A stretch of 64,000 nucleotides of DNA from Actinomycetota bacterium (lineage in GTDB: Bacteria; Actinomycetota; Actinomycetes; S36-B12; UBA5976), in the NCBI GenBank assembly GCA_009698575.1, contig WLPX01000001.1:392747-456746 (forward strand), in the 5' to 3' direction. This document shows, one piece after another, positions 1 through 64,000 of the stretch (positions are counted from its first letter, which is position 1; each line of letters starts with the position of its first letter). The position numbers and the translations under genes were made by a program. The notes beneath the pieces were generated by a model. It had not been told where the DNA came from and ran no database searches. It saw only the letters and a list, made by a program, of their open reading frames with translations.

Positions 1-285
1 GCCACTGCTTCGGCTCGATCCTGGGCCGGCTGGGTTTATTTAGTAACTGTTGGCTCGTTACTTGGGTATACGGTCTATACCTGGTTACTAGAAAATGCTT
101 CGATTACTTTGGTATCAACTTATGCATATGTAAATCCTGTTGTTGCGGTAGCACTTGGCATTTTAATATTTAGTGAGAAAGTCACGCTAAATATTTTTAT
201 CGGCGGCTTGATAGTTATCGCAAGCGTTGCGATCGTAGTTGCAGTTGAATCTGCTAAGAAACAAACTCCGCTGCAAGTTCAATAA
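1..285 (+). CDS. EamA/DMT-family transporter, C-terminal fragment (start lies outside the window)
   Basis: Frame 1 is open from base 1 to TAA at 283-285. The translation (..WAGWVYLVTVGSLLGYTVYTWLLENASITLVSTYAYVNPVVAVALGILIFSEKVTLNIFIGGLIVIASVAIVVAVE..) gives hydrophobic helices typical of the second EamA repeat. It is absent from the ORF track because it has no start codon in the window. Confidence 0.6.
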   Translation, partial: ATASARSWAGWVYLVTVGSLLGYTVYTWLLENASITLVSTYAYVNPVVAVALGILIFSEKVTLNIFIGGLIVIASVAIVVAVESAKKQTPLQVQ

Positions 286-1333
286 TTCGTTCCAGCGCAG
301 CTCGCTCGCCAATGCTGATGCGAACTCCTTCCCCCGAAAATGGGCGAATTGAAACCGCGATGTCTGCGCTGCGGCTAGTGAATTCATCCGTGCGATCCCC
401 TAATGGTAGCCACACAAAATTAGCCTGGCTTGCCGGCAAATCAAAACCGATCTTGCGTAATTCAGCTTCAAACCAATTTCGCTCAGCGATCATCTTTTCT
501 ACAATTTCAAATAGTTCCGCTTCATGTTGGAGTGAGGAAACAGCTGCGGCTTGCGCAATGCCAGATACACCAAATGGAACTGCAGTTTTGCGAACTGCTT
601 CTGCGATGTGTTCGGGGCCTATGAAATAACCCACTCGCAATCCAGCCAGTCCATAGGCTTTCGAAAAGGTTCGTAGTACACCAACATTTGTGTGTGCTTT
701 CATAGTTGCCATGCCATCAATTGCTAGCGCGTCTCGATTAAATTCCACATATGCTTCATCGATTACTACCAAAATATCTTTTGGAACTTTAGCTAGAAAT
801 GAATCAATTTCTGGTTGTGTAACAATTCCACCCGTTGGATTGTTCGGGGTGCAGATAAAAATCACACGAGTCCTCGGGGTGATCGCTACAAGCATCGCCG
901 GTAGATCGTGTTGTCCCGAAGCTGTAAGTGGAATCTGGACGTTAACTGCTCCCGCAATCGTGGCAATGATTGGATAGGCCTCAAATGATCGCCAGGCATA
1001 CATAACTTCATCGCCCGCATCAGCAACGGCTTGCACAATCTGTTGACATACGCCAACAGATCCCGTGCCGGTCGCAATTTGTTCAATTGGCACATCAAAT
1101 TTGTCAGCCAGCGCAGCAGTTAACGTGCTGGCGAATGGATCTGGGTAGCGATTAATCTCAGCTGCTGCATCGACTATTGCTGAGAGCACACTTGGTAATG
1201 GAGCGTGGGCGTTCTCGTTAGAGGAAAGCTTGTAAGCATCGAGGCCATTAACTGGCGCAACTTTTTTTCCCGCTTTATACGTTGGTAAAGCCGAAATTTC
1301 GGAGCGAAGCTGAGGCTTCATCGATTCACTCAT
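254..1333 (-). CDS. class-II PLP aminotransferase, histidinol-phosphate/aromatic (HisC/Pat family)
   Basis: 359 aa. Motifs: SSNENAHAP near the N-terminus, TPNNPTGG, and the PLP-lysine motif RTFSKAYGLAGLRVGY. It is not next to other his genes, so the Pat/HisC2-type assignment is equally possible. Confidence 0.85.
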   Translation of the reverse strand: MSESMKPQLRSEISALPTYKAGKKVAPVNGLDAYKLSSNENAHAPLPSVLSAIVDAAAEINRYPDPFASTLTAALADKFDVPIEQIATGTGSVGVCQQIVQAVADAGDEVMYAWRSFEAYPIIATIAGAVNVQIPLTASGQHDLPAMLVAITPRTRVIFICTPNNPTGGIVTQPEIDSFLAKVPKDILVVIDEAYVEFNRDALAIDGMATMKAHTNVGVLRTFSKAYGLAGLRVGYFIGPEHIAEAVRKTAVPFGVSGIAQAAAVSSLQHEAELFEIVEKMIAERNWFEAELRKIGFDLPASQANFVWLPLGDRTDEFTSRSADIAVSIRPFSGEGVRISIGERAALERIIELAAEFVS

Positions 1334-2469
1334 TATCCGAGCCTACGGGTAATCACAACAACTGACACATCATCTCGATGCCAGGTAACAGAATCTTGCC
1401 TAGCGGCAGACACAATTAAGTTGGTTAATTCCGAAGATGATTCCACTTGATGACCGGAAACCACAGAGGTAATCAAACCTTGGGTGCCAAATTCTTCGCC
1501 CTTGTCATCTTGAGTTTCAATCAAACCGTCAGAGGCCAATACGATGCGGTTATCAGGTGCAAAGAAGAATTCCTGACTGATCCAATCGCCACCGAATCCA
1601 CCTAGCATTGGGCCGGTGGGATTCAACGCTGTGATCAAATAATTACTGTCTATCCAATAGCCTGCCGGGTGCCCGGCATTAACCCATTTGATTGGCAAAC
1701 TCTCATCATTTGGAATATCGAGTATTGCTGCAGTGGCTAACAAAGCATCAACATCAGTAAGTCCAGCCGAGACTCGCTCCATAACTGCGGCTGGCGAGAA
1801 TCCTGCGGAAAGCGCGGCCGTCATAATTGCCTTGATCTGCAGCCCAACTACACCAGCTTCAGGCCCGTGGCCTGTGACATCAACTATTGCAACCGCGTAA
1901 CCCTGCGGTGTGCGGATTACATCCCACCAGTCGCCAGCGATTGCGCCGCTGGCTGGCAGGGTCTGGCCTGCGATGTCTAAACCAGCCACCGATGTATCTA
2001 TCAAAGTTTGAGAAAGCGCCTTACGCATCGATGTGACTAACGGAGCGTTCTGTTCTAATCCCTGCCAAGCCGCTCTGGCAATATCAATTTGTGCAACTAG
2101 ATTTTGTCGCATTGATTCAGCATCGGCAGCTGCCAACTTAATTTCGGGTGGGTTAGCAACTTCGATTACTTGATTGATGGTGCCACTTGCAACAAGTCGC
2201 AGTTCGGTTCGCATTTCATCCAGCGGCGCAAGCAACCAGCGTTCTAAAAATATCCATCCCAACGCTAACAACGTCAAGCTTAAAAAGATTGAAATGCTTA
2301 GCGCTGATGAAAGCTGATCAGCAACTTCATCAAGCCTGATATCTCTTGCGATTGTTTCCGAGATTTCTTCGCGTGCCTTGATGTATGCCAGACGTTCCCA
2401 AACTGCCGCACCAAGTATCGTCACAGCAAAAATTGCAATGAAAAATTGAAGTCGTCGACGTAGCGTCAT
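1333..2469 (-). CDS. membrane-anchored HAMP + PP2C/SpoIIE-family protein phosphatase
   Basis: Two N-terminal TM helices, a HAMP-like linker, and a SpoIIE core with DVTGHGPEAG and ASDGLIE. I chose the start at M26 of the track ORF (MTLRRRLQFF, 2469) because the longer ORF overlaps the upstream gene, which ends at 2480. Confidence 0.8.
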   Translation of the reverse strand: MTLRRRLQFFIAIFAVTILGAAVWERLAYIKAREEISETIARDIRLDEVADQLSSALSISIFLSLTLLALGWIFLERWLLAPLDEMRTELRLVASGTINQVIEVANPPEIKLAAADAESMRQNLVAQIDIARAAWQGLEQNAPLVTSMRKALSQTLIDTSVAGLDIAGQTLPASGAIAGDWWDVIRTPQGYAVAIVDVTGHGPEAGVVGLQIKAIMTAALSAGFSPAAVMERVSAGLTDVDALLATAAILDIPNDESLPIKWVNAGHPAGYWIDSNYLITALNPTGPMLGGFGGDWISQEFFFAPDNRIVLASDGLIETQDDKGEEFGTQGLITSVVSGHQVESSSELTNLIVSAARQDSVTWHRDDVSVVVITRRLG

Positions 2470-2479
2470 ATGCCAAAGT

Positions 2480-3862
2480 CTAAAGTAACTTAGACTGCAC
2501 CAATTCAGCGATGGCTTCTTTGAATAATTGGCCGTGCCGATCAACTTGTTCTTGGGTAGTAGTGGGACACATTAAAGCCATGTTGTGAAATGGTGTCATC
2601 AATACGCCACGATTACACATGTACAAATGCATAAACTCATCTAATTCATCATCGCCAGCTTGCATCGAAGTAGTTCCGTTTTTTGGTGCAGGATATGTAA
2701 AGCGATACTCAGCTCGTGCACCGAGTTGTGAAATGGACCATGGCACGCCATGTTCATCTAGCACTTCGTTGACTTGGTCGGTGTAGCGCGTAGCTAGCGC
2801 AATCATGTGCTCGAACGCTTGCTCGGTTAAGACTTCGCCCAGCGTGGCTCGCATTGCTGCCAGCGACAGTGCATTACCAGCAAGAGTGCCACCGACGCCG
2901 CCGACATCAAGTAAGTCTGCGTCCTTATGCGAATTAATTAAGTCCGCGACTTTTTGGGTAAACCCGTAAGCACCTGAAGGGATGCCGGCACCAATACATT
3001 TTCCAATTATGAAAATGTCTGGTTCGAGTTCATCACGCTTAGTCATGCCGCCATAACCTGCGGAAATTGTGTGGGTCTCGTCAATCATTAACAATGCGCC
3101 ATATTTAGTAGCCAGCTCTCGCATTCCCGCTAGGTATCCAGGTTCTGGAAGCACGATGCCGATGTTGGTGAGTGCTGGCTCAGTCAGAATTGCTGCCACA
3201 TCGCCGTGTTGCAATGCTGCTTCTAAGGCCGGAAGGTTGTTGAATTCAACGACACGCGTGGTCTGATCGATTGGTACCGGAGGCGCAACGTTGCCTGGCC
3301 GTGCCACAGTATTGCCGTTGGCATCTAGCACACCAAAAGTTTCATCTACCGAGCCGTGATAGCAATATGAAAACACTAAGATTTTGCTTTTGCCGGTAGC
3401 CAGACGTGCTAATCGAATCGCCCAGCGATTGGAATCTGTTGCAGAAACTGTAAAGGACCAAAGCGGCACACCGAATCTTCGGGCTAGATCTGCGCCAACC
3501 CACTGGGCATCTTCGGTTGGCATCATTGTCGTCATCCCGCCCAAGTCTTGTATCTGATTAATGATTGCCTTGACGCTGGCATCAGGTGAATGTCCAGTCA
3601 TTGCTGCGGTGTCACCTAATGCAAAATCTATATATTCGTGGCCATCAATATCGACAATGATGTTTCCTTTGGCACTTTGCATATAAAGCGGGAATCCACC
3701 TACCCACTTATTCATCCACGGCATTGGCACGCCGCCAAATAAATTGCCGGCCTCGTTATACAGAGCCATGGATTTTGGATTACTTGCACGATAAGTTGTT
3801 CGTTCGCGATCCAACAATGAACTTAGGTGCGCGCGATCTAACTGGGTATTTCGGGTGGACAC
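2480..3862 (-). CDS. class-III (HemL-like) aminotransferase/aminomutase paralog
   Basis: 460 aa. The PLP-lysine region IIGKCIGAGIPSGAYG resembles HemL GKxIGGGxPxGAxG. It carries DETHT instead of the HemL DEVMTGFR motif, so it is probably an omega/beta-transaminase rather than true GSA aminomutase. Confidence 0.75.
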   Translation of the reverse strand: MSTRNTQLDRAHLSSLLDRERTTYRASNPKSMALYNEAGNLFGGVPMPWMNKWVGGFPLYMQSAKGNIIVDIDGHEYIDFALGDTAAMTGHSPDASVKAIINQIQDLGGMTTMMPTEDAQWVGADLARRFGVPLWSFTVSATDSNRWAIRLARLATGKSKILVFSYCYHGSVDETFGVLDANGNTVARPGNVAPPVPIDQTTRVVEFNNLPALEAALQHGDVAAILTEPALTNIGIVLPEPGYLAGMRELATKYGALLMIDETHTISAGYGGMTKRDELEPDIFIIGKCIGAGIPSGAYGFTQKVADLINSHKDADLLDVGGVGGTLAGNALSLAAMRATLGEVLTEQAFEHMIALATRYTDQVNEVLDEHGVPWSISQLGARAEYRFTYPAPKNGTTSMQAGDDELDEFMHLYMCNRGVLMTPFHNMALMCPTTTQEQVDRHGQLFKEAIAELVQSKLL

Positions 3863-3893
3863 AAGTGCCTGCTTTCACGTTCTGAATAAGTAG

Positions 3894-5249
3894 TTAAGAA
3901 GTCGCCATGTCTACGAAACGACTGTAGTGGCCCTGGAATGCCACGGTAACAGTTCCAGTTGGACCGTTGCGATGCTTTGCCAAAATGAAGTCTGCTTCAC
4001 CTGCGCGCGGTGATTCGCGCTCGTAAACATCTTCACGGTGTAACAAAATCACCATGTCAGCATCTTGCTCAAGGGATCCGGATTCACGCAGATCCGAAAG
4101 CATAGGTCGCTTATCCTGGCGTTGCTCGGGACCACGGTTGAGCTGCGAAATTGCAATTACTGGAATTTCCAATTCCTTAGCAAGCAGTTTTAGCGAACGT
4201 GAAAATTCCGAGACTTCAACTTGGCGGCTTTCGACCTTTCGACCTGATGACATCAGTTGCAAGTAGTCGATGATTAATAACTTCAAATCAAAGCGTTGTT
4301 TTAAGCGACGTGCTTTCGCGCGAATTTCCATCATCGTCATGTTCGGCGAATCGTCGATGAACAACGGTGCGTCATTTACTTGACCCATCTTGGTTGCTAA
4401 GCGTCCCCAGTCTGCGTCACTTAAAGTTCCCGCGCGCATGTGGTTTAAGCCAACTTGAGCTTCTGCAGAAAGTAGTCGCATCACGATTTCATTACGACTC
4501 ATTTCAAGTGAGAATATTGCCGAAGTTAAATTGTGTTTGATACTTGCCGAGCGCGCTAAATCTAAACCAAGTGTGGACTTACCAATTGCCGGACGAGCCG
4601 CAACGATAACTAATTGTCCGGCATGTAAACCGTGTGTGATGTCATCGAGTTGTTGGAAGCCAGTTGGAACTCCGACTAGCTGTCCACCACGACCTTCGAT
4701 TGCTTCAATTTCCGAAAGTGTTTGCGGCATGATTTCCGAAAGTGGTGCGTAGTCTTCGGAAGTGCGGCGGCCAGTAACGTCGTACACCTCAGCTTGCGCA
4801 CGATCAACTAGTTGATCTACTTCGGCTTCTCCGGCGTAACCCATTTGTGCGATGCGCGTACCAGCATCAACAAGGCGTCGCAGGATTGCCCGCTCGGTAA
4901 CAATACGCGCATAGTAAGAACCGTTAGCAGCTGTTGGCACACTCGCTACGAGCGTGTGCAAGTAACCTGCGCCGCCGACATTACCAAGTGCGCCACTCTT
5001 GCTTAAGTAGTTTGCAACCGTGATTGCATCGGCTGGTTCGCCGCGGCCATAAATATCTAGAATCGCTCCGTAGATAGTTGCGTGAGCTGGTTTGTAAAAA
5101 TCAACTTCGCGTAGTGTCTCGATTACATCGGCAATGGCGTCTTTGCTGAGCAACATTGCGCCAAGGACTGACTGCTCGGCGACGATGTCTTGCGGTGGGG
5201 TTAGCGCGCCTTCTTCTTCGTAATTGCGGGGAAATTCCGCGACGCTCAT
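3894..5249 (-). CDS. dnaB: replicative DNA helicase DnaB
   Basis: 451 aa. N-terminal PPQDIVAEQSVLGAMLL, Walker A ARPAIGKSTLGLD, IIDYLQLM, and C-terminal LAKHRNGPTG. Confidence 0.96.
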   Translation of the reverse strand: MSVAEFPRNYEEEGALTPPQDIVAEQSVLGAMLLSKDAIADVIETLREVDFYKPAHATIYGAILDIYGRGEPADAITVANYLSKSGALGNVGGAGYLHTLVASVPTAANGSYYARIVTERAILRRLVDAGTRIAQMGYAGEAEVDQLVDRAQAEVYDVTGRRTSEDYAPLSEIMPQTLSEIEAIEGRGGQLVGVPTGFQQLDDITHGLHAGQLVIVAARPAIGKSTLGLDLARSASIKHNLTSAIFSLEMSRNEIVMRLLSAEAQVGLNHMRAGTLSDADWGRLATKMGQVNDAPLFIDDSPNMTMMEIRAKARRLKQRFDLKLLIIDYLQLMSSGRKVESRQVEVSEFSRSLKLLAKELEIPVIAISQLNRGPEQRQDKRPMLSDLRESGSLEQDADMVILLHREDVYERESPRAGEADFILAKHRNGPTGTVTVAFQGHYSRFVDMATS

Positions 5250-5338
5250 TTAGTCCACCTTTGGTTTTAGGCCCAATAATCCTGATTTATCAAGTGTTCT
5301 TGACTGTACGGTTAGGGCCTGACAATAACAATGGGGCC

Positions 5339-5437
5339 TGTGGATAACTAAGTGGATAATATGGGGAAAACCGCCGAAACAATGGGTATTTCGCTGGGGA
5401 TATCCTGTGAGGTTAACTGGACATTGCCTGTGGATAT
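5339..5437 (-). promoter_or_regulatory. DnaA-box cluster immediately upstream of dnaB
   Basis: On the + strand: TGTGGATAA 5339-5347 (perfect), AGTGGATAA 5351-5359, TGGGGATAT 5395-5403, TGTGGATAT 5429-5437. All share one orientation (TTATCCACA-like on the dnaB strand) and lie 90-190 bp upstream of the dnaB start at 5249. Confidence 0.6.
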
Positions 5438-5514
5438 CCCCGTTTATCAGGGATTTTGCTGTCCCAAGCCTGTGTGCAGAAAGTTCTTGCCCAACTATTT
5501 TTCTCCCCGGCTAT

Positions 5515-6747
5515 TCAGCCGGCACTAGTGCCGTCTTGGGCTGGAGTTAACACTCCTTTGAGTCGCAGTGCAAACACGCAGGCGAGTAACTGACCAGCCA
5601 CAATCATGCCGATCCAGCTACCAACAAGTTTGTGCTGCAACATCACGCCGGACACAGCTGGCCCCACGGCACCAGCAAAGACCCAGATCAAACCATCAAC
5701 TGAGTTATACCGGCCGCGTAAATGTTCAGGGGCCAATTCGTTAGTAAGGGTCGGGCCTACCGAAGACCAGATCATCTCACCGAGTGCGAATATTCCAATT
5801 CCTAACGCTGCAAGAATAAACGTTGCTGTCGGATTGAGAGCCACACTAATACCGATGATTACCCAGGACACTGACCAAAGAATTGCAACTGTTGCCATTA
5901 AGCGAATTCGGCTTCGTCCAGTTAGTCGATTTAAGACGAAAATCTGTCCGATGACAATCACGCCGGTATTGACTGCCCAAATTGGACCAAGTGTACGTAC
6001 TGACAAATCCCCAAACAAAGTCAGTAGCGCGGGAAGTCCCGCATCTAAAGATGCATAACCAAAAGTGATCATCAAAAGTTTTGCAAAGGCAAGTCGTATA
6101 AAAGATCGATCGGTAAGCACCTCGCGGTATCCGCCATCGTTATCAACTTGCTCTTGTGTCTTTTCAATTTTTCCACCTACGCCATGTAAGGAATAAATAA
6201 AAGCAAAAAATACCAGAAACGTAATCGCATCTAAAAAGTAAAGGCGCGTGAAGCTCGCTGGGTCGTTTACGTTCACAATGAAGGAGCTAAAAACTCCACC
6301 AAGACCAAGTCCCAGATTTAGCATCATGAATTGCAAACCGAAAAACTTTGGCCGAAAATCTTCATCAACCATGCGAGCCATCATGGTGGTCTGTGGCGGC
6401 CAGATCGCCGAAGCGCCAAGTGAAGAAAGCGCGCCAACTATCAGGGCACTTTGGATATCCGTTACAAATGCCCACGACGCAGTCGAGATCGCCTCAATCA
6501 AAATTGCAGCGAGCATAATTCGCCTTGGGCCGTACTGATCAACCAGGTAACCAATCATCGGTGAAAATGCCAGTCCGGTGATTGCCATCCAAGACAGAAT
6601 TAACGATGCCGAGGTTAGAGAAATTCCTCGGACTTGATTTAAATAGATAATCAAAATCGGTAAAGTTAATCCGCCGCCGAGTGAATTAAGCAATGCGCCA
6701 GCTAAGAACCGCTTTACCTGCGGTGAGGCAGTTCGCAATTCATTCAC
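5515..6747 (-). CDS. MFS transporter
   Basis: 410 aa, about 12 predicted TM helices, with an MFS loop motif around YLVDQYGPRRIM. Confidence 0.85.
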   Translation of the reverse strand: MNELRTASPQVKRFLAGALLNSLGGGLTLPILIIYLNQVRGISLTSASLILSWMAITGLAFSPMIGYLVDQYGPRRIMLAAILIEAISTASWAFVTDIQSALIVGALSSLGASAIWPPQTTMMARMVDEDFRPKFFGLQFMMLNLGLGLGGVFSSFIVNVNDPASFTRLYFLDAITFLVFFAFIYSLHGVGGKIEKTQEQVDNDGGYREVLTDRSFIRLAFAKLLMITFGYASLDAGLPALLTLFGDLSVRTLGPIWAVNTGVIVIGQIFVLNRLTGRSRIRLMATVAILWSVSWVIIGISVALNPTATFILAALGIGIFALGEMIWSSVGPTLTNELAPEHLRGRYNSVDGLIWVFAGAVGPAVSGVMLQHKLVGSWIGMIVAGQLLACVFALRLKGVLTPAQDGTSAG

Positions 6748-6800
6748 TTTAGGTACCAGGCCTTTAAGACTTATTGATTTCTGATTCGGACAAACAAAAC

Positions 6801-6823
6801 TGGAGGTAGATAATCTACCTCCA
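6801..6823 (-). terminator. rho-independent terminator after tRNA-Ala
   Basis: Perfect hairpin TGGAGGTAGA-taa/tta-TCTACCTCCA. On the minus strand it is followed by GTTTTGTTTG. Confidence 0.7.
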
Positions 6824-6831
6824 GCGTTATG

Positions 6832-6904
6832 TGGAGAATAGGGGACTCGAACCCCTAACCCCTGCCTTGCAAAGGCAGTGCTCTACCAATTGAGCTAATT
6901 CCCC
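6832..6904 (-). tRNA. tRNA-Ala (anticodon UGC)
   Basis: Minus-strand sequence: GGGGAATTAGCTCAATTGGTAGAGCACTGCCTTTGCAAGGCAGGGGTTAGGGGTTCGAGTCCCCTATTCTCCA. It folds as a cloverleaf with a G3:U70 identity pair and anticodon loop TTTGCAA. No CCA is encoded. Confidence 0.93.
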
Positions 6905-6928
6905 GGCGGTAAAACCGTAGGACAAAAT

Positions 6929-7042
6929 CTACTCTGAAGTAGCCTGTGTCCACAATTCTTGTTCAGCCTTGCTGTCCTCTACTTGTTGGTAGATCACATA
7001 TCCGGCTACCGCCAATAACGCTAGAGACAATAACTTTTTCAT
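6929..7042 (-). CDS. small membrane-anchored protein (37 aa), resembles the actinobacterial DLW-39 small-protein family
   Basis: ATG at 7042 is preceded by GGAAGGAG 9 nt upstream. Translation: MKKLLSLALLAVAGYVIYQQVEDSKAEQELWTQATSE, stop TAG at 6929-6931. It has a hydrophobic N-terminal helix and an acidic tail with an ELW motif, and sits between tRNA-Ile and tRNA-Ala downstream of gyrA. It falls below the ORF-track size cut-off. Confidence 0.65.
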   Translation of the reverse strand: MKKLLSLALLAVAGYVIYQQVEDSKAEQELWTQATSE

Positions 7043-7074
7043 GTTGATCTACTCCTTCCAACTAGAATTTTGCG

Positions 7075-7149
7075 TGGGCCCAGGTGGACTTGAACCACCG
7101 ACCTCTTCGTTATCAGCGAAGCGCTCTAACCAAGCTGAGCTATGGGCCC
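7075..7149 (-). tRNA. tRNA-Ile (anticodon GAU)
   Basis: Minus-strand sequence: GGGCCCATAGCTCAGCTTGGTTAGAGCGCTTCGCTGATAACGAAGAGGTCGGTGGTTCAAGTCCACCTGGGCCCA. Cloverleaf with anticodon loop CTGATAA. No CCA is encoded. Confidence 0.93.
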
Positions 7150-7264
7150 GAATTTCTTTCGGATCTTGCCTTGTCTTTGCCTTACATTTATTGATTTGTC
7201 CCTATTTCTAGGCACGAGTTAAGAGGTTACCTTAAAGCGGGCTTTCCCCCAAAATGACTGATTT

Positions 7265-7741
7265 CTATCCCCTGTCGGTCAGGGTTAATTCCACTCCGCC
7301 GGTGAAACCGACGCTGAGGTTATACAAAACTGCAAACAGTGTCGAAAGCACACTAAGTAGCACGATTTCTATTGCGGAGAGCACCATTGTTAGCCCAAGC
7401 AATCTGCCTAATGACAAGAAGCTCACGCCGGATCCGGTGCTGCCAGATGCATCACTCCAGAGACTGGTTATTGCTTCAAACACACCTGCCGCGGACAACA
7501 TTCCCCACAGCACGACGGTGGCAACCATCAGCACTCCTGCGATCGTTACACCCAACACGAAGGCGCCTTTGGCAACAGACCATGGGTCTACGTGAGTTAG
7601 ATGCAGGCGTACCTGTCGGTTTGGCTGTGTATCTGCAGGTACAGCTGCCGGCGTTGCTGACTCTTGTGCCTTAAGCGGGTTCTTGAAAAAGTTTCGCTTC
7701 GTTGGCTGATCGTCATTTAAATCAATATCGATGTCAGACAT
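7265..7741 (-). CDS. DUF3566-type transmembrane protein (positional equivalent of M. tuberculosis Rv0007)
   Basis: 158 aa. The start abuts the gyrA stop. It has an acidic/proline N-terminus followed by LTHVDPWSVAKGAFVLG and TM helices. A gene of this type immediately after gyrA is the conserved actinobacterial arrangement. Confidence 0.8.
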   Translation of the reverse strand: MSDIDIDLNDDQPTKRNFFKNPLKAQESATPAAVPADTQPNRQVRLHLTHVDPWSVAKGAFVLGVTIAGVLMVATVVLWGMLSAAGVFEAITSLWSDASGSTGSGVSFLSLGRLLGLTMVLSAIEIVLLSVLSTLFAVLYNLSVGFTGGVELTLTDRG

Positions 7742-10273
7742 TTATTCTGCTTCCCCCTCAGGCGCAACTTCAGTTGGACTTGCTGGAACTTCGACACTCT
7801 CTAGTGCTGCCATTGAAGCTGCGGTGCTTTTTGCAACAGCAACGACTTTATCTTCGTCGCCAACCTTCATAAACGAAACACCCATGGTGTCTCGACCGGC
7901 TGCGCGAATTTCATCTACGCGAGTTCTAATCACAACACCATTGCTAGCAATTGCAAAGATCTCGTCGTCGCCCGCGCAAATTAAAGCGCCAGCAAGTCCG
8001 CCGCGCTTTTCAACTAATCGCATAGCGCGAACACCTTGAGTACCACGACCTTTGGCGTTCCATTCTTCGATTGAAGTTCGCTTTGCCCAACCACCTTCGG
8101 TAACGGTTACAACGAATGAATCTGGTGTTGCGACCTCCATTTTGAGTAGGTAGTCGTCTTCAGTCTTGAAGCGAATTCCAATTACGCCGCCTGCGGTTCG
8201 TCCCATTGGACGAAGAGTTGCGTCGTCAGCATGACAGCGAACTGAATAGCCCATTTTGGAAACCAATAACAAATCATCTTCATCATCGACGAGTTGAGCT
8301 GAGACCACGCCATCTTCATCCCGAAGAGTGATTGCTACCAGGCCAGTGCTTCGCGATGAATCGTAATCCGTTAGGCGCGATTTTTTGATAACGCCATTGC
8401 GAGTTGCTAGCACCAGATACTTTGCCTGTTCGTAATCTCGCAGATCAAGCACCTCGACAACATGCTCTTCGGGCGCAAGCGATAGTAGGTTTGCCACGTG
8501 TTGACCGCGAGCGTCGCGACCAGTGTCAGTGAGTTCGTAGGCCTTAACTCGGAATACCCGACCGCGATCAGTAAAGAACAAAATCCAGTGGTGTGTTGTG
8601 GTCACAAAGAAATTAGTGACTACGTCGTCTTGCTTCAGGGCTGCACCCTTAACTCCACGGCCGCCACGTTTTTGCGAGCGGTAAAGCGCTGCTTTGGTTC
8701 GCTTGATGTAACCATCCGCAGACAACGTAACCACTATCGGCTCTTCTGCGATTAAGTCTTCGTGAGTTACATCGTTTTCATCCGCCACAATTGTGGTGCG
8801 TCGCTCGTCGCCAAACTTATTAACGATTTCAGCTAACTCATCGCTAACAATGCTGCGCTGACGAGTGAGGTTAGAGAGGATGTCTTTGTAATCTGCAATC
8901 TCGGCCATTAACTTGTCGTGCTGAGTTTGTAATTCATTTCGTTCTAGAGCTGCGAGCTTACGCAGCTGCATATCCAAAATCGCTTGCGCTTGGATTTCAT
9001 CAATATCAAGAAGTTTCATTAAGCCGGCTTGTGCAACTGAAGCAGATTCCGATGCGCGGATTAATGCAATCACTTCATCAATTCGATCGATGGCTTTTAA
9101 TAAGCCGATCAAAATATGTACGCGCTCTTCGGCAATTCGTAGTCGGTAAGCAGTTCGGCGCTGAATTACTTCAACCTGGTGCTCAATCCAATTCAAAACA
9201 AACGCATCAAGAGTTAGTGTGCGTGGCACTCCATCGACCAATGCCAACATGTTGGCGCCAAAATTATCTTGTAGCTGGGTGTACTTAAATAAGTTGTTGA
9301 GTACCACCTTTGGCACGGCGTCACGCTTAAGAACTACAACAATTCGCATGCCGGTACGTGATGAGCTTTCGTCAATTAAGTCTGCGATCCCGCTTACTTT
9401 GCCTTGCTCAACTAGTTCAGCAATACGTTCCAATAAATTATCTGGATTTACTTGGTACGGCAGCTGGGTAATCGCGATGATTGTGCGGCCACGCTTATCT
9501 TCGGTGATTTCAGTAACAGCGCGCATTGTTACCGAGCCGCGACCGGTGCGATACGCGTCTTGAATGCCGCGACGGCCAACGATCTGTCCCCCGGTTGGGA
9601 AATCCGGTCCAGTGATTCGTTCCATCAAAGCTTCGAGTAATTCTTCGCGAGTTGCATCTGGATGCTCTAGTGACCACTGCACACCAGCTGCAACTTCAGT
9701 TAAGTTATGCGGCGGGATGTTGGTGGCCATACCTACGGCGATACCTGAGGAGCCATTAACTAATAAGTTCGGGAATCGACTTGGCAGAACGGTTGGTTCT
9801 AAATTCTTGCCATCGTAGTTTGGTACGAAATTGACCGTATCTTGATCAATATCTCGCACCATTTCCATCGCAAGTGCTGCCATGCGACATTCGGTGTAAC
9901 GAGACGCAGCCGCAGAGTCATTACCAGGAGATCCAAAGTTGCCTTGTCCTTGCACTAACGGATAACGCAATGACCAAGATTGGGTCAAGCGCACCAATGT
10001 GTCATAAATCGCACTATCGCCATGTGGATGATATTGACCCATGACTTCGCCGACTACGCGGGCACTCTTATTGAAAGCTCGGTCTGGTCGGTAACCACCG
10101 TCATACATCGCGTAGATAACGCGACGATGGACTGGCTTTAAACCGTCTCGCACATCTGGAAGTGCACGCGAGACGATAACGCTCATTGCATAGTCAAGAT
10201 ATGACCTTTGCATTTCGACATTCAGATCAACGATCTGAACTTCGTCGTGTGTTGAATCGTTTATGTCAGTCAT
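7742..10273 (-). CDS. gyrA: DNA gyrase subunit A
   Basis: 843 aa. Motifs: DGLKPVHRR, the QRDR region [15 protein letters not shown], the active-site Tyr context [11 protein letters not shown], and a C-terminal beta-pinwheel repeat region. Confidence 0.98.
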
Positions 10274-12273
10274 CAGATGTCCAAGAACCGCACGTCATGT
10301 GCATTGCGTTGAATGAAATTTCGGCGACTTTCTACATCTTCGCCCATTAATGTCGAGAACAGTTGATCAGCTTGCGCAGCATCGTCAACTGAGATTTGTA
10401 AAAGAACACGCGTTTCAGGATTCATTGTGGTTTCCCAAAGTTCCTCAGCATTCATTTCACCAAGGCCTTTATAGCGTTGAATGTCTTCGGTGCGAAGTTT
10501 CTTGCCAGCGGCTAAACCTGCTTCGACAAGTTCGTCTCGTTGCCGATCGGAATACGCATAACCCGGGGTTTCGCGTGACCATTTAACTTTGTAGAGCGGT
10601 GGTTGCGCTAAGTAAACAAAGCCACCATCAACAAGTGGTCGCATGTACCGGAATAAGAAAGTTAGCAATAGGGTGCGAATGTGTTGGCCATCAACGTCAG
10701 CATCCGCCATCAAAACTAGTTTGTGGTATCGCAATTTGTTGATATCGAATTCGTCTTGAATTCCAGTTCCGAATGCAGAGATAATTGCTTGTACTTCAGT
10801 GTTAGCAAGTACCCGATCGATTCTGGTTTTTTCTACGTTCAAGATTTTTCCGCGAATTGGCAAGATTGCTTGGGTGCGTGGATCGCGGCCTTGACCGGCT
10901 GAACCACCCGCAGAGTCACCTTCAACAATGAACACTTCACACTCAGATGGTTCGTGACTTGAACAATCTTTTAACTTGCCTGGCAAACTGCTGCTGCCAA
11001 GTAGGCCTTTTCGGTTACGTGCTAAGTCACGAGCTTTACGGGCAGCAAGTCGAGCAGTTGCAGCTTGTAAAGATTTACGCGCAATGTCTTTTCCTTGTGC
11101 CGGATTCTTTTCAAACCAAGCGGCCAATTCTTCGTTAACCGCTTTTTGCACAAACGTTTTTGCTTCAGTGTTTCCAAGTTTGGTTTTTGTTTGACCTTCG
11201 AACTGTGGTTCGAGCAACTTAATGGAAATAATTGCAGTTAGGCCTTCGCGAACATCTTCACCAGAAAGATTGGTGTCTTTTTCTTTTAGGATGCTCCACT
11301 CGCGCGCAAATTTATTTACTAGCGATGTCAGTGCGGTACGGAATCCTTCTTCGTGCGTTCCACCTTCAATGGTGTTGATGGTGTTTGCAAACGAATAAAC
11401 CGACTCGGAGTAGCTGGCATTCCATTGCATAGCAACTTCAAGGCTTAGTCCGCGCTTAGTGTCTTCAGAAAAAATTTCCACAATGTCGTTGTGAATTGGG
11501 GTTTTTCGAGCATTTAGGTGACTTACGAAATCTGCAATGCCGCCTTCGTACATGTAGCTAACGCTGCGTGGGCCATCGAGTTTTGGTTCTCCGGTTTCTT
11601 CATCGATTGCTGGGCCGGCTGAGGCGCGCTCATCGGTAAGCGTAAGTGTTAGTCCGCGATTAAGAAATGCCATTTCTTGGAATCGCCGAGAGAGAGTTTC
11701 GAAATCATAAACTGTGGTTTCAAAAATATCGCCATCAGCCCAGAACGTGACAGTTGTTCCAGAGGTTTCTGTTTTGCCACCTTTTTTAAGTGGCGCAACC
11801 GGCACACCATATTTGTAGGACTGAGTATGAATAGATCCGTCGCGCCGAACTTCGACATCAACTTTTTTGGACAGCGCGTTCACAACTGAAACGCCCACGC
11901 CGTGCAATCCGCCGGATACCGCGTAGCCGCCGCCGCCGAATTTGCCGCCAGCGTGTAGCACGGTAAGTACAACTTCAACAGCTGGCTTACCTTCGGAAGG
12001 AACTATATCTACTGGGATTCCGCGGCCGTTATCAACAACACGAACTCCGCCGTCAGCCAAAATTGTTACATCGATTTGGGTGCAATACCCCGCTAAAGCT
12101 TCATCGACTGAGTTGTCTACAACTTCGTGAACTAAGTGGTGAAGGCCGCGCTCACCGGTGGAACCGATGTACATTCCGGGCCGTTTGCGTACCGCATCGA
12201 GACCCTCTAAAACTTGGATCGAACTGGCGTCATATGACACGTTTCGGGCCTTTCGTAGAGCTATATTTTGCAC
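10273..12273 (-). CDS. gyrB: DNA gyrase subunit B
   Basis: 666 aa. GHKL ATPase motifs [15 protein letters not shown] and GLHGVG, and Toprim EGDSAGGSA. The start is uncertain: GTG at 12273 or GTG at 12240 ([14 protein letters not shown], preceded by GAAAGG). Confidence 0.97.
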
Positions 12274-12361
12274 CTGAAGGTCAGACCCTAATTGGGAGTT
12301 TTTCAGGCGCGCTTACTGCCCTAATTCTATCTTTTTGTTGACTTTTTTGGTAGTCGGGGTG

Positions 12362-12871
12362 CTACCCGTAGGTATCCCGTGGGCCTCGTCCTGGGACACT
12401 TCTTTGGCCGTGTTTCCAGGATGGAGCTGTTGGTCCAATCACCTTAATTTCACTAATTCTGCCATGGCCGATTTCCTCGCCTAGACGCTGCGAAATGGTC
12501 GGCATTAGTAATCGAATTTGGGTAGCCCAGGCGCTGGAATCTGCTTTCAGGATCAAGGTGCCTGATTGACCGCTTGGGTCTAAATTAAACGAGTCAATCG
12601 AGACATGGGAAGCCACTTCATGACCCACTATTAGACCCCACTGACCAGTTAGGCGCCCGGTTGAGACTTGTAGGTCCCAGCCTTTGTTAATTATTAATCG
12701 ATCAATTAAGCCAGAAAGCATTGCGGGATCGCGTTCATCTGGTCCAGCGCCACTGCGCTGTTCGTCATATTGCGGCATGTTGGATTTACGCCGGCTGGGT
12801 GAGGCAGTAGCGCGAACCCTGGCTCGGCTAAGCAAGGATTTTAAGAATTCCTCTTGGTGTTTCTCTAACAC
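12362..12871 (-). CDS. dciA: DUF721/DciA-family protein (Rv0004 equivalent, DnaB helicase operator)
   Basis: 169 aa between recF and gyrB. Contains W..IVG..VA.H and LILKADSSAWATQIRLL, with the C-terminal GPRDTYG tail typical of actinobacterial DUF721 proteins. Confidence 0.8.
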   Translation of the reverse strand: MLEKHQEEFLKSLLSRARVRATASPSRRKSNMPQYDEQRSGAGPDERDPAMLSGLIDRLIINKGWDLQVSTGRLTGQWGLIVGHEVASHVSIDSFNLDPSGQSGTLILKADSSAWATQIRLLMPTISQRLGEEIGHGRISEIKVIGPTAPSWKHGQRSVPGRGPRDTYG

Positions 12872-12875
12872 GATG

Positions 12876-13976
12876 CTAGTTATCTTCCAGCAATATCTGG
12901 TTACTTAGCAATTCCTTTGGGATATCTTCTACGACAGCCGCGGTGATTAATGTTTGCTCAACACCATCAATTGCTTGAATTAAACGTTTTCTGCGTTTTT
13001 CATCAAGCTCGGCAAACACGTCATCCAGGATCAAAATCGGGTCATCATCGTGCTCGCGTAAAACATCAAAAGCAGCTAGGCGTAAAGCGATTGCAATCGA
13101 CCAAGACTGCCCGTGTGAGGCATAGCCTTTTGCTGGCATGTTGCTTAACTTTATTTCTAAATCATCTCGATGTGGACCAACTAAAGTTACGCCTCGATCT
13201 AATTCATCTTTAAATTTAAGTTTTAAGTTTTCTCTAAAAACATTTTTGATTTCAGTGAGTTCAAAAGTGTCTTTTAGTAACCAAGACGATAAGTAGTCAA
13301 CTTCCAATGGTTCGGTATTGCCGCTTATTGTTTTACCAAATTCAATAATTTTTGGTGTTAGTTTTTTAAGGTTCATTAATCTTGTTGACACTAAGTTACT
13401 GCCGTGAATAATTAATTGTTCATCCCAGGCATCTAGTGTGTCTTGTGCTTGTTGTGAGGGTGGTCGCCTGCCGAGTGATTTAAGTAAAGTATTGCGCTGT
13501 TTTAATGTTCGTTCGTATTCACTTCGGGTGTTTATAAATTTAGGTGTTAGTAATGTGCTGAATTCGTCTATGAATTTACGGCGTGATGTGGGTTCGCCTT
13601 TTACAAGCTCTAGGTCCTCGGGTGAAAAAATTACAGTTGTCACTAGACCGAGTAGGTCTCGTGGTCGTGAAAGCTGGGTTTGATTAAGTAAAACTTTGTT
13701 GGTCCCTGGGTAATTTATTGTTAGCTCTACTTGCGCCTGTCGATTATGTTTTTTTACCAAGGCGTTAATTTGTGCGCTTAGTAGGCCGTTGCGAACAAGT
13801 GGACCGTCTTGGGAAACCCGGTGTGATCCTAGGGTTGCTAGGTAGTGCACGGCTTCAACTATGTTGGTTTTTCCGCGGCCGTTCCTACCGATAATTGTGG
13901 TTGCCCCGCTTAGAAAATCTAGCTCAAGGTTTTCGTGGTTGCGAAAATCATGCAGTGCCAGTTTAGATATTTGCAT
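12876..13976 (-). CDS. recF: DNA replication/repair protein RecF
   Basis: 366 aa. Starts MQISKLALHDFRNH, has Walker A GRNGRGKTN and Walker B ILILDDVFAELD. Lies in dnaN-recF synteny. Confidence 0.95.
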   Translation of the reverse strand: MQISKLALHDFRNHENLELDFLSGATTIIGRNGRGKTNIVEAVHYLATLGSHRVSQDGPLVRNGLLSAQINALVKKHNRQAQVELTINYPGTNKVLLNQTQLSRPRDLLGLVTTVIFSPEDLELVKGEPTSRRKFIDEFSTLLTPKFINTRSEYERTLKQRNTLLKSLGRRPPSQQAQDTLDAWDEQLIIHGSNLVSTRLMNLKKLTPKIIEFGKTISGNTEPLEVDYLSSWLLKDTFELTEIKNVFRENLKLKFKDELDRGVTLVGPHRDDLEIKLSNMPAKGYASHGQSWSIAIALRLAAFDVLREHDDDPILILDDVFAELDEKRRKRLIQAIDGVEQTLITAAVVEDIPKELLSNQILLEDN

Positions 13977-13994
13977 TACTAACTGTTGCTAGTT

Positions 13995-15122
13995 TTATTG
14001 TTGCCGGATTGGCATTAACAAATATTTAAAGCTGTCATCTGGTTGTGCGCCGAAGTCGGTAGCGCCAGAAATTACAGCTGGTCGTATTGGGGTAGTCATA
14101 GAAACTACTGCAATGGCAGAGTCGATTGCGTTTAAGCCGTCAAGTAAGAACTGGTGATTAAAAGCAATTGTTAACTCGTCGCCTGTTAACGTGCATTCAA
14201 TAAATTCTTTAGCTTCTGCCAATTCCCCACTGCCGCCACCGCCCGTAACAATTGCTTCACCGTTTGCAAATGTTATTCGGATTGGAGCTTCACGCTCTAG
14301 CACTAGGGATACACGTTTTACAGACTCAACAAGTGCGCTGGTGCTAATTTGTGCAACTGTTGTCGATTCGGTTGGCAATAAAGTTCGGTACTTAGGAAAA
14401 TCTGCCGCGAGTAAGCGACTCGTGGTTTGACGGCCTGCTCCTTCAATGCCAACCAAGCCTTCGTTGGCAGTTGAAAACGCAATTGATATTGCTTCGCTGT
14501 GCGCTAGAGATTTTGAAGACTCAGATAAAAATTTCGCTGGGATTAACGCATGGGTGCTTAATGAAGTTGAAGTTGGCGACCAATTTAATTCCCGCACAGC
14601 AAGCCGATATCTGTCGGTGGCTGCCAACGTGATTACCGCGCCCTCGACATCAATTTTTACACCAGTGAATGCTGGCAATGTTTCATCGCGCGATGCTGCA
14701 ATTGCAACTTGTGAGATTGCTGTCGCGAAATCTGTGCCAGATATAGTTCCAGAAACCCCAGGCATTGTTGGTAGCGGTGGGTATTCAGCCTCTGGCATTG
14801 TTGGAATTGTGAAAGAGGATCGGCCGCAAGTGATTTGAGCTCGGTTACCTTTAACTGAAAAATCAATAGTTGCTGACGGTAGAGAGCGTGTAATGTCGGC
14901 AAGTAAGCGGCCAGGAATTAAAACTGTGCCGGTTTCTATTACGTCAGCTTTTAGGTTTGCGCGCGCGCTGACATCAGCGTCGCTACCAGAAAGCGTGAGC
15001 CCGGATTTTTCGGCAACTAAGTGCATGCCTGTTAGCAACGGCTGGGTGGATTTTGTCGGGAGCGTTCTAGAGGCCCATGACACTGCATCGGCCATTACGT
15101 CGCGATCTACTTGGAACTTCAC
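13995..15122 (-). CDS. dnaN: DNA polymerase III beta sliding clamp
   Basis: 375 aa with a GTG start. The N-terminus MKFQVDRDVMADAVSWASRTLP is typical of DnaN, and the gene sits immediately downstream of the dnaA/oriC spacer. Confidence 0.95.
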   Translation of the reverse strand: MKFQVDRDVMADAVSWASRTLPTKSTQPLLTGMHLVAEKSGLTLSGSDADVSARANLKADVIETGTVLIPGRLLADITRSLPSATIDFSVKGNRAQITCGRSSFTIPTMPEAEYPPLPTMPGVSGTISGTDFATAISQVAIAASRDETLPAFTGVKIDVEGAVITLAATDRYRLAVRELNWSPTSTSLSTHALIPAKFLSESSKSLAHSEAISIAFSTANEGLVGIEGAGRQTTSRLLAADFPKYRTLLPTESTTVAQISTSALVESVKRVSLVLEREAPIRITFANGEAIVTGGGGSGELAEAKEFIECTLTGDELTIAFNHQFLLDGLNAIDSAIAVVSMTTPIRPAVISGATDFGAQPDDSFKYLLMPIRQQ

Positions 15123-15570
15123 TTACAACTCACCCTCTGGCGTTTCAATATCTTGAGCCTTTATCGTGCCATGTTTGGCTGACTAATTCAGCCACAGCCT
15201 CGTTGCGGCTGAAATCCCACTAGATTTAGCCCTAATTCAAGACTTATTAACAGCACTGGTCAAGACCTAAGCTGGAAATATATCTTTAGTAGTCGTAGTA
15301 GCCCCTGGGGATACTGTGGATAACCTTAATTCCCCAACATAAGAAACAATTCCTAGCAATATAACCTGTGGATAAAAACGGACCAAAACCCCACAAATTA
15401 AAAACTTAAAAAGTTATCCACAGTTATCCACAGTTATTAAGGCTAAATACCCAACTATCCTCACAAAACAACTAAAACAAAAGGTAAATCCAATAAAACC
15501 AAGAAATCTACTAAAAAGATATCCCCATGTTTATCCACACTGTGTATAGAAGTGACGGATGTTACTAGAG
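15123..15570. other. oriC (dnaA-dnaN intergenic origin of replication)
   Basis: 448-bp non-coding spacer with five perfect 9-mer DnaA boxes: TGTGGATAA at 15315-15323 and 15367-15375; TTATCCACA at 15414-15422, 15424-15432 (tandem, 10-bp phasing) and 15531-15539. Degenerate boxes: ATATCCCCA at 15518-15526 and CTATCCTCA near 15455. An A-rich tract spans 15376-15520. Confidence 0.9.
15287..15323 (-). other. DnaA-trio-like element (TAG repeats + GC spacer + DnaA box)
   Basis: + strand: TAGTAGTCGTAGTAG (15287-15301), then CCCCTGGGGATAC (13 nt), then TGTGGATAA (15315-15323). Confidence 0.5.
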
Positions 15571-17016
15571 TTACAAACCTCGAGCTTGAGCCTTAATTCG
15601 AGCAGTCAAGTCGCTTACCTGGTTATACAAACTTCTACGCTCAGCAATTAACTGCCGGACTTTACGATCTGCGTGCATGACTGTGGTGTGGTCGCGGCCG
15701 CCAAACTGTTGGCCAATTTTTGGAAGCGACAAATCAGTCAGTTCTCGACACAAATACATCGCGATCTGGCGGGCAGTTACTAAAACCCGGGAGCGACTAG
15801 CACCAGTTAGGTCATCAAGGGTGACACCAAAGTAGCTAGCTGTTTGAGCCATAATCAAGCTCGCGCTAATTTCTGGCCCAGCAGCGTCAGAAACCAAGTC
15901 TTTAAGAACCACCTCAGCTAAACCTAAGTCCACTGGGGCTCGGTTCAAGCTAGCAAATGCAGTAACTCGAATTAGTGCACCTTCAAGCTCACGAATATTG
16001 GTCGACATTTTTGACGCTATAAATTCCAATACTTCTGGCGGCGCACTCAATCTTTCTTGCGCGCTCTTCTTACGCAAAATCGCAATACGAGTTTCTAAAT
16101 CGGGTGGCTGAACATCAGTAATCAAACCCCACTCAAAGCGCGAACTCATCCGATCCTCGAAACCTTGGAGCTGTTTTGGAGGTAAATCAGAAGTCACAAC
16201 AATTTGCTTGTTGGCATTATGCAACGTATTAAAAGTGTGAAAAAATTCTTCTTGAGTTTGTACTTTCCCCGACAAGAACTGAATGTCATCAACCAACAAC
16301 ACGTCAATATCCCTGTAACGACGCTGGAATTCCTTAGCTTTATCATCACGAATTGAATTAATAAATTCATTAGTAAATTCTTCCGAACTCACATAACGAA
16401 CTTTTGATCCGGCATAAAGCGTTCGGGTGTAGTGACCAATTGCATGAAGTAGGTGAGTCTTACCCAAACCTGATTCGCCGTATACGAACAACGGGTTGTA
16501 GGCCTTTGCAGGCTGTTCGGCTACCGCTCGGGCAGCAGCGTGGGCAAAGCGATTAGATGAACCCGGCACGAAAGTGTCGAAAGTATATTTTGGATTTAAG
16601 CGGCTTCCTTCTTCGGAAGTACGGGGAGCCGGAGCGGGCCCACGACTAGCTTGAGGCGGCAACGCCGGATTTGGATCTGACTGCAGACCAATTGATTCGA
16701 TATCGGCGTAAGTTGAATCCGCTAAATCATCGGTTGCCTCATCATCAAGATCTGGCGCAATCGACTCATCGACAGTCACAGCTAGCCGCATTTCACGGCC
16801 TAAAGTTGCCGAGAGCGCATCACAGACAATCGGGCTTAAGCGACTTTCCAAAACGTCTTTTGTAAATTCATTCGGGGCAGCAACAAGCGCAGTGTCGCCG
16901 ACAATTCCTAGTGGCCGAGTCAAGGTAACAAAAGCTCGCTGTTGTGGTGTCAAAGCTCCCGCCGAAAGCGACTCTAAGGTCTTAGCCCAAACTTCGTTCA
17001 GATCTAGATCGTCCAT
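15571..17016 (-). CDS. dnaA: chromosomal replication initiator DnaA
   Basis: 481 aa. Starts MDDLDLNEVWAKTLESL, has Walker A GESGLGKTHLL, Walker B LLVDDIQF, and a C-terminal DNA-binding helix GGRDHTTVMHA. Confidence 0.98.
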   Translation of the reverse strand: MDDLDLNEVWAKTLESLSAGALTPQQRAFVTLTRPLGIVGDTALVAAPNEFTKDVLESRLSPIVCDALSATLGREMRLAVTVDESIAPDLDDEATDDLADSTYADIESIGLQSDPNPALPPQASRGPAPAPRTSEEGSRLNPKYTFDTFVPGSSNRFAHAAARAVAEQPAKAYNPLFVYGESGLGKTHLLHAIGHYTRTLYAGSKVRYVSSEEFTNEFINSIRDDKAKEFQRRYRDIDVLLVDDIQFLSGKVQTQEEFFHTFNTLHNANKQIVVTSDLPPKQLQGFEDRMSSRFEWGLITDVQPPDLETRIAILRKKSAQERLSAPPEVLEFIASKMSTNIRELEGALIRVTAFASLNRAPVDLGLAEVVLKDLVSDAAGPEISASLIMAQTASYFGVTLDDLTGASRSRVLVTARQIAMYLCRELTDLSLPKIGQQFGGRDHTTVMHADRKVRQLIAERRSLYNQVSDLTARIKAQARGL

Positions 17017-17050
17017 GGTCGCCTTTCAGGTGTGCAAATGGGGAATATTG

Positions 17051-17116
17051 ATATCCACAGGCTCGGACTATGCAGACTACGGCCTGTGGATACCCGCTGA
17101 CAAGTTGTTTTCCACA
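17051..17116. promoter_or_regulatory. imperfect DnaA boxes in the dnaA/rpmH divergent promoter region
   Basis: ATATCCACA 17051-17059, TGTGGATAC 17085-17093, TTTTCCACA 17108-17116. Each has one mismatch to TTATCCACA. Their position fits dnaA autoregulation. Confidence 0.6.
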
Positions 17117-17282
17117 GGAGGTAAGCCTAGTTTTTGGGTTTGACCTAACCCCGCAATTGCCCGTATCTTTAGGGAGTTAATAAACGAGATCGATGTGCTT
17201 CTCGTCGAATGTTCACGAACCATAAATTCGTGAATGTCCGATGGCCAGTCGCCTCAGCCCTACTTCCTTTTGGAGTGTCATT

Positions 17283-17420
17283 ATGACAAAGCGCACCTAT
17301 CAGCCAAATAAGCGTCGTCGCGCCAAAAAGCATGGTTTCCGTAACCGTATGAGCACCCGCGCTGGCCGTGGCATTCTTGCCTCTCGCCGTGCCAAGGGTC
17401 GCACCAAGCTTTCCGCCTAA
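17283..17420 (+). CDS. rpmH: 50S ribosomal protein L34
   Basis: 45 aa: [45 protein letters not shown]. Below the ORF-track cut-off. The track instead lists a spurious antisense ORF at 17169-17435. Confidence 0.97.
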
Positions 17421-17435
17421 CAAGGCATAAAGCAC

Positions 17436-17771
17436 ATGCTTCCCGCCTCGGCGCGGTTGCGTAAGTCCTCGGACATCTCGGCAGTAATGAAGTCGGGCAC
17501 TAGGTTTTCAGCAAAATTGGTGGTTCTACACGTGGCACATGGATCAAGTGAGCAATCCAAGGTTGCATTTGCCGTTGGGAAAAACGTTGGAAACTCAGTA
17601 ATTCGCCACCGTGTCACTCGCCAACTACGTCACGCAATCTCCCCACTCCTTCCAGCATTACCAAGTGGGAGCCATATCGTGGTTCGGGCATTACCAGGCG
17701 CTGGTACCGCGAGCTTTTCCCAACTCAGCGAAAACCTAAATTTTGTCTTAGCAAAGGCAAATAAATCATGA
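17436..17771 (+). CDS. rnpA: ribonuclease P protein component
   Basis: 111 aa. N-terminal RLRKSSDISAVMKSG. Lies in the rpmH-rnpA-yidD-yidC order. Confidence 0.92.
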   Translation: MLPASARLRKSSDISAVMKSGTRFSAKLVVLHVAHGSSEQSKVAFAVGKNVGNSVIRHRVTRQLRHAISPLLPALPSGSHIVVRALPGAGTASFSQLSENLNFVLAKANKS

Positions 17772-18106
17772 CTAGATTTTTAGCTAGCCTGAAGTTCTTT
17801 TGGGACCAGACCTTTGGACGACTTTTTGTATTGTTCTTGGTCGGCATAATTCGCGCTTATCAAATCGGACTTAGTCCGCGACTTGGGCAAGTCTGTCGCT
17901 ACTACCCAAGCTGTTCGCACTATGGCCTTGAAGCAATAAAAGTTCACGGTGCCGGTAAAGGCAGCGCGCTAGCTACTTGGCGAATTATGCGGTGCCATCC
18001 CTGGGCAGCTGGCGGCGTTGAATTTATTCCAGCAAAAGGAACTTGGACTAACCGAGAAGTAATTGAACATTCAACTAATAATGATAGGCAGGTTATTGGC
18101 GCATGA
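17768..18106 (+). CDS. yidD: membrane protein insertion efficiency factor YidD
   Basis: Contains IRAYQIGLSPRLGQVCRYYPSCSHYGLEAIKVHGAGKGSALATWRIMRCHPW. It overlaps both neighbours by 4 nt and has a C-terminal extension of about 25 aa relative to typical YidD. Confidence 0.9.
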   Translation: MTRFLASLKFFWDQTFGRLFVLFLVGIIRAYQIGLSPRLGQVCRYYPSCSHYGLEAIKVHGAGKGSALATWRIMRCHPWAAGGVEFIPAKGTWTNREVIEHSTNNDRQVIGA

Positions 18107-19005
18107 ACCTTAATCCATTGGTATGGCTAGAAACTCTGGTTAGTTGGGTTTTAGTTTCGTTCCACTCACTTACCTCATCTGTATTTGATGCTGACAGCGG
18201 TTGGGCCTGGGGACTAGCCATTGTCTTGCTAGTGATCTTGATTCGTATCTTGCTAATCCCACTTTTCGTAAAACAAATCAAGAGCCAGCGGAACATGCAA
18301 ATCATTCAGCCGCAGGTTAAAGAAATTCAGAAAAAGTACGCAGGAGATCGCGAGCGTCAATCTCAAGAATTAATGAAGCTATACAAGGAAACGGGCACAA
18401 ACCCACTTTCTAGTTGCCTACCAATCCTGGCCCAAGCTCCAATTTTTTATGCGCTATTCGTAGTGCTCCAAGGAATTGCAAAGAACACACCTAAAGGTGT
18501 GCTAACTGACGATTTAGTTCAATCTGCGCGAAACGCCAAAATTTTCGGTGCTCCGATTTATGGAACTTTTATGAACCGGGCAGAAACTGAAAACCCAAGT
18601 GCCACGTTTGTCGTCACCTTGATCTTGATTATTTTGATGACTGCTACAACATTCTTAACTCAGCGCCAACTGATTGTAAAAAATACAGCGCCAGATAACC
18701 CAATGGTTAAGCAGCAAAAGATTTTGCTTTATGTATTCCCAATCATCTTTGCAGTTACAGGTATTAACTTCCCAATTGGCGTTTTGCTTTATTGGTTCAC
18801 CACAAACCTTTGGACCATGGGCCAACAGTTCTATGTAATCCGCAACAGTCCTCAACCCGGAACGCCAGCATTTGCTGCTCTAGAAGCTCGAAAAGCGGCC
18901 AAGAAGACAAAGCGAAATCCAGATAGTTTAGGCGAAACTGAATCAACGCCTGAGGTAAAGCCAGTTCGCCAACAACCAAAGAAGAAGCCGAAAAAGAAGC
19001 GTTAA
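18103..19005 (+). CDS. yidC: membrane protein insertase YidC
   Basis: 300 aa, 5-6 TM helices, with a KSQRNMQIIQPQVKEIQKKY coiled loop, FPIGVLLYWFTTNLWTMGQQ, and a basic C-terminal tail KKKPKKKR. Confidence 0.93.
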   Translation: MNLNPLVWLETLVSWVLVSFHSLTSSVFDADSGWAWGLAIVLLVILIRILLIPLFVKQIKSQRNMQIIQPQVKEIQKKYAGDRERQSQELMKLYKETGTNPLSSCLPILAQAPIFYALFVVLQGIAKNTPKGVLTDDLVQSARNAKIFGAPIYGTFMNRAETENPSATFVVTLILIILMTATTFLTQRQLIVKNTAPDNPMVKQQKILLYVFPIIFAVTGINFPIGVLLYWFTTNLWTMGQQFYVIRNSPQPGTPAFAALEARKAAKKTKRNPDSLGETESTPEVKPVRQQPKKKPKKKR

Positions 19006-19006
19006 T

Positions 19007-19022
19007 TGTTTCACGTGAAACA
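19007..19022. promoter_or_regulatory. parS centromere-like site (perfect consensus)
   Basis: TGTTTCACGTGAAACA, 16/16 match to the ParB/Spo0J parS palindrome, 1 nt after the yidC stop. Confidence 0.9.
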
Positions 19023-19075
19023 AGTTCCTAAATTACGACCAAACCTAAATTTCCAACTAGAAAGGCCTAACTAAC

Positions 19076-19543
19076 ATGGCTGAGAAACTCTCACTACTTG
19101 AGCAAGAAGGCGAAATCGCCGCAGACTACCTTGAAGGTTTACTAGACATTGCCGACCTAGATGGCGACATCGACATGGATGTAGAAAACGATCGCGCAAC
19201 TGTGAGCATCGTCGGCGCCGACCTAAGTCAATTAGTTGGCCAAAAAGGCGCGGTCCTTGATGCCCTACAGGAACTTACTCGGCTGGCAGTAACTCGGGAA
19301 ACCGGCGAACGCTCCCGATTAATGCTAGATATTTCTGGGTACCGCGCAGACGTTAAGGCAAAGCTTGTAGTAGTTGCCAAAGAGGCCGCAGCTAAAGCCA
19401 TTGAAACCGGGGAAGAAGTAGAACTTAAACCGATGAATGCTTTTGAACGCAAAGTGGTTCATGACGCCGTTGCTGAAGCCGGGGCATCGAGTGTTTCAAA
19501 GGGCGAAGATCCAAAGCGCCGAATTGTGGTACTCCCTGTCTAG
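19076..19543 (+). CDS. Jag/KhpB-like RNA-binding protein (KH + R3H domains, no Jag_N domain)
   Basis: 155 aa with an acidic N-terminus. KH-like LVGQKGAVLDALQELT, and R3H region MNAFERKVVHDAVAEAG. Sits in the conserved yidC-jag-rsmG position. Confidence 0.85.
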   Translation: MAEKLSLLEQEGEIAADYLEGLLDIADLDGDIDMDVENDRATVSIVGADLSQLVGQKGAVLDALQELTRLAVTRETGERSRLMLDISGYRADVKAKLVVVAKEAAAKAIETGEEVELKPMNAFERKVVHDAVAEAGASSVSKGEDPKRRIVVLPV

Positions 19544-19548
19544 TTTCA

Positions 19549-19564
19549 CGTTTCACGTGAAACA
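19549..19564. promoter_or_regulatory. parS site (15/16) with an abutting duplicated half-site
   Basis: CGTTTCACGTGAAACA. The half-site GTTTCAC occurs twice in tandem (19543-19549 and 19550-19556). Confidence 0.8.
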
Positions 19565-19586
19565 TTGGACATGGGATCGGTCTTAA

Positions 19587-20183
19587 TTGAAACCCATAGT
19601 TGAGGTATACCCAGAAGTAGCGGAAAGCCTTGCCCGATACGCGGATTGGCTAGCGGGCGCGGGTGTAGAACGCGGCTTTCTTGGCCCGCGAGAAGTGGAT
19701 CGAATCTGGGATCGGCACATCGGAAACTGTGCGGTAGTTGAGGAATTGATCCCAAGTAATGCCAAAGTATTCGATATTGGAAGTGGCGCCGGCTTGCCTG
19801 GTGTTGTCCTAGCCATAGTTCGTCCGGATATCTCAGTTGGATTGATTGAGCCATTGATGCGCAGATCTGAGTTCTTAATCGAAGTGGTTAACGATCTTGG
19901 AATAGCTGATCGAGTTACGGTAATGAGAGGCCGAGCTGAGGAATTACGGGGCCAAACCGCACAAATTGTTACCGCTAGAGCCGTTGCCCCACTGGGTAAA
20001 TTACTGACTTGGTCGCTACCGCTAACTGCAAAAGGTGGCCAAATTTTGGCTATGAAAGGCAGCTCGGCAGCCAATGAGATCATTGATGCCAAGGATGTTT
20101 TAAAAGGCAAAACTGCGGAAATTGTGCTCTGCGGCCAAGGCATTGTTGACCCGCTAACCACGGTAGTTCGGGTAACCACCTAG
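19587..20183 (+). CDS. rsmG: 16S rRNA (guanine527-N7)-methyltransferase RsmG (GidB)
   Basis: 198 aa with a TTG start (position uncertain). SAM-binding motif DIGSGAGLPGVVLAI. Lies in jag-rsmG-parA-parB synteny. Confidence 0.9.
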   Translation: MKPIVEVYPEVAESLARYADWLAGAGVERGFLGPREVDRIWDRHIGNCAVVEELIPSNAKVFDIGSGAGLPGVVLAIVRPDISVGLIEPLMRRSEFLIEVVNDLGIADRVTVMRGRAEELRGQTAQIVTARAVAPLGKLLTWSLPLTAKGGQILAMKGSSAANEIIDAKDVLKGKTAEIVLCGQGIVDPLTTVVRVTT

Positions 20184-20260
20184 TAAGTGAGTCGGGCGTT
20201 TGCCCTACGATAAGGATTCAAGTTAGTAATACTGGGGTCAAGACAAATTAGGTTGGCAAA

Positions 20261-21148
20261 ATGGCTTACGCCGATGATGAAGATACGCCGCTAGCCACAG
20301 CGGCTGCCGCTGCGGTTTACGTGCGTCGGGGCCTGAAAGGTACTTTCGCTAAACCTAAACAAACTCGCATTATTACTATTGCCAACCAAAAAGGCGGAGT
20401 TGGTAAAACCACCTCAGCTGTGAACTTGGCAGCCTCTATGGCCCTTGCCGGATTAAATGTTTTGCTAATTGACCTTGATCCACAAGGAAATGCCAGTACT
20501 GCATTCGGAATAGATCATTATGAGGATGCCAGCGGCTCCTTTGATGTTTTGCTTGATGGGGCACCAATTGCTGAGATGATGAGCGCCGCCGAAGGCTTTG
20601 ATTCCTTATGGGTATTGCCGGCTACTTTGGACTTAGCCGGTGCCGACATTGAACTAATTACTACTGTCGATGAGGCAAAACGGCCATTTCTATTAAAACA
20701 GGCCTTGGCTACCTTCCTGGCTGACCATGAAATGGACTACGTCTTTATAGATTGTCCACCGAGCCTGGGATTATTGACAATTAATGCTCTAGCTGCAGTC
20801 AAAGAAGTTCTGATCCCAATCCAATGCGAGTTTTATGCCCTCGAGGGTGTCCAGCAATTGATGCGCACCATTGACTTCGCTAAAGAACGGCTAAACCCAG
20901 ACTTAGAAATAAGCACTATTTTGCTTACTATGTACAACTCCACCACCAACCTTTCCGCGTCTGTGGTGGAGGAAGTCCGGGGATACTTTGGCAAGAAAGT
21001 TCTAGATACCGTGATTCCGCGGTCAATTTATGTCGCAGAAGCCCCTTCATTTGGGCAATCTGTTATGACTTACGATCCCGGTTCAACGGGGGCAGTAGCT
21101 TATTTGGCTGCGGCTCGAGAAATCACTGAACGCAAGCAGAAGGGCTAA
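20261..21148 (+). CDS. parA: chromosome partitioning ATPase ParA (Soj)
   Basis: 295 aa with the deviant Walker [17 protein letters not shown] and [10 protein letters not shown]. Confidence 0.95.
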
Positions 21149-21152
21149 TTTA

Positions 21153-22193
21153 ATGGCGAAACGACAAAGTCTGGGACGTGGCTTGGGAGCTTTGATCCCA
21201 GATGTTTCACGTGAAACTACAGCAAAGAAAGCGCCGGCCAAAAAAGCCCAAATCAAGCCAGCTGCCAAGGCACCTGCCAAAAAGTCGCCAGCTACTAAGG
21301 CTGCGGCTAAATCAACTAGTTCACAAGGCGCCGACAGCTCAGCAAACGCCCCAGTTGCTATTGCCGGCCTAACTTTCGCCGAATTGCCGGTGCGCTTAAT
21401 CGTGCCAAATGCGCAACAACCGCGCCAAGTATTCGATGATGAAGCCCTAGCTGAACTGGTGCATTCGATCAAAGAAGTGGGCTTACTGCAACCAATCGTT
21501 GTACGGCCAGCTCCGGGCGGCGGCTATGAATTAGTTGCTGGCGAGCGCCGCCTGCGGGCAACTAAAAAGGCTGGTTTTAAAACAATTCCAGCCCTAATTC
21601 GGGAAACTGCCGACGACAAAATGCTTCGTGATGCCTTGTTAGAAAACCTGCACCGGGCAGCACTAACACCACTGGAAGAAGCCGCTGCCTATAAACAGTT
21701 ACTCGAAGATTTTGGTGGCACCCAAGATGAATTGGCTACTCGATTAGGCCGATCCCGACCACAGATTTCCAACACCCTTCGTTTGTTAAACCTGCCGTTG
21801 GCTGTGCAACGTCGCGTTGCAGCGGGTGTAATTTCAGCGGGTCACGCACGCGCACTGCTTGGCTTAAAGGACCAAGGTGCGATTGAACGGTTAGCCAGTC
21901 GCATTGTGGCTGAAGGTCTTTCGGTTCGCACCGTAGAAGAAATAGTGTCCCTGGGTCAAGAAGATAAGCCGGGAAAGAAAGCTGGCAAAAAATCAGCCGG
22001 GAAAATCAGTGCCCCAGGATTAAAGTCCATGGGGGATCGCCTTTCGGAAAAGCTGGATACTCGAGTAACGGTTCAGGTTGGCAAGTCCAAAGGCAAAGTC
22101 ATAATTGAGTTTGCAACTTTGGAAGATCTGCAACGAATCGTTGATGTGATTGATCCAAAACAGCGCGGCATGTTCGGAGAACCCGTGAAATAG
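21153..22193 (+). CDS. parB: chromosome partitioning protein ParB (Spo0J)
   Basis: 346 aa. N-terminal GRGLGALIP, the ParB box LVAGERRLRA, and an HTH region TQDELATRLGRSRPQISNTLRLL. A Lys/Ala/Pro-rich linker spans aa 24-52. Confidence 0.95.
   Translation: MAKRQSLGRGLGALIPDVSRETTAKKAPAKKAQIKPAAKAPAKKSPATKAAAKSTSSQGADSSANAPVAIAGLTFAELPVRLIVPNAQQPRQVFDDEALAELVHSIKEVGLLQPIVVRPAPGGGYELVAGERRLRATKKAGFKTIPALIRETADDKMLRDALLENLHRAALTPLEEAAAYKQLLEDFGGTQDELATRLGRSRPQISNTLRLLNLPLAVQRRVAAGVISAGHARALLGLKDQGAIERLASRIVAEGLSVRTVEEIVSLGQEDKPGKKAGKKSAGKISAPGLKSMGDRLSEKLDTRVTVQVGKSKGKVIIEFATLEDLQRIVDVIDPKQRGMFGEPVK
21203..21218. promoter_or_regulatory. parS site (15/16) inside the parB coding region
   Basis: TGTTTCACGTGAAACT, overlapping parB codons 17-22 (DVSRET). 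Confidence 0.8.
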
Positions 22194-22244
22194 CTAGTTA
22201 CCCACATGTGAACAACTTGTGTAGTAACAGTAGTTGCAATCATT

Positions 22245-22266
22245 AAATGTGACCCAAATCACATTT
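22245..22266. terminator. possible bidirectional terminator hairpin between convergent parB and cwlM
   Basis: AAATGTGA-cccaaa-TCACATTT, an 8-bp AT-rich stem with T/A runs on both sides. Confidence 0.35.
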
Positions 22267-22283
22267 TAACCTAGGGCAAATAA

Positions 22284-23369
22284 CTAGCCAATTAATGGAG
22301 CCAGAATTCGAGTCACTGCTGAGCTCAACCCAGCGGCCAAGGCATCTCGGGATGCAGGATCAGCAAGGATTTCGCTGTCATGCTCACTAGTTGCATAACC
22401 TAATTCCACCTTGATGCTGGGCATGCGTGTTAGCCGTAACAGATCCCAAGTCTTGGCATGCGACTTAGCATCAGCCAGGGCAGTTCGGGAAGTCAATTCC
22501 TCTTGCACGATCTCAGCTAATCGCATTCCGGTAGCCGAGCGCGAGAATTCATGCCCGAAATAGTAAGTAGCGACCCCTTGGGCTAACGGATTTAGCTGTC
22601 GATCAAGCCCCAAACCAATAATCAAATCAACATTGCTTTCGTTAGCAAGGGTGGCCCTAGTTCTTTCGCCATCAGCTTTAGTTGATTGCGATCGAGTTAG
22701 GAGAACCAAGGTGCCCATTGCGGCCAGCCGACCTTCCAATCGGGAAGCAATGTCCCAACAGACATCCGCATGCGTTAGTTCGGTGCCAACCAGGCTGCCA
22801 GCATTATCACTCGGATCAATCAAAATCGAACAAGTCTCGACTGTTCGGTTCTTACCAAAGTTGGCAACGGTAGAAATTTCTCGCAAGTGTTCTTGGCTGC
22901 CGCCCGCAATGGTTCTGGCTAATCTTTGGAAAGCACGAAAAAACTGTGGACCGCAAATGCCATCTACATCTAAACCTACATTGCGCTGAAACTCACGAAC
23001 TGCGCTATCTGTACTTTTCGCAAAAATTCCATCTACTCGATCAAGCGCGAAACCCAACTCAATTAAGCGTTGTTGTAATTGCGCAACATCTTCGCCATGT
23101 ATGACATGGCCCGGCGTGAAACTTAAAACCCGATCACCAATTTTCCAGCGCGCTTCTTCGAGGCGTCGGAAAGTACGTGGGCCGACTAAACCATCTACAG
23201 TTAAGCCGCGAGTCTGCTGAAAATAACGCAGCGCAGCTAGCAAGACGTCGTCAAAGACATCTGCTGCTGCGCTGGCATTTTCACTAAGTAGCCCAAGGCG
23301 AACCAAGCGATCACGAACCTCTTGTACTGCCGGCCCTTGATCGCCGCGTCGCAGGATCGTTACTGTCAT
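22284..23369 (-). CDS. cwlM: CwlM-like N-acetylmuramoyl-L-alanine amidase homolog (two PG-binding repeats + amidase_3 domain)
   Basis: 361 aa. Two PG_binding_1-like repeats (GDQGPAVQEVRDRLVRLG.. and GEDVAQLQQRLIELGF..) followed by an amidase_3-like C-terminus. Adjacent to trxA/trxB, as M. tuberculosis Rv3915 is next to Rv3913-3914. Confidence 0.85.
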   Translation of the reverse strand: MTVTILRRGDQGPAVQEVRDRLVRLGLLSENASAAADVFDDVLLAALRYFQQTRGLTVDGLVGPRTFRRLEEARWKIGDRVLSFTPGHVIHGEDVAQLQQRLIELGFALDRVDGIFAKSTDSAVREFQRNVGLDVDGICGPQFFRAFQRLARTIAGGSQEHLREISTVANFGKNRTVETCSILIDPSDNAGSLVGTELTHADVCWDIASRLEGRLAAMGTLVLLTRSQSTKADGERTRATLANESNVDLIIGLGLDRQLNPLAQGVATYYFGHEFSRSATGMRLAEIVQEELTSRTALADAKSHAKTWDLLRLTRMPSIKVELGYATSEHDSEILADPASRDALAAGLSSAVTRILAPLIG

Positions 23370-23376
23370 GCGTTAC

Positions 23377-23700
23377 TTAAATGAACTCAGCAAGATCTGA
23401 TAGCAAGGCGGCTTTTGGCTTTGCACCAATAATCTGCTTAACGATTTCACCATTTTGGTAAACGTTCATTGTTGGAATCGAAGTCACACCGTAGTTAGCG
23501 GCGGTAGCGGGATTCTCATCAACGTTTAATTTCAAAATGGTTAGCTTGTCACCGTGTGCGGCGGCAATCTCTTCCAGGATTGGACCAATCATCTTGCAAG
23601 GTCCACACCATTCTGCCCAAAAATCAACCAGGACAGGCTTTGTGCTCATTAATACATCGTCAGCAAACGATGCATCGGTCACTGCTGCGGTAGCTCCCAT
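23377..23700 (-). CDS. trxA: thioredoxin
   Basis: 107 aa with the WAEWCGPCK active site. Confidence 0.96.
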   Translation of the reverse strand: MGATAAVTDASFADDVLMSTKPVLVDFWAEWCGPCKMIGPILEEIAAAHGDKLTILKLNVDENPATAANYGVTSIPTMNVYQNGEIVKQIIGAKPKAALLSDLAEFI

Positions 23701-23769
23701 TGTGTTACTCCTCTAATTACTTGTGGCTTAAGCATAGGTGGTGACTAACTCACAACCGGCGCTTCTGGA

Positions 23770-24711
23770 TTACTTGCTATGTAAGTTGGCTAAAAAGCGC
23801 TCTGCATCAAGGGCTGCACTGCATCCAGTGCCAGCCGCAGTGATTGCTTGGCGATAGGTATGGTCCACTAAGTCTCCACAGGCGAATACGCCTGGCAGGT
23901 TAGTTGCCGTAGTGCCCGCTGCGGTGAGAACGTATCCCTGAGGGTCTAGATCAACTTGACCGCGGATTAGTTCAGAACGTGGATCATGGCCAATTGCCAC
24001 GAACAAACCAGTAACTGAAAGCGCTCGAGTTTCGCCGGTATTAATGTCTCGCAAGGTAATCCCAGAGAGTTTTTCGTCACCCTGTAGATCTAGAACTTCG
24101 CTGTTCCAAGCAAACTTAATCTTTGGATCTTTATGCGCACGCTCTGCCATAATCTTGCTGGCGCGCAATTCATCACGGCGATGGATCATAGTTACGCTGC
24201 TTGCAAAACGCGTTAAGAAAGTTGCTTCTTCGACGGCAGAGTCACCCCCACCTACCACCGCAATGTCTTGATCGCGGAAGAAGAAGCCATCGCAAGTTGC
24301 ACACCAAGAGACTCCGTGTCCCGACAAACGTTTTTCATTTTCCAAACCAAGTTCCCGATAGCTAGATCCGGTAGCCAAAATCACTGAATGTGCCTTGTAC
24401 TCTCTACCTTCACTATCAATCACCGTTTTTATGTCTCCGGTTAGATTTGCCACAGTGACATCATCGGTAATCAAGTTGGCACCGAATTTAACCGCTTGCG
24501 CCCGCATGTTTTCCATAAGGGCTGGACCCATGACCCCATCTGGGAAACCTGGGAAATTCTCTACCTCGGTGGTGTTCATTAAGGCACCGCCAGCAGTAAC
24601 TGCGCCTTCGAACAAAATTGGTTTTAGTTGGGCTCGGGCCGCGTACACACCAGCGGTATAGCCAGCTGGGCCAGAACCAATAATAATGACGTCGTTGATG
24701 TCCTGTGACAT
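23770..24711 (-). CDS. trxB: thioredoxin-disulfide reductase
   Basis: 313 aa. FAD motif [12 protein letters not shown], redox centre CATCDG, and NADPH motif [12 protein letters not shown]. Confidence 0.96.
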
Positions 24712-24798
24712 TAAATTTCCTTTATTCGAATTAATCTAAGTTTACTGTCGAGACCCCAAGCCCTGAGTTCTGGAGCAGTTGCTGTCAGCGAACAGGTT

Positions 24799-26253
24799 TT
24801 AACCGGTGACGTCAACTTGTACAACGCCACCTTGGTATTTACCCGAAGTGGCCTTTGGTAGATCGGGAGTCAACCAGATCAAGACATATCTTCCAGAAAC
24901 GGAATCGGCAGAGGTGACCTCGGAAGATACTTCATCAGGATTTGTAACGCCAAATCTATTTGCTGTTGCGAAATCAATTTTCGGTGAATCGGTCACATAG
25001 ATGTCGGCCGCTTGCCCTACTGAAGTAAATGTAACAGCCACATTTGATACTTTTTGAGATTCACCAAGATCTAATAAGAGTCCAACTCCAGCTTTGCCAC
25101 CCATATTCGCACTGTTGTAATAAACCGTCGTCCAAGCAGTTTTGTCATCATTATCTATTGCAAAATTGGCTTGATCAAAGTTCTCTTCATTGTCACCAAG
25201 AGGATCGTAAATATCCGTCTTAGTTATTTCGAGAATTTGACCTGCTGGTTCTGATGCTTCCACGCTGGGTAGCGGAGAGACTAAAACTGCTATCGGAGCA
25301 TCAGACTTTTGGAAATTGCTGGTTAGCAGTTGCCAACCAACCCAGCCAAAAATCAACACAGACATACCAGCAATCACAGATGCACGGAGTCGACTTGATT
25401 TGTCATCTCGTCCCGGAACCCAGTTAACTGAATTAGCAGTGAACCTAGTCACACGACTTTGTAAGTCCTCTGATGTTTCCACTTCACCAACCGATAGGGC
25501 ATCTACCAATTGACGCATTGTTTGGTAGGTGCCATCTTGGCTGCGTTGATATAAACGATCTACAGAGTTGCGAATTCCACCATGTACCTGGCTAGGCACC
25601 ACTTGACCGTTGGCGTCAGGCGAACTTGCACCAGGTAACGAATCCACTCTGCCGCTGGGCCACATCCCGGTGACCATAACGAAGAGCAGCTGCCCAACAC
25701 CTTTTATGTCTTGCGCAGCACCCTCATCAGAATCGGCTCCCAATAGTGCAGCGTCAACCCCAAAGCCGGACAATCGCACTTCTTGGCCCTGCGAGAAAAT
25801 TACATTGTGTGGGCGTAATCGACCATGAAAAATATTTAATGAATGGGCATGCATCAGCGTGTTTGCGACTACACCAACTTGCTTAAGGGCTTGATCAACT
25901 GGCAAAACTTCGCCACGTCTTATCAGTAAGCGATCCAGAGTTTCACCGTCAAGCCATTCAGTCACAATTCCAACGTAAGTGTCTTGGGTTGCAGACTCCT
26001 TGGGGGACGAAATGTTCCCGGCCGGAATTACGTCAAGAATTGAAACCACGTCGCGTCGATCGTTAGCTGCCGCTACTTGACACTGTTGTAGCAACTTCAC
26101 ACTTCGCAGATCCGAGGTTGGAAGCAAGATCAAAGTAACCCAGCGCTTGAGCAGTTGATCCATCGCGCGCCAAACAGGCGAGCTAAGTGAACTAGATATT
26201 TGGACATCAAGCGCGTAGCGATTAGCAAATAATCGGTCGCTAGCGTTACTCAT
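24799..26253 (-). CDS. stand-alone pseudokinase with one TM helix and an extracellular discoidin/F5-F8 type C-like domain (equivalent to the C-terminal half of mycobacterial MviN)
   Basis: 484 aa with a kinase-like fold whose catalytic signatures are all degenerate. SSSLSS replaces the GxGxxG loop, VTLILL replaces VAIK, HGRLRPHN replaces HRDxKPxN, and GFG replaces DFG. TM helix ASVIAGMSVLIFGWVGWQLL. C-terminal domain contains AIDNDDKTAWTT. Confidence 0.8.
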   Translation of the reverse strand: MSNASDRLFANRYALDVQISSSLSSPVWRAMDQLLKRWVTLILLPTSDLRSVKLLQQCQVAAANDRRDVVSILDVIPAGNISSPKESATQDTYVGIVTEWLDGETLDRLLIRRGEVLPVDQALKQVGVVANTLMHAHSLNIFHGRLRPHNVIFSQGQEVRLSGFGVDAALLGADSDEGAAQDIKGVGQLLFVMVTGMWPSGRVDSLPGASSPDANGQVVPSQVHGGIRNSVDRLYQRSQDGTYQTMRQLVDALSVGEVETSEDLQSRVTRFTANSVNWVPGRDDKSSRLRASVIAGMSVLIFGWVGWQLLTSNFQKSDAPIAVLVSPLPSVEASEPAGQILEITKTDIYDPLGDNEENFDQANFAIDNDDKTAWTTVYYNSANMGGKAGVGLLLDLGESQKVSNVAVTFTSVGQAADIYVTDSPKIDFATANRFGVTNPDEVSSEVTSADSVSGRYVLIWLTPDLPKATSGKYQGGVVQVDVTG

Positions 26254-26270
26254 GATTGCAGTTTAGTTGT

Positions 26271-27887
26271 CTATTTGCGACGCACAAGCGCCAGTACTGC
26301 CGAGACTTCGGTGATACGAAGCAGTTTTGCCATCCCAAGATATGCCAAGGAGAAACTAGTTGCGTAGAGCGAGATGGCAGCACCTAAACGTAGGGCAGAG
26401 ACTTCTGGTTGATTCGTGATAGCTAATCGAACAAGGAGATAAGATACGACCCCAGCGATTGAGCTGGCAACCAAAACCCGAACAATCAGCCGCAGGTGCC
26501 CATTTTTTCTCAGCTCAGGTACTCGTGCGCTAACTCGACGCCAAGTTACTGCGCAAGTTATAAAGTATGAAATCGAATAACCCAAAGCCAGGCCAGCGAC
26601 CTGCAAGCCTTGCGGCAATAGGGCAAACAAACTAAAACCAATAATTAAATGCAGTGCGTTAAAACCCAAATTTATAAAAAATGGAGTTTTGGTATTTTCC
26701 TGAGCATAGTAGCTTCGCAACAATACGTAGAAAAGCGAAAATGCTGGAAGACCTAATGCAAACATGGCCGCAATGGCGCCAAGCGCAGCACCCTGTTCCG
26801 AAGTTGATGCGCCATATCCATAGAGCAACGAACCAATCCATGGTCCACAAGCAACTAAGAACACCGCACTAGGAATTATTAAGGCAGAGACTAAGCGCAA
26901 GGAAGCGGAAAGCTCTCCACCAAATGCAGCTAGATTTTTATCGTGTGCTTGTTTACTTAGTCGCGGAAGTAATGCAGTAATTACCGAAACTGTAATTATT
27001 GAGTGCGGCAACATCATCATTAGTTGGGCTTTTTGATAGGAAGTAAATCCAACTGCAATTAATGTTGGATCATTTGTGACTAGCGCATTTGCTAGCGTCG
27101 TCAAATTCGAAATCACCAGAAAGGTAATTTGGTTTACTAGTACAAAGCCAACGGTCCATTTAGCAAGGTTTCCCACCTTGCCGTTACCAACATTTTTAAA
27201 TGTGAAGTTTGGCCGATAGGAGTATCCAGCCTTCTTTAGAGCTGGAACCAAGATCAACGCTTGGGCCATAACTCCCAGAGTGGTTCCAAATCCCAGCAGA
27301 TTTAGCTGAGTCGATGAAACAGAATCCGCAGTAGGTACATCCGTCATTGCCGAAATAAAAATTAGTGCGGTACCGATCACGATTACGTTGTTAACAATTG
27401 GTGCGTACATAGGCAAAGCAAATGAGTTTCGCGAATTAAGAATTTGTGCGGCCAATGTGTATAGCCCATAAAAGAAAATCTGAGGTAAACACCAACGTGC
27501 AAAAATCGTTGCTACATCAAATTCCTGAGGTGTCCACAACCGCGTTGCGTATAGGTGAACAATTAATCCAGCCAGTATTAGGGTAAGTAAAACTATTCCA
27601 AACAGAATTAGGCCAACCAAAGTCAACAGCTGATCAGTGAATTGTTTGCCGCTATCTGGATCATCTTCCATGTGTCTAATTAGCGCTGGGATAAATACGG
27701 CATTGATTGCGCCACCAGCAATAAGAATGTAAATAATGTTTGGGATGCTGTTCGCAACGGAGTAGGTATCAGAAAAAATTCCAGTGCCAATCGCAGCTAC
27801 CAGAGTTATGTCTCGAAACACACCAGTAATACGACTTGCCAGCGTGCCGGCAGCCATTCCGGAAGTTTGCCCAATAAAGGAAGACAC
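26271..27887 (-). CDS. murJ: lipid II flippase MurJ (MviN)
   Basis: 538 aa, about 14 TM helices, with the N-terminal motif GTLASRITGVFRDITLVAAIG typical of MurJ. Confidence 0.92.
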   Translation of the reverse strand: MSSFIGQTSGMAAGTLASRITGVFRDITLVAAIGTGIFSDTYSVANSIPNIIYILIAGGAINAVFIPALIRHMEDDPDSGKQFTDQLLTLVGLILFGIVLLTLILAGLIVHLYATRLWTPQEFDVATIFARWCLPQIFFYGLYTLAAQILNSRNSFALPMYAPIVNNVIVIGTALIFISAMTDVPTADSVSSTQLNLLGFGTTLGVMAQALILVPALKKAGYSYRPNFTFKNVGNGKVGNLAKWTVGFVLVNQITFLVISNLTTLANALVTNDPTLIAVGFTSYQKAQLMMMLPHSIITVSVITALLPRLSKQAHDKNLAAFGGELSASLRLVSALIIPSAVFLVACGPWIGSLLYGYGASTSEQGAALGAIAAMFALGLPAFSLFYVLLRSYYAQENTKTPFFINLGFNALHLIIGFSLFALLPQGLQVAGLALGYSISYFITCAVTWRRVSARVPELRKNGHLRLIVRVLVASSIAGVVSYLLVRLAITNQPEVSALRLGAAISLYATSFSLAYLGMAKLLRITEVSAVLALVRRK

Positions 27888-27920
27888 CTACTCTGACTAC
27901 CGACCCTTCGAGTTCAAGCT

Positions 27921-29876
27921 TCAGGATTTCTTGGTATTTATAAGTTTCCCGCGCCGCCGTTTAACCACATTGCTTAGGGACAAAAGAATCAATAGACCAA
28001 ATGCCCCCAACACCAGAGTACGGGCGAATTGGCCGTATGCCGCTGAAGAAATTTGGATGATTTTGACTTCACCAAATCGTTCCCCATTTGGTGCAACGAG
28101 GTGAGCTTGCACATCAACTATTCCTGCACCAACTAGCGTAATCTCCACCGGAGTGGTTACTCGCTGACCTGCTTCTACTTGAATTAACCCAGTAGGTTGC
28201 GCGGAAAATCGGGAAGTGGCGTCACTTGTCAAGAGAACGCTGACTGAAATCGTCTTATCACTTTCATTAACTATGGTTATGGGAATTTCTGATATTTCTT
28301 CAGGAGTAGTAATGCGAGCAGACGATTCAATTTGTACCGCATTTAGGTATTCATTTAGCAAATCCAGATTCTCGGTTAGGTATTGGTTTGCCGCCGTATT
28401 AGTTGGCCATAACTCTGAAAACCCTAAAGTTCTAGCACCTTCAAAGCCAGCGGCCAATTCGGGATCGTCATACATAGCAGCGACGCTGTCGGCGTTAACT
28501 TGCAGCATTCGTGATTGTCGTAGCAGCGACCTACTTATTTCACGTTGATCAACGTCAATAGCTGGAATGTAGTTTTTACTTTCAGTAGTTGCAGCGACTA
28601 CATCCAGTGAAGTTAACCGCATCCAATTGTGATTACCTAGCGCCGAAATCAAAGCAGATAATTTCTCACTCGACACTTTCCAATCTTTTGGCGCAAGAAC
28701 AATCACCGATCGAGATTTCTGAGGAGACTCAGCCGTCATCATTCCAATTTCGCTTTTTATGCAAGTAACAGCGTTAAAGAAACTTTCATCATTAAGGTCA
28801 ATGCTTATTAAACAGTTTGAAGCAGCCAGGTCAAATACCAATGCAGAATTCGACGAAGCCGTGACAGCCGCAGGGGTTGTTTCGCGTTCATTTCCACGGA
28901 TGAATTTATTTGAAACTAGGCTGCGCACACTTAGGTCACTTAGTAATGCGAGAGTTTCATTATCTGAACTTCCACTAGCCGGTGAGTAATAAATTTGTCG
29001 ACCTTCACTAAGCAACTTGCTCTGGTTCAACGCTAGTCGCACAGAATCTTGCTGCTTTGATCTGACTAATGCTGACAGATCAGCATTGCCGAAAGGTAGA
29101 ACTGGAGTTGAGCTCGGCAAAACCGCAAGTGATTCAACCAACGACTTCACGGCAGTTGAATCACTTTGATTTGCAAGTTGCGTCGCCCAAATGTGTAGGC
29201 CCGAGTCCGGTAGCCAGGAAATGGAATTCCCAGTTTGGCTTTGCAGCAAAGCAGAAATTCGCTTTGCTTCCGCTAAGTCTTGCTCCTCAGCAGTTATGTC
29301 GCCGTTTGCCAAGTGGCTATTCAAAGTAGTTAATGGCACAACAAGTGCAACTTCAGTTGGTTTTATATCTGCATTAAAAAACCAAGGAGTTGTAACTGCG
29401 GATCCTGCGCCGAACTTCTTTTCATCCGGGGTAACTCCAAATGCAAAAACTCCAGCTGCATTAAGGCCTAGCACTGGCTCACCTCGGAATGATATTTGCC
29501 AAGTCCGAGTTGCGCCTTGCGGTATGTTCGCAAGTTTCGCAGATTGGTCAGAGACTTTTAAACCTTGAACATTAGTTTGATTCCCCAAGATTTCAGCGAG
29601 CTCGGTACGAGTTTTAATCTCTTGTGAGGTAACCAGATTCAATTTCAAATTCGTAATAGTTGCGTTAGTTAAATTTGTGTAAGTGCCTCGCAAAATAACT
29701 AAGTGTTGTTGCCCGCCCTCAGGATCGAAACTAGGAATTTCTGTAATTTCCAAGCTCGTGATTCGTACGGCAGCGCTATCGGCTGCGTTTGCAGGCGCGT
29801 AAGGCACAGCGGCAACAACTATCGACAAAATAAACCAAAATATTCGCCGTACAGCAGGAAGTTGGAAACGGCTCAC
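27921..29876 (-). CDS. secreted protein with C-terminal membrane anchor, DUF6049-like (positional equivalent of Rv3909)
   Basis: 651 aa. N-terminal signal/TM segment (IFWFILSIVVAAVPYAPANA) and a C-terminal TM plus basic tail (LVLGAFGLLILLSLSNVVKRRRGK). It sits directly upstream of murJ, as in other actinobacteria. The family assignment comes from synteny and memory, not from a search. Confidence 0.6.
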   Translation of the reverse strand: MSRFQLPAVRRIFWFILSIVVAAVPYAPANAADSAAVRITSLEITEIPSFDPEGGQQHLVILRGTYTNLTNATITNLKLNLVTSQEIKTRTELAEILGNQTNVQGLKVSDQSAKLANIPQGATRTWQISFRGEPVLGLNAAGVFAFGVTPDEKKFGAGSAVTTPWFFNADIKPTEVALVVPLTTLNSHLANGDITAEEQDLAEAKRISALLQSQTGNSISWLPDSGLHIWATQLANQSDSTAVKSLVESLAVLPSSTPVLPFGNADLSALVRSKQQDSVRLALNQSKLLSEGRQIYYSPASGSSDNETLALLSDLSVRSLVSNKFIRGNERETTPAAVTASSNSALVFDLAASNCLISIDLNDESFFNAVTCIKSEIGMMTAESPQKSRSVIVLAPKDWKVSSEKLSALISALGNHNWMRLTSLDVVAATTESKNYIPAIDVDQREISRSLLRQSRMLQVNADSVAAMYDDPELAAGFEGARTLGFSELWPTNTAANQYLTENLDLLNEYLNAVQIESSARITTPEEISEIPITIVNESDKTISVSVLLTSDATSRFSAQPTGLIQVEAGQRVTTPVEITLVGAGIVDVQAHLVAPNGERFGEVKIIQISSAAYGQFARTLVLGAFGLLILLSLSNVVKRRRGKLINTKKS

Positions 29877-29932
29877 TCGATAAGAATACTTGCAAATAGT
29901 GACCTTTTTGTAATTACATCTAGGCTAGGGGC

Positions 29933-31372
29933 GTGAATAACTCATTGCCTCAAGCCATCGCCACCGGAGTAGTTACGACTGCTCTGCAAGAGATGTCTGA
30001 TGTCATGGAGCTGGCTAATGAGTTCAGTCGCTCTGGATATGAGTTTGCAGTTGTTGGTGGACCTGTTCGAGATCTGCTTTTGAGTCGCAGTATTACTGAT
30101 TTGGACTTTACAACGAATGCAACGCCGCAACAAATAATCGAACTCGTCACCCCCTGGGCAGATACCGTTTGGGATGTTGGTATCGCATTTGGCACGGTAG
30201 GTGCGCGGCGAAAAGATTTTCAAGTTGAGATTACGACATACCGCTCGGAAATATATCGAGACGATAGCCGCAAACCGAAAGTGATATTTGGTAAAACGCT
30301 AGAAGAGGACTTAATTCGTCGCGACTTCACTATCAATGCGATGGCAGTGCGACTGCCGGAATTAGTTTTTGTAGATCCGTTTGGTGGAGTCTCCGATTTA
30401 CTGAAAAAAATAATTCGTACACCGCGAGAGCCTGAACTTTCATTCTCAGACGACCCATTGCGAATGATGCGCGCAGCAAGGTTTGCCAGCCAATTGGGCT
30501 TCACGCCAGTGGTAGATGTTTTGTTGGCAGCAACTGATATGGCACAACGGATTGAAATAGTTTCCGCTGAACGTGTGCGCGATGAATTTACCAAATTGAT
30601 AATGGGTGAATTCCCAATAATCGGTTTGGAAATTCTGGAAGGAACCAAGCTAGCCGAACATATAATTCCGGAGTTGCCAGCACTGCAACTTGAGATCGAT
30701 GAACATCACAAGCATAAGGATGTTTACGAACATAGTTTGATCGTCTTGCAACAGGCCATTGATTTGGAAACTACCCATGAGCCCAAGTGTGAACCAGATT
30801 TAGTGCTGCGACTTGCAGCACTGCTACATGATATCGGCAAACCTAAAACCAGAAGGTTTGAATCTGGTGGTGGCGTCAGTTTTCATCACCATGAAGTGGT
30901 GGGCGCTAAAATTGCGCGCAAGAGACTTACCGCGATGCGTTACCCCGGCGATTTAATTGATGCAGTTTGTAAACTTACGGAATTGCATTTGCGATTCCAT
31001 GGATACGGCCAGGGTCAGTGGACTGACTCAGCAGTACGCAGGTATGTCCGGGATGCCGACGATCAGTTAGTTCGATTGCATAAGTTAACGCGAGCCGATT
31101 GCACGACTCGCAATCAACGTCGGGCCGCCATACTTTCTGCCACCTATGATGATTTGGAGCAGCGAATCTCAGTCCTAGAAGAGCAGGAGGAACTTAAGGC
31201 AATTCGTCCCGACCTTGATGGCAACGACATCATGGAGATTCTCGGCGTTTCGGCCGGCCCAAAAGTAGGTAAGGCATATAACTATTTACTTGAGGTACGT
31301 CTTGATGAAGGACCACTTCCTCGCGATGAAGCAATTAGAAAATTAACGCAATGGTGGCAGTCGCAAAGTTAA
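29933..31372 (+). CDS. cca: CCA tRNA nucleotidyltransferase (class II, with HD domain)
   Basis: 479 aa with a GTG start. Motifs: GGPVRDLLL, DFTTNATP, RRDFTINA, and HD motif LLHDIGKP. Confidence 0.92.
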   Translation: MNNSLPQAIATGVVTTALQEMSDVMELANEFSRSGYEFAVVGGPVRDLLLSRSITDLDFTTNATPQQIIELVTPWADTVWDVGIAFGTVGARRKDFQVEITTYRSEIYRDDSRKPKVIFGKTLEEDLIRRDFTINAMAVRLPELVFVDPFGGVSDLLKKIIRTPREPELSFSDDPLRMMRAARFASQLGFTPVVDVLLAATDMAQRIEIVSAERVRDEFTKLIMGEFPIIGLEILEGTKLAEHIIPELPALQLEIDEHHKHKDVYEHSLIVLQQAIDLETTHEPKCEPDLVLRLAALLHDIGKPKTRRFESGGGVSFHHHEVVGAKIARKRLTAMRYPGDLIDAVCKLTELHLRFHGYGQGQWTDSAVRRYVRDADDQLVRLHKLTRADCTTRNQRRAAILSATYDDLEQRISVLEEQEELKAIRPDLDGNDIMEILGVSAGPKVGKAYNYLLEVRLDEGPLPRDEAIRKLTQWWQSQS

Positions 31373-32766
31373 ACTTGCGCGCGATATTTACGTAGTAAAA
31401 ATACCGAGAGCCCGGTACTGCAACTCAACAGAACCACTGAATACGTTGCACCCAGGTTCACGTTCTCTCGCAACACGTCAACTAATGCATAAGTAGTGAT
31501 TCCGAGTACTAAAGCGACGTTTATCATCATGTCGAAAATAGAAAATACTCTGCCACGATGGGCATCATCAATAGTGCGCTGAATTGTGGTATCTGCATTA
31601 ATTTTCAGTAACTGTCCGGCAAAACCGAGAGCAGCAGCAGCTCCGCAAACAGCAGTTAAGGTACCGACTCGGTAGCCAACAATCGTTATTGCGACGCTAG
31701 TGGCGGTCGCTAAAGTCATGGCAGCAATTAGGTGTGTCTGTTTACGTGGATATTTAGTTGACTTTTCTTCGCCACCGTTAGAACGGTCGCTGAGCAAGAA
31801 AGTACTTAGAACTGCTGCTGTAAAAGCGCCAAGTGCAGCTGCGCCAGCACACAATCCAAAATCCAATACGGCTTGATCGGCTGTTGTATCCGTGTGCCAA
31901 GAGTTTCGGGAAAGCAATAAAGCATGCACAGTAAGGGCGCCAAATGCCCAACGTTGAAAAGCAACCGCAACCATGCTGCTGAGAGCTCGTCCGGAACGTA
32001 GCATAAATCTAAATCCAGCCAGTAGCCCAGCAATTGCATTTCGTAGTTCGTCGCGCATCGCCGACTCAACAATATGCGGCCCTAGAACATTTTTCGGGGT
32101 GATACGTTGTGCGGTTAAGGAAGCTAGACCTGCAAAAAGTGCGCCCAATACAACGAGCGCCGCATTTACTGTGTCGGAATTAGAAAACACTTTTTGGCTT
32201 GCAATGCCAAGTGCGGCAGCGAATGAAGCCGCAGTTGTTCCTAGCGTTGGAAATAGCGCATTTGCTGGCACTAAATCATCGCCATCAACAACGTGAGGCA
32301 AGGATGCTGAAAGAGCTGCCTGCACAAATCTATTTACGCCAAGGCTTATCAAAACTAAAATAGCTAACAAGGAACTAGCGGAATGTCCGGTGATGACCGC
32401 GGCGATCGCAAACATGGTAATTACTCGCAAAATATTTGCTCGAACCAAGATCGTGCGACGAGACCAGCGATCTATAAAGACCCCAACAAACGGTGCAATT
32501 ACTGAATATGGCAGTAGCAAAATCGCAAATGCTAATGCGATCTTTCTTGGATCGGATTCTCGCTGTGGGGAAAACAAAACAAAGGTTGCAAGCGCAGTTT
32601 GCAACAGGCCATCTCCAGCTTGGCCAAAAATTCGAACCGCTAGTAATTCACGAGCATTGGGATGACGCAAAACTGATAGCGCACGAATGTTGGGATAGCT
32701 CACTTGCTTCACGCTACCTGCATTGCTTCCAAAAACCCATGATGCCCCGGAAATACTAAAGGCCAC
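31369..32766 (-). CDS. MFS transporter
   Basis: 465 aa, 12-14 TM helices. The start is uncertain: the GTG at 32766 lies inside the ino1 terminator hairpin, and an in-frame GTG further in (VKQVSYPNIRALSVLRHPNAREL) is more typical of MFS N-termini. Confidence 0.8.
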   Translation of the reverse strand: MAFSISGASWVFGSNAGSVKQVSYPNIRALSVLRHPNARELLAVRIFGQAGDGLLQTALATFVLFSPQRESDPRKIALAFAILLLPYSVIAPFVGVFIDRWSRRTILVRANILRVITMFAIAAVITGHSASSLLAILVLISLGVNRFVQAALSASLPHVVDGDDLVPANALFPTLGTTAASFAAALGIASQKVFSNSDTVNAALVVLGALFAGLASLTAQRITPKNVLGPHIVESAMRDELRNAIAGLLAGFRFMLRSGRALSSMVAVAFQRWAFGALTVHALLLSRNSWHTDTTADQAVLDFGLCAGAAALGAFTAAVLSTFLLSDRSNGGEEKSTKYPRKQTHLIAAMTLATATSVAITIVGYRVGTLTAVCGAAAALGFAGQLLKINADTTIQRTIDDAHRGRVFSIFDMMINVALVLGITTYALVDVLRENVNLGATYSVVLLSCSTGLSVFLLRKYRAQV

Positions 32767-32786
32767 CAGATTAACTGGTGGCCTTT
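32758..32786 (-). terminator. rho-independent terminator after ino1
   Basis: Perfect 12-bp stem AAAGGCCACCAG-attaa-CTGGTGGCCTTT. On the minus strand it is followed by TTTAGTATTT. Confidence 0.65.
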
Positions 32787-32840
32787 AGTTAAAGGAGGCT
32801 GCTTAAGGGTTAGGCCTTAGCACTTGGTATTGCACTTGAT

Positions 32841-33911
32841 TTACTTTCCAGCAATGAAGTCTTCAACTTCTTGGCGGCACTTGGTGTCGTCGTACTGCAA
32901 TGGTGGACTCTTCATGAAGTAACTAGATGCACTAAGGATTGGTCCACCAATTCCGCGGTCCTTGGCAATCTTGCAAGCACGAATCGCATCAATGATTACG
33001 CCAGCTGAGTTTGGCGAATCCCAAACTTCAAGCTTGTATTCCAGGCTCAATGGCACATCGCCAAATGCGCGGCCTTCTAGGCGAACGAATGCCCATTTGC
33101 GATCATCTAGCCATGCAACATAGTCACTTGGACCAATGTGCACATTGCGAGGATCAATCTTGTCGCGTAGCTGGGAAGTAACGGACTGGGTCTTGGAAAT
33201 TTTCTTAGATTCCAAGCGGTCACGCTCCAACATGTTCATGAAGTCCATGTTGCCGCCAACGTTAAGTTGATAGGTGCGATCTACTGTTACACCACGATCT
33301 TCGAATAATTTGGCAAGCACTCGGTGAGTAATTGTTGCACCGACCTGGCTCTTGATGTCATCACCAACAATTGGCACCCCAGCGGCGGTGAACTTGTCAG
33401 CCCATTCCTTAGTTCCAGCAATAAAAACTGGTAACGCATTAACAAAGCCAACGCCAGCATCGATTGCGCACTGTGCGTAAAACTTTGCGGCATCTTCGGA
33501 ACCAACAGGTAGGTAGCAAACCAAGACGTCAACTTTGGCGTCCTTAAGTACTTTAACTACATCAACTGGTTCGTCATCAGATTCCACAACCATGTCGCGG
33601 TAGTACTTACCGAGACCGTCATAAGTATGGCCACGCAAAACTGTGACACCGGTTGGCGGTACATCTGAAAACTTAATGGTGTTGTTTTCACTTGCAAAGA
33701 TTGCGGCAGAAAGGTCTTGTCCAACCTTCTTGGCATCCACATCTAATGCAACAACAAACTTTACGTCGCGGACATGATAGTCCCCGAACTGCACATGCAT
33801 AAGTCCTGGAACTTGTGCTTTTGGATCTGCGTCTTTGTAATACTCAACGCCTTGTACTAGCGATGACGCGCAGTTACCTACGCCAACGATCGCCACTCTA
33901 ACTTCACTCAC
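32841..33911 (-). CDS. ino1: inositol-3-phosphate synthase
   Basis: 356 aa. The N-terminus [25 protein letters not shown] is characteristic of actinobacterial Ino1. A PadR gene lies upstream, as with Rv0046c/Rv0047c. Confidence 0.93.
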
Positions 33912-33951
33912 TGTAAGCCTCCTAGTTGTCAGTGAATTGTTTTCTTAGGTC

Positions 33952-34539
33952 TTACTTTTTACCTGGCACGTTTTCCGGGGAGCCTTTGGTTGGAGCTCCG
34001 CCCGCTTGTTCGCGCGAGATAAGTTCATTGAGCCAACGCACTTCACGTTCTAGCGCATCAAGGCCATGTTGTTGCAATTCCAGAGTGTAAGAATCTAATC
34101 GCTCTCTACCCTTGGATAAATTTGTTTGCAGGTTTGCTAGCCGATCTTCTAAGCGACTTCGTCGTCCCTGCAGGATATGAATTCTGGTGTTAACTTCGGT
34201 TTGGCCAAATAAGGACATCCGCACAGCAAAAGTGTCATCGTCCCAAGCGCCGGGGCCGCTGTCTGCCACCATCTCATTGAAGTAGGCAACGCCCGCATCG
34301 GTTAAGGCATATGTAATACGTGTTCGTTTTGGATATTTTCCAGTTCCAATATCATCTTGCTCAACCAGTAATCCACGCTCAACTAGCGATTTCAGAGTCG
34401 GATAAAGGGCGCCATAGGAAATAGTGCTAAACAAACCCAAAACTGAAATTAATCGCTTACGCAGTTCGTAGCCATGTTGCGGAGTTTGTGCCAAGACACC
34501 AAGAATTGCCAGCTCTAGCGCAGCAGATCTTTTGGCCAC
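33952..34539 (-). CDS. PadR-family transcriptional regulator
   Basis: 195 aa with a GTG start. Winged-helix motif LAILGVLAQTPQHGYELRKRL...YGALYPTLKSLVERGLL, and a long C-terminal coiled-coil domain (PadR-like subfamily 1). Confidence 0.9.
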   Translation of the reverse strand: MAKRSAALELAILGVLAQTPQHGYELRKRLISVLGLFSTISYGALYPTLKSLVERGLLVEQDDIGTGKYPKRTRITYALTDAGVAYFNEMVADSGPGAWDDDTFAVRMSLFGQTEVNTRIHILQGRRSRLEDRLANLQTNLSKGRERLDSYTLELQQHGLDALEREVRWLNELISREQAGGAPTKGSPENVPGKK

Positions 34540-34571
34540 AGTACTTCCAACCCTGAAAAATTAGGAAAAAT

Positions 34572-34594
34572 AGATGTATCAAATTGATACATCT
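34572..34594. promoter_or_regulatory. 23-bp perfect palindrome, candidate PadR operator
   Basis: AGATGTATCAA-A-TTGATACATCT, 33 bp upstream of the padR start in the padR/DUF5318 divergent spacer. It contains the ATGT...ACAT dyad common in PadR operators, and a further GATAC half-site lies at 34599-34603. Confidence 0.55.
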
Positions 34595-34689
34595 AAAGGA
34601 TACAGTCTGGGTAAGATTCCGCAAATCTGGCCCGGGGCAGCTCAGTTATTGGAAATACCTGCCTAATCCAATGGGTTTAAGGTGGTCAG

Positions 34690-35199
34690 ATGAGTAGGCC
34701 CGGTTCCCATCAGAGCATTTCGGGAATTCGTGCTGGTGGCGTGAGTTCCGAACCTCCGCGCCCAATCCCGTATCCAGCAGAAGATGTTGCCGACCCAGTT
34801 AGGCCAAGACACGTACTGGATTATGTCCTAGCCCGCCGCGCAGTTCTGGAACGAATAAAAAGTGACGCGTTATTGCGCGAGCAAGTTTGTGATGCCGATC
34901 CATATCTATTGCGCGCAGCCAAACATCATGGGGAAACTACGGAACGAGTGTGTCCAATGTGCGCTAAGAGCGAACTAGTTCATGTGACATATGTCTTTGG
35001 AGATGACTTGGGATATCTCTCCGGGCGAGTGAAATCTTCATCAGATTTGAAGGTTTTAGCCTATGAGTATGGACATTTTAGAGTTTATGTGGTCGAGGTC
35101 TGCACGAAATGTGGCTGGAATCATTTACACATGTCTTACGTATTAGGCGATGGCGCGCCTCGTACTCCACCGCGTGAGCCTCGAGATGTGTTGAAATAG
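34690..35199 (+). CDS. DUF5318-like zinc-ribbon protein (positional equivalent of Rv0049)
   Basis: 169 aa with four Cys as CPMC...CTKCGWNH. Sits immediately upstream of ponA (5-nt gap). Confidence 0.65.
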   Translation: MSRPGSHQSISGIRAGGVSSEPPRPIPYPAEDVADPVRPRHVLDYVLARRAVLERIKSDALLREQVCDADPYLLRAAKHHGETTERVCPMCAKSELVHVTYVFGDDLGYLSGRVKSSSDLKVLAYEYGHFRVYVVEVCTKCGWNHLHMSYVLGDGAPRTPPREPRDVLK

Positions 35200-35203
35200 A
35201 TGA

Positions 35204-37357
35204 ATGGCCAACTACCCGCGTAAAGATAAGCATGGACTTATGCGCCTTGTACCTTCTTTACGGCAGATTTTAACCCTGGCATTTCTCGGGGTAGGCACGG
35301 CAGTAATCGCACTAGCTGTTGCGGTAAAAGTTATTGAGGTGCCGCAGCCGAGTCAGATTGCAACTGCACAAACCACAATCTTGTATTACGACGATGGGGT
35401 TACCGAACTTGGCAGGCTCGGTGAAGCTAATCGGGTATCGATTGAATTTGATCAAATTCCATTGCAGACACAGCAAGCAATACTGGCCGCCGAAGATCGA
35501 GAATTTTACAAACATGGTGGATTTTCTCTTCGTGGCATCTCACGAGCAGTATTTACCAACCTGATTGGCGCATCGGGAGTCGCTGGTGGCTCGACAATCA
35601 CGCAGCAGTATGCAAAGAATGCCTACTTAACCCAAGAGCGCACTGTAACTCGAAAGTTAAAAGAATTAGTTCTGTCGATAAAACTCGAAACCATAATTAG
35701 CAAAGATCAGATTCTGCAAGATTACTTAAACACGATTTATTTTGGACGCGGCGCTTACGGAATCGAAACCGCAGCTAATCAATATTTTGGCAAGAGCGTA
35801 AGTCAACTAGATATCTCAGAATCCGCGGTGCTGGCAGCTATAGTTCAGGCACCAAATGGACTGGCGCCAGAAGACAATATCGAAGGACTTACTGCTCGAT
35901 GGAACTATGTACTTGATGGAATGGTGGAACAAGGCTGGATATCCCAAGAAGAGCGGGGCTCCATTACCTTTCCCAACATCAAGCCATACAAACCAATGAA
36001 TGTCTTTGGTGGCCCGCAAGGATACTTAATTGAACAAGTTCGACAAACTATGTATGCCAACGGAATCACCGAAGATCAAATTAACTTAGCTGGCCTGCGA
36101 GTAATTACAACATTTAACAAAACTGCTCAAGATGCAATGATCGCAGCAGTGGCTGAGCAAGGGCCAACGGAAAATATCGAAGGTTTACGAATCGGCGTGG
36201 CATCCGTGCGACCAGAGACTGGCGAAGTGGTTGCCATGTACGGCGGCACAGATTATTTAGAAAACCAATTTAACAATGCCACCCAAATGATTGGCCAGGC
36301 CGGATCTACATTCAAACCATTTACACTTGCAGCTGCTCTTGAAAATGATGTAACCCTAGCAACTACATTCAGTGGAAAAAATAAGACCATGGTTGGGACA
36401 TATGAAGTTGTCAACTATGGAGACAAATCTTTTGGTAAACGAATCACGCTATTGAAGGCAACTGAAAACTCAGTTAACTCAGCATTTGTGGAATTAGCTG
36501 ATTCGATCGGGCTAGAAACGGTTTTCAATGCCGCAAAGCGAGCGGGAATACCAGCAGATGCGGTTGGCATGGAACCAAATTTGGCATTTACGCTAGGAAC
36601 TGCGAGTCCTCATGTTGTTGATATAGCGGCAGCATACGCAACGTTTGCCTCCCGAGGATTACAAGTCGCACCTTCATATATTCGATCCATCACAACTGGT
36701 AATGGCGAAATTGTTTACAAGCTAAATCCAAAACCGGTTCAAGCTTTCAGTACTGACATTGCGGATACAGTGACTTACGCTTTGCAGAAAGTAGTTGAAG
36801 TTGGAACGGGCAAAGCGGCCAAGGCTCTGGGTCGTCCGGTTGCAGGTAAAACAGGAACCACAAATGATAATAAATCTGCATTATTCGCGGGTTACACCCC
36901 GGAATTAGCAACGGCAGTTATGTTTGTTAAAGATGGCCCAGATGGACAACCAGTTTCACTGTCTGGAACAGGTGGCATGACTTCGGTAACGGGCGGATCG
37001 TATCCTGCTCGTATTTTTACGGCTTATATGAAGGCTGCGCTCAGAGACCTTCCAGTTAAAAAGTTTCCAGGCTTGCCATCGGGACAACCAAACGGTGCGC
37101 ACCCAACTGATAGTCCATCCGCCTCTGCCACGCCAACTCTCGTGCCAGCGGAACCAACTATTTTGGATGTAACAAAAAAGATCGACATCGAAGCCATACA
37201 ACTATTGGAAGGGCAAGGCTTGACGGTGGTCACAGTGCTGCAAGCAGGAGCAGTAGATACTCCACCGCTTTATGTAGTGACTCAGGTTCCAGCAGCAGGC
37301 AGTAAATTTGTCTCAGGGAGCACCGTAACGCTTACGTTGTCGAACACCGCACCTTAG
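35204..37357 (+). CDS. ponA: class A penicillin-binding protein (transglycosylase/transpeptidase) with C-terminal PASTA domain
   Basis: 717 aa with an N-terminal TM helix. GT51 motifs EDREFYKHGG and GSTITQQ. Transpeptidase motifs STFK (GSTFKP), SVN and KTGTT. C-terminal PASTA-like region IEAIQLLEGQGLTVVTV... Confidence 0.93.
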   Translation: MANYPRKDKHGLMRLVPSLRQILTLAFLGVGTAVIALAVAVKVIEVPQPSQIATAQTTILYYDDGVTELGRLGEANRVSIEFDQIPLQTQQAILAAEDREFYKHGGFSLRGISRAVFTNLIGASGVAGGSTITQQYAKNAYLTQERTVTRKLKELVLSIKLETIISKDQILQDYLNTIYFGRGAYGIETAANQYFGKSVSQLDISESAVLAAIVQAPNGLAPEDNIEGLTARWNYVLDGMVEQGWISQEERGSITFPNIKPYKPMNVFGGPQGYLIEQVRQTMYANGITEDQINLAGLRVITTFNKTAQDAMIAAVAEQGPTENIEGLRIGVASVRPETGEVVAMYGGTDYLENQFNNATQMIGQAGSTFKPFTLAAALENDVTLATTFSGKNKTMVGTYEVVNYGDKSFGKRITLLKATENSVNSAFVELADSIGLETVFNAAKRAGIPADAVGMEPNLAFTLGTASPHVVDIAAAYATFASRGLQVAPSYIRSITTGNGEIVYKLNPKPVQAFSTDIADTVTYALQKVVEVGTGKAAKALGRPVAGKTGTTNDNKSALFAGYTPELATAVMFVKDGPDGQPVSLSGTGGMTSVTGGSYPARIFTAYMKAALRDLPVKKFPGLPSGQPNGAHPTDSPSASATPTLVPAEPTILDVTKKIDIEAIQLLEGQGLTVVTVLQAGAVDTPPLYVVTQVPAAGSKFVSGSTVTLTLSNTAP

Positions 37358-37360
37358 GTA

Positions 37361-38503
37361 TTAGTCGAGCCCCATCACAAGATCAAAATTTGTTGTAGTG
37401 CTTCGGACGTTACAGATAAGTTGATCACCAACTTTTAGTGACATGTCTTCACTCCAAAGCATAGATACTTGCATATGCGGTGGCTCAGCAAAAAGCAGGT
37501 TCACGCCTTTGTAGCTAAATGGAGACCGAACTTTTCCAAGTGCTTGGGAAACACCTTCAGCTATTGCGATACCACGTTGGCGCATAGATCCAGAAGTATT
37601 TGGTGCCGCTAACGCGACTCCATGGGCAGTACCACCACTTACAACAATTAAACGTTTGTGCCCGTGTCCATCTACTTGCCGATACCCAACTCGTTGATGA
37701 TCTGAAAGCTCATGTATTTCTAGGATGCTTCCTTGCACTTTGCAGGACGAGCTTTCGCCCAACCACAATTTGGTTCCTATGCGGATATCAAAAGTTGAGT
37801 CATAACCATAGTTCTTACACATCAACTTAAGTTCAGTTAAATCAGATGGCGAAACGTGCGACAAACTAATGTGTAGATGGTAACGAGACTTTGCTACTAG
37901 ATCTTGGTAAGCAGCAATCCAATTCCATATTTCAAGTAAACGTCCGGATAGTTTTTTAGAATTTACTGCCTTTGATATTTCTGCTGTGGCATCTATAACT
38001 TTGGCAGGTTCTGATATTGGAAGATGTAGCGCTAATCCCCGAACGGTTAGACCATTAGTGTTACTTACCTTCGAAATCTCTGACGCAGTTAACCCAAAGC
38101 GATTAAGCGAAGTCTTTCCCTCTAGGAAAATTAGCTTGGCGCCGACACTAGCTACACCTGAAAGGTCTAAGTCACTCACGGTAACAATTACCCGACCTGC
38201 ACCGTGTAACAAGATTCGCTGCCAAAGTTCTTTTGCTGCCTGGTCGTTGGCATTGAATGGTTCGAGCACAACAACTTCGCCAGCAAAATCGATTAGTGCT
38301 TGCTCAAGTTCCCAGACAGTTCCAATCGCAATGCGACTAGCGCCTAGACGAGATGCTTCGCGCGCTAAGTTTGCACGGCCAAAGCCGTAACCATTGCCCT
38401 TAATAACTGGAACTAAATCAGCACCCGCTTGGGCATACTGATTCATCACAGAAACCAAGCGCCCGCGGAACTTTGTAGCATCAACAGTTAATGAAAAAGT
38501 CAT
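37361..38503 (-). CDS. alanine-racemase-fold PLP enzyme (divergent Alr-like)
   Basis: 380 aa. PLP-lysine context PVIKGNGYGFG (compare the canonical VVKANAYGHG) and a second-base Tyr context QRVGYRQVD (compare VGYGGRY). Only a 3-nt gap separates it from the upstream femX-like gene. Confidence 0.65.
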   Translation of the reverse strand: MTFSLTVDATKFRGRLVSVMNQYAQAGADLVPVIKGNGYGFGRANLAREASRLGASRIAIGTVWELEQALIDFAGEVVVLEPFNANDQAAKELWQRILLHGAGRVIVTVSDLDLSGVASVGAKLIFLEGKTSLNRFGLTASEISKVSNTNGLTVRGLALHLPISEPAKVIDATAEISKAVNSKKLSGRLLEIWNWIAAYQDLVAKSRYHLHISLSHVSPSDLTELKLMCKNYGYDSTFDIRIGTKLWLGESSSCKVQGSILEIHELSDHQRVGYRQVDGHGHKRLIVVSGGTAHGVALAAPNTSGSMRQRGIAIAEGVSQALGKVRSPFSYKGVNLLFAEPPHMQVSMLWSEDMSLKVGDQLICNVRSTTTNFDLVMGLD

Positions 38504-38506
38504 AAG

Positions 38507-39628
38507 TTATCTACGCCTCGACATATATAGATCGAAGGCTCTTGCCCAAAATGGCGAAAGTACATAATCCCATTCACCCACATATTCTTGCGCGTAACCG
38601 CCAGTTCCGAGTTTGAATTGGATTAAACCGAACAGGGAATTTGTAGGATCTAAGGTGTCAGAAATCCCCCGCATGTCATAAATATTGGCACCAGCGTGCA
38701 ATGCGGTCTTAATCATTTCCCATTGCACTGCATTGCTTGGGCGCAAATCTCTGGCTGCAGTTGTCGAAGCACCGTATGAATACCACGCGTGGTTACCAAC
38801 TCGAGTCATAGTGGTAGCTGCGATTGCACCATTGTGATCAGGATGGCTTGCGATAAACAAGGCAATCCGTTCGAGCGCTTCCTCGCGCATTGCTGACCAC
38901 ATAGTTTGGAAATAGTTAAGTGACCTAGGTGTGAAATGATCTCGCACAGCTGTCTCTACGTAACAAGTGTGGAAAATATCTAAGTCCGTAATAGTTCCTT
39001 GCCTAATGGAAACGAGTTCCTTTTCAGCTTTGCGAATGTTACGTCGCCACTGTTGATTAAAACCTTCAAAAATTTGTTCCTCAGATTTTCCGGCGAGCGA
39101 AATTTGAAATACATATCGAGGTTGGTAATCTCCGAAACCAGATGCTTCTGCTTTACGTTGTTTCCAGCCGAGTGCTTTTAGTTGATCAATTAACTTTGTC
39201 CCGGAGTCATTTACTTCGTCAGGATTGACTTCACCAATGAACTTGGCCGATTCATTCGCTATCACTTCTTTTAATGTGTCGGCATGCCAACGCTTTACCC
39301 AAGTATGCGGACCCATCTTGATTTGAAATACTCCACGTTCATTTGCAAACTGCACTAAGGCTTGTAATGCACGCTCAACTTCGGCAGGCGACTGCCAAGC
39401 TAAATCTGGGCCTTCAGGTAAATAAGCTAAGTATTTTTCAATGCGTGGAACTTTGCGTAACAGAATTAATCCGGCGCCGACTAGTTGATCACCATCGAAC
39501 CAACCCAAAGATTGGGAAGTCCAACCAGCTTTAGTTTTACCCCAAGCTGGTGTTTGCAAAAACGACACACTTGGTCGACCTGCGATGTATGCCAGGTGCT
39601 TCTCGGAACTTATTTGGCGAACCTGCAC
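38507..39628 (-). CDS. FemA/FemB/FemX-family peptidoglycan interpeptide-bridge aminoacyltransferase
   Basis: 373 aa with a GTG start. N-terminal SFLQTPAWGKTKAGWTSQSLGWFDGDQLVGAGLILLRKVP and C-terminal YSYGASTTAARDLRPSNAVQWEMI...GANIYDMRGI are typical of the FemABX family. Confidence 0.8.
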   Translation of the reverse strand: MQVRQISSEKHLAYIAGRPSVSFLQTPAWGKTKAGWTSQSLGWFDGDQLVGAGLILLRKVPRIEKYLAYLPEGPDLAWQSPAEVERALQALVQFANERGVFQIKMGPHTWVKRWHADTLKEVIANESAKFIGEVNPDEVNDSGTKLIDQLKALGWKQRKAEASGFGDYQPRYVFQISLAGKSEEQIFEGFNQQWRRNIRKAEKELVSIRQGTITDLDIFHTCYVETAVRDHFTPRSLNYFQTMWSAMREEALERIALFIASHPDHNGAIAATTMTRVGNHAWYSYGASTTAARDLRPSNAVQWEMIKTALHAGANIYDMRGISDTLDPTNSLFGLIQFKLGTGGYAQEYVGEWDYVLSPFWARAFDLYMSRRR

Positions 39629-39673
39629 GTTCTAAATCTACCGATGCTGTTAGGGAACTGAGTGGATTGAGTT

Positions 39674-40453
39674 TTAAAGCGCTTTACGTAAGAGTGCTAA
39701 ATCTGCGGCAACACCATCGAAAGGTGTTTCCAGCACAATCGGTGCGTTTGCTGTCTTTAAGCAATTGATGATGTTGTCCATTCCGACTGACCCTGCACCC
39801 AAATTTGCGTGACGGTCAGCCCCAGAATCAAATGCGCCTTGACTGTCATTGCAATGAATCAAATCGATGCGGCCTGTAATTCCTAAAATTGTGTCGGCAA
39901 CTTGTCCCATATCAATACCACCGGCATGTGCGTGACAAGTATCTAAACAAAATCCAACACCGGTGTCACCGACTGCGCCCCATAACGCCTTAATTGATTC
40001 CAACCGTCGCGCCATTGAATTCTTGCCACCTGCAGTGTTTTCGATCAGAACAGGAACTTTCATGTCCAGTTGTGCCAAAGCTTTAACCCAGTTATCAACG
40101 CCGGCTTGGGGATCATCGCCATCAGTTACGTGGCCACCATGAACAATCACGGCTTTGGCACCAACGGAGGCAGCCGCATCAACATCGGTCTGTAGTAACT
40201 TTCGGCTCGGGATCCGCACCTTGTTATTAGTTGTAGCCACGTTAATGATGTAACGCGCATGAATATAGATTCCGATATTGGCGGCAGTCGCACTGGCGCG
40301 TAACCCCTCAGCACCATCCGCGTGGGGGATTATGGAACCTTTCCAACCCTGGGGATCAGCCAAGAAAATCTGAATATGGTCTAAACCCAGTTCTTTAGCT
40401 TGGGCAATCGGGTCGCCGCCGCCAACGTGTGAACCGATCGCTAGTTTTCCCAT
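39674..40453 (-). CDS. nfo: deoxyribonuclease IV (endonuclease IV, AP endonuclease family 2)
   Basis: 259 aa TIM-barrel protein. Metal-ligand contexts: IGSHV, IHARYIINVA, VIVHGG, CLDTCHAHAGG, and LIHCNDSQGAFDSGADRHANLG. Confidence 0.88.
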   Translation of the reverse strand: MGKLAIGSHVGGGDPIAQAKELGLDHIQIFLADPQGWKGSIIPHADGAEGLRASATAANIGIYIHARYIINVATTNNKVRIPSRKLLQTDVDAAASVGAKAVIVHGGHVTDGDDPQAGVDNWVKALAQLDMKVPVLIENTAGGKNSMARRLESIKALWGAVGDTGVGFCLDTCHAHAGGIDMGQVADTILGITGRIDLIHCNDSQGAFDSGADRHANLGAGSVGMDNIINCLKTANAPIVLETPFDGVAADLALLRKAL

Positions 40454-40561
40454 GAAATAAGGTTACTTGGCTGGTCTTTGGCCAACTTGGTCGCCCATTT
40501 CTAGACTGTGCACAAGGTTTTTTTGTGCCCCAAAAATGCCCTAGACTAAAGGTTCTTGATC

Positions 40562-40604
40562 CCTCCTGCCACGGAAAGACCGTGGCCGATTAGTCCACAG
40601 GAGG
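40562..40604 (+). promoter_or_regulatory. candidate rpsF leader: helix sequestering the Shine-Dalgarno sequence around an inner hairpin
   Basis: CCTCCTG (40562-40568) is complementary to CAGGAGG (40598-40604, the rpsF SD). These enclose the hairpin CCACGG-aaaga-CCGTGG (40569-40585). Possible promoter hexamers TTGGCC/TAGACT lie upstream, near 40478-40507. Confidence 0.4.
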
Positions 40605-40615
40605 TGGGTATCAGT

Positions 40616-40906
40616 ATGCGTCACTACGAAGTTGTAGTAATCCTCGATCCCGAGCTCGAAGAGCGAACAGTTGCACCATCACTTGATGCGTTTTTAAACG
40701 TAGTCAAGACCGATGGCGGCACAGTTGGCAAAGTCGATATCTGGGGTCGCCGCCGTTTGGCTTATGAAATCAACAAAAAGGGTGAAGGAATCTACGCCCT
40801 ACTTGATGTCAATTGCTCACCAGCAGCAGTTGCCGAACTCGATCGTCAGTTGGGACTTAATGAATCAGTGCTTCGCACTAAAGTCATGCGTCTCGACGTG
40901 AAGTAG
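40616..40906 (+). CDS. rpsF: 30S ribosomal protein S6
   Basis: 96 aa starting [15 protein letters not shown] at ATG 40616, with GGAGGTGGG 7 nt upstream. The track ORF from 40556 is an unsupported N-terminal extension. Confidence 0.95.
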
Positions 40907-40915
40907 AGGTCAGTC

Positions 40916-41380
40916 ATGGCACAAGGCGATGTAGTAGTAACAGTTATCGGAAACCTAACTGGTGATCCAGAACTGCGCTTCACTCCAAACGGCCAAGCAG
41001 TTGCTTCATTTACTGTAGCTTCCACAACTCGAGTGCTTGATCGCACTTCGAATGAATGGAAAGACGGAGACACTCTGTTTCTTCGCTGCAGTGTTTGGCG
41101 TCAATATGCAGAAAACGTAGCCGAGTCCTTAACAAAGGGAACTCGCGTTATTGTTACTGGTCGCTTAAAGCAGCGTTCATATGAAACTAAGGAAGGCGAA
41201 AAGCGCACCGTAGTTGAAATGGATGTTGATGATGTCGGTCCAGCACTAAAGAATGCAACCGCAAAAGTCAATCGCGTTGCTCGTACCGACAGCGGTTACA
41301 CCGCAGGCGGCGGCGCAGCAGCACCATCTGACGATCCATGGGCAGCACCTGCACCAGCAGGAGACGAGCCTCCGTTCTAA
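40916..41380 (+). CDS. ssb: single-stranded DNA-binding protein
   Basis: 154 aa with an OB fold ([28 protein letters not shown]), a Gly/Ala/Pro-rich tail, and the terminal DEPPF. Confidence 0.96.
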
Positions 41381-41458
41381 CGAACACCTTTTTCATCCAC
41401 CTCAACATTTGTTGAACAACCATTCCGGATAGAACCGGGCTTCCTAAGGAGCACCACA

Positions 41459-41695
41459 ATGGCTAAGCCACCAATCAAGAAATTCAAGCCGAAGGTTTGT
41501 GCATTCTGTAGCAAAAATGCTGCAGTAATTGACTACAAAGATATTCCAACCTTGCGCAAGTTCATTTCTGATCGCGGCAAGATTCGCGCTCGTCGAGTAA
41601 CAGGTAACTGCACTCAGCATCAGCGCGATATTGCAAACGCAGTAAAGAACGCGCGTGAAATCGCATTACTTCCATACACCTCAACAGCACGATAA
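41459..41695 (+). CDS. rpsR: 30S ribosomal protein S18
   Basis: 78 aa. Contains CAFC...IDYKD...[36 protein letters not shown]. Confidence 0.96.
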
Positions 41696-41708
41696 GGAGA
41701 GATGACTT

Positions 41709-42152
41709 ATGAAACTAATTTTGACTCAAGAAGTCTCCGGCCTTGGTGGTGCGGGAGATGTTGTAGACGTAAAGCCTGGCTTTGGTCGTAACTTTCTAGT
41801 TCCACAGGGTCTGGCAACTGCCTGGACTCGCGGTGGCGAAAAGCAAGTTACCCAGATCAAGCGCGCACGCAACAAGCGTTCTGTTCGCGATTTAGATCAT
41901 GCACTTGAAATCAAAGCTGCGCTAGAAGCCGCACCTATCGTAATTTCAGCTCGCGCTGGTAGCGAAGGTCGACTATTTGGATCAATCACAGTTGGCGACA
42001 TCGCATCTTCAATTCGCGTTGTAGATGTTGATAAGCGCAAGATTGTGCTTGCTTCACCTATCAAGACCACAGGTCGTCATGAAGTTTCAGTTCGCCTACA
42101 TGCAGATGTATTAGCAACTGTTGCACTAGACGTTCGAGGCAGCAAGAAGTAA
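41709..42152 (+). CDS. rplI: 50S ribosomal protein L9
   Basis: 147 aa. Starts [36 protein letters not shown]. Confidence 0.96.
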
Positions 42153-42164
42153 TACTTTCTAACT

Positions 42165-42196
42165 AAAAATGCCCGCGAGCGATCGTGGGCATTTTT
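42165..42196 (+). terminator. rho-independent terminator after rplI
   Basis: AAAAATGCCCGCGA-gcga-TCGTGGGCATTTTT: a 10-bp GC-rich stem with a 3' T-run and a 5' A-run, so it could act bidirectionally. Confidence 0.8.
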
Positions 42197-42272
42197 AGTT
42201 TCGGATAGTTTTTAAGATCTCTTTAATTGCACCGTTTCGCTAGAACTGAAAAGGTGTGCAAGAATTATCGAC

Positions 42273-42791
42273 ATGACATCAATTATGACTTTGCATACAA
42301 ATCACGGCGACATCAACATCAACATCTTTGATAATCACGCTCCGAAAACAGTAAAAAACATCCTTGGTTTAGCCGATGGATCGGTGGAATGGACGCACCC
42401 GGCAACTGGCGCCAAATCAAATGACCCGCTTTACAACGGAACTGTTTTTCATCGCATCATTCCTGGTTTCATGATTCAAGCTGGTGACCCATTAGGTCAA
42501 GGTACTGGCGGACCAGGTTTCAAATTTGAAGACGAGCCACACCCAGAATTAGTTTTTGACCGTCCTTACTTGTTGGCAATGGCTAACGCTGGACCAAATA
42601 CCAATGGTTCCCAATTCTTTATTACTGTTGCCCCGACTGCTTGGCTTAATTTCAAGCACACCATTTTTGGTGAAGTTGCAGATCAAGCCGGCCGAGATGC
42701 CGTAGACGCGATTGCCAACGTTCCAACTGGACAAATGGATCGCCCAGTGAACGACGTTGTGATCGAAAGCGTCACCGTTACTAGAGGCTGA
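42273..42791 (+). CDS. ppiA: peptidyl-prolyl cis-trans isomerase (cyclophilin type)
   Basis: 172 aa. Contains FHRIIPGFMIQAGDP and GPNTNGSQFFIT. Confidence 0.95.
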   Translation: MTSIMTLHTNHGDININIFDNHAPKTVKNILGLADGSVEWTHPATGAKSNDPLYNGTVFHRIIPGFMIQAGDPLGQGTGGPGFKFEDEPHPELVFDRPYLLAMANAGPNTNGSQFFITVAPTAWLNFKHTIFGEVADQAGRDAVDAIANVPTGQMDRPVNDVVIESVTVTRG

Positions 42792-42793
42792 TC

Positions 42794-43612
42794 TTGTCGA
42801 ACACTTGTTATCGACATACCGACAGCGAGGCTTATGTTTCGTGCGGACGTTGTGATCGAAAGATTTGTCCTGACTGCATGATCAATGCACCAGTTGGCTT
42901 CCAATGTCCAGAGTGTGTTTCTGCAGCTCGAGTAGCGATGCCAAAGAATCGATTCGGCGGATCTTTCAATACAGTGCCTACGGTTACTCGTTACATTTTG
43001 ATTACTTGCGTCAGCATATTCTTATTGTCACTTCTACTAGGTGGCACCAGAAGTTTCGCGATCAGTTTTGGCATGATCCCATCGGCAATTGCGCAAGGTG
43101 AGTGGTGGCGCTTGCTCACCTCAACTTTGCTACATGGCAGCATTTTGCATTTGTTGTTCAACATGTATGCGCTCTATTGGCTGGGTCCGCAATTAGAGCG
43201 GGTACTTGGCCATACAAGATTCGCTGCGTTATATGTTCTGTCAGCCTTGGGTGGATCCGTGGCCTCCTATTGGTTTTCGGAGTTACTAACTGTTTCAGTG
43301 GGAGCAAGCGGTGCGATTTTTGGCTTGATCACAGCAACCATTGTGATTGGTCGGGAAATGCGAACAGACGTTTCTCAGCTAGTGGTGCTTTTGGGAATCA
43401 ACGTGGTGATTGGATTTGCGCAGCCGGGTATCGACTGGCGGGCACATTTTGGCGGCGCAGTTACTGGCGCTGCCGTGGCCTTTTTATTCACTAAGGGAAC
43501 TCGGCTCAATCGGGATCGAATTCATCGTGCTGGGTTGGCTGGCATCTTTGTCTTTTTGATGCTGGCGACGATGGTTCGAAATGCCCAGGTGTCTGCGTTG
43601 CTAGGAATCTGA
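42794..43612 (+). CDS. rhomboid-family intramembrane serine protease with N-terminal zinc ribbon
   Basis: 272 aa. Zinc-ribbon cysteines CGRCDRKICPDC...CPEC, followed by WRLLTSTLLHGSILHLLFNM and the catalytic GASGAIFG. Confidence 0.9.
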   Translation: MSNTCYRHTDSEAYVSCGRCDRKICPDCMINAPVGFQCPECVSAARVAMPKNRFGGSFNTVPTVTRYILITCVSIFLLSLLLGGTRSFAISFGMIPSAIAQGEWWRLLTSTLLHGSILHLLFNMYALYWLGPQLERVLGHTRFAALYVLSALGGSVASYWFSELLTVSVGASGAIFGLITATIVIGREMRTDVSQLVVLLGINVVIGFAQPGIDWRAHFGGAVTGAAVAFLFTKGTRLNRDRIHRAGLAGIFVFLMLATMVRNAQVSALLGI

Positions 43613-43660
43613 GCAGCCAGAGATTGACTAGAAGTCGAAATATGCGGGTAAGGTTTGACT

Positions 43661-43927
43661 ATGCCTAAGTCCAAGTCCCGCAAGACTAAAGAACCTGCTT
43701 ACACACCACCGCCAGCTAAGGTGCCCGAGTCCTTCAAGGTCGGAAATCCAGTCTGGTTAGCGCCAACCATGGTGACAATGTTCATTTTGGGACTGCTGTG
43801 GATAGTGGTGTTTTACTTGGTGGGTAGCCAAGTTCCATTTATGTCAGATTTTGGGAACCTCACTAATGTCTTGATTGGCTTTGGCTTTATTGGAGTTGGA
43901 TTTGCCCTGGCAACTCGCTGGCGGTAA
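43661..43927 (+). CDS. crgA: cell division protein CrgA
   Basis: 88 aa from ATG 43661 (GGTAAGG upstream). The track starts two codons earlier at TTG 43655. Starts MPKSKSRK, then two TM helices (WLAPTMVTMFILGLLWIVVFYL and LIGFGFIGVGFALATRW). Confidence 0.88.
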   Translation: MPKSKSRKTKEPAYTPPPAKVPESFKVGNPVWLAPTMVTMFILGLLWIVVFYLVGSQVPFMSDFGNLTNVLIGFGFIGVGFALATRWR

Positions 43928-43966
43928 ATAACATGGATGTAATTCCTCCCCAGCAGTGGACAACCT

Positions 43967-44677
43967 GTGGATAAGTCAAAGAAGGGTTTTTCCCGTCGGA
44001 CTAAAACCATCTTGGTTACTGGATCTGCGGCAGTAGCCGGATTTCTGTTCGTTGCCAGTGGCATTACCGCAGATGGCACCAATTTACGAACTGGCGGTCT
44101 GGAAGATTTACGAAGCCTAGTCCTTGATCGTGCCAATAAAGTTGCAGTTTTACAAAACCAAGTCGATGTACTGGCAACTGAAGTCAATGACTTAGCAATA
44201 ACCAAAGTGGATCCAGCCCTGAGTTCCCAAATATCTAGACTCGAGCAAGTTGCAGGGTTGGCGCCAGTGACGGGATCAGCTTTGGAAATTACGCTAGATG
44301 ATGCACCTCGCGAGTCGGGCGCTGCCCTGCCGAACAATGCCGCACCGGATGATTTAGTAGTGCACCAACAAGATGTGCAAGCAGTAGTTAACGCGATGTG
44401 GCGTGGCGGTGCAACTGCAGTGCAAGTCATGGACCAACGCATCATTTCTACATCAGCAATTCGGTGTGTAGGAAATACCTTGTTATTGCAAGGACAGGTT
44501 TATAGCCCGCCATTTGTAATAAAGGCAGTGGGCAATACTTCAGATTTGCAGCAGGCGCTTAATGACGAACCTGGCGTTGCTTTATATAGAGAGTATGTAG
44601 ATCGATTTAATTTAGGCTGGAAAGTTGCGATTTTAAATAAAACAACGATTTCTTCTTGGCAAGGTGCACTGGAGTAG
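43967..44677 (+). CDS. DUF881-family membrane-anchored protein (Rv0012-like, cell-envelope/division associated)
   Basis: 236 aa with an N-terminal TM helix, a coiled coil (VAVLQNQVDVLATEVNDL), and a C-terminal GPGLEITLDD-type region (GSALEITLDD). It follows crgA. Confidence 0.7.
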   Translation: MDKSKKGFSRRTKTILVTGSAAVAGFLFVASGITADGTNLRTGGLEDLRSLVLDRANKVAVLQNQVDVLATEVNDLAITKVDPALSSQISRLEQVAGLAPVTGSALEITLDDAPRESGAALPNNAAPDDLVVHQQDVQAVVNAMWRGGATAVQVMDQRIISTSAIRCVGNTLLLQGQVYSPPFVIKAVGNTSDLQQALNDEPGVALYREYVDRFNLGWKVAILNKTTISSWQGALE

Positions 44678-44695
44678 TTTTACTCCGAACCTAAA

Positions 44696-45316
44696 TTAGC
44701 CCGGAATTACGGGCTGCAACCCCTCAGCTAATTTAAGTGCATCAAGATCGCCACAGCGCACCAGCCACTCGGCCAACATTTTATGTCCACCTTCCGTTAG
44801 AACGGATTCTGGATGGAATTGCACACCTTCAATATCTAGATTGCGGTGCCGCAGCGACATAACTACACCACCCTCGGTTTCACTCGTTACTTCAAGTTCA
44901 GCCGGCACAGTGTCCCGCTCTACAGCTAATGAGTGATAACGCGTTGCCAAGAAGGGCGATGGCAATTTTGCTAAGACACCTTGATTGTGATGGAAGATCT
45001 GGGAAGTTTTACCGTGTAAAAGTTCAGGCGCACGGGAAACGGTAGCGCCAAAAGCTTCAGCTATTGCTTGATGTCCAAGGCAAACTCCAAAGATAGGAAC
45101 AATCCCGCCCAGTTCCTTGACAATATCGATACAAACTCCGGCATCAGTCGGTGTACCAGGCCCTGGTGATAACAAAACACCATCGTAGGAACGTGCTTGC
45201 TCGACAGTGACCTCGTCGTTTCGTTTCACGTCAACTTTGGCACCAAGTTGGGCCAAGTACTGAACAATATTGAAAACAAAACTGTCGTAGTTATCAATAA
45301 CAAGAATTCGCGTCAC
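44696..45316 (-). CDS. glutamine amidotransferase component II of anthranilate/aminodeoxychorismate synthase
   Basis: 206 aa. Starts MTRILVIDNYDSFVFNIVQYL, with the catalytic GVCLGHQ and HPES. Positional equivalent of Rv0013 (trpG/pabA). Confidence 0.92.
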   Translation of the reverse strand: MTRILVIDNYDSFVFNIVQYLAQLGAKVDVKRNDEVTVEQARSYDGVLLSPGPGTPTDAGVCIDIVKELGGIVPIFGVCLGHQAIAEAFGATVSRAPELLHGKTSQIFHHNQGVLAKLPSPFLATRYHSLAVERDTVPAELEVTSETEGGVVMSLRHRNLDIEGVQFHPESVLTEGGHKMLAEWLVRCGDLDALKLAEGLQPVIPG

Positions 45317-45346
45317 AGCAGTAAGTCTAGATCAATCAGGCAGTGG

Positions 45347-47050
45347 TCATGCTGGTGGCGGTTCTACTACTACAGGCAATTTAGCAACCTTGATCGTAAT
45401 TATTGTGCCCTTCAAAGTGACGGATTTAGCTTCCGGATTCTGGGCAATCACAGTGTTTTCTGGAACCGTCCCATTTTCTTCAAAGACAACTTCGACTAAG
45501 AAACCTGCATTCAGCAAAGTGTTCTTGGCATCTGTTTGAGTTTTTCCAACCACATTCGGCACCGGAACTTTGCCACTAGAAACCGTGATGCTTACTAAAG
45601 TACCGATGTCCACCGTTGTGTTCGCTGGTGGATCTTGCGCAATCACAGTTCCAGGGGGCTTATCACTATCCTTTGGCGTTACTTTACCGAGCACCAGTCG
45701 GCTTTCGGTCAGCGCTAACCGTGCATCCTCGCTTGATGCCAAATCTAGTAAATCAGGAACACTTGTTTGATCTTTGCCCGCAGAGACAATTATGTTCACC
45801 GCTTGTCCAAGCTCGATCAACTCACCGGCAGCTGGATCTTGTCCAATGATTGTTCCCTTGGGTGCGTTGTCGTCGGCCTGGGGAGTTTGGGTTCCAAGAA
45901 TGAGCCCAATCTCGGTAAGTGAGGAATTCGCTTCATCAACGGTTTTAGCTTTTACATTTGGTACCGCAACAGTTTGTGGCCCTTTATCAAACATGTTAAT
46001 TCCATCGCCAAGCAAAAAAATTAGGGCAGCTGCGAAGACAGTGGCAAAGAAAGTCAAGAACCATTTAGCTTTGCCATTAGATTTCTTAGTCTGAGCAACC
46101 ATGACATTACTGGCCATGTCTGCAACGATAGGCATTGCTGTAGTTGGTTCACTAACTGCAATTGCTTCCGTTACATCATGACGTCGCCCCATTATTGGCA
46201 TACCTGCCATTGCGCGCTCAACGTCAGAACGCATTTCTGCAGCGGTCTGATATCGGCTTGCTGGAGACTTAGCAAGAGCGCTTAATGTAATCGCATCCAG
46301 TGTTGAAGGAATTGACGGGTCAATTGATGAGGGTGACTTCGGTGGTTCATTTACGTGTTGGTAGGCAATAGCAACAGGTGACTCACCATTAAATGGTGGC
46401 GTTCCAGTGAGTAACTCATAAAGCACACATCCGCTTGAATAGATATCACTACGTGCATCAACCAATTCACCGCGGGCCTGTTCTGGCGATAAATACTGAG
46501 CTGTTCCCATGACTGCACTGGTTGCAGTAACAGAGGTAGCAGCGTCACTCATTGCTCTAGCTATTCCAAAGTCCATGACTTTAGCGTCGCCGTGAGCATT
46601 TATCATTATGTTTGCAGGTTTTATGTCGCGGTGCACAATTCCGTGACGATGTGCATAATCTAGTGCGGCGAGTACTCCAGCAATTACTTCAAGCGCACGC
46701 TCTGGCAAAATTCGCGGACCATTGTTTAGCATTTGGCGCAACGTAACGCCGTCTACAAATTCCATAACTATGTAAGGCACACTTACTTGACTTGCACCTT
46801 CACCAATCAAATCCTCACCGGTGTCATAAATTGCGACAATATTCGGGTGATTTAGTCCAGCTGCTGACTGAGCTTCTCGACGAAAGCGCTCCTGAAACAT
46901 CGGGTCGCGCGCTAGATCAGGTCGAAGAACCTTAATTGCAACGCGACGGTTTAGCCGTCGATCCGTGCCTTCATATACTTCGGCCATGCCGCCGCGACCA
47001 ATAACTTGACCGACGTCATATCTATCACCAAGCTGGGTGAAGGTGCTCAC
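45347..47050 (-). CDS. pknB: Ser/Thr protein kinase PknB with three extracellular PASTA repeats
   Basis: 567 aa. Kinase motifs GRGGMAEV, VAIKVL, HRDIKPAN, DFGIA and SPEQ, then a TM helix (WFLTFFATVFAAALIFLLG) and three PASTA units (VPNVKAKTVDEA.., VPDLLDLASSED.., VPNVVGKTQTDA..). Confidence 0.95.
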   Translation of the reverse strand: MSTFTQLGDRYDVGQVIGRGGMAEVYEGTDRRLNRRVAIKVLRPDLARDPMFQERFRREAQSAAGLNHPNIVAIYDTGEDLIGEGASQVSVPYIVMEFVDGVTLRQMLNNGPRILPERALEVIAGVLAALDYAHRHGIVHRDIKPANIMINAHGDAKVMDFGIARAMSDAATSVTATSAVMGTAQYLSPEQARGELVDARSDIYSSGCVLYELLTGTPPFNGESPVAIAYQHVNEPPKSPSSIDPSIPSTLDAITLSALAKSPASRYQTAAEMRSDVERAMAGMPIMGRRHDVTEAIAVSEPTTAMPIVADMASNVMVAQTKKSNGKAKWFLTFFATVFAAALIFLLGDGINMFDKGPQTVAVPNVKAKTVDEANSSLTEIGLILGTQTPQADDNAPKGTIIGQDPAAGELIELGQAVNIIVSAGKDQTSVPDLLDLASSEDARLALTESRLVLGKVTPKDSDKPPGTVIAQDPPANTTVDIGTLVSITVSSGKVPVPNVVGKTQTDAKNTLLNAGFLVEVVFEENGTVPENTVIAQNPEAKSVTLKGTIITIKVAKLPVVVEPPPA

Positions 47051-47102
47051 TTAAGTACTCCTATGTTTTGTGTAACCCGAAAGTCAACACTTCTATTCTT
47101 AC

Positions 47103-48551
47103 TTATCGATCTAGAACTGCTCGCATCACGGCAGCAGCAATTGGTGCGGCCAATGAATTGCCACTGACTTCGGTAGCGCCACCGCCATTTTGCAAGACAA
47201 CAGCAATTGCGATTTTGGGTGATTCTGATGGGGCTAACCCGACAAACCATGCATGAGCTGGCTCACCTGGTGCATTTTCTGCAGTACCGGTCTTGCCACC
47301 CACCGCAATCCCGGAGATTCTGGCTTTTGAGGCAGTGCCGTTAGCAACAACACCAACCATCATGTCGCGCAAGATTTTTGAATTCTCTACAGACATGGCA
47401 CGCCCGAAAGCCGAAGGGTTAGTATTTTGCAACACAGTTAAATCTGGCCCGAGTATTTGGCTTACTAAATATGGCTTCATCACAACGCCATCATTTGCAA
47501 TGCCAGCTGCAACTAGGGCCATTTGTAATGCGGTAGCCCGAACATCGAATTGACCGATTGCGCTCATTGCAGTCTGAGGCTTATTTGGGTCAACTGGAAA
47601 CCTACTAACGGCTGCGGTCATTGGAACGGCAAATTCTGATTCGAAGCCAAACTTCTTTGCCTGTTCGCTGATCGCATCAGCACCAAGTTCCATCCCAAGC
47701 CAAGCAAATGCAGTATTACAAGAGATTTCTAATGCGCGCTGCAGCGTAGTGACATCACCAGGTCCACATGCCTTGTCATTCCAGTTACCGAGCTGAACAT
47801 CGGTGCCAGGCAAATTGATTTGATTTGGACCGGGCAGCTCAGAATTTGCGGAGTACTTGCCAGACTCAAGCGCAGCAGCAGCTGTGACCAATTTGAAGGT
47901 AGAACCAGGCGGCAAAGTCATGGCCAGTGGTCGATTAAGAAGTGGTTGATCAGGATCTGCGTTCAATTCGTCATAGTTAGTTTGGATATCAGAGGCGTTA
48001 TGACTTGACAATAGATTTGGATCAAAGGATGGTGAGCTCGCTAATGCCAAAATTGCTCCGGTACTTGGATCGATTGCAACGACTGCGCCCGTTCTACCAT
48101 TTAGGGCTTTCATCGCAGCAGCCTGTGCTGCTGGATCAATCGTTAGTCGAATTGCCCCACCTTTAGGCTCCCGATTTGCAAACATTTGTTGCAGTCGATC
48201 TACAAAGAAGCGACTGTCGTTTCCAGCCAACACATCATTTTCAGCAGACTCGATGCCAGTTGCGCCATAAACCAATGAGTAGAAACCGGTTACCGAGGCC
48301 AGAGTTTCAGCATCTGGATATTCACGTAGATATTTAAGAGCATCATCGGTTGATGTCGACTCGGCAATTGCCTGTGAGCCCAGCAAAATTGGTCCGCGCT
48401 CCCGAGAATACTCAGTCAACATAACTCGTTGATTGCCCGCTTGACCGCGCAAATCTCGTGCCTCAAATACCTGAATGTAGGAGATGTTAATAATCAATGC
48501 CAGAAGTAGGAAAACAATTACTGCAGTCACGCGATTAATTTGGCGAATCAT
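47103..48551 (-). CDS. pbpA: class B penicillin-binding protein PbpA
   Basis: 482 aa with an N-terminal TM helix and transpeptidase motifs STFK (GSTFKL), SCN and KTGTA. Lies in the rodA-pbpA-pknB order. Confidence 0.92.
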   Translation of the reverse strand: MIRQINRVTAVIVFLLLALIINISYIQVFEARDLRGQAGNQRVMLTEYSRERGPILLGSQAIAESTSTDDALKYLREYPDAETLASVTGFYSLVYGATGIESAENDVLAGNDSRFFVDRLQQMFANREPKGGAIRLTIDPAAQAAAMKALNGRTGAVVAIDPSTGAILALASSPSFDPNLLSSHNASDIQTNYDELNADPDQPLLNRPLAMTLPPGSTFKLVTAAAALESGKYSANSELPGPNQINLPGTDVQLGNWNDKACGPGDVTTLQRALEISCNTAFAWLGMELGADAISEQAKKFGFESEFAVPMTAAVSRFPVDPNKPQTAMSAIGQFDVRATALQMALVAAGIANDGVVMKPYLVSQILGPDLTVLQNTNPSAFGRAMSVENSKILRDMMVGVVANGTASKARISGIAVGGKTGTAENAPGEPAHAWFVGLAPSESPKIAIAVVLQNGGGATEVSGNSLAAPIAAAVMRAVLDR

Positions 48552-49933
48552 TGCGATGCCGCCTCTTGACGCATTACTAATTGTGCGTCAGTAATTTCTG
48601 GTGCTCGTGCAGCATTCGATATGCGAATCAAAATCGCAATAATTATGTAGTTTGCAACTAGCGACGAACCGCCGTAAGAAAGAAATGGCGTTGTAAGACC
48701 AGTAAGCGGAACTAGCCGAGTTACGCCCCCAACCACAATGAAGGTCTGGATCCCAATGGCAGTGGTTAAGCCAATGGCCAATAAATTGCCAAACGGATCT
48801 CTGGTTGCAATTGCAGCGCGAGCTCCACGCTCAACAACAATTGCAAATAATAGCAAAATGGCAATTAGTCCCATCAAGCCAAGTTCTTCACCAAGCGCTG
48901 AGGTTATGAAGTCAGTCTTAGAAAACGGGACAAGTTGTGGATAGCCCTGGCCCCAGCCAGTTCCAAAAATCCCGCCATTTGCCAAACCATAAAGGGATTG
49001 CACGATTTGAAAACCATTCCCAGTTGGATCATCAAATGGATGCAACCAAACGTTGAATCGGATCTGCACATGTCCAAAGGCTTGGTACGCCAAAGCGCCT
49101 CCGACAGTCAGTAAAAGTCCACCAATAATTACCCATGATCGACGTCCAGTTGCAACATAAAGCATCACAATGAATAAACCAAACAGCAATAACGAAGTTC
49201 CCAGGTCACGCTCCAAAATTAAAACGAGCAAGGCAGCTAGCCACACCAAAAGTAAAGGACCAACATCTTTTGCTCGAGGAACCCCTAGCCCAAATATTTT
49301 TCTGTGTACAAGAGCTAAAGAGTGGCGCCTAGTTACTAAGAAACCTGCGAAGAAGATAGTGAGTGCAACTTTTGCAAGTTCTCCTGGTTGGAACGTAAAT
49401 CCAAGAAAGCTAATCCACAACCGAGCGCCATTAACTTCATTCCCAATTACAGGAAGTAACGGTAAGAATAAAAGCGCTATTCCTGCAAAACCTGCTGTGA
49501 ATGTAAATCGTTGCAAGCGTCTATGATCGCTGACAAAAGAAAGCACCAACATGAATGCTACAAGTCCAACTAACATCCATGTAAGTTGTAAATACACATC
49601 TGGAGTTGGTTGCGGACTTCCGTTGCTTGCTGCCCGCTGAGCATCAGCTGCATCAAGACGATGAATCATTGCGAGCCCTAACATGTTTAGCGCGGCTACA
49701 CTCGGCAACAAAAGTGGGTCTGCGTACGGTGCCTGCCATCTCACGACACCATGGGCAATCAAAAGCAACATCCCAGCGCTTATAAGTGAAGTCCAACCAC
49801 CAAGAGAACCATCACCAGTATTGGCATCAACCAAAATCCAAGCGAAAACACCAATCAACCAGGCACCAACTAAAAGCGCTAGCTCAGCCGATCGCCGGGT
49901 CGAGACGCGGTAGCGACTCAGAGTCTGACTCAC
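48548..49933 (-). CDS. rodA: SEDS-family peptidoglycan polymerase RodA/FtsW
   Basis: 461 aa, about 10 TM helices, with FQPGELAK and TDFI motifs. It overlaps both neighbours by 4 nt. Confidence 0.92.
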   Translation of the reverse strand: MSQTLSRYRVSTRRSAELALLVGAWLIGVFAWILVDANTGDGSLGGWTSLISAGMLLLIAHGVVRWQAPYADPLLLPSVAALNMLGLAMIHRLDAADAQRAASNGSPQPTPDVYLQLTWMLVGLVAFMLVLSFVSDHRRLQRFTFTAGFAGIALLFLPLLPVIGNEVNGARLWISFLGFTFQPGELAKVALTIFFAGFLVTRRHSLALVHRKIFGLGVPRAKDVGPLLLVWLAALLVLILERDLGTSLLLFGLFIVMLYVATGRRSWVIIGGLLLTVGGALAYQAFGHVQIRFNVWLHPFDDPTGNGFQIVQSLYGLANGGIFGTGWGQGYPQLVPFSKTDFITSALGEELGLMGLIAILLLFAIVVERGARAAIATRDPFGNLLAIGLTTAIGIQTFIVVGGVTRLVPLTGLTTPFLSYGGSSLVANYIIIAILIRISNAARAPEITDAQLVMRQEAASQ

Positions 49934-51126
49934 GGATTAATCACCGGACAACCAGGTGACTCTGGATTTTGCCGACAAATTTCAGCACTATTTTGCAGTC
50001 TGACGATTGTTGCTTGGGCATCTTCGCGGCTCGCGGCCTCGAAAGTTTTGAAAACCTGATCACGTTCAAATTCCGGCAATTGATCTACCGAAAGTGCAGA
50101 AACTTCTACTAAGCGCGATAGTCCACCCGCCGGTACTCCTTGGAAAATTGCAACAACTTTTCCTTGTTCATATACACCGACGAACCATTGATTGGCCAGC
50201 CACCAAATTGCAGCCGCGATCGAGATTCCGATAACTGCCAAAGTAGTAAGTACTGGGCCAGCCCAAGCTTTTGTGACCACAAAAAGCTCACGGTCACTAA
50301 ACGATAAAGTCGTTTCGCCTTCCTCAGGAAAGTCAATTGCTGGCAAGCGAGATTGATTCGCAGTATCAGCTGCCGATCCAATGAGTACCGGGTCAATCTC
50401 GATACTGTCGCTGACTACATCAGCAACGACAACCGTGATATTGTCGGGGGCACCTGCTGTCATAGCCGCATCAATTAAAAGTGTCACAGCCTGAGTTAAG
50501 TCTGTCGCAGCTAGACATTCAGCAATAGTTGTTGAATCGATAACACCACATAAACCATCACTACACAGTAAGTAACGATCTCCTTCCCGTGTCTCGCGAA
50601 CAGATAGGTCAACCTCAACGGCATGGATTCCATCGATAGCGCGCATCATCAAATTGCGCCGAGGGTGGACGGCCGCCTCTTCCAAAGTGATTTCGCCAGC
50701 ATCAACCAAACCTTGTACAAAAGTATGGTCTTTAGTCATTTGTTGTAACTCACTGTCACGGTAAACATAGGCGCGCGAGTCACCGACATGTGCCATAGCT
50801 ATTCGATCTTCACGTAAAGCGATTGCAGTCATAGTTGTTCCCATGCCCGCTAAATCGCGATTAGCCGCAACAACGTCTGCGATATATTCACCAGACGTAA
50901 TAACTGCGTCAGCTAACTGCCCTAGAACCTCATCTGCACCTGACTGGGTAGCGGCAGCTACCACTGCGGCCACGGTTGCCGCGCTGGCTAATTCGCCCGC
51001 CTCGTGTCCGCCCATTCCGTCAGCAACAACTAATAAGTCAACTGCTGCAAATCCCGCATCTTCGTTATTGCGTCGAACCCTTCCTATTTCGGAGCGCGCT
51101 GCAAAGCGAAGACTTAAACCACTCAT
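49930..51126 (-). CDS. pstP: PP2C-family Ser/Thr phosphatase PstP with C-terminal TM and extracellular tail
   Basis: I chose the start at M31 of the track ORF (MSGLSLRFAARSEIGRVRRNNEDAGF), which gives an ATGA overlap with the fhaB stop. Motifs: ADGMGGH, GDSRAY, CSDGL. TM helix PVLTTLAVIGISIAAAIWWL. Confidence 0.92.
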   Translation of the reverse strand: MSGLSLRFAARSEIGRVRRNNEDAGFAAVDLLVVADGMGGHEAGELASAATVAAVVAAATQSGADEVLGQLADAVITSGEYIADVVAANRDLAGMGTTMTAIALREDRIAMAHVGDSRAYVYRDSELQQMTKDHTFVQGLVDAGEITLEEAAVHPRRNLMMRAIDGIHAVEVDLSVRETREGDRYLLCSDGLCGVIDSTTIAECLAATDLTQAVTLLIDAAMTAGAPDNITVVVADVVSDSIEIDPVLIGSAADTANQSRLPAIDFPEEGETTLSFSDRELFVVTKAWAGPVLTTLAVIGISIAAAIWWLANQWFVGVYEQGKVVAIFQGVPAGGLSRLVEVSALSVDQLPEFERDQVFKTFEAASREDAQATIVRLQNSAEICRQNPESPGCPVINP

Positions 51127-51593
51127 GTGTTCAATTCCATACTGGTGCGCCCAATTCGCAATTGCGTTCCTGGCCGAAGAACCGTTGGTGCTGAAACTCG
51201 AGTCCGATCTATCCAAGTGCCGTTAGTTGAGCCCAAATCTTCAACGATCCAATGATTTCCGTTTGGAGTGAGGCGGGCATGATGCGTGCTAACAAAATCG
51301 TCATCAAGAACTACGGTGGCATCAGGAGCCCGCCCGATAATGATTGGTACGGAACCGAGTGGAATCACAGTTCCAGTTAGCGCTCCTTCGACGATCACCA
51401 ATTTTGTAGCAGTTTTTCGAGAACGCAAAGTTGGACGAGGACTTGGTCGCTTACTGGTGCGGGCTGGAGTAAGTGGTTTTGCATCTCGTGGTGCTTGCAA
51501 GTCACGCCGTAAAACGGAAACCACAGTAAGAACAAACCACCAGAGAGCGATTAGGAAACCAATTCGCAAGATGCTTAGTAGTAACTCAGACAT
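51123..51593 (-). CDS. fhaB: FHA-domain protein FhaB/FipA (N-terminal TM helix)
   Basis: 156 aa. TM helix LLLSILRIGFLIALWWFVLTVV and an FHA core IIGRAPDATVVLDDDFVSTHHARL...DLGSTNGTWID. Confidence 0.9.
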   Translation of the reverse strand: MSELLLSILRIGFLIALWWFVLTVVSVLRRDLQAPRDAKPLTPARTSKRPSPRPTLRSRKTATKLVIVEGALTGTVIPLGSVPIIIGRAPDATVVLDDDFVSTHHARLTPNGNHWIVEDLGSTNGTWIDRTRVSAPTVLRPGTQLRIGRTSMELNT

Positions 51594-51600
51594 GAGGAGA

Positions 51601-52323
51601 TCACCGACTCTTATAAGTAAGAGTTATATTTCCAATTTTTATAATTGAACCATCACGTAAAATCATTTCAGTAGCACGAGTTCCGTCCACCATAGTTCCG
51701 TTGGTGGATCCTAAATCGCGAATTAGAATTTCCGAACCTAACACGATTGCGCAATGCAAACGACTTACACTGGTGTCATCAATTTGCACATCTGCATCTT
51801 CGCCTCTGCCGATGTTTGTTACTGACTTAGTGATCTTAAATTCCTCACCGGTTATGGAAACAAGGTACGGTGTTGCTTCTGGAGCAAATGTCCCCATTGG
51901 TACTTGCCGAGGTAAGTCAAGGTTTATTGCTGAAGCTCTTGTGGCTTCCGGCGATCGTTGTGCAGCAGTGCTTCGAATGCGAAAAACTCCGGTTTCAAGA
52001 GTTGAATCGTGATCGAAAGAAACCTGCGATGAATCAATTGTCGTATAGCGTTGTTCGCTTCCGTAGGCATCAGCCAATGCGCTTAATTCGGCGCTTAAAG
52101 TTTCAAAGTATGGTGATAACCGTTCTTGATCGATATCGCTAAGTTCGATGATGAATATGTTGGGAACAACAGTTTGGCCTGTTATGGTCTCAGCTCGGTT
52201 ATCGATTTCTTGTTGCAGTGCGGCGCCTAGTTCAACGGGCTGCACCTCGGACTTAAAGGCCTTTGAAAATGAGCCATTCACAATTCGGTCTAGGCGCTGT
52301 TCCAGGTTGTCGAGTAAGCCCAT
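51601..52323 (-). CDS. fhaA: FHA-domain protein FhaA (DUF3662 N-terminal domain + C-terminal FHA), short-linker form
   Basis: 240 aa. N-terminal MGLLDNLEQRLDRIVNGSFSKAFKSEVQPVELGAALQQEID, and C-terminal NIGRGEDADVQIDDTSVSRLHCAIV...DLGSTNGTMVDG. Confidence 0.9.
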   Translation of the reverse strand: MGLLDNLEQRLDRIVNGSFSKAFKSEVQPVELGAALQQEIDNRAETITGQTVVPNIFIIELSDIDQERLSPYFETLSAELSALADAYGSEQRYTTIDSSQVSFDHDSTLETGVFRIRSTAAQRSPEATRASAINLDLPRQVPMGTFAPEATPYLVSITGEEFKITKSVTNIGRGEDADVQIDDTSVSRLHCAIVLGSEILIRDLGSTNGTMVDGTRATEMILRDGSIIKIGNITLTYKSR

Positions 52324-52614
52324 AATGACTCCTTGGTTTGACGCGAAATGCGATAAATCTCAATCTTTTTGCTTTGCCTAATTCTACTTGGCAACGGTAA
52401 ACGCCCCGCAATTTAAGGATTTATCACTGATTGATAAAGCAAGTTAGAGTTTGGTTTCTAGCCTGATTGTCGAAGCTGGCAAATCGGCTTGCTACAACTG
52501 CCAGGACCTGCGCGGGGCTAGGGATTCAATCCCCTTCTGGTGCACCGATATGCAGCAAAAACCCATTAAAACCTGCATGTTTCAAGGTGCTAATACTGGC
52601 TTAAGGTAGAGACC

Positions 52615-53796
52615 ATGGGAAAAAATCAGGAAAACCGCGGTAAGCGGCGCGCACCCAAGCCTCCTGATCACTCAATCTTTACGGACTTTCGGCAAAGTAA
52701 ATTTATGGCAATTCCAATTTTTATTGTCATCGCAGCCCTGATCGCAGTTCCTGCCGCTTCCAACTGGGTCCCGCAAAGCAGTGTCACCGTTCCAACTATT
52801 AGCCCGGCACCAACTTTGGTTGTACCTGAACCTTCTATTGCTCCAAGTGCGTTGCCAATACCCACTTTAACTTTTGCCACTTTCAACATTGCGAAGCCAA
52901 ATAACACCAGCGTGCCCGCTTGGAAGAAACGTCGGGAAGCGATTGGGCGGACCATAAATGAATCCAACTCAGACGTGATTGGCCTTCAGGAAGCTACGGC
53001 GCGAAGAGTAGTTGGTGAAGGCGGAAAAGGAATGACGCATTGGCAGGATGTGCAGGCGATGGCGAAAGCTGGCGGTTACGTATCGACGAATCCCGAAGTA
53101 AACGCTTGCTCTTCAGGCAGTTGCATTCATTCAGCACACATTCTGTTTAAGGCTGACAAAGTGAAGCAAGTTGACTTGCCTGGAGAAATTCCTTCAGCTG
53201 GTCAGGGTCGCTTAACAGACATTGTTGATGGTTTGAAATACGCAAAGAAACGTGAATTTAGTTGGGCTTATCTAGAGGGACTCAATGGCACCGGATCTTT
53301 TTTGGCTATCAGCGTCCATTTAAATAATGAAAAGAATGCCCGAGGAAAGAAAGATCGCGAATTGGTGGGGAAAGCGATTACAGCTTGGGCCGAGAAATTG
53401 AATAAATCCAGCGGCATGGAGGGTGTGCCGATGATTCTGATGGGTGACTTCAACTCCTACGACAACCGCGAACCAAAAGGAATGCTTTACGAACTCGCCG
53501 CAGATGGCTGGCTAGATTCATTTGAAGCACCAACCAACGAATTTAAGTTTTTTGGAGACGCTTACACAACGTCGTACACCAAAGGTAATCGTTCAGGTTG
53601 GCCAAAACGACCAATCACCTCAAGTGATCCAGTTCGAATTGACTACATAATGTATCGCGGCGAATTCTTGCATGCAGATGCTTATCAAGTTGCACTTCGA
53701 TTAAATGATGACGGCACATTTGATAACAACTATCGTGGATCAGATCACATGATGGTGCAATCGATTATTAGATTCGATTCACCTGCTGCGCCTTAA
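52615..53796 (+). CDS. membrane-anchored endonuclease/exonuclease/phosphatase (EEP) family hydrolase
   Basis: 393 aa. TM helix AIPIFIVIAALIAVPAA, a Pro-rich linker, and a complete set of EEP catalytic motifs: TFNI, GLQE, GDFNS, SDH. An internal start at M31 is possible. Confidence 0.8.
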   Translation: MGKNQENRGKRRAPKPPDHSIFTDFRQSKFMAIPIFIVIAALIAVPAASNWVPQSSVTVPTISPAPTLVVPEPSIAPSALPIPTLTFATFNIAKPNNTSVPAWKKRREAIGRTINESNSDVIGLQEATARRVVGEGGKGMTHWQDVQAMAKAGGYVSTNPEVNACSSGSCIHSAHILFKADKVKQVDLPGEIPSAGQGRLTDIVDGLKYAKKREFSWAYLEGLNGTGSFLAISVHLNNEKNARGKKDRELVGKAITAWAEKLNKSSGMEGVPMILMGDFNSYDNREPKGMLYELAADGWLDSFEAPTNEFKFFGDAYTTSYTKGNRSGWPKRPITSSDPVRIDYIMYRGEFLHADAYQVALRLNDDGTFDNNYRGSDHMMVQSIIRFDSPAAP

Positions 53797-54089
53797 GCTG
53801 CGAAAGCCACCACAAGTAACGCCGCGACTGCCAGGGCAACAACTGCAATTCCGAACTTGGATGTTAATCGCTTTGCTACAGCTGGGACGAAAGTTCCCGC
53901 AATCAGTAGCAAGCCAAAAATCCAGATAGGAGCACCTTTTTCAAAGGAGTTTTGATAGCGCCAGTTGATTAGCCCGATAGCAATTAGCAGATATCCCGCC
54001 CATCGCATGTTCATGATGATGGTTTCCATATAGTCACCGTATCGGGCTAACTCAGTTTCGGCCCTATTTAGCGGTTGCTTGGTTTGCAT
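53793..54089 (-). CDS. small hypothetical membrane protein
   Basis: 98-aa ORF with 2-3 hydrophobic helices (WAGYLLIAIGLI, IWIFGLLLIAGTFV, IAVVALAVAALLVVAFAA). There is no clear SD at the 54089 start, so internal starts (MET.., MNM..) are plausible. Confidence 0.5.
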   Translation of the reverse strand: MQTKQPLNRAETELARYGDYMETIIMNMRWAGYLLIAIGLINWRYQNSFEKGAPIWIFGLLLIAGTFVPAVAKRLTSKFGIAVVALAVAALLVVAFAA

Positions 54090-54109
54090 TTGCAGAGGAT
54101 TATGGAGTC

Positions 54110-54598
54110 ATGGCAACAGCAAATTCAATTTACGATCTGGAATTCACAAATAATCTTGGTGATAAAGTTTCGCTTTCAGATTATGCAGGTAAACCAATTT
54201 TGGTTGTGAATACGGCCAGCAAGTGTGGATTCACGCCGCAGTACGAAGGTCTGCAAAAACTACATGAAGAGTTTCGGGAACAAGGATTAATCGTCCTTGG
54301 ATTTCCATGTGATCAGTTTGCCCATCAAGAACCAGGCAATGATCAAGAGATTGATGAATTTTGCAAAGTAAATTTCGGTGTAGATTTCCCAATGTCTCAA
54401 AAGGTAAATGTTAACGGCAAAGAGGCCCACCCAGTTTTCCAGTTTCTTAAAAGCCATTCCAAGGGCCTACTTGGCGGTGCCATCAAATGGAATTTCACTA
54501 AATTCTTAATTGCACCAGATGGCCAGACCATTAAGCGCTTTGCGCCAAGTACCACGCCAGATGAAATTCGCTCTGACATCAAGTCCCTGATCTCGTAG
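54110..54598 (+). CDS. glutathione peroxidase-family thiol peroxidase (Cys type)
   Basis: 162 aa. Motifs: VNTASKCGFTPQY (Cys encoded by TGT, not Sec), LGFPCDQF, and WNFTKFL. Confidence 0.93.
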   Translation: MATANSIYDLEFTNNLGDKVSLSDYAGKPILVVNTASKCGFTPQYEGLQKLHEEFREQGLIVLGFPCDQFAHQEPGNDQEIDEFCKVNFGVDFPMSQKVNVNGKEAHPVFQFLKSHSKGLLGGAIKWNFTKFLIAPDGQTIKRFAPSTTPDEIRSDIKSLIS

Positions 54599-54624
54599 CA
54601 GCGCTTTCGCTCTACGCTAGAGCA

Positions 54625-56322
54625 GTGAGTATTAATGCAGATTTATCTGCTCAAGTTAATAGTTGGTTAGCGCAGGATCCAGATCCGATAACGCGCACCG
54701 AACTTGAGACTCTGTTTTCTGCAGCGCAAACCGATAGTGATGCAGCAACTTGGTTAGCTGATGCATTTTCCGCTCCGCTTGAATTTGGAACTGCTGGACT
54801 TCGCGGCCCGCTCGGCGCCGGTCCAAACCGCATGAATCGTGTCACAGTCCTGCAAGCCGCGGCTGGGCTATCGAATTATTTATTAGCACACGGTTTTGCT
54901 GGCAAACCAGTAGTGATCGGATTCGATGCCAGATATAACAGTGAAGTTTTTGCGCAAGACACCGCAGCAGTTATGGCAGGTGCTGGGCTAAAACCAAAAC
55001 TATTTAGCCACGTAGTTCCGACTCCGGTATTGGCTTTTGCGATTAGACACCAAAATGCTTGTGCCGGGGTAATGGTTACTGCGAGCCATAACCCACCACA
55101 GGACAACGGGTACAAGGTGTATTTGGGTGATGGCAGACAAATTGTTTCGCCAGATGATACGGAAATTTCGAAATACATTAAGGCAGTCAAAGATGTGCGA
55201 ATACTTCCGCAAAGTTTAGAAATTGAAATCCTTAGTTTGCAAGTAATAAAAGACTATGTTTCAGCCACTTCAGAGTTGATTGCCGCAGGCCCAACACGGC
55301 AACAGCAGCGACAAGACGTAACTTCGGTGTACACCGCTATGCACGGTGTCGGTTGGGAAACTTTTGATTCGGTAATTACGACAGCGGGATTTGCACAGTC
55401 GATTGCGGTTCCAGAACAGCGGGATCCAGACCCAGCGTTTCCTACAGTGGCTTTTCCTAATCCAGAAGAAAAAGGGGCCCTCGATTTAGCTTTTGATCTT
55501 GCAGCTAAAAAACAAGTTGATGTTTTGCTGGCAAATGATCCGGATGCAGATCGACTTGCTGTGGCATTACCAACTGCAACTGGCTGGAAAGCTCTGCGCG
55601 GTGATCAAATCGGCGTGCTCCTAGGTTGGTGGCTAATAGAGCGACAACTAATGGCAAATCAGAAATTAACTGGGACGTTTGCGAATTCAATAGTTTCCTC
55701 AATGCTGCTAGAGCCAATTGCTAAAGCGGCTGGATTGAATTACGAAAATACTTTGACTGGATTCAAATGGGTGTCACGTGTTGAAAACTTGGTGTTTGGT
55801 TATGAAGAGGCTTTGGGATATTGCGTCGACCCAAATAATGTCAGCGATAAGGATGGAATTTCTGGAGCTTTAGTTTTTCTGGAAATGGTTTCTGAATTAA
55901 AACACCGAAACCAAACCGCATGGGAAGTATTAGAGCAGCTGGCTTTGACGTATGGACTGCACGTTACCGATCAAGTCTCAGTTCGTGTTACTGACTTGGC
56001 TCAAGTTGACACCGTGATGACTGCGTTACGTACCAATCCACCAAAACTCCTGGGCAATCTTGCAGTGGCAAAAATTGATGATTTAGCAACTGGGTTTGGA
56101 ACATTACCTATAGCTGATGCAGTCGTCATTCACTTATCGGGCAAGGGCGAGATAGCTAAAGCACGCGTAATTATCAGGCCTAGTGGCACCGAACCAAAAA
56201 TCAAGTGCTATCTCGAGGTTGTTGTTAACAGTGACGATTTAGCAATTGCGCAACTGAGCGCGGATAATGAATTACAGGCACTTGCAAGGGATGCAGCGCC
56301 CCTGCTCGAAGGAGGCAAGTGA
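54625..56322 (+). CDS. phosphohexomutase-superfamily phospho-sugar mutase (PmmB-like, likely phosphopentomutase role)
   Basis: 565 aa with a GTG start. Active-site loop TASHNPPQDNGYK and metal loop ANDPDADR. It overlaps deoC by 4 nt and resembles the actinobacterial pmmB associated with nucleoside catabolism. Confidence 0.85.
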   Translation: MSINADLSAQVNSWLAQDPDPITRTELETLFSAAQTDSDAATWLADAFSAPLEFGTAGLRGPLGAGPNRMNRVTVLQAAAGLSNYLLAHGFAGKPVVIGFDARYNSEVFAQDTAAVMAGAGLKPKLFSHVVPTPVLAFAIRHQNACAGVMVTASHNPPQDNGYKVYLGDGRQIVSPDDTEISKYIKAVKDVRILPQSLEIEILSLQVIKDYVSATSELIAAGPTRQQQRQDVTSVYTAMHGVGWETFDSVITTAGFAQSIAVPEQRDPDPAFPTVAFPNPEEKGALDLAFDLAAKKQVDVLLANDPDADRLAVALPTATGWKALRGDQIGVLLGWWLIERQLMANQKLTGTFANSIVSSMLLEPIAKAAGLNYENTLTGFKWVSRVENLVFGYEEALGYCVDPNNVSDKDGISGALVFLEMVSELKHRNQTAWEVLEQLALTYGLHVTDQVSVRVTDLAQVDTVMTALRTNPPKLLGNLAVAKIDDLATGFGTLPIADAVVIHLSGKGEIAKARVIIRPSGTEPKIKCYLEVVVNSDDLAIAQLSADNELQALARDAAPLLEGGK

Positions 56323-56993
56323 TGGATCGGTCAGCATTAGCGAAAATGATTGATCACACATTGCTAAAACCCGAAGCAACTGTCACCGAGGTAATTGCAC
56401 TTTGCGCAGAAGCTGCAGAACTTGGAACTTATACAGTTTGTGTTTCCCCGACATTTGTGACAACGGCACTAGAACACGTTACAAACGGGGTAAAAGTGGC
56501 AACTGTGTGCGGATTTCCAAGCGGCAAGCATGAATCCCAAATCAAAGCGGCTGGAGCAAAACTTTCTGTAACTCAAGGCGCACATGAAGTCGACATGGTG
56601 ATTGATGTTGGTCGCGCAGTAATGAGTGACTGGGATTACCTAGAAACAGAAGTAGCAGCAGTTAGAGCTGCCACGAGTGGCGCATTACTAAAAGTAATTC
56701 TTGAAACCGCTGCCCTAACTGATGAACAGATTGCAAAAGCCTGCATCAGATGTGAGTCAGCCGGGGCAGATTTTGTTAAGACTTCGACTGGATTTCATCC
56801 AGCTGGGGGAGCCGATGTTCGAGCGATAAAAATAATGCACGAGACTGTTGGTGGTCGACTTGGCGTAAAAGCCTCGGGTGGCATTCGAACTATTGAATTT
56901 GCCAATGAATTACTTGCCGCAGGTGCTACGCGCTTTGGGCTATCAAGTTCTCGAGCCATCCTTGATGGAATAGCAGCAACTGGAAGTTATTAA
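56319..56993 (+). CDS. deoC: deoxyribose-phosphate aldolase
   Basis: 224 aa. Contains [11 protein letters not shown], the Schiff-base lysine context DFVKTSTGF, and KASGGIR. Confidence 0.94.
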
Positions 56994-58078
56994 GATCCAA
57001 CTTGTTCGCGTAGCCGGGCGTAGCCTGGCTTTACAATTTGATTAATGATGTCTAGCCGTTCATCAAATGGCAGGAATGAACTCTTCATGCCGTTGACTGT
57101 TAACCATTCCAAATCTCGCAAGGTGTAATCAAAAGCTTCAACTAGCGAAGTCATCTCAGCGGACATGGACGTATTCGACATCAATCGATTGTCAGTATTT
57201 AGTGTTACTCGAAAATTCAACTTACGAAGCAGTCCAATTGGATGTTCTGCGATGCTGGCAGCAGCGCCGGTATCAACATTTGATTTAGGACACAACTCAA
57301 GTGGAATGCGACGATCTCTTACGTAAGCCGCTAAGTCGCCGAGTGTGACTGTGCCATCTGCATTCTTAGTAATGTCATCGATAATTCTTACGCCGTGGCC
57401 CAATCTTTCAGTGCCACAAAACTGGATGGCTTCCCAAATACTCTTTAGCCCAAATGCTTCACCGGCATGGATGGTGAAGTGAGCATTGTTACGTTGCAGA
57501 TATTGGAAAGCCTCGAGATGTTCTGTCGGAGGGTATCCAGCCTCTTTGCCAGCAATATCGAAACCAACTACGCCACGATCGCGGTATTCCACAACTAACT
57601 TTGCGATTTCGAGTGAAACATCTGCCATGCGCATCGCAGTTAGTAATGTGCCGATTCGAATTGGATTTCCAGCTGCAGCTGCAGCGGCTTCACCTTGCTT
57701 GAATCCCAGCAGCACGTTATCGATTACTTCGCGGTAACTTAAGCCTTTTGCAGTATGAAGTTCTGGCGCAAATCGAATCTCGGCATAGACAACGCCGTCT
57801 GCGGCCAAGTCTTGCGCACATTCACTTGCAACGCGTTGCAAAGCATCAGGAGTTTGCATCACACCAACGGTGTGCGCGAAAGTTTCTAAATAGATTTCTA
57901 GTGACCCTTGGACTGCAGTGTGAAACCAGTTGGTAAGTTCTGGTTCAGTATCAAGCGGTAATGCGGTGTAACCATGTTGTTTTGCTAAATCCAAAATAGT
58001 GCTAACTCGTAGCCCACCGTCTAAGTGGTCATGTAGCACAACTTTAGGAACAGCCTTGATCACTGCTGGTGAAATCAT
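56990..58078 (-). CDS. add: adenosine deaminase
   Basis: 362 aa. Motifs: [24 protein letters not shown] and TLNTDN. Confidence 0.94.
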
Positions 58079-58431
58079 GATTCGTCATCTCGATTTACTA
58101 GGTCAGGAGAAAATGCGGGCAAGCAGACTGCAACATAGTGGGCATCTTCCCGAGTTAAATAGCGAACAGTTTCGCCAGCTCGAGTAATTATGGCTTGGCC
58201 GGCACCAACAGTCGTTGTTTTACCGTCATGTTCAACGTCAATTGAACCCGTAATCACAATCGTGAACTCATCAAATGCCGGAGTTTGCTCTGGCTCGGAC
58301 CAACCAGCCGGTGCATGAATGACAGCAATCGAAACATCGTCATCACCAGTTTTAACACGACCGACATACTCGGCAATAGATTTTCCACCGGGGACCGGGA
58401 TCATGGTTGGTTCGCTAATTAATTCAGGCAT
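58075..58431 (-). CDS. cupin-domain protein
   Basis: 118 aa small beta-barrel-type sequence ([38 protein letters not shown]). ATGA overlap with add. Confidence 0.6.
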
Positions 58432-58468
58432 GTATTCAGACTACCTGTATTCAGCCACTGCTAATAAA

Positions 58469-59764
58469 TTACAAAACGCGATCAATAATTAATGGTAACC
58501 GTTGCGAAATTTCAGATTCGCTCCCGATTTCGTAACCTGTTGTTAAGACTTCCAACGCAGATGCAAAGCGAGTTGATTCGTCAGTATGCAGCGTAAACAA
58601 TTTTTGGCCAGCAACTACAGACTCACCATGGCCAACATGCCATTGAATACCCGCGCCAAATTGCACGGCGTCCTCTTTTCGCGCTCGACCTGCACCCAAC
58701 CGCCAACTAGCCATGCCAACAGCGAGGGCGTCAAGGCGTGTTAAGTAACCATCCGATGTTGCAAGAACTTCATGTGTCTCACGCGCAGTTGGAAGAGCAG
58801 CAGCCGGGTCGCCACCCTGCGCCGAAATCATGGCCCGCCAAATATCCATAGCTGAACCATCTTGTAGTGCCACAGCTGGATCTTTAGTATTGCTCGCACC
58901 AGCTGCTTCAAGCATTTCGCGTGCCAAAGTAATAGTGAGCTCAACGACATCAGCGGGGCCACCACCGGACAAGACATCTATGGACTCTTGAACTTCGAGC
59001 GCATTTCCGGCGGTGCGACCAAGCGGAACATCCATTGCAGTGAGAAGTGCACGAGTAGTTACGCCCGCATCATTACCTATGCCCACCATGGTTGTTGCTA
59101 ACTCGCGTGCTTGTTCCACAGTTTTCATGAAAGCACCAGAACCAACTTTTACGTCTAGTACCAGGGCTCCGGTACCTTCGGCAATTTTCTTACTCATGAT
59201 CGAAGCTGAAATTAGCGGAATAGATTCAACAGTTGCAGTCACGTCGCGCAGTGCATAAATGCGTCTATCTGCTGGAGCTAAAGTTTGACTAGCGGCGCAA
59301 ATTACCGCGCCTGTTTTTTGTAACACTTCAAACATTTCGGTATTTGAAAGATTTGCACGCCAACCTGGAATTGATTCGAGTTTGTCTAGTGTGCCACCGG
59401 TATGACCTAATCCTCGACCAGAAAGTTGTGGCACGCTAACACCACAAGCAGCAACTAATGGCGCAAGCGGTAACGTAATTTTGTCACCGACACCGCCAGT
59501 GGAATGTTTATCTGCTGTTGGCCGGCCTAATGCTGACCAATCCATAGTTTCGCCGGAGTCAATGTAGGCCTTAGTCCAGCGCACAATTTCGCGCCGATTC
59601 ATACCATTTAACAAAATTGCCATCGCCATCGCGGACATTTGTTCTTCGGCAATTACATTGCGAACGTAAGCATCAACAAACCAATCAATTTGTGGATCAG
59701 TGAGTTCGTGACGATCGCGCTTAGCGGCGATGATGTCTACGGCTGCGTAAGGCTCGGGGCTCAT
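58469..59764 (-). CDS. deoA: thymidine/pyrimidine-nucleoside phosphorylase
   Basis: 431 aa. Motifs: DKHSTGGVGDK, SGRGLGHTGGTLDKLE, and LSASIMSKK-like SASIMSKKIAEG. Confidence 0.94.
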   Translation of the reverse strand: MSPEPYAAVDIIAAKRDRHELTDPQIDWFVDAYVRNVIAEEQMSAMAMAILLNGMNRREIVRWTKAYIDSGETMDWSALGRPTADKHSTGGVGDKITLPLAPLVAACGVSVPQLSGRGLGHTGGTLDKLESIPGWRANLSNTEMFEVLQKTGAVICAASQTLAPADRRIYALRDVTATVESIPLISASIMSKKIAEGTGALVLDVKVGSGAFMKTVEQARELATTMVGIGNDAGVTTRALLTAMDVPLGRTAGNALEVQESIDVLSGGGPADVVELTITLAREMLEAAGASNTKDPAVALQDGSAMDIWRAMISAQGGDPAAALPTARETHEVLATSDGYLTRLDALAVGMASWRLGAGRARKEDAVQFGAGIQWHVGHGESVVAGQKLFTLHTDESTRFASALEVLTTGYEIGSESEISQRLPLIIDRVL

Positions 59765-59815
59765 TGCGACTTAAGTTTCACTCGGGGAAGTGTCATACCT
59801 GTAAGGCTAATGCGT

Positions 59816-60211
59816 TTAAAGCCGATCCGTTAAATCATTTGCACCAAAGGCATCCGGCAAGATTTCAGTCATTGATTTAATCCCAGAAACTGAATCTAAT
59901 AAGCAGTTTGGTCCGCCGTGCTCCCAAAGCAATTGTCGGCACCGGCCACACGGCATTAAGGCATTACCGTGGCGATCAACGCAAGCAACTGCAATTAATT
60001 TGCCGCCGCCTGAACTAATCAAACTGGAAATGAGTCCGCACTCAGCACACAGTGCTACACCGTAAGATGCGTTTTCAACATTGCAACCAGTCACGATTCG
60101 GCCATCATCAACTAGACCAGCAACACCAACTGGAAAGTTTGAATATGGAGCATATGCCTTTGACATTGCAACACTGGCCGTAGCGCGAAGTTCATCCCAA
60201 TTAATTTCCAT
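59816..60211 (-). CDS. cdd: cytidine deaminase
   Basis: 131 aa with zinc ligands in CAECG and PCGRCRQ. Confidence 0.94.
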   Translation of the reverse strand: MEINWDELRATASVAMSKAYAPYSNFPVGVAGLVDDGRIVTGCNVENASYGVALCAECGLISSLISSGGGKLIAVACVDRHGNALMPCGRCRQLLWEHGGPNCLLDSVSGIKSMTEILPDAFGANDLTDRL

Positions 60212-61425
60212 TAGTGATGATCTCCCTTGCGATACGGAACGCCGTCAGCTGCGGGCGGCCTTAGATTTTGCGATGCAGTAGCAAGTACGAGCAACGTGGT
60301 TATGTAAGGCGCAACCTGGGCGACTTCAGGTGGGAATGAGGTAGCTGAGAAGTACGCGCCAATCATTACTGATCCAAGAACCAAGAAACCGATTGCAGAG
60401 TTACGCTTGGCCTTTCGAAGCATGATTCCACCGATTGCAAACAAGATAATTGCACCGAGCAAAATCAAACCCTTGACATTTTGATTTCCAGTATCAATTA
60501 GTCGCAAGGTATCGATGTAACCAAACATGATTGCGCCAGCTGCAGTGCCGCCCGGCCGCCAGTCACCAAAGATCATGGTTGCCAAACCAATGAAGCCTCG
60601 ACCGGCTGTGTTGCCATTTCGGTAGATCGTTGATGCGATCGATAAATATGCGCCACCGAGTCCAGCAAGCATGCCCGAGAACACAACTGCTGCGTACTTG
60701 TATTGCACAACTTTCACACCAAGTGAATCCGCGGCCCATGGATTTTCACCAGCGCTGCGTAGTCGCAATCCAAATGCAGTTTTCCAAAGTAAGTAACTGG
60801 TCATTACAAACAACAGGAATGTAATGATCGTCAGCAGTGAAAGGTGGTAGAACAAACCTGCAACTAATCCTGCGAGATCACTTACGAAGAAAATGCCTTT
60901 TTCGTGTAGTGCAGTAAGTGGCTCCACAATTGATTCAAGTGTGAAAGTTGGAATGTCACCCTTGATAGGTGGCGACTGTGCTTGACCACCACCAGGTGCG
61001 TCAGTGAACAACAAGATTGCTAAAAACTTAGTCAGACCAAGTGCCAAGAGATTAATTGCAGTTCCAGCAATAATTTGGTCGACTCCGAAGGTGACTGCGG
61101 CAACCGCAAGCAGCAGGCCGCCTATTGCACCAAAGGCAACTCCAGCTAATACTCCAGCCCAGACTCCCCATTGCCAGCCAGCCCAGCCAGCACCAAAAGT
61201 GCCAAGGATCATCATGCCTTCTAGACCAATGTTGATTACGCCAGCGCGCTCTGCCCAAATTCCCGCAAGACCGGCAAGTGCAATTGGAGATGCAAAAACC
61301 AATGCCTGGGCGATAGTGACAGTGCTTGTTAAATCACCGTTGCCGGTAATAGTTCGCGTAATAGAAAGTATGGTGATAGCAGTAAATGCGGCTCCGATAA
61401 ACCGACGAGACTTTAAGTACGTCAT
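60211..61425 (-). CDS. ABC transporter permease (BMP/nucleoside uptake type)
   Basis: 404 aa polytopic membrane protein, second permease of a two-permease, tandem-ATPase importer. It overlaps both neighbours (1 nt with cdd, 4 nt with the upstream permease). Confidence 0.85.
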   Translation of the reverse strand: MTYLKSRRFIGAAFTAITILSITRTITGNGDLTSTVTIAQALVFASPIALAGLAGIWAERAGVINIGLEGMMILGTFGAGWAGWQWGVWAGVLAGVAFGAIGGLLLAVAAVTFGVDQIIAGTAINLLALGLTKFLAILLFTDAPGGGQAQSPPIKGDIPTFTLESIVEPLTALHEKGIFFVSDLAGLVAGLFYHLSLLTIITFLLFVMTSYLLWKTAFGLRLRSAGENPWAADSLGVKVVQYKYAAVVFSGMLAGLGGAYLSIASTIYRNGNTAGRGFIGLATMIFGDWRPGGTAAGAIMFGYIDTLRLIDTGNQNVKGLILLGAIILFAIGGIMLRKAKRNSAIGFLVLGSVMIGAYFSATSFPPEVAQVAPYITTLLVLATASQNLRPPAADGVPYRKGDHH

Positions 61426-62507
61426 ACTTTTGCCTCCTGCTTTGTTAGCGCCTTTGCGACACTTGTTTGTTCGCTCTTAACTTGATTACGCCGCACAATT
61501 TCATACGAGATAACAACGACAATCACAATCAATCCCTGCATAATCGTGGAAATTTCTCGCGGTACGCCTTCCAAAATTAATTGACCACTTGAGATATCTA
61601 GGAAAGCCCAAAGGATCGCACCAAGTGCAATGCCGAGTGGATTGTTTCTACCAAGCAACGCAATCGCGATTCCAGTGAAACCCCAGTCAGTTGGGAACTG
61701 CAAACTATAAGTTCCGGTTTCGCCAAGTAAGTATGGCAATCCAACCAAGCCAGCTACGGCACCTGAGAGCAACATAGTGACGATGATCATTCGATTAGAT
61801 TGCACGCCGCTAGTACGCGCAGCCGTTGCTGATTTACCAGTTGCGCGGAGATCAAAACCAAAGCGCGTGCGATTTAGCAAGAACCAGTATGCAATGCCGA
61901 TGACTATCGAGATGAAGAAGAATCCATAAATCGGGGTACCAGGATCAAGCAATGCAACGCCGCGAAGCATTCCTGATTCTGGAATCAATTTCGTACCGCG
62001 AACATTCAAACTAGTTTCCGTACCGACACTGGTGCGAACTATTATGTAACTGATAATTCCAATGGCAATAAAGTTCAACATGATGGTAGATATAACTTCA
62101 CTCACGCCGCGGGCAACTTTGAGCCAAGCTGCAATGCCAGCCCATGCTGCGCCAACCACCATGGCTACCAAAAGTGTGATTGTTAGCGAAGCAATAGTTG
62201 GCAGCGTTAAGTTACTAGCTACTACAGCTCCGGCAAGTGCGCCAAGTACATACTGACCATTAACCCCGATGTTAAACAGATTCATTTTGAAACCAATTGA
62301 AACTGCTAGCGCACTCAAGAAATAAGTTGTCGCAAGATTTAACATCAACGACATGGCACGCGGTGAAGTACCGTAATTCCACATTGAAGAAAATACGGTC
62401 GAGACGCTAGCGCCGATCACAATAAGAATTACTGCAGTTGCTGCAAGTGAAATAAATAATCCAATTGCCGGAGCAAGCAGACTCGTTCCGATTCTGCGCA
62501 GATTCAT
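61422..62507 (-). CDS. ABC transporter permease (BMP/nucleoside uptake type)
   Basis: 361 aa polytopic membrane protein. 1-nt overlap with the upstream ATPase gene. Confidence 0.85.
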   Translation of the reverse strand: MNLRRIGTSLLAPAIGLFISLAATAVILIVIGASVSTVFSSMWNYGTSPRAMSLMLNLATTYFLSALAVSIGFKMNLFNIGVNGQYVLGALAGAVVASNLTLPTIASLTITLLVAMVVGAAWAGIAAWLKVARGVSEVISTIMLNFIAIGIISYIIVRTSVGTETSLNVRGTKLIPESGMLRGVALLDPGTPIYGFFFISIVIGIAYWFLLNRTRFGFDLRATGKSATAARTSGVQSNRMIIVTMLLSGAVAGLVGLPYLLGETGTYSLQFPTDWGFTGIAIALLGRNNPLGIALGAILWAFLDISSGQLILEGVPREISTIMQGLIVIVVVISYEIVRRNQVKSEQTSVAKALTKQEAKV

Positions 62508-64000
62508 CAGGCAGCCTTTCCAGCACCGGTCATCGCCGTACCAAGTTCCTGTGGCGTCACAGTTGCTGGGTCGGCATCTGCAACAAATTTGCCACGAAGC
62601 AAAACCTTGAGAGTGTCACTTAGGCCAATTAGTTCATCTAGATCAGCCGAGACAAGTAGTACTGCCAATCCAGCTTGTCGGGCATTACGAATGTGATCCC
62701 AAATTGCAGCCTGGGCACCAACATCTACGCCTCTGGTTGGATGAGCTGCAATCAGAAGTTTCGGGTCACCTGACATTTCTCGTCCAACAATTAACTTCTG
62801 TTGGTTACCGCCAGAAAGTGCGCTGGCTAAGACATCAATACTTGGGGTCCGTACGTCGTACTCTTTTACGATTCGCTTGGTGTCTGCCTTTGCCCCACGC
62901 GGATTAAGTAAAAAGCCCTTTGAGTTTGGCTCGCGGGTCTGGTGTCCCAGCATGCGGTTTTCCCAGAGCGGTGCTTCCATCAATAAGGCTTGGCGCTGGC
63001 GATCTTCGGGAATGAAACCAATGCCGAGCTCGCGACGATGGCGAGTGGATTTCTTACTAATGTCTTCGGTTTTAAAGTGCACAGTTCCAGTTGCAGCTTC
63101 AATTCCCATCAGGGCATCCAGAATTTCAGCTTGCCCATTTCCTTCGACGCCAGCAATTCCTAGAATTTCACCAGCGCGAATTTGAAATGAGATGTCGTCA
63201 ACAATGGCTTTACCACCCTTGGCAAAGACTGAAAGATTTTCAACTTTTAGTACAACTTCGTCGCGGATTGTGTCGCCAACCGACTGCGGAGTTGGCAGCT
63301 CATTTCCAACCATCATCTCGGCTAAGTCACGAGCTGAAACTTGTTGTGTGTGTGGGTTAACGCTTCCGACTGTTGTGCCCTGCCGGATTACCGTTATCTC
63401 ATCAGCAATTGATAAAACTTCATCAAGTTTGTGGCTGATGAAAATTACGGTAAGACCTTCTTTTTTCAGGTCGCGCAAAGTGTTGAACAACTCGTCGACT
63501 TCATGGGGCACCAATACCGCTGTTGGTTCATCGAGAATCAAAATTTTGGCACCGCGATAAAGTACTTTCAAAATTTCAATACGTTGACGGTCACCCACAC
63601 CAAGTTCGCTAACCAGGATATCTGGATCAACTGCCAAACCATTCTCGGCTGCTATGTCTGAAATCTGTTGACGCGCTTTTGCAAAATCTAGTTTGCCGCC
63701 TGATTTTGGTTCACTGCCAAGAACGATATTTTCTAAAACTGTGAAGTTGTCTGCCAACATAAAGTGTTGGTGCACCATTCCAATGCCAGCATCAATTGCA
63801 TCTGATGGCGAACTAAAAATAAGTTCGCTTCCATTGATAGAGATTGTTCCTTCGTCAGCTTTTTGCATGCCATAAAGAATCTTCATCAATGTGGACTTGC
63901 CTGCACCGTTCTCGCCTACGATGGCATGAACTGTTCCGGCCGTGACTTTTAGATTAATGTCGCTGTTAGCAATTACTCCAGGAAATCGTTTCCAAATGCC
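62507..64000 (-). CDS. ABC transporter ATP-binding protein with duplicated ATPase domains (5' end outside the window)
   Basis: The frame stays open to the window edge. Upstream of the track ORF the minus-strand translation reads ..TVHAIVGENGAGKSTLMKILYGMQ (Walker A). Also LSGGNQQK, ILILDEPT and a second NBD with GVEGNGQ. This matches the carbohydrate/nucleoside-uptake ATPase type. Confidence 0.9.
   Translation of the reverse strand, partial: GIWKRFPGVIANSDINLKVTAGTVHAIVGENGAGKSTLMKILYGMQKADEGTISINGSELIFSSPSDAIDAGIGMVHQHFMLADNFTVLENIVLGSEPKSGGKLDFAKARQQISDIAAENGLAVDPDILVSELGVGDRQRIEILKVLYRGAKILILDEPTAVLVPHEVDELFNTLRDLKKEGLTVIFISHKLDEVLSIADEITVIRQGTTVGSVNPHTQQVSARDLAEMMVGNELPTPQSVGDTIRDEVVLKVENLSVFAKGGKAIVDDISFQIRAGEILGIAGVEGNGQAEILDALMGIEAATGTVHFKTEDISKKSTRHRRELGIGFIPEDRQRQALLMEAPLWENRMLGHQTREPNSKGFLLNPRGAKADTKRIVKEYDVRTPSIDVLASALSGGNQQKLIVGREMSGDPKLLIAAHPTRGVDVGAQAAIWDHIRNARQAGLAVLLVSADLDELIGLSDTLKVLLRGKFVADADPATVTPQELGTAMTGAGKAA

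What the first reader, a model, noticed from the sequence alone, without database searches (positions are those of the whole stretch)
6801..7149. A 37-aa protein gene is embedded between tRNA-Ile and tRNA-Ala with almost no spacer
The minus-strand order is:
- tRNA-Ile(GAU), 7149-7075
- a 32-nt spacer containing only the SD GGAAGGAG
- a 37-codon ORF, 7042-6929 (MKKLLSLALLAVAGYVIYQQVEDSKAEQELWTQATSE)
- a 24-nt spacer
- tRNA-Ala(UGC), 6904-6832
- a strong terminator, 6823-6801

There is no room for a separate promoter or terminator around the ORF. Its mRNA is therefore most simply produced by RNase P / 3'-end processing of a tRNA-mRNA-tRNA precursor, which would be tRNA-punctuated expression.

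The ORF falls below normal gene-calling length thresholds. From memory it resembles the small actinobacterial DLW-39 family (one TM helix plus a D/E-L-W tail) found near gyrA. Its function is unknown. Neither tRNA encodes CCA.
Basis: partly seen in the sequence, partly recalled or inferred. Interest (0 to 1): 0.6.

Follow-up and report, generated by a model that had tools for sequence, protein, structure and literature searches.

The report
Small-protein gene between two tRNAs
A real, conserved 37-residue membrane-protein gene of the known actinobacterial DLW-39 family sits between the cell's only tRNA-Ile(GAU) and tRNA-Ala(UGC) genes, so its messenger is most likely cut out of a tRNA precursor; the gene family is already catalogued, but this way of making a bacterial mRNA has not been shown experimentally.

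Summary
The 37-codon ORF (7042-6929, minus strand) belongs to NCBIfam NF038356, the DLW-39 family (53.5 bits, cut-off 24). It is under purifying selection: variable columns by codon position are 11/6/31, and pN/pS is about 0.13-0.18.

The protein is already in public records, and cluster mates are named 'DLW-39 family protein'. This scan has also noted the same arrangement several times on other DNA.

The tRNA-Ile / ORF / tRNA-Ala sandwich is the usual context of the family across class Actinomycetes. The window's 32-nt leader and 24-nt trailer are near the medians.

In this freshwater Nanopelagicales genus the unit has:
- a conserved promoter-like motif plus hairpin upstream of tRNA-Ile;
- a conserved terminator after tRNA-Ala;
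- no promoter-like motif in front of the ORF.

RNA-library contigs bridge the ORF into tRNA-Ala.

- The last nine codons carry a second, nucleotide-level constraint shaped like a promoter for tRNA-Ala (TTGTGG, 18 nt, TAGATT).
- No RNase Z was found in the genome, so RNase E plus RNase PH and the CCA-adding enzyme are the likelier route for the tRNA-Ile 3' end.

The protein's function remains unknown. The processing model is inferred, not shown.

The parts
7224..7252 (-). Promoter-like motif upstream of tRNA-Ile: -35 TTGGGG (7252-7247), 17-nt spacer, -10 TAACCT (7229-7224). It starts 13 nt after the DUF3566 stop codon.
   Evidence: The motif is conserved in the genus alignment, where GGTAAYCTC is invariant. 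The pattern scan places it at -103 from tRNA-Ile. It was found again in 17 of 21 genus loci with the strict pattern, and three of the four misses visibly keep the TTTTGGG ... GGTAA motif in the printed upstream sequence. It is a consensus match and has not been tested.
7198..7215 (-). Small hairpin at the start of the predicted pre-tRNA-Ile leader, about 8-9 nt after the -10 element.
   Evidence: A 5-7 bp stem is predicted in all distinct genus sequences examined, and both sides change together, for example GTGCC/GGCAC, GCGCCC/GGGTGC and GTGCCG/CGGTAC. Its role is inferred; protection of the 5' end is one possibility.
7075..7149 (-). tRNA-Ile(GAU), with no encoded CCA. It is the only tRNA-Ile(GAU) gene found in the genome.
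   Evidence: ARAGORN, Rfam RF00005 at 72.7 bits and a genome-wide ARAGORN run that found 41 tRNAs.
7043..7074 (-). 32-nt leader of the ORF, with Shine-Dalgarno GGAAGGAG at 7059-7052, 9 nt before the ATG.
   Evidence: Read directly from the sequence. Genus leaders are 23-49 nt, diverge strongly (61% mean pairwise identity), and each keeps a purine-rich block before the ATG. No TTGNNN-N16-19-TANNNT or TANNNT motif lies here (and direct reading).
6929..7042 (-). DLW-39 family microprotein gene of 37 codons plus a TAG stop. The protein has an N-terminal MKK, a hydrophobic helix over residues 4-18, and an acidic helical tail carrying E-L-W.
   Evidence: NF038356 scores 53.5 bits against a cut-off of 24. 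Codon periodicity is 11/6/31 and pN/pS is 0.13-0.18. W31 is invariant and K2, K3, L4, L5 and T35 are nearly invariant across 23 sequences. AlphaFold2 predicts one helix over residues 2-36 with mean pLDDT 82.
6926..6955 (-). Nucleotide-level conserved block inside the ORF end, shaped like a promoter for tRNA-Ala: TTGTGG (the L30-W31 codons, 6955-6950), 18 nt, then TAGATT (the stop codon plus 3 nt, 6931-6926).
   Evidence: The block is present in 25 of 25 distinct genus spacers at -49 to -57 from tRNA-Ala. Normalised synonymous entropy is 0.18 in codons 29-37 against 0.66 in codons 2-28 (Mann-Whitney p = 1e-4). Third-position identity is 0.84 against 0.53. Other tRNA genes of this genome carry the same pattern at -40 to -72. 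Promoter activity has not been tested.
6905..6928 (-). 24-nt trailer between the stop codon and tRNA-Ala, including a 4-bp hairpin (CGGT-TTT-ACCG, 6917-6907) two bases before the RNase P site.
   Evidence: Trailers are 79% identical within the genus, against 61% for leaders. Relatives show alternative small stems at the same place, such as GCGT/ACGC, CGCG/CGCG and TTTTCAC/GTGAAAA. The stem is too weak and lacks a T-run, so it was not called a terminator.
6832..6904 (-). tRNA-Ala(UGC), with no encoded CCA. It is the only tRNA-Ala(UGC) gene found in the genome.
   Evidence: ARAGORN, Rfam at 73.3 bits and the genome-wide tRNA list.
6799..6825 (-). Intrinsic terminator that closes the unit: a 12-bp stem, a 3-nt loop and a T-run.
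   Evidence: Found by the terminator scan. A GC-rich hairpin plus T-run right after tRNA-Ala occurs in 11 of 12 genus loci, at -16 to -25 kcal/mol for the 60-nt stretch folded.
7265..7741 (-). DUF3566 membrane-protein gene (Rv0007-type), the conserved upstream neighbour. It follows gyrA (10273-7742) and gyrB (12273-10273).
   Evidence: Pfam PF12089 E = 3e-32, plus the gyrase domains. No terminator-like site lies between its stop codon and the tRNA-Ile promoter motif.

Best explanation
The ORF is a genuine gene for a DLW-39 family microprotein. The protein is one continuous helix. Its first ~20 residues form a membrane anchor with MKK on the cytoplasmic side, and its acidic tail carries the invariant Trp of the [D/E]-L-W motif.

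The gene has no transcription signals of its own. It is transcribed as the middle part of the ileT-alaT unit. That unit starts at the conserved promoter-like motif at 7252-7224 and ends at the terminator at 6825-6799.

Maturation of the two tRNAs then sets the ends of the mRNA:
- 5' end: an endonuclease cuts just after the tRNA-Ile discriminator. This is probably RNase E/G, with RNase PH trimming and CCA addition finishing the tRNA, because no RNase Z was found. The cut leaves a 5'-monophosphate mRNA with a ~32-nt leader that carries the SD.
- 3' end: RNase P cuts at the 5' end of tRNA-Ala and leaves a ~24-nt trailer.

Synthesis of the protein is therefore tied to transcription of the cell's only tRNA-Ile(GAU)/tRNA-Ala(UGC) genes.

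Shown here: the gene is coding and conserved, the anatomy is as described, the flanking signals are conserved, and the needed enzymes are encoded. Inferred: the single precursor, the cut sites, the membrane topology and any function of the protein.
For: Coding:
- NF038356 scores 53.5 bits against a cut-off of 24.
- All 13 genus CDS are distinct, with variable columns 11/6/31 by codon position and pN/pS 0.13-0.18.
- The same frame is kept from low-GC to high-GC relatives.

Context:
- All 24 relatives' loci with intact flanks have the ORF between tRNA-Ile(GAU) and tRNA-Ala(UGC).
- In a class-wide draw, 222 of 301 genomes and 114 of 140 genera score above the cut-off.
- Of 35 loci from about 27 families, 22 have both tRNAs. 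The median leader is about 32 nt and the median trailer about 26 nt.
- In 11 relatives (L002, L005, L009, L082, L084-L089, L107) the start codon follows the discriminator by one base. Trailers go down to 7-12 nt. Neither leaves room for a promoter or a terminator.

Unit boundaries in this genus:
- The promoter-like motif and leader hairpin upstream of tRNA-Ile are conserved.
- A terminator follows tRNA-Ala in 11 of 12 loci.
- There is no terminator-like or promoter-like site between the tRNAs in front of the ORF.

RNA: contigs from freshwater metatranscriptome libraries of two studies match 6860-7052 (1 mismatch), 6859-6961 (0 mismatches) and 6932-7051 (1 mismatch). They join the ORF to the first 45 nt of tRNA-Ala.

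Machinery in this genome:
- RNase P RNA, 306 bits.
- CCA-adding enzyme, 727 bits.
- RNase E/G, 502 bits.
- RNase PH, 364 bits.

Structure: AlphaFold2 predicts a single helix over residues 2-36, with pLDDT above 90 over residues 1-20.
Against: - No RNA ends were mapped. The laid runs are assembled contigs, which cannot show starts, ends or strand, and DNA carry-over in the libraries cannot be excluded.
- No near-identical contig bridges the tRNA-Ile/leader junction. Contigs from two studies stop at 7051/7052, inside or just after the SD.
- A conserved promoter-shaped element for tRNA-Ala overlaps the ORF end. tRNA-Ala therefore need not come only from the long precursor.
- RNase Z was not found, so the textbook route for tRNAs without encoded CCA does not apply. 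The 5'-end-forming nuclease is a guess, drawn by analogy with Propionibacterium acnes (PMC3848588).
- Read-through from gyrA-DUF3566 is not excluded, because no terminator lies between them.
- Streptomyces-like genomes keep the gene without tRNA-Ala, and some without tRNA-Ile within 1.5 kb. The family can therefore be expressed in other ways.
- There is no evidence of translation or of the protein itself.
Confidence: 0.7

Rival explanations
1. Two-promoter unit. tRNA-Ala is made mainly from its own promoter, which is embedded in the last nine codons and the stop codon of the ORF (TTGTGG, 18 nt, TAGATT; predicted start near 6919). The ORF is then a dual-use sequence, and only its 5' end depends on tRNA processing. 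This is compatible with co-transcription of tRNA-Ile and the ORF, but it contradicts a simple single tRNA-mRNA-tRNA precursor.
For: - The motif is kept in 25 of 25 distinct genus spacers. The 18-nt spacing is also kept in the two loci that lost a codon, which use TATCTT instead.
- Leu30 is TTG in 24 of 24 sequences, while the other Leu positions use 4-6 different codons.
- Normalised synonymous entropy is 0.18 against 0.66, p = 1e-4.
- 16 of the 41 tRNA genes of this genome carry the same pattern within the 150 nt upstream scanned, most of them at -40 to -72. The tRNA-Ala motif at -51 falls in that range.
Against: - The match to the -35 consensus is only 3 of 6, and the consensus scan did not call it.
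- Part of the motif is forced by the protein: W is TGG, and the stop codon begins with TA.
- Outside the genus only 1 of 25 loci has such a motif before tRNA-Ala. Many relatives have trailers of 7-12 nt and no such element, so this is not how the family works in general.
- RNA structure or a nuclease site could equally explain the conservation.
Confidence: 0.35
2. The ORF has its own promoter inside or just after the tRNA-Ile gene and is transcribed independently of tRNA-Ile.
For: RNA-library contigs from two studies end at 7051/7052 and do not reach tRNA-Ile, and no loose ends are reported there. This is a weak hint of an RNA 5' end downstream of the tRNA.
Against: - No TTGNNN-N16-19-TANNNT motif, and no TANNNT at all, lies between the tRNA-Ile body and the ATG (and direct reading).
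- A 5' end at 7052 would remove the SD.
- Leaders vary freely in sequence and length within the genus.
- Relatives with a 1-nt gap cannot hold such a promoter.
- Contig ends about 20 nt short of an RNA end are expected from k-mer assembly at a depth of about 15.
Confidence: 0.08
3. The ORF acts mainly in cis as a translated spacer. Ribosomes on it would modulate processing or transcription of tRNA-Ala, and the peptide itself would be dispensable.
For: - The stop codon lies 24 nt before the RNase P site, so a terminating ribosome would cover that site.
- A nucleotide-level constraint overlaps the ORF end.
- In two Mycobacterium-like genomes the divergent ORF ends 10 nt inside tRNA-Ala.
Against: - The amino-acid sequence, not only the frame, is kept across the class: KKLL, the hydrophobic helix, A-E-x-[D/E]-L-W-x-x-A-T, and an invariant W.
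- Synonymous sites over codons 2-28 are near saturation while the protein stays fixed.
- Streptomyces-like genomes keep the best-scoring members (69.6 bits) with no tRNA-Ala downstream.
Confidence: 0.07

Closest known systems
DLW-39 family protein (NCBIfam NF038356, actino_DLW39; a hypothetical equivalog used by NCBI's annotation pipeline)
   Same: The HMM score is well above the cut-off. The length is about 39 aa. The protein has an N-terminal KKLL plus a hydrophobic helix, a [D/E]-L-W tail and an actinomycete host. The gene lies after gyrA-DUF3566 between tRNA-Ile and tRNA-Ala.
   Different: Nothing essential differs. This genus has E-L-W rather than D-L-W, lacks the C-terminal PDLR seen in many relatives, and has an SD-bearing leader rather than an abutting start codon.
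Bacterial operons that co-transcribe tRNAs with an mRNA, such as E. coli thrU-tyrU-glyT-thrT-tufB and tyrT-tpr (from my own knowledge, not checked here)
   Same: A tRNA promoter drives a downstream protein-coding sequence, and tRNA maturation separates the two.
   Different: In those operons the mRNA is the last cistron and has its own terminator. Here the mRNA lies between two tRNAs, so both of its ends would be set by tRNA processing. The arrangement is conserved across a whole class.
Mitochondrial tRNA punctuation (RNase P and RNase Z release mRNAs flanked by tRNAs; reviewed in PMC3790967)
   Same: The mRNA is flanked directly by tRNAs with spacers of 0-32 nt. There is no separate promoter or terminator for the ORF. 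In some relatives the start codon abuts the tRNA.
   Different: This is a single bacterial locus, not a genome-wide mode of expression. The window's mRNA keeps an SD leader. No RNase Z was found in this genome. A possible internal promoter overlaps the ORF end. Nothing has been shown at the RNA level.
tRNA 3' maturation without RNase Z in Propionibacterium acnes (PMC3848588)
   Same: The host is an actinomycete with no obvious RNase Z. An endonucleolytic cut falls a few bases after tRNAs, including those without encoded CCA, and RNase PH and RNase D are present.
   Different: That paper does not describe an mRNA released by the cut. The enzyme was not identified there either.

Membership tests
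DLW-39 family (NF038356) | Score above the curated cut-off of the family HMM over nearly its full length | tested here: met
   53.5 bits against a cut-off of 24, E = 1.5e-14, residues 2-36 on profile positions 1-35 of 38.
DLW-39 family (NF038356) | About 39 residues, with one N-terminal hydrophobic helix after a basic start, and an acidic tail with [D/E]-L-W | tested here: met
   The protein has 37 aa, begins MKK, is hydrophobic over residues 4-18, and has E29-L30-W31. W is invariant in 23 aligned members. The model is one helix over residues 2-36.
DLW-39 family (NF038356) | Found in Actinomycetes, downstream of gyrA-DUF3566 at the ileT-alaT site | tested here: met
   gyrB, gyrA and DUF3566 lie upstream. 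Relatives are titled Candidatus Nanopelagicales or Actinomycetes. The tRNA flanks were seen in 24 of 24 complete relatives' loci.
tRNA-punctuated mRNA (mitochondrial type) | The mRNA is flanked on both sides by tRNA genes and has no transcription signals of its own | tested here: met
   The spacers are 32 and 24 nt, with no promoter-like or terminator-like site in front of or behind the ORF within them. Caveat: a promoter-shaped motif for the downstream tRNA overlaps the ORF end.
tRNA-punctuated mRNA (mitochondrial type) | One precursor RNA spans tRNA, mRNA and tRNA | tested here: inconclusive
   RNA-library contigs bridge the ORF and tRNA-Ala but not tRNA-Ile and the ORF. Contigs cannot prove a single transcript.
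tRNA-punctuated mRNA (mitochondrial type) | The mRNA ends are made by RNase P (3' side) and RNase Z (5' side) | tested here: not met
   RNase P RNA is present. No RNase Z scored above the cut-off; the best hit was 28.7 bits against 293, in a genome that is 92% complete. RNase E/G and RNase PH are present instead. The cut sites themselves cannot be tested with these tools.
Bacterial tRNA-mRNA operon (tufB / tpr type) | The mRNA is transcribed from the promoter of an upstream tRNA gene | tested here: inconclusive
   A conserved promoter-like motif lies upstream of tRNA-Ile and none lies before the ORF. No transcript start was mapped.

The most novel reading that the evidence does not exclude
Across class Actinomycetes, a membrane microprotein would be made from an mRNA that exists only as the piece left over when the cell's sole tRNA-Ile(GAU) and tRNA-Ala(UGC) are cut out of one origin-proximal precursor. 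This would be a conserved bacterial counterpart of mitochondrial tRNA punctuation. It would tie the protein's supply to tRNA transcription, and so to growth rate. In this genus the last nine codons would in addition serve as the promoter of the downstream tRNA.
Probability: 0.4. Interest if true: 0.65.

Novelty: new variant of a known kind. Interest (0 to 1): 0.45.

Why it matters
The gene itself is not new. It belongs to a curated family and is annotated in public records.

What would matter is the mode of expression. A class-wide, ancient case of a bacterial mRNA whose two ends are set by tRNA maturation would be a simple natural system for three questions:
- how 5'-monophosphate, processing-derived mRNAs are translated and stabilised;
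- how leadered and leaderless versions of one gene interconvert;
- how a small protein's dose can be tied to tRNA synthesis.

The locus is present in tractable actinomycetes and, in divergent form, in mycobacteria. The questions are therefore directly testable. The protein's own role is unknown.

Tried and rejected
Partner test:
- A predicted complex of DLW-39 with the membrane domain of its neighbour DUF3566 gave no answer (score 0.00). This is neither for nor against binding.

I used the DUF3566 neighbour instead.

Literature:
- No paper holds 'DLW-39'.
- Searches on tRNA-Ile/tRNA-Ala/gyrA small proteins, ileT/alaT/Rv0007, bacterial tRNA punctuation and tRNA-flanked small ORFs found nothing relevant.
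- The stored part of the M. tuberculosis Ribo-RET table (PMC9094748, supplementary file 1, cut when stored) has no entry at coordinates 1096x-1101x. I recalled those coordinates for the ileT-alaT spacer from memory, so this says nothing either way.

Protein Atlas:
- The feature search returned only unnamed small-protein clusters.

Metatranscriptome lay:
- The flanking MFS gene and most of the DUF3566 gene had no near-identical cover.
- The very abundant 'joint' contig that skips 6905-7074, with 11 other letters in between, comes from other organisms whose two tRNAs are adjacent (7 mismatches in tRNA-Ala). It is not a spliced form of this locus.

Ideas rejected:
- Force-sensing arrest peptide (SecM/MifM type). 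A 37-residue chain would still be inside the ribosomal tunnel at termination.
- Terminator role for the small hairpin before tRNA-Ala. It has 4 bp and no T-run.
Full report
**Observation**

On the minus strand, ARAGORN and Rfam find tRNA-Ile(GAU) at 7149-7075 and tRNA-Ala(UGC) at 6904-6832. Between them lie three segments:
- a 32-nt leader with GGAAGGAG at 7059-7052;
- an ATG-to-TAG ORF of 37 codons at 7042-6929;
- a 24-nt trailer.

A 12-bp hairpin with a T-run follows tRNA-Ala at 6825-6799. Neither tRNA gene is followed by CCA. Upstream lie gyrB, gyrA and a DUF3566 membrane-protein gene. Downstream lie an MFS transporter gene and dnaB.

**Is it a gene, and which one?**

The peptide scores 53.5 bits (cut-off 24, E = 1.5e-14) against NCBIfam NF038356, the DLW-39 family. 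It has no Pfam match.

Thirteen loci of the same genus carry thirteen different nucleotide sequences for almost the same protein. Excluding the most distant locus, variable columns by codon position are 11, 6 and 31 of 35. The mean pN is 0.09-0.12 against a pS of 0.67. The ORF is therefore a protein-coding gene under purifying selection.

The exact protein is already present in NCBI, IMG, ENA and UniRef on nine contigs. Members of its 90% cluster are named 'DLW-39 family protein'. It has not been overlooked by annotation.

AlphaFold2 on a 23-sequence alignment gives one continuous helix over residues 2-36. The pLDDT is above 90 over the hydrophobic first 20 residues and 64-74 over the acidic tail. 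W31 is invariant, and K2, K3, L4, L5 and T35 are nearly so.

From the positive-inside rule I infer an N-in, C-out single-pass topology. This is an inference, not a result.

**Organism**

The window lies in a 1.70-Mb, 30-contig, 92%-complete genome with 47% GC over the window. Relatives whose DUF3566 protein is 75-91% identical are titled as freshwater Candidatus Nanopelagicales or Actinomycetes MAGs.

**How general is the arrangement?**

- Nearest relatives. In 26 of 31 of the nearest genomes the family is found. In all 24 loci with both flanks assembled, it lies between tRNA-Ile(GAU) and tRNA-Ala(UGC), with spacers of 135-404 nt.
- Class-wide. In an even draw of the class, 222 of 301 genomes and 114 of 140 genera score above the cut-off. 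This tally includes one unpublished genome, G458, and no other claim rests on it.
- Forty fetched loci from about 27 families. The ORF was recognised in 35. Of these, 26 have tRNA-Ile upstream, 28 have tRNA-Ala downstream and 22 have both. Several loci are cut by contig ends. The median leader is about 32 nt and the median trailer about 26 nt. The window is thus the ordinary form of the family.
- Tight spacers. In 11 relatives the start codon follows the tRNA-Ile discriminator by a single base. Trailers go down to 7-12 nt. In such loci there is physically no room for a promoter, a ribosome-binding site or a terminator. The family can be expressed there only from a tRNA co-transcript.
- Exceptions. 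Streptomyces-like genomes keep the gene without tRNA-Ala, and sometimes without a nearby tRNA-Ile. One family has a 49-nt spacer and no ORF. A Mycobacterium-like genus has a divergent ORF with an E-[VI]-W-H tail that falls below the HMM threshold.
- Beyond the class. Two genomes of another class of the phylum hold a weakly matching ORF in the same slot.

**The transcription unit in this genus**

- Promoter. Immediately after the DUF3566 stop codon there is a conserved motif: TTGGGG (7252-7247), 17 nt, TAACCT (7229-7224). In the genus alignment GGTAAYCTC is invariant while the surrounding sequence drifts.
- Leader hairpin. About 8 nt further on lies a 5-7 bp hairpin (7215-7198) whose two sides change together among species.
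- Terminator. A GC-rich hairpin plus T-run follows tRNA-Ala in 11 of 12 genus loci.
- Between the tRNAs. The consensus scan finds no promoter or terminator there. The leader holds no TANNNT hexamer at all.
- Leader variation. Leaders in the genus vary from 23 to 49 nt and are only 61% identical. Each keeps a purine-rich block 6-10 nt before the ATG.
- Gene copy number. tRNA-Ile(GAU) and tRNA-Ala(UGC) are each single-copy among the 41 tRNA genes found. The unit must therefore be transcribed constitutively and strongly.

**RNA evidence**

The only runs holding this sequence are freshwater and riverine metatranscriptomes kept as assembled contigs. When laid on 6400-8200, near-identical contigs cover the following:
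- 6860-7052 (193 nt, 1 mismatch; run X2);
- 6859-6961 (0 mismatches; run X1);
- 6932-7051 (1 mismatch; run X1).

Molecules in RNA libraries of two studies therefore join the whole ORF to the first 45 nt of tRNA-Ala, as expected for an unprocessed ORF-tRNA-Ala species.

No near-identical contig crosses the tRNA-Ile/leader junction. Both long contigs stop at 7051/7052 with no loose end. That fits efficient cutting after tRNA-Ile, because k-mer assembly at a depth of about 15 stops some 20 nt short of an RNA end. It could also reflect strain branching or a separate start.

Contigs cannot show ends, strand or level, and DNA carry-over cannot be excluded. I count this as weak support only.

**Processing machinery**

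The genome encodes the following:
- RNase P RNA, 306 bits;
- the actinobacterial CCA-adding enzyme, 727 bits, inside the window at 29984-31360;
- RNase E/G, 502 bits;
- RNase PH, 364 bits.

No RNase Z was found. The best hit scored 28.7 bits against a cut-off of 293. The genome is 92% complete, so this is 'not found', not 'absent'.

Propionibacterium acnes, another actinomycete, also lacks an obvious RNase Z. It shows endonucleolytic cuts a few bases after tRNAs, including those without encoded CCA (PMC3848588, read).

The 3'-side enzyme is more likely RNase E/G followed by exonucleolytic trimming and CCA addition.

**A second layer in the ORF end**

Synonymous variation is not uniform along the gene.
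- Over codons 2-28 the normalised synonymous entropy averages 0.66. Over codons 29-37 it averages 0.18 (Mann-Whitney p = 1e-4).
- Third-position identity is 0.53 against 0.84.
- Leu30 is TTG in 24 of 24 sequences, while the other Leu positions use four to six codons.
- The stop is TAG in 22 of 24 sequences and TAA in the other two.
- The trailer is 79% identical, against 61% for the leader.

The conserved block reads TTGTGG (6955-6950), 18 nt, TAGATT (6931-6926). All 25 distinct genus spacers keep TTGTGG, 18 nt and TA(G/A)NTT at -49 to -57 from tRNA-Ala. The two loci that lost a codon keep the 18-nt spacing by using the next hexamer, TATCTT.

In this genome 16 of the 41 tRNA genes carry TTGNNN-N16-19-TANNNT within the 150 nt upstream that I scanned, most of them at -40 to -72.

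A promoter for tRNA-Ala embedded in the ORF end is the simplest reading, and I give it about 0.35. Three points count against it:
- It was not called by the stricter consensus scan.
- Part of it is forced by the protein sequence.
- Outside the genus only 1 of 25 loci has such a motif.

If it is real, it does not give the ORF a promoter. It does mean the unit is not a simple one-promoter precursor, and that 'no room for a promoter' is only true of the spacers.

**Function**

Nothing tested here reveals what the protein does.
- The predicted complex with DUF3566 gave no verdict.
- The Atlas feature search returned only unnamed clusters.

My committed reading is a small single-pass membrane protein made in proportion to transcription of an essential, origin-proximal tRNA unit, probably acting as a subunit or modulator of a conserved envelope component. 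My confidence in that functional part is low.

**Comparison with known systems**

- The gene is a regular member of a curated family in its regular place.
- Co-transcription of tRNAs with an mRNA is known in bacteria, for example the tufB and tyrT-tpr operons of E. coli (from my own knowledge).
- Release of mRNAs by tRNA excision is the rule in mitochondria (PMC3790967).
- I found no paper that mentions DLW-39 or describes a bacterial mRNA bounded by tRNAs on both sides.
- This scan has noted the same arrangement on other DNA several times, including a follow-up on a relative whose start codon abuts the tRNA.

**Verdict**

The expression model is plausible and is supported by anatomy and comparative data, but it is unproven. 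Compared with the earlier notes, this window adds four things:
- the leadered, SD-bearing form;
- the conserved flanking promoter-like motif and terminator;
- the absence of a detectable RNase Z;
- the promoter-shaped constraint inside the ORF end.

Noticed in passing
L056 and L057 (Mycobacterium-like genus g15), ileT-alaT spacers of 132 and 138 nt: The spacer holds a divergent DLW-like ORF with a hydrophobic helix, a basic patch and an E-V-W-H tail. It falls below the HMM threshold. Its stop codon lies 10 nt inside tRNA-Ala, so RNase P cleavage would leave an mRNA without a stop codon. In a third genome (L058) the ORF stops 8 nt before the tRNA.
   Followed up: partly
L059 (family f17, genus g25): DUF3566 is present, but the tRNA-Ile/tRNA-Ala spacer is only 49 nt and has no ORF. 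The microprotein gene appears to have been lost at this site.
   Followed up: no
L027-L037 (Streptomyces-like genus g14); L092-L097 (family f91): The best-scoring DLW-39 genes (69.6 bits) have no tRNA-Ala downstream. Their tRNA-Ile lies at varying distances or more than 1.5 kb away. In family f91 the reverse holds: tRNA-Ala follows at 141-236 nt, but no tRNA-Ile lies within 800 nt upstream. The sandwich has been broken more than once.
   Followed up: partly
L050 and L055 (another class of the phylum, family f64): A weakly matching ORF (23-25 bits, tail A-I-W-E-E-P) sits between tRNA-Ile(GAU) and tRNA-Ala(UGC). The arrangement may therefore predate class Actinomycetes.
   Followed up: no
window 7198-7215 (minus strand): A conserved 5-7 bp hairpin with compensatory changes lies right after the predicted start of the pre-tRNA-Ile transcript. 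Its role is unknown; protection of the 5' end is one guess.
   Followed up: partly
window 6907-6917 (minus strand), and the same place in relatives: A small hairpin lies 2-3 nt before the tRNA-Ala 5' end. Relatives have different stem sequences there, and longer GC-rich stems occur in high-GC relatives with longer trailers. It could protect the mRNA 3' end after the RNase P cut.
   Followed up: no
whole genome G000: No RNase Z was found above the cut-off, although most of the 41 tRNA genes lack an encoded CCA. RNase E/G, RNase PH, RNase P RNA and the CCA-adding enzyme (window 29984-31360, plus strand) are present.
   Followed up: partly
window 6831-6905 joined to 7074-7143 in RNA-library contigs: Very abundant metatranscriptome contigs join a tRNA-Ala and a tRNA-Ile that are 90-95% like the window's, separated by only 11 other letters. 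They belong to other organisms in the samples, not to this locus.
   Followed up: no
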